A stretch of DNA of 64,000 bases from Planctomycetota bacterium (GTDB lineage: Bacteria > Planctomycetota > UBA8742 > JACQVU01 > JANLHZ01), in the NCBI GenBank assembly GCA_024653775.1, contig JANLHZ010000250.1:595-64594 (forward strand). The letters are read 5' to 3'. The notes below the pieces were generated by a model. It was not told the origin of the DNA, ran no database searches, and was given only the letters and a program-made list of their open reading frames with translations. Position 1 is the first letter of the stretch. Each line of letters starts with the position of its first letter. Positions 1 to 64,000 of this stretch are shown here, piece after piece. Position numbers and translations under genes: made by a program.

Positions 1-1
1 A

Positions 2-412
2 CTTTACCTTTCTCCAGCGACCGCGGAAGACATCGTCCGAGTTCTGAACGAGCGCGACAATCAGTCGGAAGACCTCTGGTCCGAATACTACGCGAGCGAT
101 GGACTTTCTTCGTCCTACTACGGCGGCGGGATGTCTTTGATCGATACCACTGAGACTGACCCGGAAGAAGCGCAGAAACTTCAGGCGGAGATTCAGAAGA
201 AGACGGAAACGCTGTACTCGGAAAGCGAGGAGCGCCTGAACCAGATGCTGACTCCGGAACAGAGAATGACTCTCGACCAATTCGTCGGCGAGGCATGGTC
301 CACCGAGTGGGGCGGCTACGGCATCGAATATCCGAGCGAAGGGATAGCGATCGAGATCGAGGAATCCTTGCCGCGAAGCGAAGACGACTCGGGCGAAATG
401 ACGAGCGAATAG
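2..412 (+). CDS. hypothetical acidic protein, C-terminal fragment (5-prime end outside window)
   Basis: The frame of listed ORF 131..412 stays open back to the window edge (LYLSPATAEDIVRVLNERDNQSEDLWSEYY...). Helical LTPEQ-type motif and acidic tail. No domain recognised. Confidence 0.45.
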   Translation, partial: LYLSPATAEDIVRVLNERDNQSEDLWSEYYASDGLSSSYYGGGMSLIDTTETDPEEAQKLQAEIQKKTETLYSESEERLNQMLTPEQRMTLDQFVGEAWSTEWGGYGIEYPSEGIAIEIEESLPRSEDDSGEMTSE

Positions 413-433
413 TCCGCGCGTGTTTTCACGGAC

Positions 434-483
434 GGTGGCATCGGCGTCTCGCCGATGTATCACGGGCAAGATGCCCGTGCCAC
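434..483. repeat. REP-like double-hairpin element, copy A (core only)
   Basis: GGTGGCATCGGCGTCTCGCCGATGTATCACGGGCAAGATGCCCGTGCCAC contains two perfect 8-bp hairpins (CATCGGCG/CGCCGATG and CACGGGCA/TGCCCGTG). It lies between convergent genes and is related to 58987-59085 and 61400-61497. Confidence 0.6.
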
Positions 484-514
484 TCCCAATCACCATAGTC
501 GAAACGATCGCTTT

Positions 515-3500
515 TCAGTACCCGAAAAGCTGGGTCCAGTAGCGGTTTTTGTCTTTCTCCGCCGCGACGCCGATGTAGTTGTAGTCCGCTATGAGAAGGT
601 TTCGATGGTGGCCGGGAGAGTGTTGCCAGCCGTCGAGCGCGCCTTGAGCGTCGAAGCCGTTCGGGTGCCAGGCGAGGTTCTCGCCGACTCTCCTTGTGTA
701 TCCCGCGCGCCTCGCCCTTTGAAGCGGATCGCGGCCAAATGGATGGCCGTCGATCTCGTGGTCGATGCGCCCGATTTCGCCCATATAGTCGGAGTGCCAC
801 CGCGACGCCTGCACGAGCTGTTCGCTGATCGCGACCGCGCCGACGCCTAGCATGAGCCTGTAGTCGTTGGTCAGTTCGACGAGTTTGTATTCTTCCGCGG
901 ACAGAAGTTCGCCCTCTTTATATGCCTCGTTCGCCTCGATAATCTGGTACGAGGTCTGAAGCCTCCGCCCGTCGCTCGAATTCAGCGGCTCCTTGTGCAC
1001 GCTGAAAATCACCTTGTCCGGAAACTCGGTCATCGAAAGCGAGCCGTATTCAGCCTTGTTCCAGTGTTCGCCCTGCGGGTCCGCCTCCTGAAGAATGGCT
1101 CGGATGTCCCCAAGCGACGTCGTCACGCTTCTGACGAACTCGGCGCGCTGTGGCTGAAGCTCCTCGACGACCTCTGACGGACGCTCCCAAATCTTGCGTA
1201 CGTCCTTCAGCGCGTCGTCGATCTTTCGCTGGTGCGCGATGAATCCCGCGTCGTTCTTGTCGTAGTCGGTCGGGTAGTTGGTTTCGTCGTTGATCAGCTC
1301 AATCGCTGTGTTCGCGTAGGCCTGATGCTGCCTGCGGAGCGTGCGGATCAGCTCCGGATCGCTGGCGTTCCGAAGGTTTCTGAGCTGCCTTTCGAACTTC
1401 TCGCTGACGAACTCCGCGATCTCCTTCGCGATGTTCGCGTCCCGCTGGCAGTAACGCGCGAGGGAGTTCCATGCCGCCTTCGAGGCTTCCTTTTCCCGCG
1501 AACCCTCCGCCTCGTCGAATCCGCTCTTGAAGGTTCGAATCCACTCCGGGACGCGCTCCGTATCGCGGAATTCCACAGCCTCGTCGCGGGTCATATACCT
1601 CGAAGCGGCGTCGTACCAGACGACCTCCGTCCCCTCGGGGAGATTTCGGCCCCTGCGGTACATTTCCGCGCTCCAATCCCGGTGCGCCGCGGAATCGAGC
1701 GTCCTAAGCTGCACGAGCGCTTCCATCCCGGCTTCGTCGTCACCCGCGCGGTAGCTGAACACCGCCATCCCGCGGAGTTCGTCCGCATCGAGCCCCCGTT
1801 TGCCGTCTTTCGCGATCGCCAGCGTAAACGTCGGCTGGAAGTCTTTCCACTTGAACGAGCTTCGCGTTCCGCCGCCGCCCATATTGACGGTGATCGATTC
1901 CTCGTCCGCTTCCATCGCGCGCATCGAATCGCGTGGGCCGAACCTCGCGCGGCTCGCGTCGCCTGCGTTCACCACGCGGATGATTCCGCGGATGAAAGCC
2001 GCACCGTAGCGGATGTCGCTCGCCTTCGTCTCCTCGCGAGAGCCGGAGCGAAACGTCACGCCTTCGAGCTTCGCAGCCGCACCGAGCCAGTTGTTCGCGG
2101 CCAGCAGCACTTCCGCGTCGGTCAGCGCCGCGCTTGGATCTATCGCGACCGGTGGCGGACTGATTCCGCTACCGCCGTTCGTTACAGAGGGCGGCTGCGA
2201 GACTACGCGCTCGGAAGGTCTCTCGAATCGACCTTCCTTGATGACGATTTCGATCCTGCCTTCGTTCTCGAAGCCGGGGAGCTTATGGAGCATCGTCTGT
2301 AAGAATCCGTCGTTAGACTGCCTTTCCGCGCCCTCGGTGAGATTCAGGTAAAGCTGGGCGAGCGCCCATTCCGCGGCTGGAAGCGCGTTATGCTCCATCA
2401 TGATAAAGACCATCGCGCGAAAGCGATCCGGGAGGCGCGTCCTGTCTTCGAGCGTAAACCGGAGCCATTCGCCGATCTGCATCGGATCGACGCGGCTCCA
2501 GCGCTCAGTCTGCTGTCGGGACATGTTCTGCACCTCGACTTCCTCGTCGCTGGCGCGCAGAGGAATCATCCGGGAGTTTTCTTCGGCAAACTTCGCCCGG
2601 AACGACGCGAATTCGCCGTGGTTGATGGACTGGATCATCGAGTCGAAAACGATTTTCATAAGACGGAGCTGATCGAGTCTTCTCGCAGCGTCCGGGTCCG
2701 GCTCCGTCCTGAGTCCCGCGGCTTCGTCGTACCTCGCGACCGCGTCGGTGAACCGATACGCCTGGGCGAACGTGTCTCCGGTGCTTATGAGGAGCGCGAT
2801 GGTTTCCTCGCTACTCATCACAGGGCCTCCGCCCTCTTCCGCGCTCATCGAGGAGCTTGTGAGGTCTACTTCCTGACCCGCGCGGTAATCCTCGGTGACG
2901 GTGCGGAGCGCTTCAAGCTCCCTCGCGACCCGTCTTTCATGCACAGTGCGCGCGACGTCCTCGAAAAGATCGAGGAGGACGATGCTTGCGAGTTCGAAAT
3001 TCGGGTTGTCCTTGATCCTTACTACGCCGCGCTCGTCGTAAAGCGGCTGCCCCGCTCCGTCGCGGCCTTCGATCCAGCAGTCCTGGCTCTGTTTCACCTT
3101 GCCCGAGTAATGCTGCGAAAGCCTGCCTGTAAGCTCGGTTTCCTTCGTGCGAAGGGTTTCGTCGAGATCGATACCGACCCGCGCCAGTTCGAGCTTGCGT
3201 TTCGAATTCAGCGCGATGAAGTCGTCGAGCACGGTCCGTGCCCTTGCGAAACTAAGCTTCGCGAGGTGCCCGTCGATGTCGCGACCCAGCGCGGAGATAT
3301 CCTCCTCGAATTCGCGGCGGATTTCGTCCTCGATTATCCTTATCTGGAGTTTCGCGTCGCCCGAGTATTCGCTTTCCGGATATTCCTGCATGAACCGTCT
3401 GTACGCTTCGATCTTGTCGACCCGGCTCACCAGCGCCGAAATCTTCTGGTACGCGATCTTCTCTTCGCTGATCGTGACTTCCTCTGTGACGCCAGTGAGA

Positions 3501-4627
3501 CTTGCGAGAACGCCCGCGACGTACTCCTGCGCGAAAATCAGAACGCCGACCGCTACGAAGATCAGCGCCGCGACTGGGACGTAGACCTTCGGTGAATTCA
3601 GCTTCCGCCAGCGCTGCCTTACCTTCACTTCGTCGTCGCGATGAGTCCGCGCGTACTCCTTGTCGCCGAAGGTTATCCGGCTGTCGCCTATCTCGATGAC
3701 GTCCAGATACCTTAGCGGGCGTTCGTTGATTTCCTCCCCTGCGATCCTCGTCCCGTTCGAGCTTTTGAGATCCAGAATGCGCCAGGTGCCGTCTATCTTC
3801 CTCACCTGCGCGTGATACCGCGAGCACTTGATCTCGTCCGGGATGCAGATGTCGTTGTCTTCCTCGACCCGACCGATTCGCACACAGTCGGCGCCGTCCG
3901 GGATTTCATACGTGAACGCCGCGCCCACGCTTTCGACATAGAGGACCAGCGTCTTTCCGTCGCCCTTCGTGCGGTGCGCGATACTCTTTCCGGGATGTTT
4001 GTCGTGCTTCTCGTGCTTTTCTTTTTCGGGCTTTTCGTTCCGGTCGTTTTTGCCCTCATCCTCATCTCTATTTCGATGGCGTTTCCGTTCGCGCTTCTCT
4101 TCCTCGAAAAGCTCCTCCTGATCTTCCGGAGCGTCCGCGGGCTTCTCCTCCTCCGGCTCTGCAACCTCCGCCTTCGCCTTCAGGGTTTTCGAATTTTCCT
4201 TTTCATCCTTCTTTTTCTTCGCGGGTTCGTCCTTCGCTTTTTTCGAAGTCTTTTCCGAGGGCTTTTCAGGCGGCTCGTACCCTGGCCTCGGCCCGCGCTT
4301 TTTCGGACTGCCGTTACACTCGAAAATCCCGTCGTCCTTGGTTTTCCCGTCGTTGATTCTGACGTGGAGCGAGACGAGCTTTTCCTTGGTTTTCTTGAAA
4401 GTGACCGTCAGCCCTTCGACGTCCGAAGCCTCGAGTCCGCGCATCGCGACGTTCCTCAGAAACTGCTCCTCGAGAAGCGAAATCTTTCCTTCCGCAAGAA
4501 GCTGCGTCGAAAACGAGTGCCCCGGCGCCTCGGATTGCCAGCGTTCGAAACTCTCCTCGATCTCACTTTGCTTCACAAGTCCGGTACGAACCGCGAGCAT
4601 TGCGACTATGAGGTTTGGATTCGCCAT
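515..4627 (-). CDS. large FHA-domain membrane protein with C-terminal CAP/SCP (YkwD-like) domain
   Basis: 1370 aa. FHA signature (VRIGR..DICIPD..SRYHAQV..DLKSSNGT), then one TM helix (VYVPVAALIFVAVGVLIFA), then ~900 aa extracytoplasmic. The C-terminus matches the CAP/PR-1 pattern (GENLAW...GWQHSPGHHRNLL...IGVA...YWTQLFG). A Lys/Glu-rich low-complexity region lies near the N-terminus. Confidence 0.9.
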   Translation of the reverse strand: MANPNLIVAMLAVRTGLVKQSEIEESFERWQSEAPGHSFSTQLLAEGKISLLEEQFLRNVAMRGLEASDVEGLTVTFKKTKEKLVSLHVRINDGKTKDDGIFECNGSPKKRGPRPGYEPPEKPSEKTSKKAKDEPAKKKKDEKENSKTLKAKAEVAEPEEEKPADAPEDQEELFEEEKRERKRHRNRDEDEGKNDRNEKPEKEKHEKHDKHPGKSIAHRTKGDGKTLVLYVESVGAAFTYEIPDGADCVRIGRVEEDNDICIPDEIKCSRYHAQVRKIDGTWRILDLKSSNGTRIAGEEINERPLRYLDVIEIGDSRITFGDKEYARTHRDDEVKVRQRWRKLNSPKVYVPVAALIFVAVGVLIFAQEYVAGVLASLTGVTEEVTISEEKIAYQKISALVSRVDKIEAYRRFMQEYPESEYSGDAKLQIRIIEDEIRREFEEDISALGRDIDGHLAKLSFARARTVLDDFIALNSKRKLELARVGIDLDETLRTKETELTGRLSQHYSGKVKQSQDCWIEGRDGAGQPLYDERGVVRIKDNPNFELASIVLLDLFEDVARTVHERRVARELEALRTVTEDYRAGQEVDLTSSSMSAEEGGGPVMSSEETIALLISTGDTFAQAYRFTDAVARYDEAAGLRTEPDPDAARRLDQLRLMKIVFDSMIQSINHGEFASFRAKFAEENSRMIPLRASDEEVEVQNMSRQQTERWSRVDPMQIGEWLRFTLEDRTRLPDRFRAMVFIMMEHNALPAAEWALAQLYLNLTEGAERQSNDGFLQTMLHKLPGFENEGRIEIVIKEGRFERPSERVVSQPPSVTNGGSGISPPPVAIDPSAALTDAEVLLAANNWLGAAAKLEGVTFRSGSREETKASDIRYGAAFIRGIIRVVNAGDASRARFGPRDSMRAMEADEESITVNMGGGGTRSSFKWKDFQPTFTLAIAKDGKRGLDADELRGMAVFSYRAGDDEAGMEALVQLRTLDSAAHRDWSAEMYRRGRNLPEGTEVVWYDAASRYMTRDEAVEFRDTERVPEWIRTFKSGFDEAEGSREKEASKAAWNSLARYCQRDANIAKEIAEFVSEKFERQLRNLRNASDPELIRTLRRQHQAYANTAIELINDETNYPTDYDKNDAGFIAHQRKIDDALKDVRKIWERPSEVVEELQPQRAEFVRSVTTSLGDIRAILQEADPQGEHWNKAEYGSLSMTEFPDKVIFSVHKEPLNSSDGRRLQTSYQIIEANEAYKEGELLSAEEYKLVELTNDYRLMLGVGAVAISEQLVQASRWHSDYMGEIGRIDHEIDGHPFGRDPLQRARRAGYTRRVGENLAWHPNGFDAQGALDGWQHSPGHHRNLLIADYNYIGVAAEKDKNRYWTQLFGY

Positions 4628-4647
4628 ATTTCACACACACGGATTTT

Positions 4648-4829
4648 AGGCCTCGGAACAAAATAAACTACCGTTTCTGCATCACATCTTCACACCGTAT
4701 TCATTCCGCGCTCGGTTGCCAAATCCTCATCGGAACTTTGGCTACGACTCCGGTTTGGCTCTCTCGCGCAAAATGAATCTCGCGTAAATCTGAGCGCATA
4801 AATCGATACCTTATTTTGTTCCGAGGCCT
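4648..4829 (+). repeat. ~180-nt covarying hairpin element, copy 1
   Basis: Terminal helix AGGCCTCGGAACAAAATAA / TTATTTTGTTCCGAGGCCT encloses a ~120-nt core shared with 5672-5851 (inverted) and 32544-32729. Confidence 0.75.
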
Positions 4830-4863
4830 TACTATCTGGGGCGTTCGATATCTTCCGTCTCGA

Positions 4864-5634
4864 TCAGCCGAAGTCGAAATCCTGATCCGGGCCGAAGGTG
4901 AGCTTGAAATCGACCTTGCCTTCGTCGAGATTGAAACTAGTAGGAATGCACTCCTCGTCCTCCGCGGTTTTCTTGTTGCCGACGATGATTTTGGTCTTGC
5001 CGATGGTGATCTCGTCGCCCCAGTTGAGCGCCTGCTGGGAGACCCTTTCGCCGTTGACGCAGGTTCCGTTGGTGCTTTTCAGGTCGACGAGAACGAATTC
5101 GTCTCCCATCTTTTCGAGTTTGCAGTGGTTCCTCGACGATTTGACCTCGTCGATCTGGATGTCGTTACCTTCGCCTCGTCCGACGGTGATGACTTTGGTC
5201 GCGTCGTCAATCGAAATGAATCGATCGCGAATACCGTCCAGCACCTCGACGAAAAGGTCTTCCCTCCGCGCGAGCTTCCCGCCGCGCATTTTCGGCATCG
5301 GAGTTCCCGGAGGGGAAGCTTTCTGTACTCCAGGCGGCGCGGAAACCGCGTCTTCGAAAATCAGTCTCGTCGCGCCTATCGTGAAAACCATTCCGTGCTT
5401 GAGCTTGACCTCGGCGATCTTTTCGCCGCCGATCTTGGTGCCGTTGCTGCTTCCGAGATCCTTTAGCACCCAGTCGCTGCCGCTACGAACGAGCGCGCAA
5501 TGTTTTCGGCTCGCCTTTCCCTCCGCGAGCTGAAGGTCGTTGCCTTCCTCCCTGCCGATGCTGAACGCGGTCGCCAGCGTCGGAATGTTGACTGCTCTTT
5601 CCTGGCCGCCGGAATGAATTTTGAGTGTTGCCAC
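4864..5634 (-). CDS. tandem FHA-domain protein
   Basis: 256 aa with two FHA signatures (FSIGREEGNDLQL..SRKHCALV..LKDLGSSNGT and ITVGRGEGNDIQI..SRNHCKLE..LVDLKSTNGT). Confidence 0.9.
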   Translation of the reverse strand: MATLKIHSGGQERAVNIPTLATAFSIGREEGNDLQLAEGKASRKHCALVRSGSDWVLKDLGSSNGTKIGGEKIAEVKLKHGMVFTIGATRLIFEDAVSAPPGVQKASPPGTPMPKMRGGKLARREDLFVEVLDGIRDRFISIDDATKVITVGRGEGNDIQIDEVKSSRNHCKLEKMGDEFVLVDLKSTNGTCVNGERVSQQALNWGDEITIGKTKIIVGNKKTAEDEECIPTSFNLDEGKVDFKLTFGPDQDFDFG

Positions 5635-5671
5635 CGATTACCTCTGGTTCGAATAACTGGAACTGGAATAA

Positions 5672-5851
5672 GGAGTCGTGTCAAAATAAGTTTACGAATT
5701 TCACGCTCAGATTTGCATCAGGTTCGTTTTGCGCGAGGAAGCCCAACCGGAGGCGTAGCTGTAGTTCCGGTGAGGATTGGGCGACCGAGCGCGGAACGAA
5801 GATGATGTGAAGATGTGATGTGAAAACGGCAACTTATTTTGTCACGACTCC
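5672..5851 (-). repeat. ~180-nt covarying hairpin element, copy 2 (inverted relative to copy 1)
   Basis: Terminal helix GGAGTCGTGTCAAAATAAG / CTTATTTTGTCACGACTCC. The core aligns to the reverse complement of copy 1 over ~120 nt. Confidence 0.75.
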
Positions 5852-6024
5852 TAAGGCTTGTAAAATGATGTCACAGGACCTGAATTTGTCAATGATATTT
5901 GGTTCAGAAAAGCATTACAAGCGCAAAAGCGGCCCCGTGGGTATCGCGAGGCAAGACTGCTTTGCGGGACTTCAGGCAGGCCGCGGCCAAGGCGGGATTC
6001 GGAATCGAAGTCGCGCGTTCGATT

Positions 6025-8898
6025 TTATGACGGTTTCGCGAACCTTCCCGACAGCTTTCTCCCGAGTTTCACGATCTTCCGGAAGGTGTCGTCCTTCTCG
6101 GACAAACCCGCCACGAAATCCTCGAGGCTCTCCTCCGCCGCGGCTTTCTTGTGCTCCCGGCGGAATTCGGCGATGGAAATCTGTTTCGCCCGCTTGATCG
6201 CCTTCAACGCCTGGTCGATGTTCCCGAGTTTATAAAGGAACAGCGCGACCTGAAGCGCGACGTCTCTTCGTGGCACGACGACGTCCATTGCGGGATAACG
6301 CAGAATCCGCATCAGGCGCTTAAGTCCTTCCGCGTAGTTGCTGCTCTTGATGCAGAGGTTCGCGCTCATCACGAAGTACTTCGCCGCGATGTCGTAGAAC
6401 CCGAGTCCCTCGAAATCCGCCGCGGCTTCTTCGAGGACGCTTTCCGCGGCGCTCTGCTGGTTCATCCATTCCCGGAGTTCCGCGAGTTCCACGCTGAAGT
6501 CGATCACGGTTACGGGCGCGGAGAGTCGATCTATCTCGCGGATCGAATCGTTAAAGTAGCCTAGTCTTGCGCTAACGACGATCATCGCGCTCCCGTACAC
6601 CACCTCGTAGACGAAATCGTCCGCGTGCCCGAGAAAGGATCGCGCGCCGCTCAGGTAGGTCCGCGCGAGCCTCAGTCCGACGTTGTCGGGCAGAATCGAT
6701 TTGAACCGCTTGAATCCCTGCGCGATCTTCTCGAGCGGCGTGTTCGCGTCCATGGGCTTATTCGCGAGCAGCTCGGGCGAGTTCATCGCGGAGACGAGGT
6801 AGTAAAGGCCGACGCTCGCGTACATCCGGAAGCGAAGGGCCGGGTCTTCCGCGAACATGTTCCTTTGAAGAAACCTGCGCGACTCCTCGAGAATCTGCAC
6901 GAAGCACTTCTCGCTCGCCGACACCAGCGGCAGCGTCTTCTTGACGAGTTCCAGCGGGCTTTCGATGTTCGCCAGTAGCGGCTGCTCCTTGAAAAGCAGC
7001 AGCGCCGCGATGAAGCTCGAAAGGAACATCGTCCGTGAAACGATCTCGTCTCCGGAAAGCTGGCTTTCGATCACGCTTTCGTGGATCTTCTCCGCGATGG
7101 CGTAGTAAGGCGAGCGCTTCGTCACGGTCGACCACATTCTCTGAATCTTCGAGAACTCGGTCATATAGTCGCTCTGGATCGCTTTCGCGCTCTTCGTCAG
7201 CGTTCGATTCCATTTTTTCGATTCCTCGCCATCGAGCAGTGGGAACTCACGGACCCTCCCGTACGCGAGAGCGACGTACGCGTATGCGAGATTCTTCACA
7301 TGGGGCGATTCCTCCCCGCACCACCCGTCGATTATCTTCGAGCGAAACCCCTCTCTGGTCGAAGTCACGTTCGACGTCAGCTTAGTGAGCGACGAGAAGT
7401 CGAGGTGACTCTCGACGATGTTCTCGATCTCGATGCCCGCCCGGGTGAAAACCTTCTGCGAATCGTGGGCCTGATCTTCCGATTCGAACCGCGCGATGAA
7501 AATCCGTCCGCCCGGAAGCGTCGCGGCGATCGTGTTCACGATCTGTTCCGACAGCGGGTTCTCCTCGCTGAGAAAGAGCGCGGTCTTCCTTCCTCGGACG
7601 AGGTTCTCCACAAGCCGTCCGGCGGACCGCGAAAGAAACGATCTGTGGAACGGGCCGTGAATCTCGCTTATCTCGGAGCTGGAAGCGTCGACGAAACTCT
7701 CCGGCTTGTCCGCGGAGCCGTAGACCTTGAGCAGAGTCACCTCGTCGCGCACGGCTTCGTTCGCGAGCTCGTTCTCGATTTCCTCGTGAGTCGAGATAGT
7801 GCGGTACGAAACCCCCTCGGCGTCGAACGCGCGTTCGATAGCGGTGTCGATGCGTGTAGTCACGATCCGCCTCAGCCTGCCCTCTTTCACGACCTTGCAG
7901 AGCATATCTTCGAAGGACGAAGGCCCGAGCGCGCCGAGTTTTCCGATAAGCTCGCGGGTCGCGCTTTCTGAAACGTTCGAAACGAGGTGCAGAAGAAACG
8001 GACTCGCCGCGACGTCGCTCACGTCGAGGGTCAGCCCGTTCGTCTGGGAGAACGCCGGGTCCTTCGAAAGCGCGTCCGCGATCTCCTTCGTCACGGCGGT
8101 AAGCGTGACGTCCTGCGCGTCCGCGCGCAGGTGCGACGTGAAAACCAGCGTCTCGATCTCGCGGAGAAGGTCGATTTCCTCGCTTTCCTCGCTGTAACTG
8201 CTGAGCGCGCTCGAAATAAAGTCGTCGTCGTAGAACATCGTGTCGCCAAGGGCGCCTTCGCCCAGCAGTTCCGCGTCGAGAATCTGCTCCATCCCCGGAA
8301 TCGAAAGCGCCTCGCCGCTGTCCTCCGCGCTCAGATCCGCAAGATCAGCCCTGGACAACTCCTCCTCCGGCTGCGGCATGTCCGCGAACGGCTCCTCGAA
8401 TTCGATCCCGTCATCCGCGGCTTCCGCAATCTGAGGAGCCTTCGACACGGGGAATTCATCTAGTTCCGGCGGTTCGTCGAACTCGGCGTGGGAAAACTTA
8501 GAAACTATCTGAGGCTCAGGGAGTGCAGACGCCTCGTCTGCGCCAAAGCCTTCAGACGTCTCGTTCGAAGGCTCCGAAAAGTCGGAAACTTCTGCTTGAG
8601 ATAGTTTCTTGGAGGGTTCTTCCGGAATTTCGGTCTGCGCGGACGCGACGGCTGCTTTCTTCGCCGGCGCGGTTTCCGCAGCGGGAACCGCGTCTTCGGT
8701 TTCGCGGGTCAAAACTGTCGCCGCCGCCTTTTTCGGCGCTAGGGTTGCGGTGGGAATCGCTCCGTCTTCGAATTCGCTCATGGCGGGGATTCTGCACCTC
8801 GCCATGCAGGTCTTGCACACGAACGGTTTCCCGGCGTACTCTTCCTTCGCTCGCGATGCTTTACCGCACGATGGGCATAAAAAACGAAGCGTGGTCAT
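6025..8898 (-). CDS. zinc-ribbon / acidic linker / degenerate SIR2-like / TPR-like protein (function unknown)
   Basis: N-terminal CPSCG..CKTC zinc ribbon, ~230-aa acidic linker, a central region with SIR2_2-like motif order but altered catalytic residues (VTTRID, KVYGS), and a helical-repeat C-terminus. The start at 8898 is preferred over 8940 because of the AGGGGA RBS. Confidence 0.8.
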   Translation of the reverse strand: MTTLRFLCPSCGKASRAKEEYAGKPFVCKTCMARCRIPAMSEFEDGAIPTATLAPKKAAATVLTRETEDAVPAAETAPAKKAAVASAQTEIPEEPSKKLSQAEVSDFSEPSNETSEGFGADEASALPEPQIVSKFSHAEFDEPPELDEFPVSKAPQIAEAADDGIEFEEPFADMPQPEEELSRADLADLSAEDSGEALSIPGMEQILDAELLGEGALGDTMFYDDDFISSALSSYSEESEEIDLLREIETLVFTSHLRADAQDVTLTAVTKEIADALSKDPAFSQTNGLTLDVSDVAASPFLLHLVSNVSESATRELIGKLGALGPSSFEDMLCKVVKEGRLRRIVTTRIDTAIERAFDAEGVSYRTISTHEEIENELANEAVRDEVTLLKVYGSADKPESFVDASSSEISEIHGPFHRSFLSRSAGRLVENLVRGRKTALFLSEENPLSEQIVNTIAATLPGGRIFIARFESEDQAHDSQKVFTRAGIEIENIVESHLDFSSLTKLTSNVTSTREGFRSKIIDGWCGEESPHVKNLAYAYVALAYGRVREFPLLDGEESKKWNRTLTKSAKAIQSDYMTEFSKIQRMWSTVTKRSPYYAIAEKIHESVIESQLSGDEIVSRTMFLSSFIAALLLFKEQPLLANIESPLELVKKTLPLVSASEKCFVQILEESRRFLQRNMFAEDPALRFRMYASVGLYYLVSAMNSPELLANKPMDANTPLEKIAQGFKRFKSILPDNVGLRLARTYLSGARSFLGHADDFVYEVVYGSAMIVVSARLGYFNDSIREIDRLSAPVTVIDFSVELAELREWMNQQSAAESVLEEAAADFEGLGFYDIAAKYFVMSANLCIKSSNYAEGLKRLMRILRYPAMDVVVPRRDVALQVALFLYKLGNIDQALKAIKRAKQISIAEFRREHKKAAAEESLEDFVAGLSEKDDTFRKIVKLGRKLSGRFAKPS

Positions 8899-9033
8899 CG
8901 ATTCCCCTGTGAGACGGTTAGTGTCCCACACGCTGATCATATTGTCAAGGTAAGGAAGACACCGCCGAGGTCGCAGGTGAGCGTACGCCGCATGTCAGAA
9001 GTTCGTCGCGGTCTTTGCCTGGATGAATCCGCT

Positions 9034-9477
9034 TCAACGGGGCGCGGGCAGCGGGATGTACTCCGGCACCGGATCGTGAGACCAGACCCGCACCCACCTG
9101 CCGGGAATCCAGACCTGCGTCGTCACAGTGTGCGGCACGAGTCTGCGGACGAGCCTGATTTCGTACACCGGAACTCGCTCCAGGCGAATGACCTCGCGTC
9201 TGCCCGATGGGGCGTAGGTGTCGGTCGCGGGATCGTAGCGTTCTGGCCCGCCGGAGGAGGTCTGGATCACGATTTCGCGCCATTCCCACCCGATGACGAT
9301 CTGCTCGCGGACCCATTCCTCGCGGTATTCGGTTCTTGTTCTTGTCTCGTAGTGCCCCGGTTGCCAGACCCATTCCCAGCCTCCCGGGTGGCGACCTCCC
9401 GTCCAGTCGGTTTCATCCTGCGCTGAAGCGACAGTTGCAAAGGAAAGAACGATTATCGCTGCCAAAACGTACTTCAT
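9034..9477 (-). CDS. secreted Trp-rich repeat protein
   Basis: Signal peptide MKYVLAAIIVLSFATVASA; repeated W.PGHW / WEW motifs; GGAG RBS. Confidence 0.75.
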   Translation of the reverse strand: MKYVLAAIIVLSFATVASAQDETDWTGGRHPGGWEWVWQPGHYETRTRTEYREEWVREQIVIGWEWREIVIQTSSGGPERYDPATDTYAPSGRREVIRLERVPVYEIRLVRRLVPHTVTTQVWIPGRWVRVWSHDPVPEYIPLPAPR

Positions 9478-9548
9478 TGGAATCTCCGCTAACCAGAAAA
9501 CTCAGGTCCCATCAAGTTTGACGGTCGATCCGCGGATAAAGTTCCCGA

Positions 9549-11165
9549 TTACTTTTTAAGAGCCTCGAGCGTTTTGACGTAATCGGTGCGTTTGCGCATT
9601 CCGGTCATGGCGTGCTCGCGAGACTTCTTTATGGAGTGCGTGTTGTGTACGCAATCGTAGCCGAAGATTTCGAACAGAGGTTTGTATCCGCCGGAGCCGT
9701 CGCAGATTTCGACGTCGTGCATGGTGAACTCCGTCGGGTGGTCGTAACCCGCAGCGTGGGTAAGCGCGAGGACTTCCTTCTTCCAGCTTTCCATATATTT
9801 AAAGAGTCGCTGGGACTGGAACTTCGGATTCACGCCGCCTTCCAGCCATTTGTTCTGAGTCGCGATCCCCGCGGGGCAGTGACCTGTGTGGCATCTTTGA
9901 GCCTGTATGCACCCGATGCTGAGCATCGCTTCCCGAGCGACATTGATTATATCTACTCCAAGGCTGAATGCGAACACCGCCTTGTCCGGGAATCCCAGTT
10001 TCGCGGAACCGACCCAGACGATCTTGTCAGAGATTCCCTTATCGAGGAATATTTTATAAACCCTCGAAAAACCGGTGACGAACGGAAGCGACACGTGGTC
10101 CGAGAAAGTGAGCGGAGCGCTGCCTGTCCCGCCCTCGCCGCCGTCGATGGTGATGTGGTCCGGGCCAATATCCGGGTGTTTCGACATATACTCCGCAAGC
10201 TCGTGCCAGAACTCGAGCTTGCCGACTGCGCTTTTGATCCCGACGGGCCTTCCAGTGACCTTGGCGATCTTCTCTATAACTTCGCACATTTCGGGAACCG
10301 ACGTGAACACCGAGTGACTGTTCGGACTGATGCAGTGTTCCCAGGGCTTCACGCCGCGGATTTTCGCGATCGTCGGCGTAACCTTCGGCGCTGGAAGAAC
10401 GCCGCCCTTGCCGGGTTTGGCGCCCTGCGAAAGTTTCAGCTCGAACGCGCGGATAAGCGGATGCTCGTCGCACTGCTTCGCGAGTTTCTCGTAGCTCAGT
10501 TTGCCGTCGTCGTCCCGGCAGCCGAAGTACCCGGTTCCGATTTGGAAGACCACGTCCGCACCGAGTTTGTGATAGGGTGAAAGTCCGCCCTCGCCGGTGT
10601 TGTGGTACGCGTTCGAGAGTTTGCAGCCGAGGTTCAGCGCGGAATGGGCGTTTCCGCCAAGAGCGCCGTAACTCATCGCGCTGACGTTGATGATGGAGCC
10701 GGGGCGGAACGTGAGTTCGCGTTTGTGCCATTCTCCGAGCACTTTCCAGGAAGGCAGGTCGAAGTGGTGCTCCTTGACGGAATGAGCGAAGCTGCCTTCG
10801 CCTTTCGGGAACGAACTGTGCTTGATGATGAAGTAACCTTCCGATTCCAGATCGTCGTCCGTTCCGAATCCGAAGAAGTTGTTCTCTCCCGCGGCGCTAC
10901 GATAAATCCAGTCGCGCTGGCTGCGGTTGAACGGTTTTTCTTCGCGGTTATGCGCAACGATGTACTGGCGAAGCTCCGGACCCACTGCAATCAGAAGGTA
11001 ACGCAGGTGTCCGACGAGCGGAAAGTTCCGGACTATCGATCTTCGAGAAAACAGCCGGTCAGCGAGCGCGACTCCGATGACGACAATCGCGATACCGAGC
11101 AGAATCTGCCAGACGAGTCCGATAGATATGAACCAGTCGAGAACCTTGTTACCAAGAAACACCAT
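9549..11165 (-). CDS. FMN-binding glutamate synthase family protein (GltB domain-2-like) with N-terminal TM segment
   Basis: Motifs NVSAMSYGALG, HNTGEGG, KLSQGAKPGKGGVLP, ITIDGGEGGTG. Confidence 0.9.
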   Translation of the reverse strand: MVFLGNKVLDWFISIGLVWQILLGIAIVVIGVALADRLFSRRSIVRNFPLVGHLRYLLIAVGPELRQYIVAHNREEKPFNRSQRDWIYRSAAGENNFFGFGTDDDLESEGYFIIKHSSFPKGEGSFAHSVKEHHFDLPSWKVLGEWHKRELTFRPGSIINVSAMSYGALGGNAHSALNLGCKLSNAYHNTGEGGLSPYHKLGADVVFQIGTGYFGCRDDDGKLSYEKLAKQCDEHPLIRAFELKLSQGAKPGKGGVLPAPKVTPTIAKIRGVKPWEHCISPNSHSVFTSVPEMCEVIEKIAKVTGRPVGIKSAVGKLEFWHELAEYMSKHPDIGPDHITIDGGEGGTGSAPLTFSDHVSLPFVTGFSRVYKIFLDKGISDKIVWVGSAKLGFPDKAVFAFSLGVDIINVAREAMLSIGCIQAQRCHTGHCPAGIATQNKWLEGGVNPKFQSQRLFKYMESWKKEVLALTHAAGYDHPTEFTMHDVEICDGSGGYKPLFEIFGYDCVHNTHSIKKSREHAMTGMRKRTDYVKTLEALKK

Positions 11166-11167
11166 AA

Positions 11168-11545
11168 CTATTTTTCTCCCTCTGATGCTTCGAAGCGGAA
11201 GCCTGTATTGCGGCGATGGATGTCTGAGCTTTCCTGAAACGCGGAATCAGCATAACTTGTGGTTGCCGTTTTGTACAAGCCTTGAACTTCGCACGTTTCG
11301 GCAAGCGAATTTGTACCGGAGACTTGTTCACGAGGTATTAGCGCACGTAGCAAAGCCATCTGGAGTTCAGGAAAATCCGGAGGATGAAGCTTGATGCTCC
11401 GCAAGCGCGCCCCGTTTTTTTTGTCACAAGTACATGAAATCCATTCTGCATGATTGAAAACTTTCCTCCAGTTCGATAAGTCTCTGGAAGTCATTCGGGC
11501 CAAGTTTTCTGGAGCGATTTCGACTACGTCTGGAAGGTTCGTCAC
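11168..11545 (-). CDS. questionable hypothetical ORF
   Basis: 125-codon ORF ending 2 nt before the start of the downstream gene. GTG start without RBS; no domain recognised. Confidence 0.3.
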   Translation of the reverse strand: MTNLPDVVEIAPENLARMTSRDLSNWRKVFNHAEWISCTCDKKNGARLRSIKLHPPDFPELQMALLRALIPREQVSGTNSLAETCEVQGLYKTATTSYADSAFQESSDIHRRNTGFRFEASEGEK

Positions 11546-11613
11546 TTCAAAGGAAGTTAATTTAATCCTCGCATAACAATTTAGTCTCTCCTAAATTGAT
11601 CCAAACTTGTATT

Positions 11614-11648
11614 AAATTTAGACTTAGACTTAGTCGTAATCTTTTAAG
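11614..11648. repeat. conserved 35-nt block inside an AT-rich intergenic island, copy 1
   Basis: AAATTTAGACTTAGACTTAGTCGTAATCTTTTAAG is identical at 34/35 positions to 48808-48842. It contains tandem TAGNCT hexamers. Confidence 0.6.
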
Positions 11649-11735
11649 CCTATAAAAGAATATTATTAGCAATATATTGCTAATTTAAATATATTTATTA
11701 CGGTGATTTTATACTTGAGCTGCAAGGAGGGAAAA

Positions 11736-12122
11736 ATGAACGTCAGTACCGTCACAGAAGGCAAGGATAAACCAGAAATCGTCAGGATATTGGCAGAAAT
11801 TGCCGAGATGCTCGAAAAGATCGGAGAGACCAACACTCAGTACAGAATGGCGCGGCTGTTGTCCGTCACACAGGTCTCAGTCTGGCGCTGGCGCGAACAG
11901 GTGCATTTGCCCCACAAGATGCACGTTGAACGTATTAACCTTCTTCACAACATACTAACTGGTGTTCATAATGGAAATCGGGATGCCTGCTATATTTTTA
12001 CAGAAATTAGCAAGAAGGATGCTCCCAAATGGCTTGCGCTTGGGATCGAGGGAATGCTTTGCGCTTCCGGGATTCGCTGGGCGATCCAGCCTGGCAAATC
12101 CAAAGGTCAGGAATCCGCTTAG
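11736..12122 (+). CDS. small helix-turn-helix protein
   Basis: The ATG at 11736 is preceded by AGGAGG. HTH-like segment QYRMARLLSVTQVSVWRWRE. Confidence 0.6.
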   Translation: MNVSTVTEGKDKPEIVRILAEIAEMLEKIGETNTQYRMARLLSVTQVSVWRWREQVHLPHKMHVERINLLHNILTGVHNGNRDACYIFTEISKKDAPKWLALGIEGMLCASGIRWAIQPGKSKGQESA

Positions 12123-12205
12123 CTCATATCGATTGATATGTTAATTTCTACTGTCGTCTACTCGGCGCTTTCATCGACCGCAAAGCCGTGGCACTCCGGT
12201 TGTGA

Positions 12206-14518
12206 GTGGTGGTGGTGAGAATCAGGAATTCTGCATTTTCTGACCTCCCGATAGACCCTGAAGGAATGGTGCGGATGTTCGGAACGATTTCATTTCGTAT
12301 GGGCTTCGCGCTGATGGTCTCTGCCTTCGTTCTTTCAAGGCTGACGGCGCTATCGTGGTCGCCTTACGCGTTCTCCCTCGATGAGTGGAGCGTGGCGGGA
12401 GTCGCGGAGAAAGTCGCGTCGGGCGGAGACTACGACGCGAAGGTTCTTCCGGAGGATCGTCCCGCCGCGTCGCAGATCGTCTCGTGGATCGCGGCGATTC
12501 TGATTCCGCTTGGATTCACATCTCTCAGCGCCGCGAAATTTGCATCGCTGCTGTTTGCGATATGCGCGTTCGTGGCGATTGGCCTCGGCGTCCGTGCGAC
12601 ATCGGGCGAAACCGCGGCGTACCTCGCGATGCTTTTCTATCTCGGCGCTTCCCCCGGCATCGTTGTCCGGAACCTCGATTCGACCGGATTCGCCGTCATC
12701 GACGCGCTCGCCTTCGCCGCGTTCTTTCTGTTCCTGCATTTTCACCGAACCGGCGCGAATCCGCGAATGTTCGCGATTCCCGGCGTTCTCTGCGGGATCG
12801 GACTCGCGAGCCATCTCATCTTTATCTGCGGGGTTCTGGTTTTCGCCATCTCGATATGGATCGCGAGACGGAAACAAACTGCGCTCATCGGAGCCGCCGA
12901 GGTCAAGTTCTTCTTTCCTGGAATGATAGCGGGCGCGATTCCGTTCGTTCTGCGCGGACAGTTCGCGGGAGTCTATTCCGCGGGACCAGCGGTCGAAAGC
13001 GCCGGGCTGGACTACGTTCTCGACGTCATCCTCGGCATTCTGAATTTCGTCGCGAGCGATTTTCCCGCCTGGCTGATTTTCCCGGATTCAGTCGTACCAG
13101 CCGAACTCGGCGCTTATCTTGTTTACGCGATGATCGTCGGGGCCGTCGTTTTCGGAGTGTTCCGGAAGTTCGGATCGACGGACCCACAGCCGGGTGCTTC
13201 CGCCGCGTGGGTACTTCTCGCGGTAGCTTCCCTGGCGACGCTTCTCATTTTCGTTCTCGGGCCGTGGGAAACGACTTTCAATTCGTCCTTCGGCGCGTTC
13301 GATTTCGCGTCCGGACCCCGCGGACTCGCGCTGATTCCGCTTTTCATGGTCGCGTCCGCGATGTCGCTTGCGGGGTTGTCGGCCCGTCCGGGAGCGCTAC
13401 GGGCCGCGATTCTCCTGATCGTAGTCATCGGCACCATCGGCTTCGCGAACCTTTTTCATTCCGACGAGAACCTCCGCGTCGTTCAGAACCAGCCGGGACT
13501 CTGGACGAAGCTCTTCAATCTCGAGGAGATCGCGAACATCGATCCGACGCGGCAGCGGCTCGACCTGCGACTAAAAGACGAAACGCCGGACGACAGGCTG
13601 CTCGCGTATTTCCGCATCGGACGGAACGTCGCACGAAGCCTCGGGGAATCGCTCCGTCAAGGCCACGCGGAATGCTCCGCGGTTCTTGCCAGCCGACGGC
13701 TGAAGCCGCGGGAACGGGAGCTTTTCGCCATCGGCGTCGGATTCGAACTTTTGAGCGAATACCGACAGGACCCGATGCGCGCGGCGAACGGTTTCTTCTT
13801 CCTCGATCTGAGGCCCGCGGACGCCTCCGCGTTCGTTTTCGGCCTGGAGACCGCGGCTAAGCTCGAAGGCGTCGAAAACGTGCTTTCGGGCGACTTCGGG
13901 AAGATTTTCGCGCCTATTATGATCGAGGGGACTGTGGACGACGAGGTACGGAGAATCGTTTCCGACGCGCTCCGCGATCTCGGGCCGGGGATGGCGAAAC
14001 TGCTCCTTCGGCCTGCTAACGTTCTGAGGCCGCTCGAACGGGGCATTCCGAGGCTGCGCGAGCTTTCGCTCGAAAAAGTCGAATTTGCTTCGGAGATCAT
14101 GCTCGGCGCGGACGATCTTCCGCACTTCCAGCCGCTGAGCTATTCCGGAGACTTCCGGCTGGAAATGCGGGTCAGCGCTCCGTCGGCGGAATCTCTGACG
14201 GTGATTTTTGGAAGCTCGGTCCAGCATGACGGCCACGCGCGGGTCTTGTTCATCGATTTCAGGAACAAGGTCGCGGGACTCAGGAGAAGGGAAGCCTGGC
14301 AGGACGATTTTGTGAACGTAAAACAGCTCGGTCACGGGCTGGAATATAATGCCGCGGACTTTCGTCTCGATATCGTGTACGAAAACGAAGAACTCTGGGT
14401 CTACATCGACGGAACCAGGATTTTCTGGGACGTCCAGAGGCCGCATTGGTATGGCGAGATTGGATTTGCGTCCCGAGGAAACCTCGTTCTGCGCGGCACG
14501 ACGCTTACAAAATCTTAA
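12206..14518 (+). CDS. polytopic GT-C/ArnT-like membrane protein with C-terminal beta-sandwich (DUF1080/LamG-like) domain
   Basis: More than 10 predicted TM helices in the N-terminal 400 aa. The C-terminus (WVYIDGTRIFWDV...GEIGFASRGNLVLRG) resembles DUF1080-type lectin folds. The exact start is uncertain (GTG 12206 or ATG 12266). Confidence 0.8.
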   Translation: MVVVRIRNSAFSDLPIDPEGMVRMFGTISFRMGFALMVSAFVLSRLTALSWSPYAFSLDEWSVAGVAEKVASGGDYDAKVLPEDRPAASQIVSWIAAILIPLGFTSLSAAKFASLLFAICAFVAIGLGVRATSGETAAYLAMLFYLGASPGIVVRNLDSTGFAVIDALAFAAFFLFLHFHRTGANPRMFAIPGVLCGIGLASHLIFICGVLVFAISIWIARRKQTALIGAAEVKFFFPGMIAGAIPFVLRGQFAGVYSAGPAVESAGLDYVLDVILGILNFVASDFPAWLIFPDSVVPAELGAYLVYAMIVGAVVFGVFRKFGSTDPQPGASAAWVLLAVASLATLLIFVLGPWETTFNSSFGAFDFASGPRGLALIPLFMVASAMSLAGLSARPGALRAAILLIVVIGTIGFANLFHSDENLRVVQNQPGLWTKLFNLEEIANIDPTRQRLDLRLKDETPDDRLLAYFRIGRNVARSLGESLRQGHAECSAVLASRRLKPRERELFAIGVGFELLSEYRQDPMRAANGFFFLDLRPADASAFVFGLETAAKLEGVENVLSGDFGKIFAPIMIEGTVDDEVRRIVSDALRDLGPGMAKLLLRPANVLRPLERGIPRLRELSLEKVEFASEIMLGADDLPHFQPLSYSGDFRLEMRVSAPSAESLTVIFGSSVQHDGHARVLFIDFRNKVAGLRRREAWQDDFVNVKQLGHGLEYNAADFRLDIVYENEELWVYIDGTRIFWDVQRPHWYGEIGFASRGNLVLRGTTLTKS

Positions 14519-14564
14519 AAATCTCCAAAAAGGCTAAAGTTCCTTCCGAAGATTCGTGCAGAAA

Positions 14565-14595
14565 CGCGAAAATCGAATTTTCGCGATATTTTTTG
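14565..14595 (+). terminator. intrinsic terminator after 12206..14518
   Basis: CGCGAAAAT-CGA-ATTTTCGCG stem-loop followed by ATATTTTTTG. Confidence 0.7.
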
Positions 14596-15312
14596 CGCAC
14601 AAAAACTGGCTATAAATCGTTGGTGTACGGCGTGTTATGGAATTGTAGCCGAGAAAACTTTAAAACACGCTCAAGATTGAATAGAAAAGGTCCGAAATAA
14701 GGGATGTCCTTTTACTCTTGCTTGTAATCGGACTGACCGGCGAAAAAGATTCAGGGACGAACTCGAACTCGCCGGTTTTGATCGAAATCTTCCTTGATCC
14801 GTCTGCATGTGGGATGCAATTGCAGTCTGGATCGAAGTGTAATTTATTACGCTTCTGACTCTGCTCTGGGAACACTCTTACAACCAAATTCCGTCTCTTC
14901 AAAAAGACCTAGGTACATTCCAAAGTCCATACGGAGACGCTGTTTTTAGTTTTTTGTGAGTTTTCCACGGCGCGTCAGGAATATCCCGCGCGAGGTGGAC
15001 GTCGTGCGCGCCCGGATTCCGGGTTTCGCGTTCTGCGGAGAAGGTCTGTCCGAACATCGGAGATTGATGAAGAAAAAACAACCATGACTAGTGCGCGTTC
15101 TCCGGGGTGCCGCCGGTAGAACGCGTCCGTGGTATCGAATTCAAACGTGTGGATTATCTGGGAACCGCCGGGCTTTGTGCTCAGCGCGGTCAGGAGGAAT
15201 ATATTCAAAAAATCTGGGATAGAGTGAAACGAAAGGAGTGCGTATAGAGACAAAACGTTCAGTTCAATTTTAACCAAAAAATTAAAGCGATCCATGCGGG
15301 TCGTACAAATTC

Positions 15313-15350
15313 ATCGGGAATGGAATCCCGATTCAACTTTCACGGAGGAA
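15313..15350 (+). promoter_or_regulatory. flagellin leader with two CsrA-type GGA sites
   Basis: Hairpin ATCGGGA-ATGGAA-TCCCGAT (15313-15332) presents GGA in its loop. A second GGA lies inside the SD ACGGAGGA (15342-15349). Confidence 0.5.
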
Positions 15351-15357
15351 AATTAAT

Positions 15358-17058
15358 ATGGGTTTAAGAGTTAGAACCAACATCGCTGCGATGGAAGCTC
15401 TCAGGAATCTGACGCGAGTCGATCGCAATCAGACACAGAACCTGGAGCGTCTTTCGACGGGACTTCGGATCAACCGCGCGTCGGACGATCCGAGTGGACT
15501 CGTTATCAGCGAGCAACTGCGCGCTCAGACGGCTTCTATGAAGCAAGCCGTCCAGAACACGCAGACAGCGAAAAACCTCATCGATACGACGGAAGCCGCT
15601 CTGAACGAAGTGAACACCCTTCTCATCGGGATAAGGGAATCGATCATCTTCGCGATGAACACGGCTAACGATACGAACGCGATCGAGGCCAAACAGCGTT
15701 CGGTCGACCAGGCGATTTCCGCCATCGATCGTATCGCAGTCACGACACGTTTCGGCAACCGCGACCTCCTGAACGGCGCGTCGGACTTCCAGGTTCGCAG
15801 CAAGTCGAGCTACATCGACGATCTGACGGTCCGGAGCGTTCGTTTCGCGAACAATCAGAGCAGCGTCGTATTCACGGTTAAGGTGAATCGTCTCGCTTCG
15901 CGCGCTCTAATCAAGATCGCAAGCGGCGGATCGCCTACGGACGTGAAGGGTCAGGCCGGACGCGTTTCGTCGGGAACCGTCATCGTCAGCAACGCGGCAG
16001 CCGGGACTCTCAGCTCCGGTCAGAGCGTCACGCTGCGGATTACGGGTAGCCTCGGGTCGGAGGATATCAAGCTCGCGAGCGGCGCTACAATTCGGGACCT
16101 GATCACAGCCGTCAACGGCGTGAGCAACTCGACGGGCGTTTTCGCAAGCTCCGCGTCAGTCGGATCTACTCCGGGTGGCATCGCGGCAGGGACCGCGGGA
16201 TTCAGTTTCGCTCTGTACTCGACGGACTTCGGCTCGAAGCACACGATCTCGGTTGAGAATCTGACGACTTCGGGTTCGAATGTCGCACTGGTTCGCGCGT
16301 TCCAGACAAGCAACGCGGGATTCCACGGCAGCAGCGAGATCGTTTCCCAGGGATTCTATTTCGCAGATTCGGGAAGGGACCTGGACGCGCGCGTCGATGG
16401 GGCTATCGTCGTTTCCGACGGTTACAACGTTCGCGTTACAAGTAACTTCCTAGATGCGGACCTCGACATCAGCCAACGCGTTTACAACATCGCGTCGAAC
16501 TCCGATACGCAGGGCATTCAGGCAAGCACGATCACCTCGAACGGTGTCTACTTCCGCGTGCTCAACAATTCGAGTTCGGGTCTCAAGTTCCAGCTCAACG
16601 CTCAGAGCACATCGGTCGACAGAATCCAGATCGGAATCCAGTCGATCCGCAGCAGCGAGCTCGGAAAAGAGATCGAAGTCGAGAGTCAGAACGCTTCCGA
16701 CGCGTCGAATCTCGCTTCGAAGACGGGAGGATTCCTCGCTTCGCTCCGTAGCGGCGCGGGTAACGACCTCATCGAAAATCCGGACAACGCGCTCACGATC
16801 GTCGACGCGGCCCTTGACGAAATCAACCAGCTCAGGAGCTTCCTCGGCTCGATTTCCAAGGACACTCTCGATCCAGCGCTTTCGAGTCTCAACGTCGCGA
16901 TCAGCAATATCACCGCGACCGAAAGCTCGATCCGCGATCTCGACTTCGCAGCCGAGACCACGGAGTTCACTAAGAACCAGATCCTGTTCCAGGCGGCCAC
17001 CTCGGTGCTCGCTTCTGCGAACCTGATCCCGCAGTCCGTGCTTTCCCTCCTCGGATAA
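15358..17058 (+). CDS. fliC: flagellin
   Basis: N-terminus (RVRTNIAAMEALRNL...LSTGLRINRASDDPSGL) and C-terminus (ATESSIRDLDFAAETTEFTKNQILFQAATSVLASAN) match the conserved flagellin D0/D1 helices. Strong RBS. Confidence 0.95.
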   Translation: MGLRVRTNIAAMEALRNLTRVDRNQTQNLERLSTGLRINRASDDPSGLVISEQLRAQTASMKQAVQNTQTAKNLIDTTEAALNEVNTLLIGIRESIIFAMNTANDTNAIEAKQRSVDQAISAIDRIAVTTRFGNRDLLNGASDFQVRSKSSYIDDLTVRSVRFANNQSSVVFTVKVNRLASRALIKIASGGSPTDVKGQAGRVSSGTVIVSNAAAGTLSSGQSVTLRITGSLGSEDIKLASGATIRDLITAVNGVSNSTGVFASSASVGSTPGGIAAGTAGFSFALYSTDFGSKHTISVENLTTSGSNVALVRAFQTSNAGFHGSSEIVSQGFYFADSGRDLDARVDGAIVVSDGYNVRVTSNFLDADLDISQRVYNIASNSDTQGIQASTITSNGVYFRVLNNSSSGLKFQLNAQSTSVDRIQIGIQSIRSSELGKEIEVESQNASDASNLASKTGGFLASLRSGAGNDLIENPDNALTIVDAALDEINQLRSFLGSISKDTLDPALSSLNVAISNITATESSIRDLDFAAETTEFTKNQILFQAATSVLASANLIPQSVLSLLG

Positions 17059-17177
17059 GCTAAGGCTGATCACGGATGGATGACGGTCCCACGTCACGAT
17101 TCCGGAAGGCGGTGAACTTTCCCGGTTCGTAAGCCGCCGAGAGATGCTCGGATGAGCACAACATTTCTAAGTCCAGA

Positions 17178-17214
17178 CAGGCCCGGTGAGTCCCAACCTC
17201 CGGGCCTGTTTTTT
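17178..17214 (+). terminator. intrinsic terminator after flagellin
   Basis: CAGGCCCGG-13 nt-CCGGGCCTG followed by TTTTTT. Confidence 0.8.
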
Positions 17215-17220
17215 ATTTGT

Positions 17221-17248
17221 AGGATTCAGGATCGAGGATTCAGGATTA
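17221..17248 (+). repeat. 4 x 7-nt AGGATNN tandem repeat
   Basis: AGGATTC AGGATCG AGGATTC AGGATTA lies immediately after the flagellin terminator. Confidence 0.5.
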
Positions 17249-17463
17249 AGAGACTAACTTAAGCACCTGGGACCGCGGTCGTCTATGTCCGCAAAAGCCG
17301 TCAAACGTCTCGTCCGGAGGCTCCGAAATCTCAAATTATTCTTCTTAAGATAGTTGCCAAGTCGTGGCGTGAAGAGTCGCGCGGTGGGCATTTTCAACTT
17401 GGATTGTCGGTGAGCCGAGATTGCGATAAACTTGTCGTATTCCATAAACACTAGGAGACGACG

Positions 17464-18807
17464 ATGAAAACGATGTCCTCGATTTTTCTTGCGAACTTAC
17501 TTCTCGTTTGCGTTGCCACTGCGCGCGGCGAACAGAAAACGCTGCTCGAACCAGTCGTCGGCCATGTCGCGCAGGATCACGCGCTGATCTGGATTCGCGC
17601 GAGCGAAGCCTGCGACTATGAGGTTTTCGTCGGGGACCACGAGCCGCGCAAAATCCATTTCGAGCCGGGTATAGAGGGCTGCGGCGTGCTGAAGATCGAT
17701 CATCTGAACGCTGGGTCGCAGTACCTTGTGAACGTTCGAGCGCCAGACGACGCTCAGCCTTTCGCGCTAGCGTTCCGCACTCCGCCCGAAGAGAGGGAGT
17801 GGGGGAGCGCGAAGATCGGCGTCGGCTCCTGCGCGTTTCCACGCGGACGTTTCCAGCCCGCGTTCGACCACATGCGCGAGGCGGGGTTCGACGCGTTCCT
17901 CTGGCTCGGAGACAACATGTACTACGAACCCCGCGAGGACGGCGGCCTCGACTGGCACCGCCGCGAGTGGATGTTCGAAAGGCAGTTCACGATGCGCTCG
18001 CATGAGCACACCGAGAATCTGAAGCCGTTCCTGAGATCGACCGCGAACTACTCGATCTGGGACGACCACGACTTCGGGCCGAACAACACGGACAGTCGCT
18101 TCGAAAACAAGGTCGCGAGCCGCGAGGTCCATATGTCGATGTGGGCGAATCCTTCCTATGGAGAGGACGGCGAAGGGATTTACTTTTCGTTCCGGCGCGG
18201 GCCGGTGGAGTTTTTCATGCTCGACGATCGCTGGTTCAAGCTGACACTCCAGATACCGGAGGAGGAGCGAATCTACTACGGCGAAAAGCAGCTCGCGTGG
18301 CTCCGCGCAAGACTTCTCGCGAGCGCCGCGACGATCAAGATCATCGGCGGAGGCGGGCAGCATCTCGCGGACAACTACACCTTCCACGAAGGCTGGAAGG
18401 AAGCGCCACTCGAACGCGCGGAGTTCTTCGAATGGCTCGTAGCGAACCAGATCGACGGAGTGATCTTCGTCAGCGGCGATATTCACATGTCCGAGCTTCG
18501 TTCCCGCGAAAATGCTGGTGGCGCGCGGCTCTTCGAGATGACTTCCAGCGGGATTACGAATACGCTTGCGCTGAATCGGATGTTCGAACGACGCGAGGAG
18601 CAGGGCAGGGAATGGCTGTATCTGACGCCAAATTTCTGCTCGATAGAAGTCCTGGTTCCGGAGGATGAATCCCGAAGGCGGGATGACGGCACCGTCATTT
18701 TCAAATGTCACGATTCCGAAACCGGCGAAATCGTCCGCGAAACGACTGTTTCGCTTGGTGAGTTGCTGCTCGAAAAGGCGGAGACGGAATATAATGAGGA
18801 TTTCTAG
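17464..18807 (+). CDS. phoD: PhoD-like alkaline phosphatase / metallophosphoesterase
   Basis: Signal peptide; motifs WLGDNMYY, IWDDHDFGPNN, FVSGDIHMSEL. Confidence 0.9.
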   Translation: MKTMSSIFLANLLLVCVATARGEQKTLLEPVVGHVAQDHALIWIRASEACDYEVFVGDHEPRKIHFEPGIEGCGVLKIDHLNAGSQYLVNVRAPDDAQPFALAFRTPPEEREWGSAKIGVGSCAFPRGRFQPAFDHMREAGFDAFLWLGDNMYYEPREDGGLDWHRREWMFERQFTMRSHEHTENLKPFLRSTANYSIWDDHDFGPNNTDSRFENKVASREVHMSMWANPSYGEDGEGIYFSFRRGPVEFFMLDDRWFKLTLQIPEEERIYYGEKQLAWLRARLLASAATIKIIGGGGQHLADNYTFHEGWKEAPLERAEFFEWLVANQIDGVIFVSGDIHMSELRSRENAGGARLFEMTSSGITNTLALNRMFERREEQGREWLYLTPNFCSIEVLVPEDESRRRDDGTVIFKCHDSETGEIVRETTVSLGELLLEKAETEYNEDF

Positions 18808-18985
18808 TGTTCGAAGTTCATCCCGCAAAAACTCGTGTTTCCGATGCGTGTTGACGCCGCGTTATTGGCGACGTCGCTTCGAATTGTGAAAAAAGACAAT
18901 ATGAAGATTTCCCGCGGCGTTGCATTATTTCGCGAGATAGAATTACTGAAGAGAGCGAAAAATCGAACTGCCAGGAGGGTGATCC

Positions 18986-20116
18986 ATGCGACATGTGGAA
19001 CAGTCGTTGATAGAACAGGCCAGGATCACAGAGTTCGAACTCGAAATACGTAAACAATTGGTCGGTCTGACCGGCAAAGACGCGAAGGTTCTTTTGACCG
19101 GCAGGCCATTTATCGAAAAGGAGGCCGAGCAGATCGTCGACGATCTGTACGCTACGTTGATCGGCATTCCCACAGTCGTGCTTCTCATAAGCGACTCGGA
19201 GACAATGTCGAGGCTGAAGAGTACGCAGCGCGATTATATAATCGATCTGTTCAGCGGCGTTTACGACCTCGAATACGTCAATAACAGGCTTCGCATCGGA
19301 CTCGTACACAAACGAATCGGCGTCCAGCCGAGGTTTTTCCTCGCCGCGATGTACAAGCTAAGGTCGCTCATCGTGGCAGTTATCGAAAAGCGGGCCGGCG
19401 TTACGCATTTCCGCAGGATGATGATCGACGCGCTTGAAAAGCTTATGTACTTCGACGCGTCGTTAATTTTTGAAAGTTACATCGGCAGTCTTATCAGCGA
19501 GATTCAAATCGCGAAGGACAAGTCGGACGAATACGCCCTGACTCTCGAGAGCGTCGTAAGGGAGCGTACAAGGCAGCTCGAGGAGCTTTCGCGCAGGGAT
19601 CCGCTGACCGGAGTTTTCAACAGGCGGTATCTTGCCGAGGATCTCGAAACCGCGATCAAAGCCGCGCAGAGGAGGTCCGAACCTATTTCGTTCGTTTATC
19701 TCGACATTAACGACTTCAAGGCGCTGAACGACAAACTCGGACACCAGCATGGCGACAGCGTCCTTCGCACCGTTGGAGGCGTGCTGAGCGAGATTTGCAG
19801 GCCAGAAGACGGTTGCTATCGCTACGGCGGCGATGAGTTCTGTATAATTCTGAAGAACTGTCCGGAATCCAGCGCGAGGGAACATTTCTGCGCAAGGCTG
19901 ACGAAAGAAGTCGCTTCGAAGCTCGGTGGCGTGACGCTAAGTTACGGCATCTATACAACGGGGCCGCGAGTGTTCGACGACGTAAACACCATCGTTACCG
20001 CTGCTGATAAAAGGATGTACGAGGCGAAGGAGGCGCAGAAGCATCGTGCTGCTGCGAAGAAAGATACCAAGATCACTCACAGGAAAATGCTAAGAAGCGA
20101 ATATGGAGCCGTTTGA
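18986..20116 (+). CDS. globin-coupled sensor diguanylate cyclase
   Basis: N-terminal protoglobin/sensor-globin pattern (RLRIGLVHKRIGVQPRFFLAAMYKL) followed by GGDEF (RDPLTGVFNRRY...YRYGGDEFCIIL). Confidence 0.9.
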   Translation: MRHVEQSLIEQARITEFELEIRKQLVGLTGKDAKVLLTGRPFIEKEAEQIVDDLYATLIGIPTVVLLISDSETMSRLKSTQRDYIIDLFSGVYDLEYVNNRLRIGLVHKRIGVQPRFFLAAMYKLRSLIVAVIEKRAGVTHFRRMMIDALEKLMYFDASLIFESYIGSLISEIQIAKDKSDEYALTLESVVRERTRQLEELSRRDPLTGVFNRRYLAEDLETAIKAAQRRSEPISFVYLDINDFKALNDKLGHQHGDSVLRTVGGVLSEICRPEDGCYRYGGDEFCIILKNCPESSAREHFCARLTKEVASKLGGVTLSYGIYTTGPRVFDDVNTIVTAADKRMYEAKEAQKHRAAAKKDTKITHRKMLRSEYGAV

Positions 20117-20171
20117 ATCCCGTCTCCCATTCCTGCGGTAATGATATTGGAATATTGTTCCGGGAGCGGGT

Positions 20172-21917
20172 ATGATCGCGACGGACGTTCATTGTTCCGG
20201 CCGGCGACTCGTTCTTCACGCAGAGCTTCCACCGCTGATGAATAAAATATTCCGCGCACTAACCCGTATTTATAATAATCCGAGGCTTCCGTGGATAGTT
20301 ATCGGCATTGGCGCGGCTCTTCGCATCGCTCATTATATTATGAATAGATCCGTGTGGCTCGACGAGGCCGCGCTTGCGCTCAATATTGTCAAAAGATCGT
20401 ATGCTGAACTTATAGAGCCGCTCGATCATTCCCAGGGTGCTCCGATATTTTTTTTGATGGTGGAACGATTCTTCGTGCAAGTATTCGGAAATGGCGAGTA
20501 CGCACTGAGACTATTCCCGCTCATTGCGGGAATAGTCTCTCTATTTCTTTTCTATAGCGTTGCAAAACAATATCTGCGTCCAAAAGTAGTATTGATAGCG
20601 CTCGGACTATTTGCCGTTTCGGATACGCTGATTTACTATGCCTCGGAAACAAAACAATATTCGAGCGACGTTGCTATCGCGCTGCTGATATTTTTTGCAA
20701 GCTATCGAGTTCACGCCGCAAAACTATCGATTTCGGTCGCGTCAGCCTACGCGCTTCTCGGAGCCGTGGCGATATGGTTTTCGCATCCTTCCGTGTTCGT
20801 TCTAGCCGGCGCAGGCGCTAGCCTTTTGTTATCGAGTACGATTAATACCGATCTGACTTGCCATACAGGCCTTGCTGGTTACTGCACGCGCGTCATGCGA
20901 ATCGCCGCTGCATCGCCATATCCACCAATATTCCTGCTTCGCGGCAATCCGCCTGACGCGCGTTCGCTACACCCTCAAAACATGCCTGACAAGTCAGATC
21001 GGTATAAAATGGACTGGCGGCGGGCATTAGGTCTTATAGTCGTTTACGGAATCTGGGTGTCGAGTTTTATCGCGTCATACTATTTATCCCTGAACAGTTT
21101 AGCGAGCAACGCGAAACTGTCCGGATACTGGAGCGAGAATTTTATCCGTTTTCCGCCGACGTCTCTTACGGACCTGAAATTGTTTCTGGGAACGCTGATC
21201 GATATATTCGACGTCCCGGTTGGAGTTTATCGAACGGGAGCATCTATCGCTGCTATAGCATTCCTTTTCGGCTGCGCGTCGATGCTTCGGAAAAACCGTG
21301 GTAGCTTTGTTATTTTGATGTCCCCGATTTTTTTTACGCTGCTCGCATCCGCGCTACAGAAATATCCGTTCAGCGGACGGCTATTACTATTCATCGCGCC
21401 GAGTCTGATACTATTGATTGCGGAAGGTATTGCGGAAATAATCGACCTTACTAAATCGAAGGCGCCGATCGTCGGGCTGGCGTTCTCAGCGGCGCTGATT
21501 TTCTTTTTTCTGCTTCCGACCGGGTATCATTTAATAGTAAAGCCGCGAAACGCGGAGGAAATAAAGCCTGTGATGAATTACCTTAAAGAAAATCGACGGG
21601 AAGGCGACGTGATATATCTCTATTATGCGTCGGAGCTTGCTTTCGAATATTATTCAGGCAGATACGGTTTCGATCCGGAGGATTGCATCGCCGGGGTATC
21701 TTCAAGAAACGACGCGGATAAATACCTGAGCGACGTCGACGAGCTTCGAGGAAACGAAAGAGTGTGGCTGGTTTTTTCGCACTTGAACGTCGGCAAGGGT
21801 GGAGTCGAGGAGAATCTTATTCTGTCCCATCTCGAAACCTACGGAACCAGGCTCGACGCTTTTCAAAGAGTCGGCGCGTCAGTTTATCTCTTCGATCTGA
21901 GCGACTCGCCCGAGTAA
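20172..21917 (+). CDS. GT39/ArnT-like polytopic membrane protein
   Basis: Multiple TM helices, WLDEAALALNI motif. Visibly AT-richer than its neighbours. The alternative start is ATG 20238. It carries an in-frame insertion (20846-21004), and its stop codon lies inside a MITE end. Confidence 0.8.
   Translation: MIATDVHCSGRRLVLHAELPPLMNKIFRALTRIYNNPRLPWIVIGIGAALRIAHYIMNRSVWLDEAALALNIVKRSYAELIEPLDHSQGAPIFFLMVERFFVQVFGNGEYALRLFPLIAGIVSLFLFYSVAKQYLRPKVVLIALGLFAVSDTLIYYASETKQYSSDVAIALLIFFASYRVHAAKLSISVASAYALLGAVAIWFSHPSVFVLAGAGASLLLSSTINTDLTCHTGLAGYCTRVMRIAAASPYPPIFLLRGNPPDARSLHPQNMPDKSDRYKMDWRRALGLIVVYGIWVSSFIASYYLSLNSLASNAKLSGYWSENFIRFPPTSLTDLKLFLGTLIDIFDVPVGVYRTGASIAAIAFLFGCASMLRKNRGSFVILMSPIFFTLLASALQKYPFSGRLLLFIAPSLILLIAEGIAEIIDLTKSKAPIVGLAFSAALIFFFLLPTGYHLIVKPRNAEEIKPVMNYLKENRREGDVIYLYYASELAFEYYSGRYGFDPEDCIAGVSSRNDADKYLSDVDELRGNERVWLVFSHLNVGKGGVEENLILSHLETYGTRLDAFQRVGASVYLFDLSDSPE
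20846..21004. mobile_element. 159-bp TIR element inserted in frame, flanked by TAA direct repeats
   Basis: Perfect 15-bp TIR TACCGATCTGACTTG / CAAGTCAGATCGGTA. TAA at 20843-20845 and at 21005-21007. Confidence 0.6.
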
Positions 21918-22040
21918 TTGTTCGCGGTCTATAGCGGGATTCTGTAGTAGTAGCCTGTAAGGGCATATTTTTCAAGATGTGGTGGATCAAAAGAAACGCC
22001 TTAGGAGGCTACGAACGCGAACCGCCCCCTGAACAGTTAC
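21914..22040 (-). mobile_element. MITE family GTAACTGTTCACGGGGTA, degenerate copy
   Basis: It aligns in reverse orientation to 48932-49080 and 54853-54993. One end is shortened (GTAATTGTTCGCGG). No target duplication is visible. Confidence 0.6.
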
Positions 22041-22171
22041 AGTCAGCCCAGTTTCGCGGGATGAAATTTAACATCTTTTTTGTGCGGGAAGGCGTTGTTC
22101 GAATCCGCGGTTCAGTTTAGATTCATGACTCGTTTTTATATGACCATTCCAACCTGACCGATATTCACCGG

Positions 22172-23755
22172 ATGATTGTTTCCCGCAATTCCGCGAAGTT
22201 TCAGATCGCGGCCCTCGCGATAATTATTCTGCTGGGCGCGGCGCTCCGCGCTGTCAGACTCGATTCCCCTTTTCGCGGCGTGCACGATTCCGACAACACG
22301 ATTTTCGGTTCCGTGTTGCAGGCACAGCTAAAATGGGGACCACTAAAAACCCATTTCGAGCCGATCAGGTACGCGGGCAGCGTGCCTTACGAGAATCTGT
22401 ACAAACACCCGTCGCACTGGCCGGCGCCGATCGCGGTGTGCTGGGCGATTGCGACGATCGCAGGGGCGCAGTATGACGCGCTATGCGAGTGGCAGGTCCG
22501 GCTAGGGCCGTTCATATTCTCGATAGTCGGCATGATCGCGTTCTACTTCCTGCTCGCGAGGCTGCTCGACGAAGCCTTTGCCTTGCTGGCGACTCTGTTT
22601 CTTGCGACGTCGCCTTTTTTCGTGTGTTTCGACATCCACGCGGGGAGCTTTCTGTCTTTCGAATTGATGTGCGCGTTTCTCGGACTGAATTTTCTGCTTC
22701 GATACCTTGAAAATCGCGGCGGGCGCGGAAGTCTCATCGCGTCGCTCGTCCTGCTTTCGATTACATGTTTTTCGACGTGGTCCGGGAGCATCGGGTTCGT
22801 TGTCGCTTTCGCGATGGCGGTCTGGATTCCGTCGGGCAAGGAAAAACGCGCGGCAATCGCGTTGATAATCGCGGGGATCGTCAGCGCGGGTTTGCTTCTC
22901 GCATACATTCATCACGTGGGTCTTCTCGAAGGATTCGGGCAGAGATTTTCGAAGCGGACGTCGGGCGAAGGAACCGTCGGAATCGCTGAGTTCGCCATGC
23001 TTGGCGGCAAGCGCACGGCGTTTGCGGTTTCACCCGTGCTGCTGATCCTCGCGGCGGGATGGTTCTTCGCGTTTTTCGCAAGTCGCGGCTGGAAGAACCG
23101 CGACGGACTCGGCGCGCTGATACTCGGAATCTTTGTGTGGTGCGCGCTCGCGCTGGTCGTTTTCCGTAACGCGCTCGTCGCGCACGAATACTACTGGCAC
23201 GGATTCTCCCTCGGTTGCATCGTCGCGGGCGCCCACATGCTAAGGCTCGCGTACGAACGATTTCGTCACAGGCCGAGGATCGCAAACGGAATGGTCGTCG
23301 CCATTACGCTCCTGACTCTCGGCTGGTTCGCGTGGGGAAACGAGCGCAGGTTCAGCCAGACGCACGGATACCCGCTCGAATATCCTCTCGCAGCGGAGAT
23401 CCGCGAGATTGCAAAACCAGATGAAGAGGTTATGACGAATCTCGCGGCGCTCGATTATTACGCGAACTACTACTCAGGGCGGTATATACTAGCGAACGTG
23501 AAGAGCGCAGGCGCGATCTCGGAGGCGAGGAAGGATTCGCCTTCCATCAGTTTTAGGACGTTCGTGACGATGACTCTCAGCGGCGCAAGGAGCATTCCCG
23601 AGTTTCGCGATCTCAGCTCGGCGGAACTCGATCGATTCGGGATAATCCCGGACGACGATCCGCTGATCGCGTCTCTGAACCAGATTTGCGGCGAACCCGA
23701 GGAATCCGGCGGTTTCCTGTTCTACAAACTTCCCGCGGAGGAGCGCGGCAACTGA
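22172..23755 (+). CDS. GT39/ArnT-like polytopic membrane protein
   Basis: 527 aa with more than 10 TM helices, and a soluble C-terminal domain like the 20172..21917 product. Confidence 0.8.
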   Translation: MIVSRNSAKFQIAALAIIILLGAALRAVRLDSPFRGVHDSDNTIFGSVLQAQLKWGPLKTHFEPIRYAGSVPYENLYKHPSHWPAPIAVCWAIATIAGAQYDALCEWQVRLGPFIFSIVGMIAFYFLLARLLDEAFALLATLFLATSPFFVCFDIHAGSFLSFELMCAFLGLNFLLRYLENRGGRGSLIASLVLLSITCFSTWSGSIGFVVAFAMAVWIPSGKEKRAAIALIIAGIVSAGLLLAYIHHVGLLEGFGQRFSKRTSGEGTVGIAEFAMLGGKRTAFAVSPVLLILAAGWFFAFFASRGWKNRDGLGALILGIFVWCALALVVFRNALVAHEYYWHGFSLGCIVAGAHMLRLAYERFRHRPRIANGMVVAITLLTLGWFAWGNERRFSQTHGYPLEYPLAAEIREIAKPDEEVMTNLAALDYYANYYSGRYILANVKSAGAISEARKDSPSISFRTFVTMTLSGARSIPEFRDLSSAELDRFGIIPDDDPLIASLNQICGEPEESGGFLFYKLPAEERGN

Positions 23756-24351
23756 TGCAAAGTCCACTGTTTCGCCATCCGATCTGGTACGACACGATTA
23801 TGAAGGTCCTTTATCAGGGGCATCTGATCGATCGGTATCGCAAGCTCGACCGCATCATTCCGAACGGCGTCAAAGTCGTCGAGCACTGCTGCGGCTCCGC
23901 GCAGTTCTACCGCTGGCTGCTCTCGAAGCGCGACGTCGATTACCTGGGCCACGACGTGAATCCGGTGTTTCTGCGCTGGGCATCCACAATGGGAATTCCG
24001 GTCGATTCCTGCGACATCGTAAGCGGCGAGCTCCCGCAGGGAGACTGGGTGCTGCTTCAGGGGAGTCTTTACCAGTTCGCGCCGGCGTGCAGGGAGTTGC
24101 TTGTTCGATTGCAGCATTCGGCGTCGACCGCGGTGGTAGTGTCGGAGGCGGTCTTCAACGTAGGAAGCCACCCGAGCGCGGTCGTGCGAAAAATCGCGCA
24201 CCTCGCGACTGCGCTCAACGGCAGGAAGGTCTCGTTTCGGTTCGATCGCCAAAAGTTCCGCGAACTCGCGGAAAGCTTCGAAGACGAACTTCTGCTTTAC
24301 ATCACAGGCAAGCGCGAGGACATAATCGTGCTTAAGGGTCTTCGCGTTTAG
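23755..24351 (+). CDS. class I SAM-dependent methyltransferase
   Basis: The start ATG overlaps the upstream TGA (TGATG). Motif VVEHCCGSAQF. The listed ORF start at 23686 overlaps the upstream gene. Confidence 0.8.
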   Translation: MQSPLFRHPIWYDTIMKVLYQGHLIDRYRKLDRIIPNGVKVVEHCCGSAQFYRWLLSKRDVDYLGHDVNPVFLRWASTMGIPVDSCDIVSGELPQGDWVLLQGSLYQFAPACRELLVRLQHSASTAVVVSEAVFNVGSHPSAVVRKIAHLATALNGRKVSFRFDRQKFRELAESFEDELLLYITGKREDIIVLKGLRV

Positions 24352-24376
24352 TAGCGCGGCCTATTGAACAGGGAAC

Positions 24377-25135
24377 GTGGGAATGCAGCGGGAAGGTTAT
24401 CAGGTAACGTCGGACTACGAAGCCACGCACTGGTGGTACCTTTCGCGAAGGGACCTCGTGCTTTCGCAGGTCGAGATCGCCTCGACCGAAATCGGCTTTC
24501 CATCGAAGGAGCTTAGCCTTCTCGACTACGGCTGCGGTACGGGGTTCTTCTTGCAGTTTCTTGCGAAGTTCGGAAACGCTTCGGGCGCGGACGTTGCGGA
24601 GGAAAGCCTCGTCGAGTTCCAGAAGAGCGCCGGGTTTCCGCTTTACGATCTGAGCAGGGAGGCCGAGGCGCTTTACGGGAGGTTCGACGTTGTAACGGCG
24701 CTCGACGTTCTCGAGCATATCGAGGATGACGTCTCCGGGCTGATCAGGATGAAGCGCTGCCTTGCGCCGGGCGGACGGCTGATTCTGACGGTTCCCGCGT
24801 ATGAATGGCTCTGGAGCGGCGAGGACGTCATCAGCGGGCACGTTCGCAGGTACACGATCTCCGGGATGAAACGCGTATTCCGGAAAGCGGGAATGACTTG
24901 CGAATTCATCAGCTACTTCAATATGTCGGTGCTGCCAGCGATCGCGGCGGTGGTCTACGCGAAGCGGATTTTCTCTCCCGAGAAGGCGCAGCACAGCAAT
25001 CTGAAGCACGAGCCGAGGTGGCTTAACAGCCTGCTCTACAAAATCACGTCGGCGGAGGCGAGGCGCATCGGCGCCGGCAGGCTGCGCATGCCAGCGGGCG
25101 CGAGCATCGTCGCTAGACTCCGCGCGAAAGTCTGA
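24377..25135 (+). CDS. class I SAM-dependent methyltransferase (type 11/12)
   Basis: LLDYGCGTGFF, FDVVTALDVLEHI, LAPGGRLILTVP. Confidence 0.9.
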   Translation: MGMQREGYQVTSDYEATHWWYLSRRDLVLSQVEIASTEIGFPSKELSLLDYGCGTGFFLQFLAKFGNASGADVAEESLVEFQKSAGFPLYDLSREAEALYGRFDVVTALDVLEHIEDDVSGLIRMKRCLAPGGRLILTVPAYEWLWSGEDVISGHVRRYTISGMKRVFRKAGMTCEFISYFNMSVLPAIAAVVYAKRIFSPEKAQHSNLKHEPRWLNSLLYKITSAEARRIGAGRLRMPAGASIVARLRAKV

Positions 25136-25140
25136 CGAGG

Positions 25141-25650
25141 TCAACTTGCGACCTTGTCTCCTTCGATAAATGGCGCGCCAGTGAATCCGGATATAGATTC
25201 CGCGATCGAAGCGAGTTCAGCCCGCCTGGAATCCATGAGCTGGCTGACGGGCACGGTGTAGACGTTTTCACCGCAGTCGACGACGACCCGCCATCGCACT
25301 GGCTCGCCGGATACAATCCCGGTCGCGTCGACTCGAACGCAGCGGATTTCCGTAAACTTCACTTCCGTAGCCCGAGACCTGAATACGCTCGCGGTAGTGT
25401 ACGTAAACGTGCCACTACTTTTGTCGAAGATGACCGAGTTTCTGGCCAGAAGGATCGCAAGCCCGGGGAATACCACCACCGCGCCGAGGAATACGCCCGT
25501 GCCAACAGACTTCGCGTCCGAGTAGAGCAGGAAACTCGCCACGCCGAGAAGGGCGCCGAGGAAGATGAACGCGTACCCCATCATCCGCTCCATGATGAAC
25601 TCGCCGCCCCAGCCGATTTTGTATTCCAGAGTATCGTTGCCTGGCGTCAT
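25141..25650 (-). CDS. hypothetical membrane protein
   Basis: Two hydrophobic helices (GYAFIFLGALLGVASFLLY, VFLGAVVVFPGLAILL). No domain recognised. The start could be an internal Met. Confidence 0.6.
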   Translation of the reverse strand: MTPGNDTLEYKIGWGGEFIMERMMGYAFIFLGALLGVASFLLYSDAKSVGTGVFLGAVVVFPGLAILLARNSVIFDKSSGTFTYTTASVFRSRATEVKFTEIRCVRVDATGIVSGEPVRWRVVVDCGENVYTVPVSQLMDSRRAELASIAESISGFTGAPFIEGDKVAS

Positions 25651-25782
25651 TCACGAATTATAACGTCCGGGCGCGCGAGAGTCAGACGCGCATTCGAATG
25701 AATTTATATTTGGACAAGATGATCGTCTTGAACTAATATTTGAGTCCGCTCGATTATAAACGATTCACATCCGGAGAAACTG

Positions 25783-26133
25783 ATGAGAAAAGTCGCAACA
25801 CTTGCCCTCGGTCTATTTGTCCTCGCGCTCGGATTTTCGGGATGTTCGTCCATCGATCCGGAATACTCGACGTTCGAACTCACGAAGCGCTACTCTGGCT
25901 GGTCGATGGAACGCTACGATTCGACCCAGCCTGCCGCGGAAGAAGAGGTCGAAAACGTGCTCGTCAGCGCAACAGAAGAAACCGAACCCGCGGGAACTCT
26001 CGAACTCGCGCTGCTCCCCTTCGGCTTCCTTTTCTCCGTCGCCGCGGACATCATCATCCTGCCCGCGACGTTTACGGCGGACGTTTTCTACACGTTCGAT
26101 TCCTGGGTCTACTCCGGCGGCTATCAGCCGTAA
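25783..26133 (+). CDS. small lipoprotein (YceK/YidQ-like)
   Basis: Lipobox LGFSGC after the signal peptide. C-terminal hydrophobic DIIILP motif. Confidence 0.7.
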   Translation: MRKVATLALGLFVLALGFSGCSSIDPEYSTFELTKRYSGWSMERYDSTQPAAEEEVENVLVSATEETEPAGTLELALLPFGFLFSVAADIIILPATFTADVFYTFDSWVYSGGYQP

Positions 26134-26268
26134 AGATTTCAGCCACGCGCCCGATAGGGCGCCAGGATTATCGAGGTCGAGATTTCAGGCTTCAGAACGG
26201 TTCGTGTTCACTGGGGTTCCCTCGCCATCCAGGAGTCGCGGCGCGTTCATTCGTAATTCGTAATTGAA

Positions 26269-29196
26269 CTACGGCACTGTCACCGAGAGTTCCGTCGTGT
26301 TCGAATCCTCGTTGCCCGCTGCATCGACTGCGCGAACCGCGTAGTAGTGAACGACGTTTCCGCCTGTCGTGAGGTTAGTGTCGGTGAAAGTGAGCGTCCC
26401 GTTCGTCACTGTGGCGTAGGGCGTCGAGTAATTCATCGACGGCATCACGAAGTACATTACCCGTGGGTCGTTTGTGTACCTGTAAATGTTGTAGGTGATC
26501 CCAGTCGCGGCTGTGACGTTATCGCTCGCCGCGCTCCAGGTGAGCTGGACGCCGTTCGCTCCGGTCGTGACTGTCGTTAGAGTCGCGGACGAGAGGCCGT
26601 TAAAGCTCGGCGGAATCGTATCCGCAGCGTTCGCGCCGACGCTGAAAGGCGTTGTCGCGTTCGACGCGGGCTGATAGCCGACAAGCCACGCGCTCGCGCT
26701 GTAAGTCCCGTTCGATCCCGCCGAGTAGGTCGAAGTGAAAGTCTGCGTCTGGAACGCGGCGACGGTGAAATTCGTAAACGCCTGCGTGAAGAACATCGTC
26801 GAGCTCATCAGCCAGACCTGCACGCCGTTTGCGTTCGTGACCGCGAAATCGTACTGATGGCCGCTCGAGAAGTTGTACGTCACCGCGGCGTTCGTTCCGT
26901 TCGTGATAGTGTATTCGAGCGTGATCGTCGCGCCGGAGCTAAACGTGCTCTGGACCGCGCCAGCGGAGTCCTTCAGAACGAGCGAGTACGTAACTCCCGT
27001 GCTGCTTCCCGCAGAGACCGTGAACGGATACGCGGGAATCGTCCCGACCGTTGTGGTCGAAGTCCCGTTGTGCGGGACGCTTCCGTGGCCTTCGTAGCTG
27101 CCCGCGGGGAGCGCCGCGCCACTGTTGTCGACAACGTTCCACTGGGTGCTGAACGTGTGCGTCGCGCCTGCTGCGATGGTGAGCGTGGTCGTCGCCTGCG
27201 TGAACGATTTTCCATTCGACCAGTGCCAGAAAAGCTGGATCGGCATTCCAGACCCCGGTGGCGGAGTGGGGGACGTCACGTTGAAGTCGTACTGCTGACC
27301 GGTGGCGAAACTGAGCGTAACGCTCGAACTCCCGGTGTTCGTCAGAACCATCTGCCAGGTATAGCTGCTACCAGCGCTGACGGTTGTTACCGCGGTGCCT
27401 GTGTTGTCGAGCAGGGTCAGAGAGCCGGTGATCTGCGCGTTCGTGCCGCCGCCGGAGGAGACGAGGGTGAACGTCGGCGACGTGAAAGCCGGGATCTGCG
27501 TAGGCGCGCAGTTTCCGAGTATGCTTCCGGACGCGGTGTACGTCCCCGCCGCTTGCGTGCTCGCCGGGAACCACGCGCCCTGGTACGTGAGGCTCTGACC
27601 GGGCGCCATCGTCTCCGGAGGAGCGACGGGAGCGGGCGCGCCCGGCGGCGGCGCCGCGCAGCTCGGAAGCGGCGAAAGCCAGCTAAACGTTCCGTTCGAG
27701 TCGACGATGCTCCAGGTGGATCGCTGGTAGCAGCCGCCGGTGTACGTTACCGTCTGATTCTGCGAGGTGCCGTTGAAAAGGGTGATTCTGAAATGCACGG
27801 AGTTTCCGACGGTGAACGTGCTGGTCGGATTTCCGTTCGCGTCCTCGGTGATCATGGTCGCGGTCAGCGCGCCGCCCCCGGTGTTTCCGCTTGTAATCGC
27901 GAGCGTTACGGGCGCGAACGTCCCGAATGCGTCGGGAGCGCTCGTCCCCGTGATCGTTCCCGTAACCGTGTAAGTTCCCGCGGGGAGAGCGTTTCCGCTG
28001 TTATCGGTGAGGCTCCAGTTGACCGTGGGATTCAGAGTCTGCCCCGGATTTACGCTCGTCGTAACGAAAGCCTGAGTGAAGAATATTCCCGCGGCGGTGC
28101 TCCAGCGGTAGAGTTCGTTTCCGTTCGCGTCGGACGCCGTGAATTCGTAGGTCTGCGAGGACGGATACGTCACGGTCTGGATCTTTCCCGTGCCGTTCGT
28201 CGCGGTGAGGCGGAGCTTCACGGACGAATTCTGCGGAACCGTCGAAACCGCGACTCCGTTCGAATCCGTGACGGCGAAAGAGGTGGTCCAGCCGTTGTTC
28301 GTCGGGGGAGTGGCGGACGAGTTATCGACGTGCATCATCGCCGTGTAGCCTGCGACGCTGTTCGTGGTGCCGTCGTTGCAGGCGATGCTGATGACGTAAT
28401 CCGAGGAGTTCTGCCCCGGCTCATCGATGTGGCTCTCCCAGGTGATCCAGTAGGTTCCAGCGCTGAGGCCCGTTGTCTGGCCCGTAACGGTTGCGTTTCT
28501 GAAACTCGAACCGGCGCTTCCTCCGCGGTACTGCACCGAGATGGTGAGCGCGTCCGGGTCCGGATCGGTGAGGATGAAGTTGATCGCGATATTCCCGGAG
28601 AGCTGTCCTGAAGGAGTGTTCACCGCGACGGACGTCGGCGTGTTGTTCGAAGCGCTGACGACCTGGAAGAAACTGAAATGCAGCGCCTGACCCGTGATCG
28701 TGTTCGCGCCGGTGTTGCGGTTCTTTATGCTGAGGAACGTGAAGTTCGATAGCGTTCCCGACCACGTCACGATCTGGAGTTTCGATTCGTCCGTGACTCC
28801 CGCCGCTAAGAGCTGCGCGTCCGTGTAGTGCAGCGCCACGTCGACCGGCTGGACGAAGTTCACTCCGGACGGCCCAAGCTCGACCGGCGTGCTTACTCCG
28901 GAGTAGCCGGAGGGAAGCGCCGCCTTCGGAGAGGTCGTCGCGTCCGCGATCGTGAAGTTCGTATTCTGCACCACCGCGGCGGTGGGAACGGTTATCGCCG
29001 TGCCCGCAAGCGGCGAGGCCGCATCGGTAACCTGCACCGTCCCGCCCGTGGGGCCGATGCTCGAAGACTGCACGACGGTGCTTCCGTTCTGAGTGGAATC
29101 GCCTGCAACAAGCGCCGGGCCGGACGAGGCTCCGCAGCCGATAAGCCACGCCGTGGCGAAGGCGAACGACATAAGTTTCAAGTTACGGTATTTCAT
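26269..29196 (-). CDS. large lipoprotein with multiple BsuPI-like (proteinase-inhibitor fold) domains and a C-terminal FN3 domain
   Basis: Lipobox LIGC. Repeated pattern N.T...VT..F.SGQ.YDF.V....G...W.WS....FTQA. FN3-like end (LTWSAASDN...YNIYR...YYAVRAVDAAGNE). The start at 29196 has a GAGGA RBS. Confidence 0.85.
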   Translation of the reverse strand: MKYRNLKLMSFAFATAWLIGCGASSGPALVAGDSTQNGSTVVQSSSIGPTGGTVQVTDAASPLAGTAITVPTAAVVQNTNFTIADATTSPKAALPSGYSGVSTPVELGPSGVNFVQPVDVALHYTDAQLLAAGVTDESKLQIVTWSGTLSNFTFLSIKNRNTGANTITGQALHFSFFQVVSASNNTPTSVAVNTPSGQLSGNIAINFILTDPDPDALTISVQYRGGSAGSSFRNATVTGQTTGLSAGTYWITWESHIDEPGQNSSDYVISIACNDGTTNSVAGYTAMMHVDNSSATPPTNNGWTTSFAVTDSNGVAVSTVPQNSSVKLRLTATNGTGKIQTVTYPSSQTYEFTASDANGNELYRWSTAAGIFFTQAFVTTSVNPGQTLNPTVNWSLTDNSGNALPAGTYTVTGTITGTSAPDAFGTFAPVTLAITSGNTGGGALTATMITEDANGNPTSTFTVGNSVHFRITLFNGTSQNQTVTYTGGCYQRSTWSIVDSNGTFSWLSPLPSCAAPPPGAPAPVAPPETMAPGQSLTYQGAWFPASTQAAGTYTASGSILGNCAPTQIPAFTSPTFTLVSSGGGTNAQITGSLTLLDNTGTAVTTVSAGSSYTWQMVLTNTGSSSVTLSFATGQQYDFNVTSPTPPPGSGMPIQLFWHWSNGKSFTQATTTLTIAAGATHTFSTQWNVVDNSGAALPAGSYEGHGSVPHNGTSTTTVGTIPAYPFTVSAGSSTGVTYSLVLKDSAGAVQSTFSSGATITLEYTITNGTNAAVTYNFSSGHQYDFAVTNANGVQVWLMSSTMFFTQAFTNFTVAAFQTQTFTSTYSAGSNGTYSASAWLVGYQPASNATTPFSVGANAADTIPPSFNGLSSATLTTVTTGANGVQLTWSAASDNVTAATGITYNIYRYTNDPRVMYFVMPSMNYSTPYATVTNGTLTFTDTNLTTGGNVVHYYAVRAVDAAGNEDSNTTELSVTVP

Positions 29197-29427
29197 TGCA
29201 TCCTCACGATATGAAAAATTGTTCGAGTCCAAGATATAGCTTCTCCGAGCAATTCAAAAGCAAAAATGAAACCAATCGCTCTAAAAACAATCGGCGTTTC
29301 TCGTCAGGAACACCGTTCCCGGACGGTAACGCTGGTTATTGACATAAAGTCGAGAAACGCGAAACTCCGGGGAACCGCGAATGAATATCGAAGGTGATAA
29401 CCTTGTTGCCGCATGAAAGGACAATCG

Positions 29428-30102
29428 CTATGGGCCTATGGCATTTAAGTAAGACGCTGCCCGTCGTCCAACTAACGTGACTAAATAAACTGCCTCTGAA
29501 CGACTAAAGATGTTTATCCGAGCGATTGTGTTGAACGAAACTAGCACATCCAATTCTTCGTCAAGCAACAAGGTTCCTTCCCAAAATGGCGGAGACGATT
29601 CTAGGCTATTCTTAATATCACTGAACCATATTCCTTCCACAGTATGGAGCAAACCACCGTTATTTGTTGATTGGCTCCGAACCTGTGTTTTGGAAATTAC
29701 AGAAAGAAGCCGGATTTGGATACTTGACAGGCGGGCCAAATGTTCGATAACAGAGCGCTTATTGCGATCATTAACATTCTTAGGCGTCGAGCAAACACCA
29801 ACCACCCGTGACAACAAATCAATTTTAGGTTTATCCGGTTCATGCACTATCTTTTCGAACAATAGCTTAAAAGTAGCAATAGCTTCCTCCGACTCGAACC
29901 AATCTTTATTGATACGATCCTCACCGATCTTTCGAATTTCTTCGGACAGAGAGGTTAATGACGCGTTTATATTTCTTGATGCAATCTCATCTGCTTTATC
30001 GAAAAATAAATGGTCCAAAGCTCCTCCCACGCCAGGTACCATCGAAACAGCGGCTCTTACCGTCGATCTTAAAGAGGGAATGGCATCTCTTGTAATTTCC
30101 AT
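29428..30102 (-). CDS. hypothetical protein in an AT-richer islet (possible effector of the RHH module)
   Basis: 224-aa all-helical-looking ORF with no domain recognised. Its composition differs visibly from the flanks. Confidence 0.6.
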   Translation of the reverse strand: MEITRDAIPSLRSTVRAAVSMVPGVGGALDHLFFDKADEIASRNINASLTSLSEEIRKIGEDRINKDWFESEEAIATFKLLFEKIVHEPDKPKIDLLSRVVGVCSTPKNVNDRNKRSVIEHLARLSSIQIRLLSVISKTQVRSQSTNNGGLLHTVEGIWFSDIKNSLESSPPFWEGTLLLDEELDVLVSFNTIARINIFSRSEAVYLVTLVGRRAASYLNAIGP

Positions 30103-30161
30103 TAGCTTTTTTTCAGTTCAATATCTAATAAATAAGCTTCCTGGTGGTCATAGAGATTATC

Positions 30162-30282
30162 CACGAAGGACACGAAGATGCACGAAGAATTCTTCGTGTT
30201 CTTTCGGTATCGAAACGTCCCAGGCACTTCGAAAGAGCCGCGCACGAAGTAAGTGGGTTGGAAGATCAGCGCTTACTTCGTG
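30162..30282. promoter_or_regulatory. array of six CACGAAG heptamers (candidate RHH operator)
   Basis: Direct copies at 30162, 30171, 30181 and 30243. Inverted copies at 30192-30198 and 30276-30282. 30181-30198 is the perfect palindrome CACGAAGAATTCTTCGTG. Confidence 0.45.
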
Positions 30283-30446
30283 CGCGTCTCCTCGTCGTCT
30301 CTGAATTTCTTATCGTGTTTTTTCACGGCTTCGGTAAGGAGGAATTCGATCTGGCCGTTGATGGAACGAAACTCGTCGTCCGCCCACTTTTTGAGCGCGT
30401 TCCAGAGTTTGTCCTCGATTCGAAGCAGAAGTTGCTTTTTGGCCAC
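30273..30446 (-). CDS. Arc/MetJ-type ribbon-helix-helix protein (not in the ORF track; GTG start)
   Basis: Own translation: VAKKQLLLRIEDKLWNALKKWADDEFRSINGQIEFLLTEAVKKHDKKFRDDEETRTK. GGGAG lies 7 nt upstream of the GTG. Classic beta-strand plus two-helix RHH pattern. Confidence 0.7.
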   Translation of the reverse strand: MAKKQLLLRIEDKLWNALKKWADDEFRSINGQIEFLLTEAVKKHDKKFRDDEETRTK

Positions 30447-30536
30447 TGTTTCGCTCCCTCGTTCCGCTGGCTCGTTTCGCCCTCACCCGCCCATCGGGCA
30501 CCCTCCCCGGAGGGAGAGGGGAAAGCTCCCTACTCC

Positions 30537-31472
30537 CTACCTGTGAAGCGTGCCCGTGTTGATGACGGGCTGCGCCTCGGTTTCGCCGCAGAGGACCACG
30601 AGCAGGTTCGAGACCATCGCGGCTTTCGCCTCCGGGTCGAAATCGATGACTTTCTTCTCTGAAAGCTGAGTCAGCGCCATATCGACCATGGTTACCGCGC
30701 CGTGGACGATCTTCTTCCTCGCGGCGATGATCGCCTCGGCCTGCTGTCTGCGGAGCATTGCGCTCGCGATTTCCTGCGCGTACGCGAGATGGTTCAGCCG
30801 GACCTCCTCGACCTCCACACCGGCCTTCGAAAGCCTCTCCTGGACCTCCTTCTGCAGCGCCTCGTTGACCGCGGAACTGTCCGCGCGAAGCGTGATCACG
30901 GTCTCGTCGTCCTCCTCCATATGATCGTATGGATACTGGGTCGCGATGTTCCTGAGCGCCGACTCGCTCTGGACTTTCACGAAGTTCTGGTAGTCGTCGA
31001 CGTCGAAAAGCGCCCGCGCGGTGTCGACGACCTTCCAGACGACGACCGCGCTGATGTCCACGGGGTTTCCGCGCTTGTCGTTGACCTTCAGTCGTTCGCC
31101 GTCGAAGTTGCGCGTGCGCAGCGAGATCAGGATTTTCGAATAGAACGGATTCGTCCAGAAGAAGCCGCTTTCGCGGACGGTGCCCTTGTACGCGCCGAAG
31201 AGGAGCAGCACCCGCGCCGCGTTAGGCTGGAGCATGAAATGTCCGCAGAGAAGAATGATCGCGCTTACCACTGCGAGGCCGCCCGCGCCCATTCCCCAGC
31301 CCCAGTTCTCGACGTGGGTTCTGTCGAGCTGGACCGCGCTGTAGATAAAGCAGACGACGCCGCCAATACCGAGCATCAGATTGACGAACAGCATTCCGAA
31401 GCCGTTCTTGACGTTTATGACTTTTTCCTGAGACTGGTGCATGTTTTCCTCCGGTTTGAGAACAGATACCAC
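30537..31472 (-). CDS. SPFH/band-7 domain protein
   Basis: N-terminal TM helices followed by the SPFH pattern (LLLFGAYKGTVRESGFFWTNPF...VDISAVVVWKVVD...ALRNIA). Confidence 0.9.
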   Translation of the reverse strand: MVSVLKPEENMHQSQEKVINVKNGFGMLFVNLMLGIGGVVCFIYSAVQLDRTHVENWGWGMGAGGLAVVSAIILLCGHFMLQPNAARVLLLFGAYKGTVRESGFFWTNPFYSKILISLRTRNFDGERLKVNDKRGNPVDISAVVVWKVVDTARALFDVDDYQNFVKVQSESALRNIATQYPYDHMEEDDETVITLRADSSAVNEALQKEVQERLSKAGVEVEEVRLNHLAYAQEIASAMLRRQQAEAIIAARKKIVHGAVTMVDMALTQLSEKKVIDFDPEAKAAMVSNLLVVLCGETEAQPVINTGTLHR

Positions 31473-31625
31473 ACTGATATCATAATAATATCATACGCGC
31501 CACTGCCCGGCGAAGTTCGAAGGCGAAAAATAAATTTTCGCGTTCTGTTCGAACAATGTGGCGGTTTGTCGGCGCAGGTAAGACGATTGCGCACAGGGCA
31601 ATCGCATTTAGAATACCACATTTTA

Positions 31626-31702
31626 TTCGTACCGTCTACGAATTATTTGTACTGTTATTGTCGGCGGACAAAATAATACATTAAATTCGTAGACGGTACG
31701 AA
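31626..31702. repeat. TTCGTA-N5-TACGAA palindromic element, paired copy (locus a)
   Basis: TTCGTACCGTCTACGAA (31626-31642) and its complement TTCGTAGACGGTACGAA (31686-31702) flank an inner TTATTGTC/GACAAAATAA hairpin. Confidence 0.65.
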
Positions 31703-31719
31703 TTTAATGTTGTATTGCG

Positions 31720-32559
31720 CTACCGCAGCCAGCCGCGGAGTTTGTCGATGGACTCGGTTATCCGCGTCGGCGCGTCGTGAGTGTTTCGCGATAGCTCGAC
31801 GCTGATCAGATTCCCGTATCCGAGGTCTTCCAGAGTTTTCAGGACCGACGGAAAGTCGATCTCGCCTTCGCCGAGCGGGAGGTGCTCGTGCACGGGGCGG
31901 ACCATGTCTTCGATGTGAATCTGCCGGAGGTCCGCGATGTTCTCGCGAATCGCGTCCGGGATCGTCTTCGACTCGTCAAGATGCGCGTGGCCGACGTCGA
32001 GCGTCAGCCACAGCCGACCGCGATCCGCGAGCGCGTCTTTCAGCCGGTGCCACTCGCTGACGGTCTCGATGAACATACCCGGCTCCGGCTCGAAGCTTAC
32101 GTCGATCCCTCGATTCCCTGCGTATTCTATAATCGCGGGCAGCCGCTTCGCGAGCATCTCGAACGCTTCGTCGTCGCTCGTCCCAGGCTCTTTCACACCC
32201 GACCAGAGACTTACGCACCCGGCGCCAAGGCGCTCGGCGACGTCGATCGTGCGCTTTAAATATTCGAGCCGCGAAAGCCACGCGTCGCCTTTCGTCACGA
32301 GCGTAGGAAAGTGTTTTCGCTTCGAATCGAGCAGAAACCTCGCGCCGGTTTCCATCGCGATTTCAAGGCCCAGCTCTTCAACGACGAGTTCGATCGCGCG
32401 AACGTCGAGCACGCCCGACGTCAGCGGGTTCAGATGGTGCGTATCGAGGGTTATCGACGCGCCCGCGTATCCCGCGTCCGCAATCATCCGTAGCGCGTCT
32501 TCCAGACGGTGCTGCAGACAACCCGATGTGTGGTACGCGAACTTTAGGACGTGTAACAT
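31720..32559 (-). CDS. sugar phosphate isomerase/epimerase (xylose-isomerase-like TIM barrel)
   Basis: LDVGHAHLDE, IHIEDM, HLPLGEGEIDF, ISVELSR motifs. The start codon lies inside the arm of repeat copy 3. Confidence 0.85.
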   Translation of the reverse strand: MLHVLKFAYHTSGCLQHRLEDALRMIADAGYAGASITLDTHHLNPLTSGVLDVRAIELVVEELGLEIAMETGARFLLDSKRKHFPTLVTKGDAWLSRLEYLKRTIDVAERLGAGCVSLWSGVKEPGTSDDEAFEMLAKRLPAIIEYAGNRGIDVSFEPEPGMFIETVSEWHRLKDALADRGRLWLTLDVGHAHLDESKTIPDAIRENIADLRQIHIEDMVRPVHEHLPLGEGEIDFPSVLKTLEDLGYGNLISVELSRNTHDAPTRITESIDKLRGWLR

Positions 32560-32729
32560 AATAACCTTTCAACCTTGCATCACATATTCACACCATCTTC
32601 AATCCGCACTCAATCGTCAAATCCTCGACGGAATTACGGCTACGACTGCGGTTTGACTCAATCGTGCGAATCGAACCTGATGCAAATCTGAGCGCAATTT
32701 TTGAATGTTTATTACGTTACGCGTCCTAA
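32544..32729 (+). repeat. ~180-nt covarying hairpin element, copy 3
   Basis: Terminal helix TTAGGACGTGTAACATAATAA / TTTATTACGTTACGCGTCCTAA. The core aligns to copies 1 and 2. Confidence 0.7.
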
Positions 32730-32738
32730 GGAGTCCCA

Positions 32739-33572
32739 TCATCCGCCCTTCAGGAACTCGCGGAGGAGGTTGTAGAACTCGTCCGGACAATCCTTATGCA
32801 CGCTGTGCCCCGCATTCTCGAAGATCACGAGCCTCGAGTTCGGGATCAGCCCGGCGATCTCCTCCGAATACCGCGGCGGGGTGATCCAGTCCGTCCTTCC
32901 CGCGATGATCAGCGTCTTCGCCCGGATTTTCGGAAGCAACTTCCGGATGTCGTATTTCCGGAACTCGATTCCGAACATCTTGTTGTGGGTTTTGTAATGC
33001 CACTTGCGGTTTGCGTTCGCCTTGATGAGGTCTTCACGGGCCGGCTTCTTTTTCGTGTAGAGCGGGCTGATGGCGAGGAAGATTTCCTTGAAATGCTCGT
33101 CGTCGCGGAGCTTGCCGTCGAAGAGATAACGAAGCTCTTCCTCGGTGGCTTCCGCGCCTCTTGCCATCGCTTCGTTCAGCGCCTCGTCCTTCGGTCCGCA
33201 CCAGGCCGCGGTGCCACGCAGTATCAGATGGGACACGGAGTCCGGATACTTCGCGGCGTATTCCATCCCGAGGAATCCGCCGTAGGAGCCTCCGAAAACG
33301 ACGCACTTCCCGAATCCGACATGCTTGCGAAGCGCTTCCGCGTCTTCGACCATCTGCGCGTGGTTCAGCGTCTCCGCAGCGGGATCGCCTGAGCCTCCGG
33401 AGCCGCGATGATCGTAAAAGAGCGTCTCGTGCTCGTCCACGAGCGGTCCGACCCACGTCACCGGCTCGCTCAGGTCCGACAGTCCGGGTCCGCCGTGCAT
33501 AGTCATTATTTTCGGGGAACCTTTGCCCCGGAGTTCGTAGTTGATATTGCAGCCGTTGATAGTCGCGTACAT
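32739..33572 (-). CDS. alpha/beta hydrolase (proline iminopeptidase-like)
   Basis: HGGPGLSD, YDHRGSGGS, nucleophile elbow GGSYGG. The start at 33572 (AAGGA RBS) is preferred over the listed 33671. Confidence 0.85.
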   Translation of the reverse strand: MYATINGCNINYELRGKGSPKIMTMHGGPGLSDLSEPVTWVGPLVDEHETLFYDHRGSGGSGDPAAETLNHAQMVEDAEALRKHVGFGKCVVFGGSYGGFLGMEYAAKYPDSVSHLILRGTAAWCGPKDEALNEAMARGAEATEEELRYLFDGKLRDDEHFKEIFLAISPLYTKKKPAREDLIKANANRKWHYKTHNKMFGIEFRKYDIRKLLPKIRAKTLIIAGRTDWITPPRYSEEIAGLIPNSRLVIFENAGHSVHKDCPDEFYNLLREFLKGG

Positions 33573-33680
33573 AGATTCCTTCTGAAAGTGAAGACGGCAT
33601 TGTATCGTTAAACCCAGCAATGTTTCAATCTGCGTCGCGAAAGCAGTTGCGGTGAGATCCGGCAAAAACATTACATTATA

Positions 33681-33757
33681 TTCGTGCCGTCTACGAATTT
33701 ACTGTAATATTCAGATTGTCTGGCAGAATAGTACGAAAAATTCGTAGACGGCACGAA
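33681..33757. repeat. TTCGTA-N5-TACGAA palindromic element, paired copy (locus b)
   Basis: TTCGTGCCGTCTACGAA and TTCGTAGACGGCACGAA. The A-to-G change relative to locus a is mirrored by T-to-C in the partner arm. Confidence 0.65.
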
Positions 33758-33765
33758 TAAAGTGT

Positions 33766-34683
33766 TCAGATTCCTGCGCCGGACTCGAACCCTTCGATTC
33801 GCGGGACGCCCTGCAAAATCTTACTCTTCGGCGGGACGGATTCCGTCACCCAGACGTTACCGCCTATGACGGAGTCGCTTCCGATAGTGATGCGTCCGAG
33901 GATCGTCGCGCCCGCGTAGATGATGACGCGGTCGCCGATTATCGGGTGGCGCATGATTCCCTTGACGAGACTTCGGTCCTCGTTTGCCTTGAAGCTTTTC
34001 GATCCGAGCGTGACGCCCTGATAAATCCGCACGTCGTCGCCTATGATCGAGGTTTCGCCTATGACTACACCCGTACCGTGGTCGATGAAGAATCGATCTC
34101 CGATCTGCGCGCCGGGGTGGATGTCGATGCCGGTGATGCTGTGCGCGTATTCGGTGATGATCCGCGGAAGCAGCGGCACGCCCAGTCTGTAGAACTCGTG
34201 GGCGATGCGATAGAAGATCGTCGCCTGAATCCCGGGGTAGCAGATGAGCGCCTCGTCGGGATACTTCGCCGCGGGATCGCCGAGAAACGCCGCCGTGACG
34301 TCTTCGGCGACCTTATGTTGAATTTTCGTGAGGCTTCCGAGAAACGACTCGAGCAGGGATTCGACCTGGGCACCGAACTGCTCGGTGGAGGTTGCGACGT
34401 CGCTACGGAAACAGAGCGCCCGCGCGATCTGCTCGCTGAGCGCGGGGACGACTTCCGTCAGCGTCTGGCGGATGAACGGGATTTCGTCCCCGCCAATGAA
34501 GTTGTGCGGTCCGAAATACGCAGGGTACAGAATCGCTTCGATTTTGCGAACGATGGCGCCGAGTTCATGTCTCGACGGCCTCGTGCCGCAGGACTTCGAT
34601 CCCGCAGTCGCCCAGTCAATACTGTGAAACCCCTGCGAGAGGTCTTTCGCAAGATTATCCAAAGTAACCATAACTCTACTCAC
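33766..34683 (-). CDS. cysE: serine O-acetyltransferase
   Basis: Hexapeptide-repeat region GIDIHPGAQIGDRFFIDHGTGVVIGETSIIGDDVRIYQGVTLG. Located next to cysK. Confidence 0.9.
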   Translation of the reverse strand: MSRVMVTLDNLAKDLSQGFHSIDWATAGSKSCGTRPSRHELGAIVRKIEAILYPAYFGPHNFIGGDEIPFIRQTLTEVVPALSEQIARALCFRSDVATSTEQFGAQVESLLESFLGSLTKIQHKVAEDVTAAFLGDPAAKYPDEALICYPGIQATIFYRIAHEFYRLGVPLLPRIITEYAHSITGIDIHPGAQIGDRFFIDHGTGVVIGETSIIGDDVRIYQGVTLGSKSFKANEDRSLVKGIMRHPIIGDRVIIYAGATILGRITIGSDSVIGGNVWVTESVPPKSKILQGVPRIEGFESGAGI

Positions 34684-34689
34684 AGAACG

Positions 34690-35625
34690 TCAGTTCATGA
34701 ATGGCTCGAAAAGCCACGTGCTGAGGTATCTTTCGCCGGTGTCGGGGAGGACGCAGACGATGCTCTTCCCGCGGTTCTGATCCCTCTTTGCAAGTTCGAG
34801 CGCGGCGTATGCGACGGCGCCCGCGGAGATTCCGACGAGAATGCCTTCCTCCCTCGCGAGCCTCCTCGCGATTACGCCCGCATCCTCGTGGGAGACCTGG
34901 ACGATCTCGGTGACGAGGTCCGTTCGAAGAATCTTCGGGACGAACCCGGCGCCGATACCCTGAATCTTGTGAGGTCCGGGTTTGCCCCCTGAAAGGACCG
35001 GAGAACCCGTCGGCTCGACCGCGACGAACTGCATTCCGGCCTTGCGGTTCTTCAGAACCTCCGCGACTCCAGTGATGGTGCCTCCGGTGCCGACGCCCGC
35101 GACGACGATATCGACCTGTCCGTCGGTATCGTTCCATATCTCTTCCGCGGTGGTCTTGCGGTGTACCTCGACGTTCGCGGGATTTTCGAACTGCTGGAGC
35201 ATCAGATAGTTCGGGTTTTGGCTGACGAGTTCCTGCGCCTTCGCGATCGCGCCGGGCATTCCTTTGTCGCCTGGAGTGAGGATCAACTCCGCGCCGAAGA
35301 TTTTCAGCAGCGCGCGCCGCTCGACGCTCATCGTTTCCGGCATGGTCAGGATGAGTTTGTATCCCTTCGCGGCCGCGACGAACGCGAGCGCGATTCCCGT
35401 GTTTCCGCTGGTCGGTTCCACGAGAACCGTTTCCTTTTTCAGAACGCCGCGCTTTTCGGCGTCTTCGATCATGGAGAGTCCGATGCGGTCTTTCACGCTC
35501 GAACAGGGGTTGAAGCTCTCCAGCTTGGCGATGACTGTCGTTCCCAGTCCCTGTGAAAGCTTCTTCAGCCTTACGAGTGGGGTGTTTCCAATCAGATCGA
35601 TTACGCTGTCAGCTATTCTAGCCAC
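34690..35625 (-). CDS. cysK: cysteine synthase A (O-acetylserine sulfhydrylase)
   Basis: [18 protein letters not shown] (PLP lysine), [20 protein letters not shown]. Confidence 0.95.
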
Positions 35626-35835
35626 CTTAAAAACTCCATTTCTAAAAACCCGGGCGCTCCGATACGATCCGGATCGTCCTAACCTGAGAAATCGACAAGG
35701 AGAGTACCCTGACCCTCCGCGAAAGAAACTCTAAACCGAATAAACTTTCTCCTTGGCGCTTCGGACTTCTGCCCGAAGTTGTAATATGCTAACGATTTGG
35801 ATTCGCCAATTTATTCCAAAGTTTGAAAGCATAAA

Positions 35836-36522
35836 ATGGACCACCACGAAATTGCAGACATTCTCGCGGACACGACGGTATTTGGCGCGCTGTCCGACGA
35901 ACAGCGAATGAAAATCGCGGAGCAGGGAACCATTCGCAAAATATCGAAAGACTCGATACTTTTTAGCGAAGGCGAAATCTGCGATCGATTCTACGTCGTC
36001 CTGAAAGGAAGGGCGCACGTTTTCAAGCGCAACAATCACGGCCGGGAACAGATTCTGAAGTTCTTCGGTCCGGCAGACATGTTCGCGTCCGGACCGTTCT
36101 TCGCGGGGAAACCGTACCCGGTGTCCGCGCTTGCGCGGTCAGACTCGGTCCTTTTCGAAATAGGGCGCTGCTCCGCGATCGATGACGTCTTTTCTAACGC
36201 CGCCGCGCTTCGCAAGCTGCTCGAATACACAGTCGAGCGCAACCGCGAACTCGTCGATCTCGTCGCGACGCTCTCCCTGGAGGACGTTTCCCATCGTCTT
36301 GCGCATTATCTTCTCCACGAGGCGGAGGCGCACCCGGAAAACCCGAACGGAGGAATCGTTCTTTCGCGAAGCAAGGCGGAAATCGCGAAAGCTCTCGGAA
36401 CCGTGCGCGAAGTCAATTCCCGCGCGTTCACCAAGCTTCAGAAACTCGGCTTTATACGCACCAGCGGCCGGCAGGTGGAAATCATCGACCCCGACGGCCT
36501 CCGGAAGTTCGGGGAAGATTAG
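35836..36522 (+). CDS. Crp/Fnr family transcriptional regulator
   Basis: cNMP-binding beta-roll (LFSEGEICDRFYVVLKGRAHVF) plus a C-terminal HTH (SKAEIAKALGTVREVNSRAFTKL). Confidence 0.9.
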   Translation: MDHHEIADILADTTVFGALSDEQRMKIAEQGTIRKISKDSILFSEGEICDRFYVVLKGRAHVFKRNNHGREQILKFFGPADMFASGPFFAGKPYPVSALARSDSVLFEIGRCSAIDDVFSNAAALRKLLEYTVERNRELVDLVATLSLEDVSHRLAHYLLHEAEAHPENPNGGIVLSRSKAEIAKALGTVREVNSRAFTKLQKLGFIRTSGRQVEIIDPDGLRKFGED

Positions 36523-36637
36523 AAGGAATTAGGAATAGTAGCCCGAAAAACGCAGAAGTCAGAATGCGTCATTGTTGTCGGCGGCTGTGGTGTGTGGTCA
36601 GTCGTTAGTTCATTCCTAATTCGTAATTCCCGCCGGG

Positions 36638-37162
36638 CTAGCTGTCGACTATTTCGAACGTTGCCTCGATCGGAAGTCCCATCCGGACCTTCACGCCGCC
36701 GATGCGGACTTTCGAACCCTTCGACGCGAGGATGTCGTTGATCGCGGCTTTCTTTTCCGAAAGCTCGTTCACGTACCACGCGAGAAGATCGTCCGAAAGC
36801 GAACTGAGGTCCGAATGCCTGTGCTCGGACGAGGCAACGAGCTTCGGCGGCGCGAGGTTCGTAGCGGCCACTTTCGGCGCCGGTTCCGGGGTGACGTCCT
36901 TCTCCGCGGCGGCGGGTTTCGAAGGCGCTGGGATATCATCGTCGTCGTCCGCGATTTCGAATTTCTCCTCGTCCTTTTTCTTTGCCACCGGCGCAGGAAT
37001 GTCCTCGATCTCCGGAGCCGCGGGCGCCTCAGGCTCGTCATCCGCGGGCTTTTCGAGCTTGAAAGTGTGGTCGCACTTCGGGCACTTGATTTTCTTGCCG
37101 AAGTTTTCGGAGGAGACCTTCAGTTTCTTGTTGCAGGATGGGCAACGGATTTTTTCTTCCAT
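36638..37162 (-). CDS. zinc-ribbon protein with acidic/Pro-rich linker
   Basis: CPSCNKK...CPKCDH zinc ribbon followed by a D/E/P/A-rich linker. The Met at 37162 is chosen over the listed 37267. Confidence 0.65.
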   Translation of the reverse strand: MEEKIRCPSCNKKLKVSSENFGKKIKCPKCDHTFKLEKPADDEPEAPAAPEIEDIPAPVAKKKDEEKFEIADDDDDIPAPSKPAAAEKDVTPEPAPKVAATNLAPPKLVASSEHRHSDLSSLSDDLLAWYVNELSEKKAAINDILASKGSKVRIGGVKVRMGLPIEATFEIVDS

Positions 37163-37711
37163 GTGTTTCTCTACAATATGGTGGGAGGCTGGGGAATCGA
37201 TAAATGTAACGACTAATTTATGGCTGTGTGCGCGAATGTCAATGATAAAGGCAAACGGTACGGTCACGAGTTGATCGAGTGCGAACGTCCCGTACGCAAG
37301 TAGCGCAGTCGTCCCGGCTGCAAACTGGAAGTGCCGGTCACTTTGGGAGTGCCCGGCACATGGCGATTTACTCCTCCATTTCCCGGAGGAAAAAGGAAAC
37401 CGCGCGTCCTAAATACTGCGCAGGCGAGACGCCTGCGCCCCCGGAATGCGCAGCCAAGATGTACCGGGTGCCTCGTAAGACCTCGTCCGCTCACAAGTTA
37501 GTAGCGGCGACGCCAGGCGTTTATATGTCCTCACGGGCACACCTGCAAACCTCGTAGGAGCGCGAACGCCGTCGTCCGGGCAATTTTCCTTCCGATAGAA
37601 AACATGGGACATTATAATACAAATAATTCGTAGATGGCACGAATAAAGAAGCCCATCGATTTATGCAACAAAGCCGATCTCATCGCGAGATACGCAGGGC
37701 CGTTGGCGCGG

Positions 37712-38707
37712 TCAAAACTTCAGTTCGACAAGTTCAAGGTAGCTAAGAAGAAAAATCGTCCCGAGCACGATTATCGAAATCACGAGTGTGGCAACCACAG
37801 CTACGAGAGCGGCGCGCGTTCGTCCTGCGAGAGCAAGAATCGCGGCTATGAGCAATCCGACCAGCGTAAATATGACGACGCCAAGTATAATGAGACCAAT
37901 AACATCTTGGTCCGGTGGCGGAATTGGAGTTGGCGTAGCGTATTCCAGCCGTGCATTTGCCTTGTCGTTGTTCGGAAAATCGGGCGAACCTTGATCCCAG
38001 ATCGCTCCAAATCCGAATGACTGACCAGGAAGAATTTGTGCGCCTGAAAAACGTACCGAGCCCCAGGACGTTTCTGCTATCGGGAAAGGTCCGCCGTAAA
38101 CGCTACCCGGGTCTAGTATCGCTCCCCCCGGCACGAAAAGCGTTACTGCTTCAACTATCCGGTCGGTCTGATTAACGAACAGCGTTTCCAAGCTGAAACC
38201 ACCGGACGGAATAGACAACTCGTAATTTACCTGATTCGAGTCAGTCAAGTTAATTGCCGAAAGCAAAATCCTTCTATTAATTGTTGCGGAAAGCTCCAGT
38301 GTATAGTCGCCAGCAGGCACCATTATATCAAAATCAAGTACTAAATGAAACGTCTTGCCATTTTCTATTTTTATATTATTCGCGAGGACCACTTGAACCG
38401 ATGGGGCGGTGGCGCCAACCGCTGAGGATGTAAGCCCGTCACCGTCGGCATCCTGAAAAAAGCCATTGGTGATGTTGACAACTTGCTGTGGCGGCACTAC
38501 CTGCGGGTCATAGTCGATTGTCGCTGTCACGTCCGTAATGTCGGACCCGGTCGCGTTGCTCAGTAAAACGTCCACTCCCATGCCGCCACCGGGCAGGTTC
38601 ATTCGAACTCCGCCGCGGGGAAGCGGGGTCTGCGCACTTGCGATTTGTCCGGTTCCAAAGACTAGTACCGCAAAAGATAATCCAAAGATTAACGCTTTCT
38701 TTTTCAT
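37712..38707 (-). CDS. secreted protein with C-terminal TM anchor helices (unknown function)
   Basis: Signal peptide MKKKALIFGLSFAVLVFGTGQIASA and two or three C-terminal TM helices. The ATG overlaps the upstream TGA (ATGA). Confidence 0.7.
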   Translation of the reverse strand: MKKKALIFGLSFAVLVFGTGQIASAQTPLPRGGVRMNLPGGGMGVDVLLSNATGSDITDVTATIDYDPQVVPPQQVVNITNGFFQDADGDGLTSSAVGATAPSVQVVLANNIKIENGKTFHLVLDFDIMVPAGDYTLELSATINRRILLSAINLTDSNQVNYELSIPSGGFSLETLFVNQTDRIVEAVTLFVPGGAILDPGSVYGGPFPIAETSWGSVRFSGAQILPGQSFGFGAIWDQGSPDFPNNDKANARLEYATPTPIPPPDQDVIGLIILGVVIFTLVGLLIAAILALAGRTRAALVAVVATLVISIIVLGTIFLLSYLELVELKF

Positions 38708-39096
38708 TTCCGATCCCCGTAAAAAGTAGAAATTCGTTGAAGACGGAGAGCAAAAATAACACACACACACACACACATACAAGTAAATTTTGAAATAAAG
38801 CCGTATCCGAGCGGGATTTCGTAACCGTGTACGGGGTTAATAAGTCGGACGTCGCTTCCTTGAAATCCGCCGAGCGTTCCCCCGCGATGCGCGTTCACGC
38901 CTTCGCCATCGAACCTGAAGTACACCGGCGAATTCGCGGACGCGACGCTCACCGAACTTTCCTGCGCCTGCGCGCTGCCGCCCGCCTTCGGAAGCGGGGA
39001 CGAAATTCCCGAACTTTCGCACGCTGCGATCCCCGCCGTGGCGAGCGCAATCAGAGCCATTGTCATCCATTTCCTTCTCATTGTCTTTCCTTTCAA
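38704..39096 (-). CDS. small lipoprotein whose 3-prime end reads through a (GT)9 tract
   Basis: Lipobox GIAAC. Tail ...KFTCMCVCVCVIFALRLQRISTFYGDRK. The stop overlaps the next start codon. Confidence 0.6.
   Translation of the reverse strand: MKGKTMRRKWMTMALIALATAGIAACESSGISSPLPKAGGSAQAQESSVSVASANSPVYFRFDGEGVNAHRGGTLGGFQGSDVRLINPVHGYEIPLGYGFISKFTCMCVCVCVIFALRLQRISTFYGDRK
38759..38776. repeat. (AC)9 dinucleotide microsatellite
   Basis: Eighteen nt of perfect AC repeat, which is (GT)9 on the coding strand. Confidence 0.9.
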
Positions 39097-39115
39097 ATGT
39101 GACGTGTACCCATGG

Positions 39116-41137
39116 TTAGAATTCGTATGAAAGTCCGCCGTAGACCTCCCGCGGCGATGACGGGCGCAGGTCGGTCGCTACCTTTGGATCGCGGGTCAGA
39201 TTCGCGATGTTTTCCGCGCCTAAAAAAAGCTCGAATCCCTTGGCGATTTCGAACGACGCGCGGAAATCGACTATGGCATAACCCCTGCTCCGCGACTGTT
39301 CCGACGAATCGACGAACGCGCTGCTTTTCGCGCGCGCCGCGCTCGTCAGTTCGATACCCGCGCCCGGTATCCGATACGTCACGCGCGCGGTCCCTTTATG
39401 CGCCGGGCGCGCGGCGAGAGCGTTTCCGGTGGAGCGGTTCTTCGCGATGAGATAATCGTAGGAGAGCGAAAAGGTCAGCTCCGGTATCGGTTCGAAGGTG
39501 GCTTGAAACTCCGCGCCTTCGGTGTACAGACTTTCGATGTTCTGGTACGAGAAAATCTGCAAACCCGACGCCGCGGACTCAGCGGGGTCGAGCTGGCTAT
39601 CGATCAAATCCGAGAGATTGTTTCGATAGAAGTTCACCGACAGCGCGATCTCATCTTGCGGCTCGAACTCGAAACCGACGTTTACGCCTAGCGTTCGCTC
39701 CGGATCGAGATTCGCGTTCCCGCGGACCCGGTAGCCGAGGAAGCTGTGGTCGAAATCGAAATAACGCTCCTTCAGATCTGGCGATCGAAAACCCGTCGCA
39801 ACCGACGCGCGCATCCTGAAATTCGAATATGGACTGAAGAGTGCGCTTACGCTCTCCGTGACGTGAAGTCCGAAGGCCGTATCGTGTTCCATCCGCGCGC
39901 CAACCGAGGTTTTGAAGTCGTCCGAGAATTCGATTTCGTCGTGCATGAACACCGCCCAGAGAGCGAAGCCGCGCCCTGGGATTTCGCGGGCCTTCGTTAG
40001 CGCGCCGACGACGCTCGTTTTGAGCACATCCTGCGAAAGCGTTTCGCGACGCCACTCGCCGCCGGCGGTAACGGTGTGAGTGCAGCCAGCAAGTTCGAAG
40101 CCCTGATCGACCTGCAATTCCGCGGCTCGGATGCCCGCGATCGAGTTGCGCTCGTCGTTCGTCGGCGCGCCGCGAAGAGCCTTTGCGGTGTCGCGCGAAA
40201 ACGAACTCGAATAGACCCGGGCGCGCAGCCGCGTGTCCTCCGCGAGATCGAAATCGCCGGAAAACGAGCCGTCGATTCGCCGGGTGTCCTTGGGCGTATC
40301 GAAAAGAAACGTCGTCCCGAGGTTAGTCTGCGACGCGATGCCTTTCGACGACTCCTCGAACCATCCGCCCTCGATTTCGACGCGCGCGTTATCCGACGGC
40401 GTCCACGCGAAGCCCGCGCTACCGTTCCGCTGATATATCTCGTCGCCGTTCGTGTCGGGGTCGCTCCGGTCGAGATCGAACTTGTCGCGATGAAAATATC
40501 CCGCGCTCGCGCTATACTCGAAAACGCCTTCAAGCCCAGAGACCCGCGCCGCGCCTCGATACGCTTCGTTTTCCCGGTAGTCCGCCTCCACGCGGCCTTC
40601 GATTTCATTCCGCGGCCTGCGGGTGATTATGTTGACTACTCCGCCGAGCGCGTCGCTTCCGTAGAGCACCGACGACGGACCGCGGACGATTTCGATCCGT
40701 TCGACAGAATAAAGAGGGATCTCCGCGAGATTCGTCACGCCCGCGCGATCTCCTATGATGCGCATTCCGTCTACCAGGATCAGCACCCGCGACGCGTCGA
40801 TTCCCTGGATCGACACTCCCGTCGGCGATCCGACCGAACTGAACTCTTCGGCGGAGACATCCATCCCCGCAGTTTCCTCGATGACTTCGCCTATGGTATA
40901 CGCGCCGCTCTGATCGATGCGTTCGCGGTCAACAACCTGCACCGCCGCGGGCGATTCGCGTATTGCCGATTCCGTGCGCGTCGCGGTGACGACGGTATCC
41001 GGCAGTTCGTGAGATTCCCGCGGCCATGCAACTTCGGCGGATGATATTTCCGACGATAAAAGCGCGATAAAAAACGCAATGCCGGTTATCGGATTTGGAT
41101 CGCGCTTTTTATTCGAACGGGTACTGCGGGAAAACAT
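39116..41137 (-). CDS. TonB-dependent outer-membrane receptor
   Basis: TonB box/plug (DTVVTATRTE..., IEIVRGPSSVLYGSDALGGVVNIITRRP) and a terminal aromatic residue (GGLSYEF). Confidence 0.9.
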   Translation of the reverse strand: MFSRSTRSNKKRDPNPITGIAFFIALLSSEISSAEVAWPRESHELPDTVVTATRTESAIRESPAAVQVVDRERIDQSGAYTIGEVIEETAGMDVSAEEFSSVGSPTGVSIQGIDASRVLILVDGMRIIGDRAGVTNLAEIPLYSVERIEIVRGPSSVLYGSDALGGVVNIITRRPRNEIEGRVEADYRENEAYRGAARVSGLEGVFEYSASAGYFHRDKFDLDRSDPDTNGDEIYQRNGSAGFAWTPSDNARVEIEGGWFEESSKGIASQTNLGTTFLFDTPKDTRRIDGSFSGDFDLAEDTRLRARVYSSSFSRDTAKALRGAPTNDERNSIAGIRAAELQVDQGFELAGCTHTVTAGGEWRRETLSQDVLKTSVVGALTKAREIPGRGFALWAVFMHDEIEFSDDFKTSVGARMEHDTAFGLHVTESVSALFSPYSNFRMRASVATGFRSPDLKERYFDFDHSFLGYRVRGNANLDPERTLGVNVGFEFEPQDEIALSVNFYRNNLSDLIDSQLDPAESAASGLQIFSYQNIESLYTEGAEFQATFEPIPELTFSLSYDYLIAKNRSTGNALAARPAHKGTARVTYRIPGAGIELTSAARAKSSAFVDSSEQSRSRGYAIVDFRASFEIAKGFELFLGAENIANLTRDPKVATDLRPSSPREVYGGLSYEF

Positions 41138-41172
41138 GGATTCCTCCGTTTTAGTACCCGCGTTATATGCAA

Positions 41173-41195
41173 TTGCAAATCATTATCATTTGCAA
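41173..41195. promoter_or_regulatory. Fur-box-like palindrome upstream of the TonB receptor
   Basis: TTGCAAATCATTATCATTTGCAA has 8-bp inverted arms. The central 19-mer matches about 13/19 positions of GATAATGATAATCATTATC. It lies 36-58 nt upstream of the ATG. Confidence 0.45.
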
Positions 41196-41389
41196 GAGAA
41201 AAGATAATAAATTATGGCTTCGACATCGCGTCCTCAAGTCGCGAGTAGGAGGCTCCCGTCTATACACTCATATTCGAGGTCGGACGGGTTTTACGTCTTC
41301 GGGTGAACGAAGCGGCTGCCGCGAAGTAGCGCGTCCATCTCGGCGGCGACGGGGAAGTGCCCGGCACATGAAGATTAGGATGCGCGTCC

Positions 41390-42514
41390 TTACGCCTTCG
41401 GGTCCATAGGAAGCGAAACCGCGACTGTGGTGCCCCTGCCTGGCTCGCTTTTCATTTCGACTTTGCCTTTGTGAGCCTGCGCGACGTACCTGACGAGCGT
41501 CAGCCCGAGACCCGGCCCGACGGAACCCGTGACCATCGTCTTCCCCAGCTTCACGAAGCTGTCGAACACGACAACCTGCTTGTCCTCCGGAATTCCAGGA
41601 CCGTTGTCGCTGACGATGAACTTCACGCGGTTCCCGTCGTCCTCGACTTCGATCCGGACCGTGGAACCGCACTCGGAAAACTTCACTGCGTTGTCGAGAA
41701 GGTGATAAAGCGCGAGTTCCAGAAGTTCGCGGTCCCCCTTAGGCGCGGCGCCGGAATCCTGCACCTGATTTTCGATGCGAATCCCGCGTTTCGCGGCTTC
41801 GGGAGCGATCCTCGATTTGACCGACTCAGCGATCTGCGAAGGCACGTAGGGGGAGTTCTGGACGTAAACGCTCGCCTGGCTGAAGTGCGACACGAAGAAG
41901 ATCGTCTCTACAACGTGCCTCAAACGCCTGAGGCTGTCTTCCGCGACGTCGATCATTTCCGACGCGTCGTCGCCGACCTCGTCCTTCATCGCCTTCAGAA
42001 CGTCGAGTGAGCCGACGAGACTCGTCAGCGGCGTGCGAAGCTCGTGGGAGAAGAGCGAGATGAATTCGTCCTTCGCGGTGTTCAGATTGCGGAGCATCGC
42101 AAGCTCTGCGGCGTCGCTTCTGCGCTTCATCGCGCGGCTTATCGATTCTGCGACCACCGCCGGCGACGAGAACGGCTTCGGGATCAGATCGTCCGCGCCT
42201 TCGTGCAGCGCTTCGAGCGCGGCTTCGATGTCCGCAAACGCGGAAATTAGAATCACGCAGACGTCGGGCGCGATGCGTTTCAGCTTCGCAAGCAGCTCGA
42301 GACCTGTAAGCTTCGGCATCTTGATGTCGGATATGACGACTTCGGGCTTCGACCTACGATACACTTCGAGCGCGGCCTCGCCGTCCTCGGCTTCGCTGAC
42401 CTCGAAACCTTCATCCTCCATAATCCTGCGGATGAGCGTGCGAACGACGCGATCGTCGTCGACCACGAGCACTTTCACCCTCCCCTGCATTCTGATTACG
42501 TCGGTGATGGACAT
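41390..42514 (-). CDS. hybrid response-regulator receiver / histidine kinase
   Basis: REC domain (VLVVDDD...ISDIKMPKLTG...KPF), then the HisKA H-box (FSHELRTPLTS) and HATPase_c (DNGPGIP...GPGLGL). Confidence 0.9.
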   Translation of the reverse strand: MSITDVIRMQGRVKVLVVDDDRVVRTLIRRIMEDEGFEVSEAEDGEAALEVYRRSKPEVVISDIKMPKLTGLELLAKLKRIAPDVCVILISAFADIEAALEALHEGADDLIPKPFSSPAVVAESISRAMKRRSDAAELAMLRNLNTAKDEFISLFSHELRTPLTSLVGSLDVLKAMKDEVGDDASEMIDVAEDSLRRLRHVVETIFFVSHFSQASVYVQNSPYVPSQIAESVKSRIAPEAAKRGIRIENQVQDSGAAPKGDRELLELALYHLLDNAVKFSECGSTVRIEVEDDGNRVKFIVSDNGPGIPEDKQVVVFDSFVKLGKTMVTGSVGPGLGLTLVRYVAQAHKGKVEMKSEPGRGTTVAVSLPMDPKA

Positions 42515-43272
42515 CAGCCTTCTCCAGTTATGCGTGAAAGAATCCGCGGAAGCATCTCGCCCGCTTTTCCGAGCACTTTCGCGTCGACGAACCCCGCATT
42601 CGGAGTCTCTTCGACGTTGATTTCGATAACCCGCGCGCCCGATCGCTTCGCGATAACGATGAACTCCGCCGCGGGATAGACGTACCCGGAAGTCCCGACG
42701 ATCAGCAGCGCGTCGCAGCTTTCAAGAGCCTTGTTCGCCCGGTAGAGCAGATCGAAATCGAGCGTCTCACCGAACCAGACGACCGCGGGACGAATCCACG
42801 CGCCCTCGCCGCAGGTTTTGCAGTACGGACGGGCGGGAAGAGGATTCGTCCGCTCTTCGTACTCGATGTTGCAGCAGGTGCACCGGACCCGCCAGATATT
42901 GCCGTGGATTTCGAGAATCCGCTCCGACCCGGCTTCGCGGTGGAGGTTATCGACGTTCTGCGTTATAAGCGTGAAGTTGTCCCCGAAACGTTTTTCGAGC
43001 TGCGCGATCGCGATATGCGCCGGATTGGGACGACAGCTCGCGCCGTTCACCCTTCGATCGTTATAGAAGCTCCAGACGAACTCCGGATCGCGGCTGAATG
43101 CCTCGTACGTCGCTACGTCCTCGGGATCGATAGTGTTCCATTTTCCACCCGCGCCTCGAAACGTCGGCACCCCGCTTTCCGCGGACACGCCCGCGCCCGT
43201 CGAGACGCAGAGATACCGCGAATTTCCGATGATCTCTGCGGCGCAAAGAATGCTAGTTTCGTTGTCAGACAT
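42514..43272 (-). CDS. cobB: NAD-dependent protein deacylase (Sir2 family)
   Basis: GAGVSAESGVPTFRG, QNVDNLH, HGN, a Zn-binding Cys quartet (CTCC...CKTC), VGTSG. Confidence 0.95.
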   Translation of the reverse strand: MSDNETSILCAAEIIGNSRYLCVSTGAGVSAESGVPTFRGAGGKWNTIDPEDVATYEAFSRDPEFVWSFYNDRRVNGASCRPNPAHIAIAQLEKRFGDNFTLITQNVDNLHREAGSERILEIHGNIWRVRCTCCNIEYEERTNPLPARPYCKTCGEGAWIRPAVVWFGETLDFDLLYRANKALESCDALLIVGTSGYVYPAAEFIVIAKRSGARVIEINVEETPNAGFVDAKVLGKAGEMLPRILSRITGEG

Positions 43273-43928
43273 CTCGCTCCTGGCTGCAAGACTTTCGAAC
43301 TGCTTATTTATTGGGAAACCGGAATGTGTGTGAATTCCTCAACTAAAAAATTATACCTGAGATATTCCGTGCCGACGCAGTTTTCCCGGGAGTTGGATTT
43401 TTTCACACGGGCGCCCCAATAGTGTTCGGCACGCCTCCCGCGGTGAATTTTGTCCTTTGTGTTTTTGTTCAGGATTGACAGGCAATCCTGACATGATGAC
43501 ATCTTAGGACGCGCGTCCTAAACGCCATCATGATATGTCCCTAATGTAATGCCACCTGACATATAGGAAGTTCACCGTGACCAGGCCTGAAAGAAGTTGA
43601 CGGAAAGATGATTGCATTCAGGCGATATTCTTGTTACCCTGTAGGCAATGAAAGTAATAGACAAAAAATGCATATTATAGATAGATACGTAATTCTATTC
43701 AGATTTTATTAATACAATTAATTATGAATTGTATTAATAGTGCTTTAAATACAGTACATATAGATTCGTTCATACAAATGCCAATGTTCCAATTTTGGCG
43801 TTAGCGTTAAGTGAAACCAGTTGCCTGGTTTTCCGGGACGACCCAATAGTGTTTAGCGCCGATCGTGACGAACACTAATGCGGGCGCCATTAGAAACTAT
43901 CTCAAGCAATCGACATCGATAATTCGGA

Positions 43929-43957
43929 GCCGTCAAACGAGACGTTTGACGGCTTTT
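43929..43957 (+). terminator. orphan plus-strand intrinsic terminator
   Basis: GCCGTCAAACG-AGA-CGTTTGACGGC followed by TTTT. No plus-strand ORF ends here. Confidence 0.65.
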
Positions 43958-44000
43958 GCGGACGATGACGTCCGCGGTCCCGGGTGCCTACGATAGTTTC

Positions 44001-44627
44001 TTAGTCCTCGAATTCGCAGACGTCGCTGTGCAGAACGACGTGCTGGGCGCCGTCCGACCGGATCAGCCGCGTTTCGATTATGAAATGCTCGCGGAACTTA
44101 AGCTCCGGACCTTCAGGCGAGAACGCAAGGGCGTAACACCGGGTGGAGACTACAAGCGCGCAGTTCTGTCCGTTTTCCCTCTCGACCTCGTTTTTCGCGA
44201 GTCCGGGAATACCTTCGACCGCGGACTCTATTTTCGACTCGATCGCGCGAACGAGCGCTTCGATCCGAGACTTTCTGCGAGATTCAAGCTCGAACTTGAC
44301 GACCTCGGATCGCGCCTGCTCAGAGTCGATTTCGTGTACCAGAGGCTGCGCGAGGGCGACCGTGATCCGCCCGATTTTTCTATCGCGGACCAGGGTTACA
44401 ATCGCGTTCCGGAGATCGCCTTCGATGAATTCCGTCACTTCCGCCGGAAGCTCCGGCTCCACGTTTTGCCGTGGGGACGTTGGCGCTTCCGAGGCCATCG
44501 GATTCCGCTCGGCGACCACCTCGATCCGCGGCGGCAGTGTCGCGGGTTCGTTCGTTACAGCGCAGGCGGAAAGCCTCAGCCAGAAAAAAAAGAAAGCCAA
44601 AGTCACTATTCCGCGCTTTTGAAGCAA
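44001..44627 (-). CDS. lipoprotein (unknown function)
   Basis: Signal peptide with lipobox LSAC. TTG start (or GTG six codons downstream). Confidence 0.7.
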   Translation of the reverse strand: MLQKRGIVTLAFFFFWLRLSACAVTNEPATLPPRIEVVAERNPMASEAPTSPRQNVEPELPAEVTEFIEGDLRNAIVTLVRDRKIGRITVALAQPLVHEIDSEQARSEVVKFELESRRKSRIEALVRAIESKIESAVEGIPGLAKNEVERENGQNCALVVSTRCYALAFSPEGPELKFREHFIIETRLIRSDGAQHVVLHSDVCEFED

Positions 44628-44640
44628 ATTTCCGATCCCC

Positions 44641-44808
44641 TACTCCCTACTCCCTACTCCCTGTTCCCTACTCCCTGTTCCCTGCTCCCTACTCCCTTCT
44701 CCCTACTCCCTGCTCCCTTCTCCCTACTCCCTGCTCCCTACTCCCTGCTCCCTACTCCCTTCTCCCTTCTCCCTACTCCCTTCTCCCTACTCCCTTCTCC
44801 CTACTCCC
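44641..44808. repeat. 24 x 7-bp tandem repeat TNYTCCC (GGGARNA on the coding strand)
   Basis: Counted units are TACTCCC, TGTTCCC, TGCTCCC and TTCTCCC. The array fills the spacer between the stop at 44812 and the start at 44627. Confidence 0.95.
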
Positions 44809-44811
44809 TTC

Positions 44812-46317
44812 TTATTTGCCACCGTCGACGTAAGTCCCGCCTGACATTTCAGCGAGCCCCTGCAGAAGAATCTTGTCGTGGTCGGCGCCGATGCCCACGG
44901 TGTTGACGATCAGATGGCGGGAGAGGTTGAAATCGTAGAACGCGTTCAGATGCTCTTCCGCGGTGGCGTACTTGCTCAGCATCGGGACGCCGTCGGTGAG
45001 GAAGTAGATCGTGTCCGGGCTGTTCTGATAGTGGTAGGGATGGTCGATGTTCGCGCGTACCTCCTGGACGTCCGTGGTCCGCGCGGCTTCGACGAGCGCG
45101 TCCCAAATGTTCGTCGCGCCCATCGGCCCGAGCTTTTTCATGTAGTCGATCGCTTCCTGGCGGTTCGCGGGAGTCGCGAAAACGAGCTTGTCTTTCCAGC
45201 GCGAAACTCCGCTCGAATACACGACGAGATTGAACCGCGTTCTCTCCGGAAGGAACCACGCGGCGCGGGTGAATTCCGCGACCGCGAGATCGAACTTGCT
45301 GAAAATCCTCGCCGGCTCTATCGGCGGCGGGCCGGTGACGTCGGGACGGAGCGGGTCCGCTGTGAATTGCCCGCGGAATCTGTCGCGAACGCTCGTGTCC
45401 ACAGGATCGGACATACTCCCGGAAATGTCGATTACGAAACAGATGCGATCGCTCGAAATCTTCATTCCGTAGTACGTCGGCGGCTGGGGCTGTGCGTAGT
45501 CGCCACCGCCGGGGACGAACGCGTTCCCCGCGGCGCGGTTTCGAAGGACGCTGCGCCACCAGCTTTCCCACGCGTCGGGGTCGGGACCGAGATTTCCGCT
45601 GGTGATCCGCTTCAGCGCGTCCACGAGAATTTCGCTCACGAGTTTGCTGCTAGATTTCCGCAGCGCTGAGCAGAGCTGGAATACGTGCTCCTCCTTCGCG
45701 GTTTTCGATAGCGCCCGCGCGCAGCCGTGCTGAAGCGCCCACATATCGTGATCGATCAGCTCGAAGAGTTTGTCTACGTAGAAGTCGTCTTCGGAAAATG
45801 CGACCGCGTCGACCGCCGCGATGAGGAGCTGATGGTCCTCGGAATCGAGGAACTTCGTCAGAGTCTCGCGGACCTTGTCGCTGCCTTTGATATGCCCGAT
45901 CGCGAGAAGAAGCTGCGCCCCGAGTTCGTACGTCAGGCCGCGGCGCGAAAGGTACTCGCAGAGGTCCTCTATAGATTCCTGAAGAGTCGTCTCGCCGAGC
46001 GCGGATACGCAGTCTCTCCGAACTTTGTAGCTCTTGTCACGGGCGAGAATGTCGAGGAGCAGGTTGGTTGCTTCCGCCTTCTCGATTCCAGAGAGCATTC
46101 TCACAGCGTCGATTCGGAGCTGTTCGAGCCGCGCGTATTCGACGCTGTACTGCGGAGTCCCCGTGGGCGCGAGTTCCACGGACCCCGCCTCGTACATCTG
46201 GGCGACCTGCCTTCGAAGTTGCTGCCATTCCCTGCGGTCCATTTCTTCCGCGAGCGCAATGGGCGCGAAGTTCGCGAGTCCAATGGCTATGAACAAAATA
46301 ATTCTGAGGTTTGGCAT
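44812..46317 (-). CDS. HEAT-repeat / von Willebrand factor A domain protein
   Basis: Signal peptide, HEAT-like repeats (VRRDCVSALGE), and the VWA MIDAS motif (ICFVIDISGSMSD). Confidence 0.85.
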   Translation of the reverse strand: MPNLRIILFIAIGLANFAPIALAEEMDRREWQQLRRQVAQMYEAGSVELAPTGTPQYSVEYARLEQLRIDAVRMLSGIEKAEATNLLLDILARDKSYKVRRDCVSALGETTLQESIEDLCEYLSRRGLTYELGAQLLLAIGHIKGSDKVRETLTKFLDSEDHQLLIAAVDAVAFSEDDFYVDKLFELIDHDMWALQHGCARALSKTAKEEHVFQLCSALRKSSSKLVSEILVDALKRITSGNLGPDPDAWESWWRSVLRNRAAGNAFVPGGGDYAQPQPPTYYGMKISSDRICFVIDISGSMSDPVDTSVRDRFRGQFTADPLRPDVTGPPPIEPARIFSKFDLAVAEFTRAAWFLPERTRFNLVVYSSGVSRWKDKLVFATPANRQEAIDYMKKLGPMGATNIWDALVEAARTTDVQEVRANIDHPYHYQNSPDTIYFLTDGVPMLSKYATAEEHLNAFYDFNLSRHLIVNTVGIGADHDKILLQGLAEMSGGTYVDGGK

Positions 46318-46511
46318 CGAGCGTCCCCAAGTATGTATCTGGGCGTGCCCACAAATTACCCCGCGGCGCTCCTACGTGCAAATGATAACTCCCGCCGTCG
46401 TTGATTTAACATTATATTCGTACCGTCTACGAATTTATTGTAATATTACCAGTATCTCCAGAAGAGATGGCGCATACTATCGAAGGTCGAAGCCCTGAAA
46501 ACCAAGCCGCG

Positions 46512-48590
46512 TCAATAAAGTTCCCGCAGCATGTTTCCGTTCACGCGGAAGTGCTGGTTTCTAGCGGTGAGACTTCGCGCTGAGCAGCCGAACTTGCTCG
46601 CAATTTCCGAAATGCCGCGAACGATGTTCAGACGGACCGGGTAATCGGTTTCGAGAGCGAATCTCTCCAAAAGCACGTTCGCTGAGGATTTGCATCTCGC
46701 GATCCCGAACCCCTGCGCCGCCGCAGCGCGGATGGTCGCATCGGATGAGTCGAGAGTCGATAACCTGACTTCGTCCGGAATCTCCGCGCTGTTCTGAAGT
46801 ATCGCGAGTCCGAGCGACGCCGCTTCCGCGACGTCCGCGTTCCCTCCCGCGAGCTGCACTCTGAAAAACTCGAAATCCTCCGCGCGCCACGGGAACGCGG
46901 TATTTCGATGCGCGATCGCCATCGCTGTCAGGCAGCTTCTCCGAACGTCCGCGGCCTCGGCTCGATACTGCGCCCTCGCTTTCAGGATATCCCGGACAGC
47001 GCTGAAAGTCGCTTCCCCTCTGTTTGGAGCAATCATTCCGAGGGAGATCGCACACGCAGAGAGAACCGACGCCTCGACTTCGTTTCCGCCTGTGAGTTTC
47101 CTCGAAAGCTTTTGAACGAATCTCTCGACGAGCTGCGCCGGCATCGTGCGGTTCTGCGACATTATCGCCATCGAAATCGCCGCGTAACCACGATCTTCGG
47201 TTTCGCCTTGCTCGACATAGTATTCGAGCGCGTCCGCGATTCCTGCCGCGAGCCTGGGAGCAGCGCCAATCGACCGCGCAAGCGCAACCATCATCATCTG
47301 CCGCGTGAAGGCGTCCTTCTCGCTGTCCGCCGAGACTGGATAAATCTTCACGAGCGTTCTTTCCGCGGATATGCGTGAGGGATAGTCCGCCGCGAGCGCG
47401 CCGAGTGCGATCGCGATCGCTTGCCTCGACGACGTTCGTAGAAGCTGATCTTCGAACTTCGAAGAAAGGAAGTCCGCGTTGTTCGCGCCGCCGATCTTTC
47501 CGAGCGCGCAGAACGCGTGGGCGGAGACGTCGTAGGAGTAGTGGGAAGTCAGCGCGCGGATGCTTTCGGACGCGGAAAGGTCTTTCGATATCTCCGCCGC
47601 GCTCATCGCCGCGATCAGAATCTCCGGCCTCGCGGAAGAGTCTTCCAAAGCCCTTCGAATGACGCGAAGAATCTCCTCTGGACTGACGCCGCGCTGCTTT
47701 TCCCGTTCCGCTAGGAAACCGAGTCCGACGAGTCCGTAGCATCTGACGATGAGGTCTTCGGACGAATCGAGAATTCGCGCTTCGATCTGAGTGGCCGCTT
47801 CGATTTCGCCGAGCATTCCGAGCGCGAGATTCGCCGACGCGCGCACCTTTGTCGATTCGTCCGCGAGAAGATTTTCGAGCATAGTTCTCGATTCGCTTCC
47901 TCCCCATTGTCCGATCCCGGTCGCCGCGGCAGCGCGGATTTCCGCGTCCGCGTCCTGCTTTGCGATCTCGAAAAACCCGCGGTAATCGCCGTCCTCCGAA
48001 GGCTCTCCGAACGCGACGAACTGCTCGCGATTTCCTGAATTCCACCATCCCCGCCACGTGCTACGGACGTCAGAGATGGAATCGACTGTCGAAGGCATGC
48101 TCGAAACGTCGAACGGCCTCGCTGGCGACGCCGGTAGCGTCGTCGCGCGAGGAGCAGCCGAACTTATTTCCGGCGCTTGACTCCGCGTCGGCGAACTCGT
48201 TTGAGACGAATCCTGCGAGCTTGGCGTCGTCTGCGCGAACGTCTCGCTGGGAAGTGGCTCTCCGGAGGTCGTCGTGACAGCCTCGTGGCTCGAATCCTGC
48301 GCGACCGGGGTCGATTCCGCAGTTCCGGAAACTACAGGTGACCTCACGGCTTCCGGAGCGGGTGGAAGTCCGTAGACCTCCCGCGGCGGTGGGACGTGCA
48401 CCACCTCCGGCGCTCCCGCTGGCGAAGGCTGGGGATTCTGGCGCACCTCCGGTCTCGGCGGTCTTTGATTCTCCGGCCTCGGCGGCCGGGGCGTCCAATC
48501 CCGGAAATTTTCGCCGTGGCCGTGCGCGGAATCGCAGAGCAGACCCGTCAGAACGAACAGAATAGTTATTGTCGAAATGCGATAAATCAC
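46512..48590 (-). CDS. HEAT-repeat protein with Pro-rich N-terminal region
   Basis: Signal peptide, PRPPRPE repeats and multiple HEAT-like units (EIRAAAATGIGQWG, KVRASANLALGMLG). GTG start with an AGGAG RBS. Confidence 0.8.
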   Translation of the reverse strand: MIYRISTITILFVLTGLLCDSAHGHGENFRDWTPRPPRPENQRPPRPEVRQNPQPSPAGAPEVVHVPPPREVYGLPPAPEAVRSPVVSGTAESTPVAQDSSHEAVTTTSGEPLPSETFAQTTPSSQDSSQTSSPTRSQAPEISSAAPRATTLPASPARPFDVSSMPSTVDSISDVRSTWRGWWNSGNREQFVAFGEPSEDGDYRGFFEIAKQDADAEIRAAAATGIGQWGGSESRTMLENLLADESTKVRASANLALGMLGEIEAATQIEARILDSSEDLIVRCYGLVGLGFLAEREKQRGVSPEEILRVIRRALEDSSARPEILIAAMSAAEISKDLSASESIRALTSHYSYDVSAHAFCALGKIGGANNADFLSSKFEDQLLRTSSRQAIAIALGALAADYPSRISAERTLVKIYPVSADSEKDAFTRQMMMVALARSIGAAPRLAAGIADALEYYVEQGETEDRGYAAISMAIMSQNRTMPAQLVERFVQKLSRKLTGGNEVEASVLSACAISLGMIAPNRGEATFSAVRDILKARAQYRAEAADVRRSCLTAMAIAHRNTAFPWRAEDFEFFRVQLAGGNADVAEAASLGLAILQNSAEIPDEVRLSTLDSSDATIRAAAAQGFGIARCKSSANVLLERFALETDYPVRLNIVRGISEIASKFGCSARSLTARNQHFRVNGNMLRELY

Positions 48591-48807
48591 GGGAACTCCT
48601 TTTTCAGGAGTCCAAACCCTCCGCGGTACTTAAAGCAAACGCGGTGCCCGTTTTGCGAAACTCTGTGAACCAGTGGGCATTCGCCGAACCACGTAGCCCG
48701 GCGGCTCGGGCATCTTACCCGTGTCCGGAACAGTAACGTTGAAGTTGTCGTGTTAAACCGACGCCGCTCGGAAGAAGGATGGTTTTTGCCGGCTGAATTG
48801 TAGACTA

Positions 48808-48842
48808 AAATTTAGACTTAGCCTTAGTCGTAATCTTTTAAG
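48808..48842. repeat. conserved 35-nt block inside an AT-rich intergenic island, copy 2
   Basis: AAATTTAGACTTAGCCTTAGTCGTAATCTTTTAAG matches 11614-11648 at 34/35 positions. Confidence 0.6.
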
Positions 48843-48931
48843 GCATTAATTTCCTATCTATTATCAGTTAATCAACTAATTATTCTTATTATAATACTTA
48901 TAAAGCATGATAGTATCCGTGCATATATTTT

Positions 48932-49080
48932 GTAACTGTTCACCTGTTCACGGGGTAGTTCGCGTTCGTAGTGGCGCCGTAAGGCGTTTCTTTGATCCAC
49001 CACACCACGAAAATATGCTCTCACGAGCACACTACTACAGAATCCCGCTATAGACTGCGATCTACCCCGTGAACAGTTAC
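48932..49080 (+). mobile_element. MITE, 18-bp TIR GTAACTGTTCACGGGGTA, 8-bp TSD TATATTTT
   Basis: Terminal inverted repeats at both ends. TATATTTT directly flanks both ends. There is an internal CTGTTCAC duplication in the left end. Confidence 0.75.
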
Positions 49081-49345
49081 TATATTTTATTGTTGTGCCA
49101 ATTCAGTGATTCACAGCACGTCTGCTGGAACTTTTCAGCCCTCAAAGACGGACCTTTGAAATAGAAGTGAATTTTCCAGACGGCGTGAATGCCTGGGAAG
49201 TGTTTCACCGAACGAAATCCCAAATCGCATTTCCGTGCGCCACGCCGCGGTTATCGAACCGTCAATCGTTACCAACCGCGGAATTCGTTACGAATTCGTT
49301 ACAGACTACTGTATGAATCCCCACACGCCCTCCTGGCGTAGTTCC

Positions 49346-49373
49346 TCAAGTTCCAGGCCAAAAACGCCGATAA
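49346..49373 (+). promoter_or_regulatory. sigma-28 (FliA)-type promoter
   Basis: TCAA-N16-GCCGATAA compared with consensus TAAA-N15-GCCGATAA. It lies 100 nt upstream of the ATG at 49473. Confidence 0.6.
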
Positions 49374-49445
49374 ATGTTATACTTATGTTGTGACGGGCGT
49401 TTTCCAGGAATCGAGCCTTGTCAGAATCGATAGTTCCATCAGGCG

Positions 49446-49465
49446 CCGATTCCCAGGATCATCGG
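49446..49465 (+). promoter_or_regulatory. leader hairpin with GGA in the loop
   Basis: CCGAT-TCCCAGGATC-ATCGG, 8 nt upstream of the ATG. Confidence 0.35.
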
Positions 49466-49472
49466 GCAAAAT

Positions 49473-50879
49473 ATGTTTAATCCGATAACTACAAGCCAGG
49501 CGGGGATTTCACTCCTCCAGAACGCGGTCCAGATCGCGAGGGCAAGGCACGCTCCTGAGCCGACGAAGCACATGCTCGAAGTCACGCAGCTCGTCTTTGG
49601 CAAGTCGCCGGAACTGTACGGAGTGTACGCGGATTTCCAGAGCGGCAAGTTCGACGTTTTCAAAAACAGCATTCCCGCCACCGACACCATCCTGAATAAA
49701 GCCACAACGGGCATCGGGCAGATCGTCGACATACTCGCGGAACTCCAGAACCTCGCGATCGAGGTCGATTCCGTCGGCGAGCTTTCCGACAGCCAGAAGG
49801 AAACCGTCAATCGAATCACGGACCTCGCGTTCTCCCGGATAGGTCAGATCGTCAATTCGACCACTTATTCCGGTCGGAACCTCATCGGAGATTACAGCGA
49901 AGACAACGTTAAGGACGTCAGCAGCGGAATCGCAGACCTGAACGTCACGAGCGTCGACATAACCGGGTCGAGCAAAACTATTGCGATCAGTGTGCAGTCT
50001 CCCGCGAGTGCCGCGGAAATCGAAGCCGCGTTCGGGGATCAGGATTCCGCGTCGACCATCCGCATTTCCGGCGTTGAAGGCGTTGCGACGGTCGAGATCC
50101 CCGCGGGCGCGATGGCGAAGGAAGTCGTCGCGAGGATCAATATCGCAGCCGCGCAGACGGGAGTGATCGCGGAGCTTGAAGGCGCCACCGCGAAATTCGT
50201 GTCTACATCGGGAGTCGGGACGGAATCGTTCGCCAAGTTCGAACTCCTCGAAGGAAACTTCACCGATTCCGCGGGCAACACCCTTGCGGACCAGACCGCG
50301 TACGGCGCGGACGCGATCGCGTTCGTCAACGGGCAGCAGGTCGTGTCCGCCGGAAACACGCTCTACATCGACACCGGCGGCGTGCAGGCGAACCTCAGGA
50401 TCGACGACTCGGTTACGGGTTCGACTTCGCTACGCTTCACCGTCTTCGGAAATTCGGCTTCGAATACGAATGGTCCGGACCCGATCGCGAACAACAAGGC
50501 GCTCGCAGATCTAATCGAGGAACTCGACGCTTCCCCGGAGGCGCTCGGTCTTGGCGATCTTAAACAGGGCGAACTCGCGGAACTTGCTTCGAATCCCCGC
50601 GCCGCGGTGGAGATCATCGGCGTCGCGCTCGACAAACTCTCCGAGCACATCGACGCGATCGACAGATTCATGCAGGGCGAGGGCTACGTCTCTCCGGAGA
50701 CCGCGTCCTTCCAGAGGCTCGCGACCGCGGGGCTGACCTCGCTAAATGGCGAAGCGCCGTCATACACCTACGGCAGCGCGGAATCCACCGCGTTCCTGAT
50801 GAACAACGCGATGAGCCTCGGAATCTATCACGATATGCTCCCCGGACCGCTTTCGAAGATGTTCCAGTTCTTCTTCTGA
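49473..50879 (+). CDS. divergent flagellin/FlgL-family protein
   Basis: The N-terminus MFNPITTSQ resembles FlgL. The segment IVDILAELQNLAIEVDS...SQKETVNRITDLAFSRIGQIVNSTTYSGRNLIGD matches the flagellin N-domain helix pair. The conserved flagellin C-terminal helix is not evident. Confidence 0.7.
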   Translation: MFNPITTSQAGISLLQNAVQIARARHAPEPTKHMLEVTQLVFGKSPELYGVYADFQSGKFDVFKNSIPATDTILNKATTGIGQIVDILAELQNLAIEVDSVGELSDSQKETVNRITDLAFSRIGQIVNSTTYSGRNLIGDYSEDNVKDVSSGIADLNVTSVDITGSSKTIAISVQSPASAAEIEAAFGDQDSASTIRISGVEGVATVEIPAGAMAKEVVARINIAAAQTGVIAELEGATAKFVSTSGVGTESFAKFELLEGNFTDSAGNTLADQTAYGADAIAFVNGQQVVSAGNTLYIDTGGVQANLRIDDSVTGSTSLRFTVFGNSASNTNGPDPIANNKALADLIEELDASPEALGLGDLKQGELAELASNPRAAVEIIGVALDKLSEHIDAIDRFMQGEGYVSPETASFQRLATAGLTSLNGEAPSYTYGSAESTAFLMNNAMSLGIYHDMLPGPLSKMFQFFF

Positions 50880-50909
50880 TCTGGCGAACACGCGAATGGG
50901 ATGGCGTTT

Positions 50910-53249
50910 TCACTTGTGGCCGAGCCATACGAGCCAGTTGTCGGGATTGCGGTTCTCAGCCAGCGATCCGAACGTGTGCCCGGAATTCAGGATCGTCGCA
51001 AGCGCTATCGTATCGCGATATGAAGCCGTGGGGTCGATCGTCTGAAAATTCGCAAGCTCCGCCACCAAGTCCACGTCCGGCTTGATAAAACCGAGCGCAA
51101 GCCCCGCGTTGATCCGCGTCTCGTTCGAAAGAGCGCTGTCGAAAACGATTTTCCGGAGCGAAGCCGCGCAGGGAACGCTTCTTCGCTTTACAGCGATTGC
51201 GATCGCCGCGTCGAATATCGTCGGCTCGTCGAAATAGACCGCGCCCGTCCGAAGTGGCGACGAGTAAAAATCGATCTGAATCGCCCTGCTCGACTCGAGA
51301 GCGCCGCTGCCGAAAATCTCGACAAGTCGATCGTCCATTTTGGAATCACCTGTAAGGTACGCGGCCATCAGTCTGTGCAGGGTTCCGAAGCGCTGGATGT
51401 TCTCGCCGAACGTTTCCCAGAGGCTCGCGCCGATCATCGTGTCCGTGAACTGATAGCCGAACTGGAACAGTTCCAGCGGCGAAAGTTCATATCCGCCGCC
51501 GGTCGGGTCGTTCGAGAAGTTGAAGTTCGGTTTCGGGATCTTCTCCTGCTCCAGGTCGATGGTCAGCGCGCGAAAATTTCTGCCGAGCAAATTCCGCGTC
51601 GCAGTCATGTGCACGCCGATCAGATTTCCCGCCGGCGGTAGCTTGCGCTCATCCGCGGCGGTTTCCTGGAGCAGATTCTGCCACAGCTCCGGGTCGGCGT
51701 TCGTTTCGTCGTCTCCAAGCGACCAGCCAAGAGTCTTCACTATGCACCGCGCGACGAATTTTCGCGCTTCCAGGACGGTATCGATCGACCGCCGGTTATT
51801 CGTTACAACCGCTCTCGATTCGAGGAAGGCCAGAAAATCGATCATCGCCGGCGCGTAACGCGGATCCTCGCGTTTGCTAAGCTCGAAGATGATCTTCAGT
51901 TGAACATCGTAACTTTCGTACGCGGGTTGATCGATTTTCACTTCCTCGATGAAATCCTCCGTGCGAAGCAGCGCCAGGGTCGCAAAATTCCGGACGTCGT
52001 CCGAAATGCTTCCTTCGAACTCGCGCAGAATCTCGGCTGCCCTCGGGTCCGCAAGATCGATCAGAATTTTGATAAGCCCAAGCAGTCTCGCTTCGGCGTT
52101 CAAGTCTCGTAAAGCTATCATCCTCGCGTCGCCGTTCGCATTCGACCTGAATCCCTCGAAATCCCTGTCGATTCTGATAGCATCGACTACGCTTGGCGTA
52201 ATGTAGCGATCGAACATCAGGATAGACATGCGCGGTGGCGCACGACGAGTCGGCGTCCTCGAAATCGTTATAATTTCGTTTCTGATTGCCTGCTCGATGG
52301 TCGCGGAAGCTATCCAGCTCGAAACTTGATTCGCCTGGACGAGAATGTCCGGATAAATCTTCTCCGGCCGGAACGCCCTTCGAAGTTCTTCAGCGGTCAG
52401 AGGCGAAACGAACGCCATCCGAGTGTCCGCTTCGAGCGGCGGCGCGTACGCCACCGGTGCACGAGGGGGTTCCGGGAAGTCTGTGATACGTCCGATGAGC
52501 GATCCCACCGACTCTTCAGCGGGAAAGCTGTCCAGAATCCGTCTCGATGTCATTCTCGCCGCCTGACCGGTGGCTCCGCTGACGAAAACCGGGTCGCGAT
52601 AATCGTAGCTCGGGTTAGGCTTCAGAACGATGCGCGGAACATCCCGCGCGATCGCGTCCGGAAGGTAGTTGCTTGTGAACTCCGGGCTGATTGTCGACTC
52701 GATGACTTCGAATCGCATCCTTAGTTGTAGCAGCCTTGCATTGTTCACGGAGGGTGTCTCGACGAATCTGATCTCCGGCGCTCTCGCGTTCATTGCCTGC
52801 GACGTCTCCAGGTCGAGGTCGAACTGCCTTTGAAGCTCCCGTTCCTCCCACGGGGACAACGATTCGCTTTCAAAAGCCGCGATTTCACCTACGGAGTCTC
52901 GCGCGTTCGTGTCGATGACGCCGAAAACGACGAAGAGCAGCGCCCCGAATGCGATCATCGCAAACGCGATTGTGAGAATCAGCTTTTTCTGGTCCGCTTC
53001 GTTTATGGATGCGAGCGTGTCGGAGACGTTTGCGCCAAGTTCGCGCACTTCCGCCAGCACGCCGTCGGATTTTCGCGATTTTGTAGTCAGATCCTGAAAC
53101 GAAGTCACGACGCCGTTCACACGGTCTGGTTCCGCGCGGGTGGATCTTTTTTCGGGCATTGCAGTGAGGATCGGGGCGCCTTTGACAATTAAAGAATACC
53201 ACATTCCGTTCTGCCCTGCAAGGCCTGAAATAATGTGAAACTTCTCCAT
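50910..53249 (-). CDS. large hypothetical protein with a single N-terminal TM helix
   Basis: 779-aa ORF. TM helix LILTIAFAMIAFGALLFVVFGVI. No domain recognised. The start may be the internal Met at MPEKRST. Confidence 0.7.
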   Translation of the reverse strand: MEKFHIISGLAGQNGMWYSLIVKGAPILTAMPEKRSTRAEPDRVNGVVTSFQDLTTKSRKSDGVLAEVRELGANVSDTLASINEADQKKLILTIAFAMIAFGALLFVVFGVIDTNARDSVGEIAAFESESLSPWEERELQRQFDLDLETSQAMNARAPEIRFVETPSVNNARLLQLRMRFEVIESTISPEFTSNYLPDAIARDVPRIVLKPNPSYDYRDPVFVSGATGQAARMTSRRILDSFPAEESVGSLIGRITDFPEPPRAPVAYAPPLEADTRMAFVSPLTAEELRRAFRPEKIYPDILVQANQVSSWIASATIEQAIRNEIITISRTPTRRAPPRMSILMFDRYITPSVVDAIRIDRDFEGFRSNANGDARMIALRDLNAEARLLGLIKILIDLADPRAAEILREFEGSISDDVRNFATLALLRTEDFIEEVKIDQPAYESYDVQLKIIFELSKREDPRYAPAMIDFLAFLESRAVVTNNRRSIDTVLEARKFVARCIVKTLGWSLGDDETNADPELWQNLLQETAADERKLPPAGNLIGVHMTATRNLLGRNFRALTIDLEQEKIPKPNFNFSNDPTGGGYELSPLELFQFGYQFTDTMIGASLWETFGENIQRFGTLHRLMAAYLTGDSKMDDRLVEIFGSGALESSRAIQIDFYSSPLRTGAVYFDEPTIFDAAIAIAVKRRSVPCAASLRKIVFDSALSNETRINAGLALGFIKPDVDLVAELANFQTIDPTASYRDTIALATILNSGHTFGSLAENRNPDNWLVWLGHK

Positions 53250-53477
53250 TTCGTCCGTGAATCGAATTATCTGAGGTTATAAGATTTTCTGTGACCGTTC
53301 GCGGGGTTGCCTGGGAGTGTAGACGTCCTCGTCTGCGCAATTTCTATTTCACCACTAGTGTTTGCGGTTACACGAGGCTTTGTTTATCCATCAAGCGAGG
53401 ACGGTTGATGGATTTCGCGGACGGGACGTCCGCGTTCCCATTACGTAAACAGTTACAGATTTTCTTAAAAGGAAAAC

Positions 53478-54587
53478 ATGTCTCACGCCACAGGAAGATT
53501 CGCGTTGATAGCAAGTCTGATTTTGCTTGCCGTTTCACTGGCGCTAGATTCCTGTTCGAGGGAAAACCCGCAGCCGGCGGACGAAGTAAGATTCAATCCT
53601 GACGATCCCGCGCCTGAGCGTCTGTCCGCATTCAATCTATTCGACGGTTCTCCTCACAAACCCCGAAAGAACGTGCTGTACTATGATCTCGCCACTCCGC
53701 TGTTTTCAGACTACGCGGTAAAATATCGCCATGTGTGGATGCCGGAGGGAAAGAGCGCGAAATATATGCCGGAACTGCCTTTCGATTTTCCGGTCGGAAC
53801 TATAATCGCAAAAACGTTTGCGTTTCCACTCGATTTCCGCAATCCATCGAAAGGCGAAAGAATTATCGAAACGAGGCTTCTGATTCTTCGGCCCGGCGGC
53901 TGGGACGTTCTGCCTTATATCTGGAATGAAGCGCAAACCGACGCCACATTGAAAAAAACCGGACTTATAACAAATGTCAGCTTTATTGACGCGAACGGCG
54001 AAACAAATAATATCAATTATATTGTCCCTAATACTAATCAATGCAAAGCCTGTCACGATGCTCACGGGAAATTCGGACCTATAGGTCCCGTAGCCCGGCA
54101 ATTAAATAATACTATTAAATATCCGGACGGCGCGGAAGCTAACCAACTATCAAAGTGGATCGATAGTGGAATACTATCGGATGTACCGGAAATTGCGACT
54201 ATAGATAGTATTCCCGCATGGGACGATGAAAATTCAGGAACTATAGCGGAGCGCGCGCGGGCATATCTCGAAATCAATTGCGCCCATTGCCATAACCCCG
54301 CCGGGCCGGGTCGCACGGCGGGTCTCGACCTGCGCTATTCACAGGTTGATCCATATAAGTTCGGCGTCCGAAGAAATTCGGTTTCCGCCGGACCTGCAAC
54401 CGGGGGATTCCTGCACGATATCGAGCCTGGAAATCCAGCGGAGTCAATTATAGTTCACAGGATGAGTTCCACCGAGCTTGGAACTATGATGCCGGAACTT
54501 GGCAGGACCACGGTTCACAAAGAAGCAGTCGAGCTTGTCAGTAGCTGGATCGCGGAAATGAATCCGTCCGGTACTGGCGGAGATTAG
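53478..54587 (+). CDS. dihaem c-type cytochrome-like lipoprotein
   Basis: Lipobox LALDSC. Two CxxCH motifs (CKACH, CAHCH). Confidence 0.8.
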   Translation: MSHATGRFALIASLILLAVSLALDSCSRENPQPADEVRFNPDDPAPERLSAFNLFDGSPHKPRKNVLYYDLATPLFSDYAVKYRHVWMPEGKSAKYMPELPFDFPVGTIIAKTFAFPLDFRNPSKGERIIETRLLILRPGGWDVLPYIWNEAQTDATLKKTGLITNVSFIDANGETNNINYIVPNTNQCKACHDAHGKFGPIGPVARQLNNTIKYPDGAEANQLSKWIDSGILSDVPEIATIDSIPAWDDENSGTIAERARAYLEINCAHCHNPAGPGRTAGLDLRYSQVDPYKFGVRRNSVSAGPATGGFLHDIEPGNPAESIIVHRMSSTELGTMMPELGRTTVHKEAVELVSSWIAEMNPSGTGGD

Positions 54588-54835
54588 ACTGTGGTTCCAG
54601 CCATCTGTTTGCGATGAGATTCCTCATCCGACCCAGTGGTTGATTTTTCGCCATCGAGTCCGGCCTTTTTCAGAATCCACATCATCGGACACCAGTTCGT
54701 GAATCCGGACTGAAACAGGTTCAGACCGACGAAGCCGGTAAAAATAAGCCAGTACGGACTATGCCAGTATGCAAGAGCCGCGCTAGACGCGACAAAAAAT
54801 CCGGCGATTAGTCTGAGTGCGCGTTCTATAGTCAT
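54584..54835 (-). CDS. DUF2892 (YgaP-like) small membrane protein
   Basis: RALRLIAGFFV...GLNLFQSGFTNWCPMMWILKK. AAGGAG RBS. The listed N-terminal extension to 54916 reads into the MITE. Confidence 0.75.
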   Translation of the reverse strand: MTIERALRLIAGFFVASSAALAYWHSPYWLIFTGFVGLNLFQSGFTNWCPMMWILKKAGLDGEKSTTGSDEESHRKQMAGTTV

Positions 54836-54852
54836 TTTCAAGCTCCTTATTG

Positions 54853-54993
54853 GTAACTGTTCACGGGGTAGTTCGCGTTCGTAGTGGCGCCGTAAGGCGC
54901 TTCTTTGATTCACCACATTGCGAAAAGGTGCTCTTACAGGCTACTACGAACAGATTCCCGCTATAGACTGCGAATTACCCCGTGAACAGTTAC
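54853..54993 (+). mobile_element. MITE, same family, 7-bp TSD CTTATTG
   Basis: TIRs GTAACTGTTCACGGGGTA / TACCCCGTGAACAGTTAC. CTTATTG lies on both flanks. It sits in a divergent promoter region. Confidence 0.75.
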
Positions 54994-55071
54994 CTTATTG
55001 TTTTCCATGCCGCCAAAGATATTGAATTCCTCCAATATCAATTGTACCATCCAGAAAATAAAAAGGCGGAT

Positions 55072-55842
55072 ATGAACGCAGTCGTTTCAGAGGAAAGAAA
55101 GCCGGGTCCGATTCTTCGCGCGCTACGCGAAGGCGTCGAAGTGATTCTGGAACTTTTCTTCCCCGCGCACTGCATTAATTGCGAGGACGCGCTGTTTCCT
55201 GGGGAAGTGGCAATCTGCGACTCGTGCGCCAAGCAGATCGTGCTCATAAAGGACGACGTCTGCATCCGTTGCGGAATGAAGCTCAGCTACGGTTTCGGGC
55301 CGAAAATAACGTGCGCGGACTGCATCCGCGATTCCGGTTTCGAGATGACCTGCGCGGTGGCAATGTACAGCGGTCCGTGGCAGACGCTCGTTCAGAGGTG
55401 GAAGTTCGGGAGATGCCAGGGTTCTACGCGGCAGCTCGCGAGCATGATAGTTCACCGCATCAAAGCGCTCGGTCTCGAAGATGAATTCGACGTCATCACC
55501 CACGTACCGATGATCGGGTTCTCCTGGTTTTTCAGGGGATTCGACCACACTCAGACCCTCGCGAAACACATCGCTTTCGAAATGCTGAAACCTCACGAAA
55601 GGCTTCTTGCGAAAGTCAGAAAGACGAAGAAGCAGAGCAGCCTGAACAAGGCGAACCGGCTCAAAAACCTGAAGGGAGCCTTTCGAGCGGCGGGAGAAGT
55701 GAAGGGAAAGCGTGTACTTCTGATCGACGACATCGTAACGACTTGCGCGACCGCGAAGGAATGCTCGAACACGCTCCTGAAGGCTGGAGCGCGTCAGGTT
55801 GTCGTTGCGGCGCTCGCTCGCGCGGCGCTCGACAAAAACTGA
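55072..55842 (+). CDS. comF: ComF family protein (phosphoribosyltransferase-like)
   Basis: N-terminal Cys-rich zinc finger (CINCED..CDSC..CIRCG..CADC) and PRTase motif VLLIDDIVTTCAT. Confidence 0.85.
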   Translation: MNAVVSEERKPGPILRALREGVEVILELFFPAHCINCEDALFPGEVAICDSCAKQIVLIKDDVCIRCGMKLSYGFGPKITCADCIRDSGFEMTCAVAMYSGPWQTLVQRWKFGRCQGSTRQLASMIVHRIKALGLEDEFDVITHVPMIGFSWFFRGFDHTQTLAKHIAFEMLKPHERLLAKVRKTKKQSSLNKANRLKNLKGAFRAAGEVKGKRVLLIDDIVTTCATAKECSNTLLKAGARQVVVAALARAALDKN

Positions 55843-55966
55843 GAATATTTCAAACAAATGGTGCGGGCGCTCGAAATTAAGTTACCGCCGAGGAAGATTC
55901 GGCATTGAGTTCGCAAAAATCCGGGATAGAATTACAAAACTATAAATAACGCAGCGGGAGAATACC

Positions 55967-57148
55967 ATGCGCCTCAGTATCACCGAAATTTTCATGCTCA
56001 TCGTTGTCGCAGGGCTTTCTAGCGGAACCGTTCTCGCGTACAAGACGCTTTCCGCGGAAGAAAACTCGAGCGACTCGCAGGTAAAGATCGCGAACATCAA
56101 GGACGAGGTGATAGAGGCGACGGAGGGCATAGGCGACATCGCAAGATCGCACAAGGAGGACACGAATTTCATCCGCCAGCACGATCAGGTGATCCAGCCG
56201 CTGACGACGGTTCGGGACGACATACGCGATTCGCTCTCCGCGCGCGAGTTTTCAGAGTTTTCGGCTGACGAGCAGGCGGAACTCGCGGGGATGGTTTCGA
56301 CCATGCGCGCAGAGCTTGCGGAGGACCAGCAGAAGTATGAAGCTGAAATGCAGCGCGCGGCGGAGTTCGCGTCCCAGCGCACTATCGAGGAAGCACTTAC
56401 CCAGTACCGCGAAGATCAACAGCGCGCGCTTCAGCAACAGCAGGATCAGTTCCGCGCGCAAATCGAGAATCGCGTGCAGGAAGGAATCTCCGGCGCTCTA
56501 GGCGTGGAGCGAAGTCAGCTTCAGAATATGCGGACCTCCATGGAAAGCGTGCAGACGAGGCAGAACAAGATCGATGAGGACCTCGCAAACGGACTCATTA
56601 CCGAGGAGGAGCATCAGCGCCTCAGCGATGAACTTCAGCAGGAGCAGTATTCAGCGGTGCGCGAAGTGCTCACGCCGGAGAGGATGCAGGGGTTCCGGCA
56701 GGGATTCCAGGACCTTCTGAACAACGCGCTCGGCCAGCAGAATGCGCCGCAGGTGCCGGACTTCCAACTTCCGGAGAACGTGCAGGATCTCCAGCCACCG
56801 GCGGGGATGGATCCGAACGCACTACAGAACGGCGGCGGACCGGGAGCGGGCGGCGATCCGATGCAGCAGCTTCAGGAAATGTTCGGAGGCGGAGGCCAGC
56901 AGAACGGAACCGGTCAGCAGATGGGGGGCGGCCAGACCCTTCCGGACGGCACTCAGATTCCGTCGGAAATTCCCGCCGACGCGCAACAGCAGCTTGAAGG
57001 CGCGCAGCAGCAGTTCACTCCCGAGCAGATACAGGCGATCCGCGATCGTCTCGCGCAGGGCAGGAATGGCCAACAGAACCAGAACGAACAGAATCAGAAC
57101 GAACAGCAGGACCAGCAGCAGGACAACCCCTTCGGCGACGATTTCTGA
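55967..57148 (+). CDS. membrane-anchored Gln-rich coiled-coil protein
   Basis: N-terminal TM helix, long Q/E-rich helical region, low-complexity Q/N tail. Confidence 0.7.
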   Translation: MRLSITEIFMLIVVAGLSSGTVLAYKTLSAEENSSDSQVKIANIKDEVIEATEGIGDIARSHKEDTNFIRQHDQVIQPLTTVRDDIRDSLSAREFSEFSADEQAELAGMVSTMRAELAEDQQKYEAEMQRAAEFASQRTIEEALTQYREDQQRALQQQQDQFRAQIENRVQEGISGALGVERSQLQNMRTSMESVQTRQNKIDEDLANGLITEEEHQRLSDELQQEQYSAVREVLTPERMQGFRQGFQDLLNNALGQQNAPQVPDFQLPENVQDLQPPAGMDPNALQNGGGPGAGGDPMQQLQEMFGGGGQQNGTGQQMGGGQTLPDGTQIPSEIPADAQQQLEGAQQQFTPEQIQAIRDRLAQGRNGQQNQNEQNQNEQQDQQQDNPFGDDF

Positions 57149-57246
57149 TAAATGGGAGTGCGGACATCCCCGTCCGCGCATGGATAAAAACAGTGGATTT
57201 TAAAACAGGACTTCCTCGACAGTGAAGCGATGCGGGAAGGAAAACG

Positions 57247-57660
57247 ATGGATGCCTCGGATAAGATTGTCGAAACCGTCTCGATGATGCATCCGTCGGTG
57301 CAGGCGATTTATCTTTACGGGTCTTTCGAGACGAAGTACGAGCGCGCGGATAGCGACGTCGATATAGCGGTGCTGCTCCCCCACGATGAGGCGAAAGCGG
57401 CAGGCTCCCTCAGGTTCGGGGAGCTTCAATTCGGACTGGAAAAATTGCTGGGCCGAAGTGTGGACCTTGTCAACCTGAGACTCGCGTCCACTGTTCTTCA
57501 GAAGGAAGTCGCTTATAACGGCAGGAGAATTTTCAGTGGCGATAAGTACGCAGTTGACCTGTTTGAAATGCTTGTGCTCTCGTACTATCAAAAGCTGAAC
57601 GAAGAACGGAAAGAATTGGTGGATGAATTCGAGAGGACCGGAAGAGTGTTTCATAGATGA
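57247..57660 (+). CDS. mntA: MntA nucleotidyltransferase antitoxin (type VII TA)
   Basis: Minimal nucleotidyltransferase motif LYGSFETKYERADSDVDIAVLL. It overlaps the downstream gene by 4 nt. Confidence 0.9.
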   Translation: MDASDKIVETVSMMHPSVQAIYLYGSFETKYERADSDVDIAVLLPHDEAKAAGSLRFGELQFGLEKLLGRSVDLVNLRLASTVLQKEVAYNGRRIFSGDKYAVDLFEMLVLSYYQKLNEERKELVDEFERTGRVFHR

Positions 57661-58070
57661 ACGACATCGTCATCGACAAAATCCAGAGCATCGAACGATG
57701 CGTTGGTAGAGCGCGTGAAGAGCATTCCGCCGCGGGAGAGAATTTCGCGAGCGATCATACGAGACAGGACGCGGCCGTTCTGAATGTTACAAGAGCGTGC
57801 GAGCAATCGATCGACCTTACCAATCATCTAGTCAAGATTCTGTCGCTCGGAATCCCCTCCAGCAGCGCGGAAAGTTTTGCCTTGATCGAGCAGGCGGGAG
57901 TTATCGATGCGGAGCTTGCGGAGAAGCTGAAAAGGATGGCTTCGTTTCGAAATATCGCGATTCACGCATATCACAAACTCGATGTCGAGATACTTGAGAA
58001 AGTGATCGTGACGTACCTCGACGATCTCCTTGAGTTCACTATGAACGTCGCAAAGTTCTTACAGAAGTGA
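57657..58070 (+). CDS. hepT: HepT (DUF86 HEPN) toxin
   Basis: HEPN Rx4H motif (FRNIAIHAY) in a DUF86-length protein. ATGA overlap with mntA. Confidence 0.9.
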   Translation: MNDIVIDKIQSIERCVGRAREEHSAAGENFASDHTRQDAAVLNVTRACEQSIDLTNHLVKILSLGIPSSSAESFALIEQAGVIDAELAEKLKRMASFRNIAIHAYHKLDVEILEKVIVTYLDDLLEFTMNVAKFLQK

Positions 58071-58085
58071 CGCAGAGGCTGTCCG

Positions 58086-58958
58086 TTATCCCTTGTAAAC
58101 GCTGACCAGCGCGTCGCCGATGTCGGCGGCGGTCCGGGCGCAGGGGACGCCGATGCGTTCAAACGCAGCGATCTTGTCGCTAGCGGTGCCCTTGCCACCC
58201 GCGATTATCGCGCCCGCGTGGCCCATGCGCTTTCCCGGAGGCGCGGTCTGACCCGCGATGAATACCGCCATAGGCTTCCTTTTCGGATGGCTCTGAACGA
58301 ACTCCGCGGCCTGCTCTTCCGAGCTTCCGCCGATCTCGCCTATCATCACCACCGCTTCGGTTTCGCCATCTTCGAAGAACATTTCGAGCACGTCGATGAA
58401 GTCGGTGCCCTTCACCGGATCGCCGCCAATTCCGACGCAGGAGCTTTGCCCGAAGCCCTTGTTCCCGACCTGCCACACCGCCTCGTAGGTGAGCGTCCCG
58501 CTGCGGCTGAGCACGCCGACGTGTCCTTTTTTATGGATGTGCCCTGGCATGATCCCGATTTTGCATTCATCGGGAGTGATGACTCCGGGGCAGTTCGGAC
58601 CGATGAGTCTTGTCTTCGAGCCTTCGATATAGCGCATCACGTCGACCATATCGAGCGTGGGCACGCCTTCGGTGATCGCGATGACGAGATCGAGTTCCGC
58701 GTCGACCGCCTCGATGATCGCGCCTTTCGTTCCCCCCGGCGGGACGTAGATGACGCTCACGTTCGCGCCCGTCGCGGCTTTCGCGTCGGCTACGGTGTTA
58801 TACATCGGCATCCCTTCGATTTCGGTCCCCGCGGACCCGGGTTTTACTCCGGCGACCATTTGCGTTCCGTATTCCTTGCACATCTTTGCGTGAAGCTGGC
58901 CTGTTTTGCCCATTCCCTGCGTGATTACCTTGGTGTTCTTATCGACGAGTATGCTCAT
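58086..58958 (-). CDS. sucD: succinate--CoA ligase subunit alpha
   Basis: [15 protein letters not shown]..., SRSGTLTYE, and a phosphohistidine loop (MGHAGAII). The start at 58958 is chosen over 59069. No sucC is adjacent. Confidence 0.95.
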
Positions 58959-58986
58959 TTCGTTCTCCGATTCGGTTCCCTTCGCA

Positions 58987-59085
58987 CGTGGCATCGGCGT
59001 CCTATGATGAACCACGGACAGGATGCCCGTGCCACGCAATAATGATAATCCCCGCGTGCGCGCCCGCAAAGATCAACTTTTTTTG
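58987..59085. repeat. ~98-bp direct repeat, copy B (contains the double-hairpin core)
   Basis: It aligns with 61400-61497 at roughly five-sixths of positions by eye. It lies between the GmrSD stop and the sucD start. Confidence 0.7.
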
Positions 59086-59100
59086 TTTGGCGCAACCCGA

Positions 59101-61371
59101 TCAACGTTTGAAATGGTGCTGTATGAACTCAGCGGTCTGACTCGCAGCAAGCTCAACAGTAGAAGGACCTGTGCGGATATAGAACCGCTCTACTTTTTCG
59201 TCCTTCACGTAAACCGGCGTCGGCGATTTATCGCACTTTATCACCATAACTCTACAGTCATCCTTGTCTTCAAATCGAGGGTGCAGAACCGTCATTGGCT
59301 GACCACCCAACATTCGCGATTTCACGATATTGACGAGATGAAGGCTCATCTTGTCTTCCGTTCCAAAACCGTCAACATCAATTCCGACAGACGTGCCGTC
59401 GTCCGACACCCCGACAACGAGGGTTCCGCCATTTGTGTTAAGAAAAGCGGCAAGCGTCTTCAGAACGGATAACTCCATCCGCGGGTCTGGCTGCCCCGTG
59501 TGCAGATTCATTCTAAGGGTGGACTTGAACTCGATTGCGTCCGATTCGCCAATTTTTAGCAACTCAGCGAGGCCGAGTTCGGTTGTTTTTTCTTCACTCG
59601 GAACGTCAAATCCTGTGAGTTTCTTGTAACCATCCTCGATGACCTTCGCCATAAGCTCGCGACGAGCCACCAAGAATTCCTTATATTCCATGTTCTCCCA
59701 ATTTTCGGGGAGAGCGTGCAAACGGCACATCGATTCAAGCTGGGCTTTTGAAAACCCTTCTTTTATTTTAGGCAAATAGTCCGCTGGCGCCTGGTCGGAT
59801 ATTTTCAAGTTGTCGCTCCACTCCACAAGCGCGATGTCCGCGATTTGATTTGTGTCGCGGATCGACGTGAAACCACGAGATTTCAGGTAGTTCAATGGAA
59901 ACAGGTGATGCTTTTCAACCGCCGACTTATTGGCGTTTATCGACGGATCGAGCAGGTCGGACAGCCTTGATTTCGAAAAAAGAGCGGTCGCGTCGAGAAG
60001 CACAAGCGAAGCGTGATACGCGTATAGCGAAGGACTCTGGGAAGAGGAAGTCGCAAGATCGCTCGGCAGGGTGACGCTCCAAAAGTCGTTCGTCAACCTG
60101 ATCTCGCAAAGCTGAATGAGCAATTCAACGAATCTCTCCTTCGAATTCACATCTCGAAGCCGTGCAAGATCGGATTCCAGCACGGATTCCGGCGAATTCG
60201 TGTACCGACCAGTAATTGCAGCCATGAAAAACCAACGAGCGATAATCGGTCGAAGTTCGCTATCCGCAATCTTGAATTCTGTTCTTCCAATCAAATAAAG
60301 AAGATAAGAGAACAGCAAATTGTTCCTTGAACTGATCATGCCGGCGCTTCGAAATCCGGCCAGCCTGACACACTTCAGGAAATCATGCCAGTATTGGCGA
60401 TTGAGCGTCCTGCTCTGAGCATCCTTTAAGAGCGCGAATTGATGCTCTCTCATCTCGTCGCTGAATTTTTCTGTTTGCAAGTCCTTGCCGCGCAGAATCG
60501 AATAGATGTATTTGAGCCTCGCGCGCTTGAATGCCAAACCAACTGCAACTTTAAGCAATTGATCCGGTGATGGTTCGATAAAGTAATTGAAGGACGACGC
60601 AGTTCCTTTCGAAGGGGTTCGAGCTTCACGGCAGAATTCCTCGAGATCGGTTCGCCCCTCGTCCCAAAACACCGACATCAGAGTCAGAATAAAATCGCTC
60701 TGCTTGAGCGGCGTTCCCTTGCTGTTGATCCTGACGAAGACATCCGCGACAGCTTCTTCCTCTCCCTCAGCGATCCCAGGAGCGAGTTCTAGAGCAGTAA
60801 ACGGAAAACCTGTCAGTCCCTTCAGCATTTCGATAGAACTCTCGATCTTCCTTTCTTCGATTTCGGAAACTTCCCTCGATTCTTTCAACTTCGAAGTGTA
60901 ATCGCGTATAACCTGAGAAAGTCTCGTTTTCTCGTTCCACAATTTCGAAATGCTTGGAAGGTATGAACTGTCGCGCCCGATAGCGGCGTCGTAGACTTCG
61001 AATTTTTCTTCAAGTGGGTTGAAAGCAATCTGTATTTTTTCCTTTTTAAAATTTGATCGCCAAACCTCGATGCCTTTTAGCACAGCGTACAAGGAGGTCA
61101 GTCTTTGTTGGCCGTCCACTATCAACAAGCGCGGCGTCTTTTGCTTATTTTCGACACCGATTTGTTTTTGTGCGGCATTCAAACCGCTTTGCCAGAATAG
61201 AAAATAACCTACAGGATAACCTTTGTACATGGAATCGAACAGGTCACGCACTTTAGCGTTTTTCCAGACAAACGGACGCTGAATATCGGGTAGTCCAATC
61301 TCGCCGAGGCTGATGTATTTCACCAGCGTTCCGAGGTCGTAATCTACCTTGGTAAATACTGTCTTGCTCAT
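59101..61371 (-). CDS. GmrSD-type (DUF262 + DUF1524) type IV restriction enzyme fused to a C-terminal AlbA_2/Schlafen-like domain
   Basis: DUF262 motifs (IQRPFVW, DGQQRLTSL), DUF1524/HNH-like (VEKHHLFP...VEWSDN), and a C-terminal ESDAIEFKSTL...LNTNGGTLVVGVSDDG. GGAG RBS at 61371. Visibly AT-richer. Confidence 0.9.
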   Translation of the reverse strand: MSKTVFTKVDYDLGTLVKYISLGEIGLPDIQRPFVWKNAKVRDLFDSMYKGYPVGYFLFWQSGLNAAQKQIGVENKQKTPRLLIVDGQQRLTSLYAVLKGIEVWRSNFKKEKIQIAFNPLEEKFEVYDAAIGRDSSYLPSISKLWNEKTRLSQVIRDYTSKLKESREVSEIEERKIESSIEMLKGLTGFPFTALELAPGIAEGEEEAVADVFVRINSKGTPLKQSDFILTLMSVFWDEGRTDLEEFCREARTPSKGTASSFNYFIEPSPDQLLKVAVGLAFKRARLKYIYSILRGKDLQTEKFSDEMREHQFALLKDAQSRTLNRQYWHDFLKCVRLAGFRSAGMISSRNNLLFSYLLYLIGRTEFKIADSELRPIIARWFFMAAITGRYTNSPESVLESDLARLRDVNSKERFVELLIQLCEIRLTNDFWSVTLPSDLATSSSQSPSLYAYHASLVLLDATALFSKSRLSDLLDPSINANKSAVEKHHLFPLNYLKSRGFTSIRDTNQIADIALVEWSDNLKISDQAPADYLPKIKEGFSKAQLESMCRLHALPENWENMEYKEFLVARRELMAKVIEDGYKKLTGFDVPSEEKTTELGLAELLKIGESDAIEFKSTLRMNLHTGQPDPRMELSVLKTLAAFLNTNGGTLVVGVSDDGTSVGIDVDGFGTEDKMSLHLVNIVKSRMLGGQPMTVLHPRFEDKDDCRVMVIKCDKSPTPVYVKDEKVERFYIRTGPSTVELAASQTAEFIQHHFKR

Positions 61372-61399
61372 AAAATACTCCGTGATTTCCCACTCCGCT

Positions 61400-61497
61400 C
61401 GTGGCATCGTCGTCCCGCCGATGAACCACGGGCAGGATGCCCTTGCCACACGCAAATGATAATCCCGCCACTCGCGCTCGCAAAGAGCAACTTTTTT
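61400..61497. repeat. ~98-bp direct repeat, copy C
   Basis: See 58987-59085. It lies between the protease gene stop and the GmrSD start. Confidence 0.7.
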
Positions 61498-61513
61498 ACA
61501 TGCCGAGGCCTGT

Positions 61514-61900
61514 CTACTTGAGATCCATATATTTCACGGGCACGAGGCGGTGACCGAGCATGTCCACTGCTGCCTGGCATGATTCCAGGACTATATATCC
61601 GATCAGAGGCTCGTAATGTCCGTCCGCAGGATTCATGTCGACGAAGCAGACCTCGCCAAAAACCGGACGAAATCCTTCCACTTGAATTTTCACCGGACCG
61701 CAGATCGATCCCTTAACAATTTCCTGAGTAGCCGTCAAGACGTCGACGGCTTCGATCTCCTGGAGATCACCGAGACGATCTTTCCATGCGGCTGGCAGAA
61801 CCATCTGGGATGCTCCTGTATCGACAAGGGCATCGCAGCGGATTTTCATTTCCAAATCTGCAATGTTCTGGATCGTAACTGAACTGATAATGCGTCCCAT
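61514..61900 (-). CDS. retropepsin-like (clan AA) aspartic protease
   Basis: 128 aa with the catalytic LVDTGAS motif, as in small bacterial retropepsin-like proteins. Confidence 0.85.
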   Translation of the reverse strand: MGRIISSVTIQNIADLEMKIRCDALVDTGASQMVLPAAWKDRLGDLQEIEAVDVLTATQEIVKGSICGPVKIQVEGFRPVFGEVCFVDMNPADGHYEPLIGYIVLESCQAAVDMLGHRLVPVKYMDLK

Positions 61901-61930
61901 GATTACTCCATCCGAAGTATACTATAATGA

Positions 61931-62443
61931 CTACCCTCCCGAGATCTTTACGAGGAGAGCGCCTTTCTCGACGCTTTCGTTTGCGCTGACGAGGACCTCG
62001 GTGACGGTACCCGCGCTCGGCGAGGCGATGGAGTTCTCGAGTTTCATTGCGTGGAGCACCACGAGCGGATCGTTCTTTTTCACGGTCTGGCCGGGTTTTA
62101 CGTGCACTTTCAGGATCATCCCCGGCATCGGCGCACGGACGGAAACGTCGCGCGTACCGCCGGAGATTTCCGCCCGCGCCTTTGCAAATCGCGCGAGGAT
62201 TTCGTCCTCGATCTCGACCTCGGTCGTCACGCCGCCCAAGGTTATTTCGTATGTCTTCGAAGACGTTTTCTTGTGCGCGAAGGACACTCGTTTCTGGTCG
62301 ATTATCGCATTCCTGACGCCGCGTTTGCCGGCGTCGAGCGTGACTTTCAGAGTTTCGCCTCCGACGCTGACTACGGTTTCGCCGGGTTTGATTTCGACGT
62401 CGACAAGGTACTCCCTGTCATTCGCTCTTACGATGTAAGGCAT
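61931..62443 (-). CDS. biotin/lipoyl attachment domain protein (biotin carboxyl carrier-like)
   Basis: C-terminal VRAPMPGMILKVHVKPGQTV...LVVLHAMKLENSIASPSAGTV biotinyl-lysine motif. Confidence 0.8.
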   Translation of the reverse strand: MPYIVRANDREYLVDVEIKPGETVVSVGGETLKVTLDAGKRGVRNAIIDQKRVSFAHKKTSSKTYEITLGGVTTEVEIEDEILARFAKARAEISGGTRDVSVRAPMPGMILKVHVKPGQTVKKNDPLVVLHAMKLENSIASPSAGTVTEVLVSANESVEKGALLVKISGG

Positions 62444-62459
62444 TCAAATCGGTCCACAG

Positions 62460-62813
62460 TTACGCGGAAGGTTTCGCCGTGATCCTTGCGACCTCGGCCC
62501 GAAGAAGAGCGACCATAATAGGATTCTTGACGTGTGCTCTGAACAGGTCCTTCAAATTATTGATTTTCTCGTCGATCTCCTTCGTATCCGTCGGCGAAAC
62601 ATATTCCTCCTGCGCTTCTTCAGGTTCGTTCTTGTTCCTGAGAACGACCTTGGTCGTTTCATGCATCCGCTTCAGCATCTTGACGGTTTTCTCGTCCATC
62701 GGGACGCCCGCCTTGAGGAGTACGCGGCCCTTGTCGTCGATGACGGGTTCCGCTGTTACCATCTCCTCGTTGAGACTGAGTTCTTTCGTCGTTGTTTTGT
62801 GAAGTTTCGACAT
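62460..62813 (-). CDS. hypothetical protein
   Basis: 117-aa ORF with typical coding composition. The motif GRVLLKAGVPMDEKTVKMLK is reminiscent of DUF3391-type N-termini. No firm call. Confidence 0.6.
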   Translation of the reverse strand: MSKLHKTTTKELSLNEEMVTAEPVIDDKGRVLLKAGVPMDEKTVKMLKRMHETTKVVLRNKNEPEEAQEEYVSPTDTKEIDEKINNLKDLFRAHVKNPIMVALLRAEVARITAKPSA

Positions 62814-63029
62814 AGTGCGCTCCAGTTTTTCCTCTCTCCAAATTTATGATATATCAAGCCGGGACCAAGGGCATACAATTTTCTTCCGGGCCGGACAACT
62901 TTGTGGCGGTCCGGAAGGCAACGTACTGCTAGCATTTCACTTTTTCGTTTCCGGCAAAGATTTTTGAAATTTCCTACAAACATTCCACCCCTGACGGGGT
63001 TAATTTTATCGATGTAGCGATTGTGAAAA

Positions 63030-63096
63030 AATCTGTGTCAATCGGTGTTAATCTGTGGACAAAAAAATGAATCTGCGAAATTCGCGTAATCTGCGG
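63030..63096. promoter_or_regulatory. five phased AATCKGYG octamers in a divergent intergenic region
   Basis: Copies start at 63030, 63040, 63050 (10-bp phasing), 63070 and 63089. Confidence 0.35.
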
Positions 63097-63135
63097 ATAG
63101 TTTTTGGTTCAGGCTTCGTTTGGCTGTGAGGTTCT

Positions 63136-64000
63136 GTGAGCGACGTGAAGAATAAGTCCGGGCATCGCGCCGAACTTGCGGATTTCGTGTCCATGCTTCA
63201 GGCGGAAGCCGGACTCGGAAAGCTGACGGTTTCGGCGTACAAAAGCGACGTCGAGCGGTTCCTCGGATTTTTCGAAAAGGCGGGCATAGGCTTAAAGGAC
63301 GCAGCGCAGGACAACGTGCTCGATTTTCTCGCGCACCTGAAATCCAGTGGGATTTCGAACGTTTCCCGCGCGAGGATGCTCGTCAGCGTGCGTTCGTTTT
63401 TCAAGTTTCTGCGCCGGGAGAAATACATCGAAACCGATCCGTCGTATCTCGCGAAGTCGCCGAAGCTGCCGGAGCGGATTCCTGACGCGCTCGATCTCGC
63501 GGAGGTGGAGCGAATGCTGTCGGTGATCCACGATCCGTCCGCGCTCGGACTTCGCAACAAGGCGCTGCTCGAGACGCTTTACGCCACCGGCGCGCGCGCA
63601 AGCGAGGTCTGCGGACTGATAGCGGCAAACCTTCATCTGGACCACAAATTCTTCCAGGTCTTCGGCAAGGGAAACAAGGAGCGCATCGTATTCATAGGCG
63701 ACAAGGCGCGGGACGCGATCGCGGAGTACCTGGAGCACGGCCGGACGAAGCTCGCCGGGAAATTCCCGCGACCGGAGCTGTTTCTCTCGACCCGCGGCAA
63801 CCCTCTCGTCAGGCAGGACGTCTGGCGCATCGTGAAGGATGTCGCGGAAAAAGCCGGAATCAAAAAGCGCGTGTACCCGCACCTGCTTCGCCACTCCTTT
63901 GCTACCCACATGCTCAAAAATGGCGCGGATATCAGAACCTTGCAAACTCTCCTTGGTCATGAGACGATAGCAACCACTCAGGTTTATACGAAAGTGGATG
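63136..64000 (+). CDS. xerD: tyrosine recombinase XerD/XerC, 3-prime end outside the window (not in the ORF track)
   Basis: Own translation: VSDVKNKSGHRAELADFVSMLQAE...LLETLYATGARASEV...FGKGNKERIV...HLLRHSFATHMLKNGADIRTLQTLLGHETIATTQVYTKV. GTG start after GAGG. Confidence 0.9.
   Translation, partial: MSDVKNKSGHRAELADFVSMLQAEAGLGKLTVSAYKSDVERFLGFFEKAGIGLKDAAQDNVLDFLAHLKSSGISNVSRARMLVSVRSFFKFLRREKYIETDPSYLAKSPKLPERIPDALDLAEVERMLSVIHDPSALGLRNKALLETLYATGARASEVCGLIAANLHLDHKFFQVFGKGNKERIVFIGDKARDAIAEYLEHGRTKLAGKFPRPELFLSTRGNPLVRQDVWRIVKDVAEKAGIKKRVYPHLLRHSFATHMLKNGADIRTLQTLLGHETIATTQVYTKVD

What the first reader, a model, noticed from the sequence alone, without database searches (positions are those of the whole stretch)
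44641..44808. 24-unit heptamer array fills an intercistronic spacer: 24 GGG tracts and GGGAG motifs in the mRNA sense
Twenty-four perfect-register units of TNYTCCC (TACTCCC, TGTTCCC, TGCTCCC, TTCTCCC) start 3 nt after the stop of the HEAT/VWA gene (44812) and end 14 nt before the TTG start of the lipoprotein gene (44627). On the coding (minus) strand this reads (GGGARNA)24. That gives G3 tracts separated by 4-nt loops, which fits the canonical G-quadruplex motif many times over. Most units also contain a Shine-Dalgarno-like GGGAG. A two-unit remnant occurs at 30526-30540 beside the SPFH gene stop. Heptamer arrays of this kind are known as STRR repeats in cyanobacteria, but this unit is different. 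Copy-number change or G4 formation could tune coupling between the two genes.
Basis: partly seen in the sequence, partly recalled or inferred. Interest (0 to 1): 0.65.

Follow-up and report, generated by a model that had tools for sequence, protein, structure and literature searches.

The report
G-rich heptamer repeat between two genes
This is a real 24-unit (GGGAGNA) tandem repeat lying between two same-strand genes; it is a long example of a known class of G-quadruplex-prone 7-base repeats that sit just after stop codons in many bacteria, and the role of that class is still unknown.

Summary
Window 44641-44808 holds 24 in-register heptamers with no indels. On the gene strand they read GGGAGTA x12, GGGAGAA x6, GGGAGCA x4 and GGGAACA x2. 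The array starts 3 nt after the TAA of the HEAT/VWA gene and ends 13 nt before the first TTG of a lipoprotein-like ORFan.

It is not a new kind of element. Rehm et al. 2015 (PMC4692102) described G-rich heptameric repeats of 2-26 units in Xanthomonas and Nostoc. [quoted passage not shown] One is a 26-unit array between pecE and pecF.

The GGGAGNA unit itself is widespread. Capped scans found arrays in at least 120 genome contigs and at least 120 metagenome contigs. In both sets the 5' end of the G strand abuts a sense stop codon (median 8-9 nt).

Best reading: a slippage-grown repeat in the usual slot for its class. It probably puts rG4 or SD-like decoys in the leader of the downstream gene. 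No reads, transcripts or orthologous loci were available, so function and copy-number variation are untested. I rate it a new member of a known kind, of modest interest.

The parts
44641..44808 (-). 24-unit heptamer array. On the gene strand it reads (GGGAGTA)12, (GGGAGAA)6, (GGGAGCA)4, (GGGAACA)2. Unit order 5'->3' is T A T A T A A T C T C T A C T A T C c T c T T T (letters T, A, C = the sixth base of units GGGAGTA, GGGAGAA, GGGAGCA; c = GGGAACA).
   Evidence: Positions 1-4 and 7 are invariant in all 24 units; variation is confined to positions 5 and 6. There is no ATG/GTG/TTG on either strand. The G strand has stops in all three frames (5/3/3) and the C strand has none.
44628..44640 (-). Two decayed units (GGGGATC GGAAAT) between the array and the first TTG. 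They carry the 25th G tract (44637-44640). Together with base 44641 (the last A of the array) they form an SD-like AGGGGA (44636-44641), which ends 8 nt before the TTG.
   Evidence: Similar decayed 3' ends occur in L143, L179 and L210.
44809..44814 (-). Stop codon TAA (44812-44814) of the HEAT/VWA gene plus the 3-nt spacer GAA before the first GGG.
44812..46317 (-). Upstream gene: 501-aa HEAT-repeat + VWA protein. The C-terminal VWA domain is complete, so the array has not truncated the gene.
   Evidence: VWA_3 covers residues 356-497 against profile positions 31-154 of 155; codon log-likelihood ratio (LLR) of 0.42 per codon.
44001..44627 (-). Downstream gene: lipoprotein-like ORFan of 208 aa (MLQKRGIVTLAFFFFWLRLSAC...). 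Alternative starts are GTG at 44604-44606 and TTG at 44598-44600.
   Evidence: signal peptide and lipobox read directly from the sequence. GC at codon positions 1/2/3 is 0.65/0.41/0.70, like the window's genes, and this frame has the best LLR of the six; the only hits are the protein itself (199 aa, starting at codon 10) and one weak match.
30526..30540 (-). Two-unit copy GTAGGGAGTAGGGAG. Its TAG is the stop codon of the SPFH gene (30537-31472). A C-rich inverted complement follows, and a hairpin is predicted.
   Evidence: The fold z-score of 0.65 is not significant.

Best explanation
The array is a slippage-generated, G-rich heptameric simple-sequence repeat of the class described in Xanthomonas and Nostoc. 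It has a sister unit, GGGAGNA, and sits in the usual slot for the class, immediately 3' of a sense stop codon.

Shown:
- It is real in the assembly and in perfect register. It varies only at the two positions that would form the G4 loop.
- Its variant map shows growth in two-unit (14-nt) steps.
- It has inflated what would otherwise be a spacer of about 20 nt to 184 nt, without truncating the upstream protein.

Inferred:
- The two genes are co-transcribed, so the G strand is in the mRNA.
- There it is either an unstructured purine tract carrying 22 SD-like GGGAG motifs, or up to six three-tetrad RNA G-quadruplexes.
- The last G tract doubles as the SD of the downstream TTG start. G4 folding and decoy binding of 30S subunits would therefore compete with initiation. 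This would make translation of the lipoprotein-like gene independent of the upstream gene and sensitive to unit number.

I think the array exists mainly for mutational reasons. Its effect on expression is probably a modest by-product rather than a designed switch.
For: Anatomy.

Growth by dimer slippage:
- Adjacent units are identical in only 3 of 23 cases (permutation p for a count at least this high is 0.998).
- Units two apart are identical in 11 of 22 cases (p 0.04).
- There are blocks (TA)3, (TC)2 and (cT)2.
- The longest perfect 7-periodic run is 22 nt, against 47 nt for a 14-nt period.

Class precedent (PMC4692102):
- Arrays of 2-26 units, 89-93% of them intergenic.
- Mean distance of 28 nt to the 5' ORF against 160 nt to the 3' ORF.
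- A 26-unit GGGGATT array lies between pecE and pecF.
- G4 shown by CD (T1/2 of 50.4 C for (GGGAATC)3GGG).
- Length varies between Xcc and Xac.

My own replication for this unit:
- Genome loci: median stop-to-array distance 8 nt, 33 of 62 within 10 nt. The other three configurations have medians of 80-149 nt.
- Metagenome loci: median 9 nt, 28 of 53 within 10 nt, against 75-123 nt.
- All 10 upstream ORFs tested are real Pfam genes.
- The same unit mix is seen elsewhere: GTA 474, GAA 257, GCA 215.
- Seven other arrays fill a stop-to-start spacer in the same way.

Other support: in-silico G4; SD usage in this organism; no promoter-like or terminator-like site in the spacer; upstream VWA domain intact.
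Against: - There are no reads, RNA data or orthologous loci for this organism. Co-transcription, copy-number variation and any effect on expression are therefore all inferred.
- The consensus promoter and terminator scan is weak evidence in an unknown lineage.
- Invariance of GGGA..A across 24 units could reflect selection for G tracts, meaning function, rather than recent expansion.
- Anchoring at stop codons across phyla is hard to explain by slippage alone, because slippage adds units inside an array and does not move its border.
- Published data disagree on the direction of an rG4 effect. Rehm et al. cite repression when the G4 is at the RBS. Lee et al. 2024 report up to 12-fold enhancement when it lies upstream of the RBS.
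Confidence: 0.6

Rival explanations
1. Adaptive translational element. The array is selected as an rG4 and SD-rich leader. It would either load or fence ribosomes toward the weak TTG start, or sequester the SD in a quadruplex. Either way it would set or switch expression of the lipoprotein-like gene.
For: - G tracts and the flanking A are invariant in all 24 units, and all variation falls at loop positions.
- The 25th G tract is the SD-like site 8 nt before the TTG.
- The organism uses GGAG SDs.
- The array RNA has no Watson-Crick structure (MFE 0.0) but reaches -50.2 kcal/mol as G4.
- A 5'UTR rG4 enhances bacterial translation in a size-dependent way (PMC11087576).
- rG4s regulate genes in E. 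coli and P. aeruginosa (PMC6974567).
Against: - Across other genomes the 3' end of such arrays is usually far from the next start (median 75-149 nt), and half the arrays face a convergent gene. Supplying a leader is therefore not the general role of the class.
- Rehm et al. found no regulatory role and no bias in gene class.
- The true start codon is uncertain.
Confidence: 0.2
2. 3'-end element of the upstream gene. G-rich arrays placed a few nucleotides after the stop codon would act after termination. Possible roles are a transcript-end or processing site, a block to exonucleases, or a G-rich, C-poor stretch that keeps Rho off the untranslated spacer.
For: - Anchoring at stop codons across phyla, with median distances of 8-9 nt, replicated in two independent sets and resting on real genes.
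- In Xac, transcripts start or stop at G4-capable repeats more often than at control repeats.
- All five period-7 repeats in this window lie just 3' of genes.
- The sense RNA of the array has 94 G and 6 C.
Against: - The next gene starts only 13-40 nt after the array, and no T-run or hairpin follows it.
- Cyanobacteria, which carry many such arrays, lack Rho (my own knowledge).
- The flagellin gene in this window has an ordinary hairpin terminator, and its heptamer repeat lies after that terminator.
Confidence: 0.15
3. Contingency locus. Frequent gain and loss of units would switch or grade expression of a surface lipoprotein within a population, as with the 7-bp repeats upstream of the Haemophilus influenzae hmw genes (my own knowledge).
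For: - A long repeat lies directly upstream of a lipoprotein-like ORFan, a typical class of variable surface gene.
- Repeat length differs between close Xanthomonas relatives.
Against: - The array is interrupted. The longest perfect 7-nt periodic run is 22 nt, and neighbouring units are mostly different. This lowers slippage rates.
- Unit number changes neither the reading frame nor any detected promoter spacing.
- Rehm et al. found no association with surface or adaptation genes.
- No population data are available.
Confidence: 0.1
4. Platform for an RNA-binding protein. The 24 ANGGA motifs (AGGGA) would titrate a CsrA/RsmA-like regulator, or bind S1 or a cold-shock protein, as proposed for TAACTGA heptamer repeats in Beggiatoaceae.
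For: - Every unit contains A-G-GGA, visible directly in the sequence.
- A flagellin gene, a common CsrA target, is in the window.
- MacGregor 2015 proposes S1, Csp or Csr binding for another heptamer repeat (PMC4679880).
Against: - No csrA or fliW homologue is in the window.
- The motifs are not presented in hairpin loops (MFE 0.0).
- There is no Rfam match.
- There is no separate promoter or terminator.
Confidence: 0.05
5. Assembly artefact: a collapsed, expanded or chimeric repeat.
For: - Read support could not be checked.
- 37 of 138 metagenomic arrays of this type lie at contig ends, so such repeats do break assemblies.
Against: - The array is internal to a 74-kb contig.
- Intact genes flank it on both sides.
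- Its unit order is non-periodic and its longest exact internal repeat is only 37 nt.
Confidence: 0.03

Closest known systems
G-rich heptameric G4-forming SSRs of Xanthomonas (GGGAATC / GGGANTN) and Nostoc PCC 7120 (GGGGA(C/T)T); Rehm et al. 2015, PLoS One, PMC4692102
   Same: - Head-to-tail heptamers with a G3-4 tract and 3-4-nt loops.
- Intergenic, mostly between same-direction genes.
[quoted passage not shown]
- Sizes of 2-26 units, including a 26-unit array inside an operon (pecE-pecF).
- Heterogeneous units.
- Some copies are paired with an inverted C-rich copy, as at 30526 here.
- Function unknown.
   Different: - The unit here is GGGAGNA. No unit is GGGAATC or GGGGAYT, and only the 12 GGGAGTA units fit GGGANTN.
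- Each unit also carries an SD-like GGGAG.
- The host is an unidentified lineage that encodes flagellin and is neither a xanthomonad nor a cyanobacterium.
- Multi-copy status across the genome could not be tested.
Cyanobacterial STRR heptanucleotide repeats (three families first described in Calothrix PCC 7601; cited in PMC4692102 as ref. 39)
   Same: Tandem heptamers in non-coding DNA. The same GGGAGTA/GCA/GAA units do occur as arrays in many cyanobacterial genomes.
   Different: - The unit is not one of the three classical STRR sequences. The exact sequences are from my memory, except CCCCAGT and CCCCAAT, which appear in PMC4692102.
- The window is not cyanobacterial, because it contains a flagellin gene.
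TAACTGA heptamer direct repeats of Beggiatoaceae, cyanobacteria and Bacteroidetes (MacGregor 2015, PMC4679880)
   Same: Intergenic heptamer arrays (up to 43 copies) shared across distant phyla, often close to a start codon, with a proposed post-transcriptional role.
   Different: That unit is AT-rich and not G4-capable. Those repeats are anchored upstream of start codons rather than after stop codons.
Promoter or leader SSRs of contingency loci (for example the 7-bp repeats upstream of H. influenzae hmw1A/hmw2A; my own knowledge)
   Same: A 7-nt repeat upstream of a surface-protein gene, where unit number could grade expression.
   Different: Contingency repeats are perfect, and their variation within populations has been demonstrated. 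This array is interrupted, and no population data exist for it.

Membership tests
G-rich heptameric G4-forming SSRs (Rehm et al. 2015) | Tandem head-to-tail heptamers with an intact G3 (or G4) tract, at least 2 units (at least 4 for G4) | tested here: met
   24 units, all with GGG, no indels.
G-rich heptameric G4-forming SSRs (Rehm et al. 2015) | [quoted passage not shown] | tested here: met
   3 nt after the TAA of the sense HEAT/VWA gene. The same bias holds in 240 other loci.
G-rich heptameric G4-forming SSRs (Rehm et al. 2015) | Unit motif: contains GGGAATC at least once, with heterogeneous units GGGANTN (Xanthomonas), or GGGGA(C/T)T (Nostoc) | tested here: not met
   No unit is GGGAATC or GGGGAYT. 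The 12 GGGAGTA units fit GGGANTN and the other 12 do not. This is a sister unit, not the published motif.
G-rich heptameric G4-forming SSRs (Rehm et al. 2015) | Many dispersed copies per genome | tested here: inconclusive
   Only 64 kb is available. It holds one 24-unit array and one 2-unit copy. That density is similar to the 186 repeats Rehm et al. report in Xcc (genome size of about 5 Mb is my own knowledge). The rest of the genome could not be reached.
G-rich heptameric G4-forming SSRs (Rehm et al. 2015) | K+-dependent G4 formation by the oligonucleotide (CD, melting) | not testable with these tools
   In silico only: G4Hunter 1.38, six rG4s at -50.2 kcal/mol.
Cyanobacterial STRR | Host is a cyanobacterium (classically heterocystous) | tested here: not met
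   The window has a flagellin gene and a TonB-dependent receptor. The best SucD identity is 70%, spread over diverse phyla.
Cyanobacterial STRR | Unit is one of the three classical STRR heptamers | tested here: not met
   The units are GGGAGTA, GGGAGAA, GGGAGCA and GGGAACA. The classical units are recalled from memory apart from CCCCAGT and CCCCAAT.
Phase-variation contingency SSR | Perfect or near-perfect repeat, placed so that unit number changes the reading frame or promoter spacing | tested here: not met
   86% matches; longest perfect 7-periodic run 22 nt. The array lies between a stop and a start, with no promoter-like site.
Phase-variation contingency SSR | Unit number varies within a population | not testable with these tools
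   No run holds the flanks. No related contig was found in the metagenome collection.
CsrA/RsmA-titrating RNA (CsrB/RsmZ type) | Many GGA motifs presented in hairpin loops on a separately transcribed sRNA, with a csrA gene present | tested here: not met
   GGA motifs are present in all 24 units, but there are no hairpins (MFE 0.0), no promoter or terminator, no Rfam hit and no csrA or fliW in the window. The whole genome was not testable.

The most novel reading that the evidence does not exclude
GGGAGNA arrays may be a functional element shared across phyla, in which one unit is both a G-quadruplex tract and a Shine-Dalgarno mimic. Being anchored a few nucleotides after sense stop codons, they would act on the ribosome or the transcript just after termination. 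At this locus that could mean holding or relaying 30S subunits across the spacer to the next start, or forming an rG4 that defines the 3' end. Unit number would set the strength of the effect.
Probability: 0.1. Interest if true: 0.6.

Novelty: new member of a known kind. Interest (0 to 1): 0.3.

Why it matters
The locus is a clean natural test case for an open question: why G-rich heptamer repeats pile up just after stop codons in distant bacterial phyla, and whether they do anything. In this instance the array fills the whole spacer between two cistrons. Its last G tract is the likely ribosome-binding site. Every unit is both a G4 tract and an SD mimic. A small set of reporter constructs could therefore separate three effects: G4 folding, SD decoys and spacer length.

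The anchoring at stop codons was previously shown only for GGGAATC and GGGGAYT in three genomes. Here it replicates for a different unit in two independent collections. That strengthens the case that the position of these arrays is not accidental.

As a single finding, however, it is an additional example and not a new kind of system.

Tried and rejected
- Orthologous loci for comparing copy number: none exist. The HEAT/VWA protein has no relative above 26% identity among 5.8 billion clusters. An exact look-up found nothing. The metagenome protein scan found nothing. The lipoprotein-like ORF is an ORFan.
- Read support and transcription: the two runs returned hold only the heptamer from other organisms at huge depth, with zero depth on the flanks. 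A query with the flank alone found no run.
- Taxonomy: there is no rRNA or tRNA in the window. SucD is at most 70% identical to proteins from many phyla. No locus shares close genes with the window. The lineage stays unresolved.
- Coding repeat: rejected. The + strand ORFs that cross the array (43956-44906 and 44471-44833) have negative codon scores and are antisense to a better-scoring gene. The G strand has stops in all frames.
- Known RNA family: no Rfam match.
- Watson-Crick RNA structure: the fold of the spacer with its flanks is no better than shuffles (z +1.18).
- CsrA sponge: no csrA or fliW in the window.
- Possible homology of L143, whose 3' flank looks similar (GGGGGTCGGAAGTG against GGGGATCGGAAAT): rejected. 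No flanking genes are shared, and the similarity comes from decayed repeat units.
- Shadow-ORF artefact as the cause of the stop-codon anchoring: rejected. All 10 upstream ORFs tested have Pfam domains, and where checked (for example the tRNA synthetase, GroEL, RidA, ETF-QO and Hpt hits) these reach the C-terminus.
- Literature on the exact unit: no paper in the held library names GGGAGTA or TACTCCC as a bacterial repeat.

Full report
**1. The observation.**
Window 44641-44808 holds 24 heptamers in one register with no insertion or deletion. TRF reports 44638-44809, period 7, 24.6 copies, 86% matches and 0% indels. On the minus strand, which is the strand of both flanking genes, the units are GGGAGTA x12, GGGAGAA x6, GGGAGCA x4 and GGGAACA x2. 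Positions 1-4 (GGGA) and 7 (A) never vary; all variation is at positions 5 and 6. The core TCCCTNNTCCC occurs 25 times in the window against 0.33 expected. Of these, 23 are in the array, one is the two-unit copy at 30526, and one is unrelated.

The array begins 3 nt after the TAA (44812-44814) of a 501-aa HEAT + VWA protein whose C-terminal VWA domain is complete. It is followed by two decayed units, GGGGATC GGAAAT, and then by the first TTG (44625-44627) of a 208-aa ORF with a lipoprotein-type signal peptide (MLQKRGIVTLAFFFFWLRLSAC). The gap is 13 nt, not 14. The start is uncertain, because the public gene call for this protein begins at codon 10, which gives a gap of 40 nt. The ORF has gene-like codon statistics but is an ORFan.

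I could not check read support. The only runs returned carry the heptamer from other organisms and nothing from the flanks. The unit order is aperiodic and the longest exact internal repeat is 37 nt, so a collapsed or invented array is unlikely.

**2. Properties of the array.**
- The G strand has no ATG, GTG or TTG and has stops in all three frames. The C strand is open in all frames, but the + strand ORFs that cross it score as non-coding.
- As RNA the array has no Watson-Crick structure at all (MFE 0.0). With the G-quadruplex energy model it folds into six three-layer quadruplexes (-50.2 kcal/mol).
- Its G4Hunter score is 1.38, and it contains 22 of the 25 canonical quadruplex motif starts in the whole 64-kb window.
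- With flanks and without G4, the fold is no better than shuffled sequence (z +1.18).
- SD-like motifs (GGAG, GAGG, AGGA, GGGA, AAGG) precede 18 of 34 genes against a 20% background, and one gene is preceded by GGGAGAA. The 22 GGGAG motifs are therefore credible SD mimics.
- The 25th G tract (44637-44640) lies in an AGGGGA that ends 8 nt before the first TTG, which is the normal SD spacing here.
- No promoter-like or terminator-like site lies in the spacer, no Rfam family matches, and no csrA or fliW is in the window.

**3. How it grew.**
Reading 5'->3' on the G strand, with each unit named by its sixth base (T, A, C; c = GGGAACA), the units run T A T A T A A T C T C T A C T A T C c T c T T T. 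Adjacent units are identical in only 3 of 23 cases, while units two apart are identical in 11 of 22 (permutation p 0.04). The variants are clustered: GAA lies toward the 5' end, GCA in the middle and AACA near the 3' end. The longest perfect run is 22 nt at period 7 but 47 nt at period 14. This is the signature of local duplication in two-unit steps, which points to slipped-strand or unequal exchange. It also means the array is not a perfect, highly mutable microsatellite.

**4. Related sequences elsewhere.**
About 45% were cyanobacterial (Nostoc, Trichormus with 59 units, Dapis with 23, Trichodesmium, Okeania). Many others were Acidobacteriaceae, and the rest included Planctomycetota, Gemmatimonadota, Chloroflexota, Bacteroidota and Hydrogenedentota. 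A scan of metagenome contigs for six or more GGGAGNA units also hit its limit at 120 contigs. The unit counts there were GGGAGTA 474, GGGAGAA 257 and GGGAGCA 215, the same three main units in the same order as in the window. At 24 units the window's array is longer than any of those 138 metagenomic arrays (maximum 17), and among the genome arrays only two reach 23 units or more.

With crude ORF calls, the 5' end of the G strand abuts the stop codon of a same-sense gene:
- Genome set: median 8 nt, 33 of 62 within 10 nt.
- Metagenome set: median 9 nt, 28 of 53 within 10 nt.
- The three other gene-array configurations have medians of 75-149 nt.

All ten upstream ORFs tested are real Pfam genes; the hits checked (for example the tRNA synthetase, GroEL, RidA, ETF-QO and Hpt domains) run to the C-terminus. 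In about a third of the close cases the stop is a TAG supplied by the array itself. The offset is 6 mod 7 in 20 of 41 genome cases and 17 of 35 metagenome cases. Seven other arrays fill a stop-to-start spacer as this one does. No locus is orthologous to the window.

**5. What is already known.**
Rehm et al. 2015 (PMC4692102) described this kind of element in Xanthomonas (GGGAATC, heterogeneous GGGANTN) and Nostoc PCC 7120 (GGGGA(C/T)T):
- Arrays of 2-26 units, 89-93% of them intergenic in the xanthomonads.
- Mostly between aligned ORFs, on average 28 nt from the 5' ORF against 160 nt from the 3' ORF.
- G4 formation shown by CD (T1/2 of 50.4 C for (GGGAATC)3GGG in 100 mM KCl).
- Mostly transcribed.
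- Length varies between close relatives.
- No link to surface or virulence genes, and no function found.

Their longest Nostoc example is a 26-unit array in the spacer between pecE and pecF, a direct precedent for the anatomy here. Other heptamer repeats have been discussed as possible post-transcriptional signals, without proof (PMC4679880; bioRxiv 10.1101/2022.06.06.494920). No paper in the held library names GGGAGTA or TACTCCC as a bacterial repeat unit.

**6. Interpretation.**
I file the array as a new member, with a sister unit, of the known class of G-rich heptameric repeats. Its position, size, heterogeneity and G4 capacity all fit the class. The exact published motif does not fit, and multi-copy status across the genome is untested.

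The most likely account (0.6) is that the array is a product of slippage that persists in a permissive slot. Its consequences would then be by-products. It stretches the intercistronic spacer to 184 nt. It also places rG4-capable, SD-mimicking RNA directly in front of the downstream start, so translation of the lipoprotein-like gene is probably uncoupled from the upstream gene and depends on unit number. The direction of any effect cannot be predicted. G4s at the RBS repress translation (cited), whereas rG4s upstream of the RBS enhanced it up to 12-fold (PMC11087576).

The rivals are:
- an adaptive rG4/SD leader (0.2);
- a 3'-end element of the upstream gene (0.15), which best explains the anchoring at stop codons across phyla but fits this locus poorly, because the next gene starts 13-40 nt later;
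- a contingency locus (0.1);
- a CsrA-type platform (0.05);
- an assembly artefact (0.03).

Anchoring at stop codons remains unexplained by simple slippage. It is the most interesting open point.

**7. Verdict.**
The heptamer array, G4 motif and SD-like motifs are right. The claim of a novel unit or kind is not, and the tuning of coupling is untested. I rate the finding a new member of a known kind, with interest 0.3.

Noticed in passing
window 26245-26265 and 36608-36628 (minus strand): The 21-mer AATTACGAATTA[C/G]GAATGAAC is built of heptamer units (AATTACG / GAATTAC). It occurs twice, differing at one base, 3 nt and 7 nt after the TAG stops of two unrelated genes (26269-29232 and 36638-37267), in sense orientation. 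None is expected by chance. It looks like a second small dispersed element next to stop codons.
   Followed up: partly
window 17221-17247 (+ strand): (AGGATTC) x3.9 lies directly after the hairpin + T-run terminator of the flagellin gene (GACAGGCCCGG...CCGGGCCTGTTTTTTATTT). With this one, all five period-7 repeats in the window lie just 3' of genes.
   Followed up: partly
window 30470-30545 (minus strand): The two-unit GGGAGTA copy that overlaps the SPFH stop is followed by a C-rich inverted complement (CTTTCCCCTCTCCCTCC). A hairpin is predicted, like the paired inverted repeats reported in Xanthomonas. The fold is not better than shuffled sequence (z 0.65).
   Followed up: partly
window 38759-38781: A (GT)11 dinucleotide tract (minus strand TGTATGTGTGTGTGTGTGTGTGT) sits right at the mechanical TTG start (38782) of ORF 37712-38782, downstream of the TonB-dependent receptor gene 39116-41137. 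This is a candidate slippage tract.
   Followed up: no
window 59101-61455 (minus strand): A 784-aa protein has a GmrSD N-terminal domain and a Schlafen/AlbA_2 domain, which is a likely anti-phage defence or restriction gene.
   Followed up: no
runs X1 and X2 (laid on window 44625-44858): Two public runs from other organisms contain TACTCCC-type heptamer repeats at very high word depth (up to about 1.9 million), with no trace of the flanking genes. The same unit is therefore a high-copy repeat in some unrelated organism or sample.
   Followed up: no
genome and metagenome loci L001-L240: In about a third of the arrays near stop codons, the gene's stop is a TAG supplied by the repeat itself (offsets -1, -8, -15, -22, -29), so the last codons of those proteins are encoded by the repeat. 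Among stops that lie before the array, offsets of about 5-7 nt are the commonest.
   Followed up: partly
window as a whole: The lineage is very poorly sampled. The HEAT/VWA protein has no relative above 26% identity, the lipoprotein-like ORF is an ORFan, many large ORFs have no Pfam hit, and SucD is at most 70% identical to anything public.
   Followed up: partly
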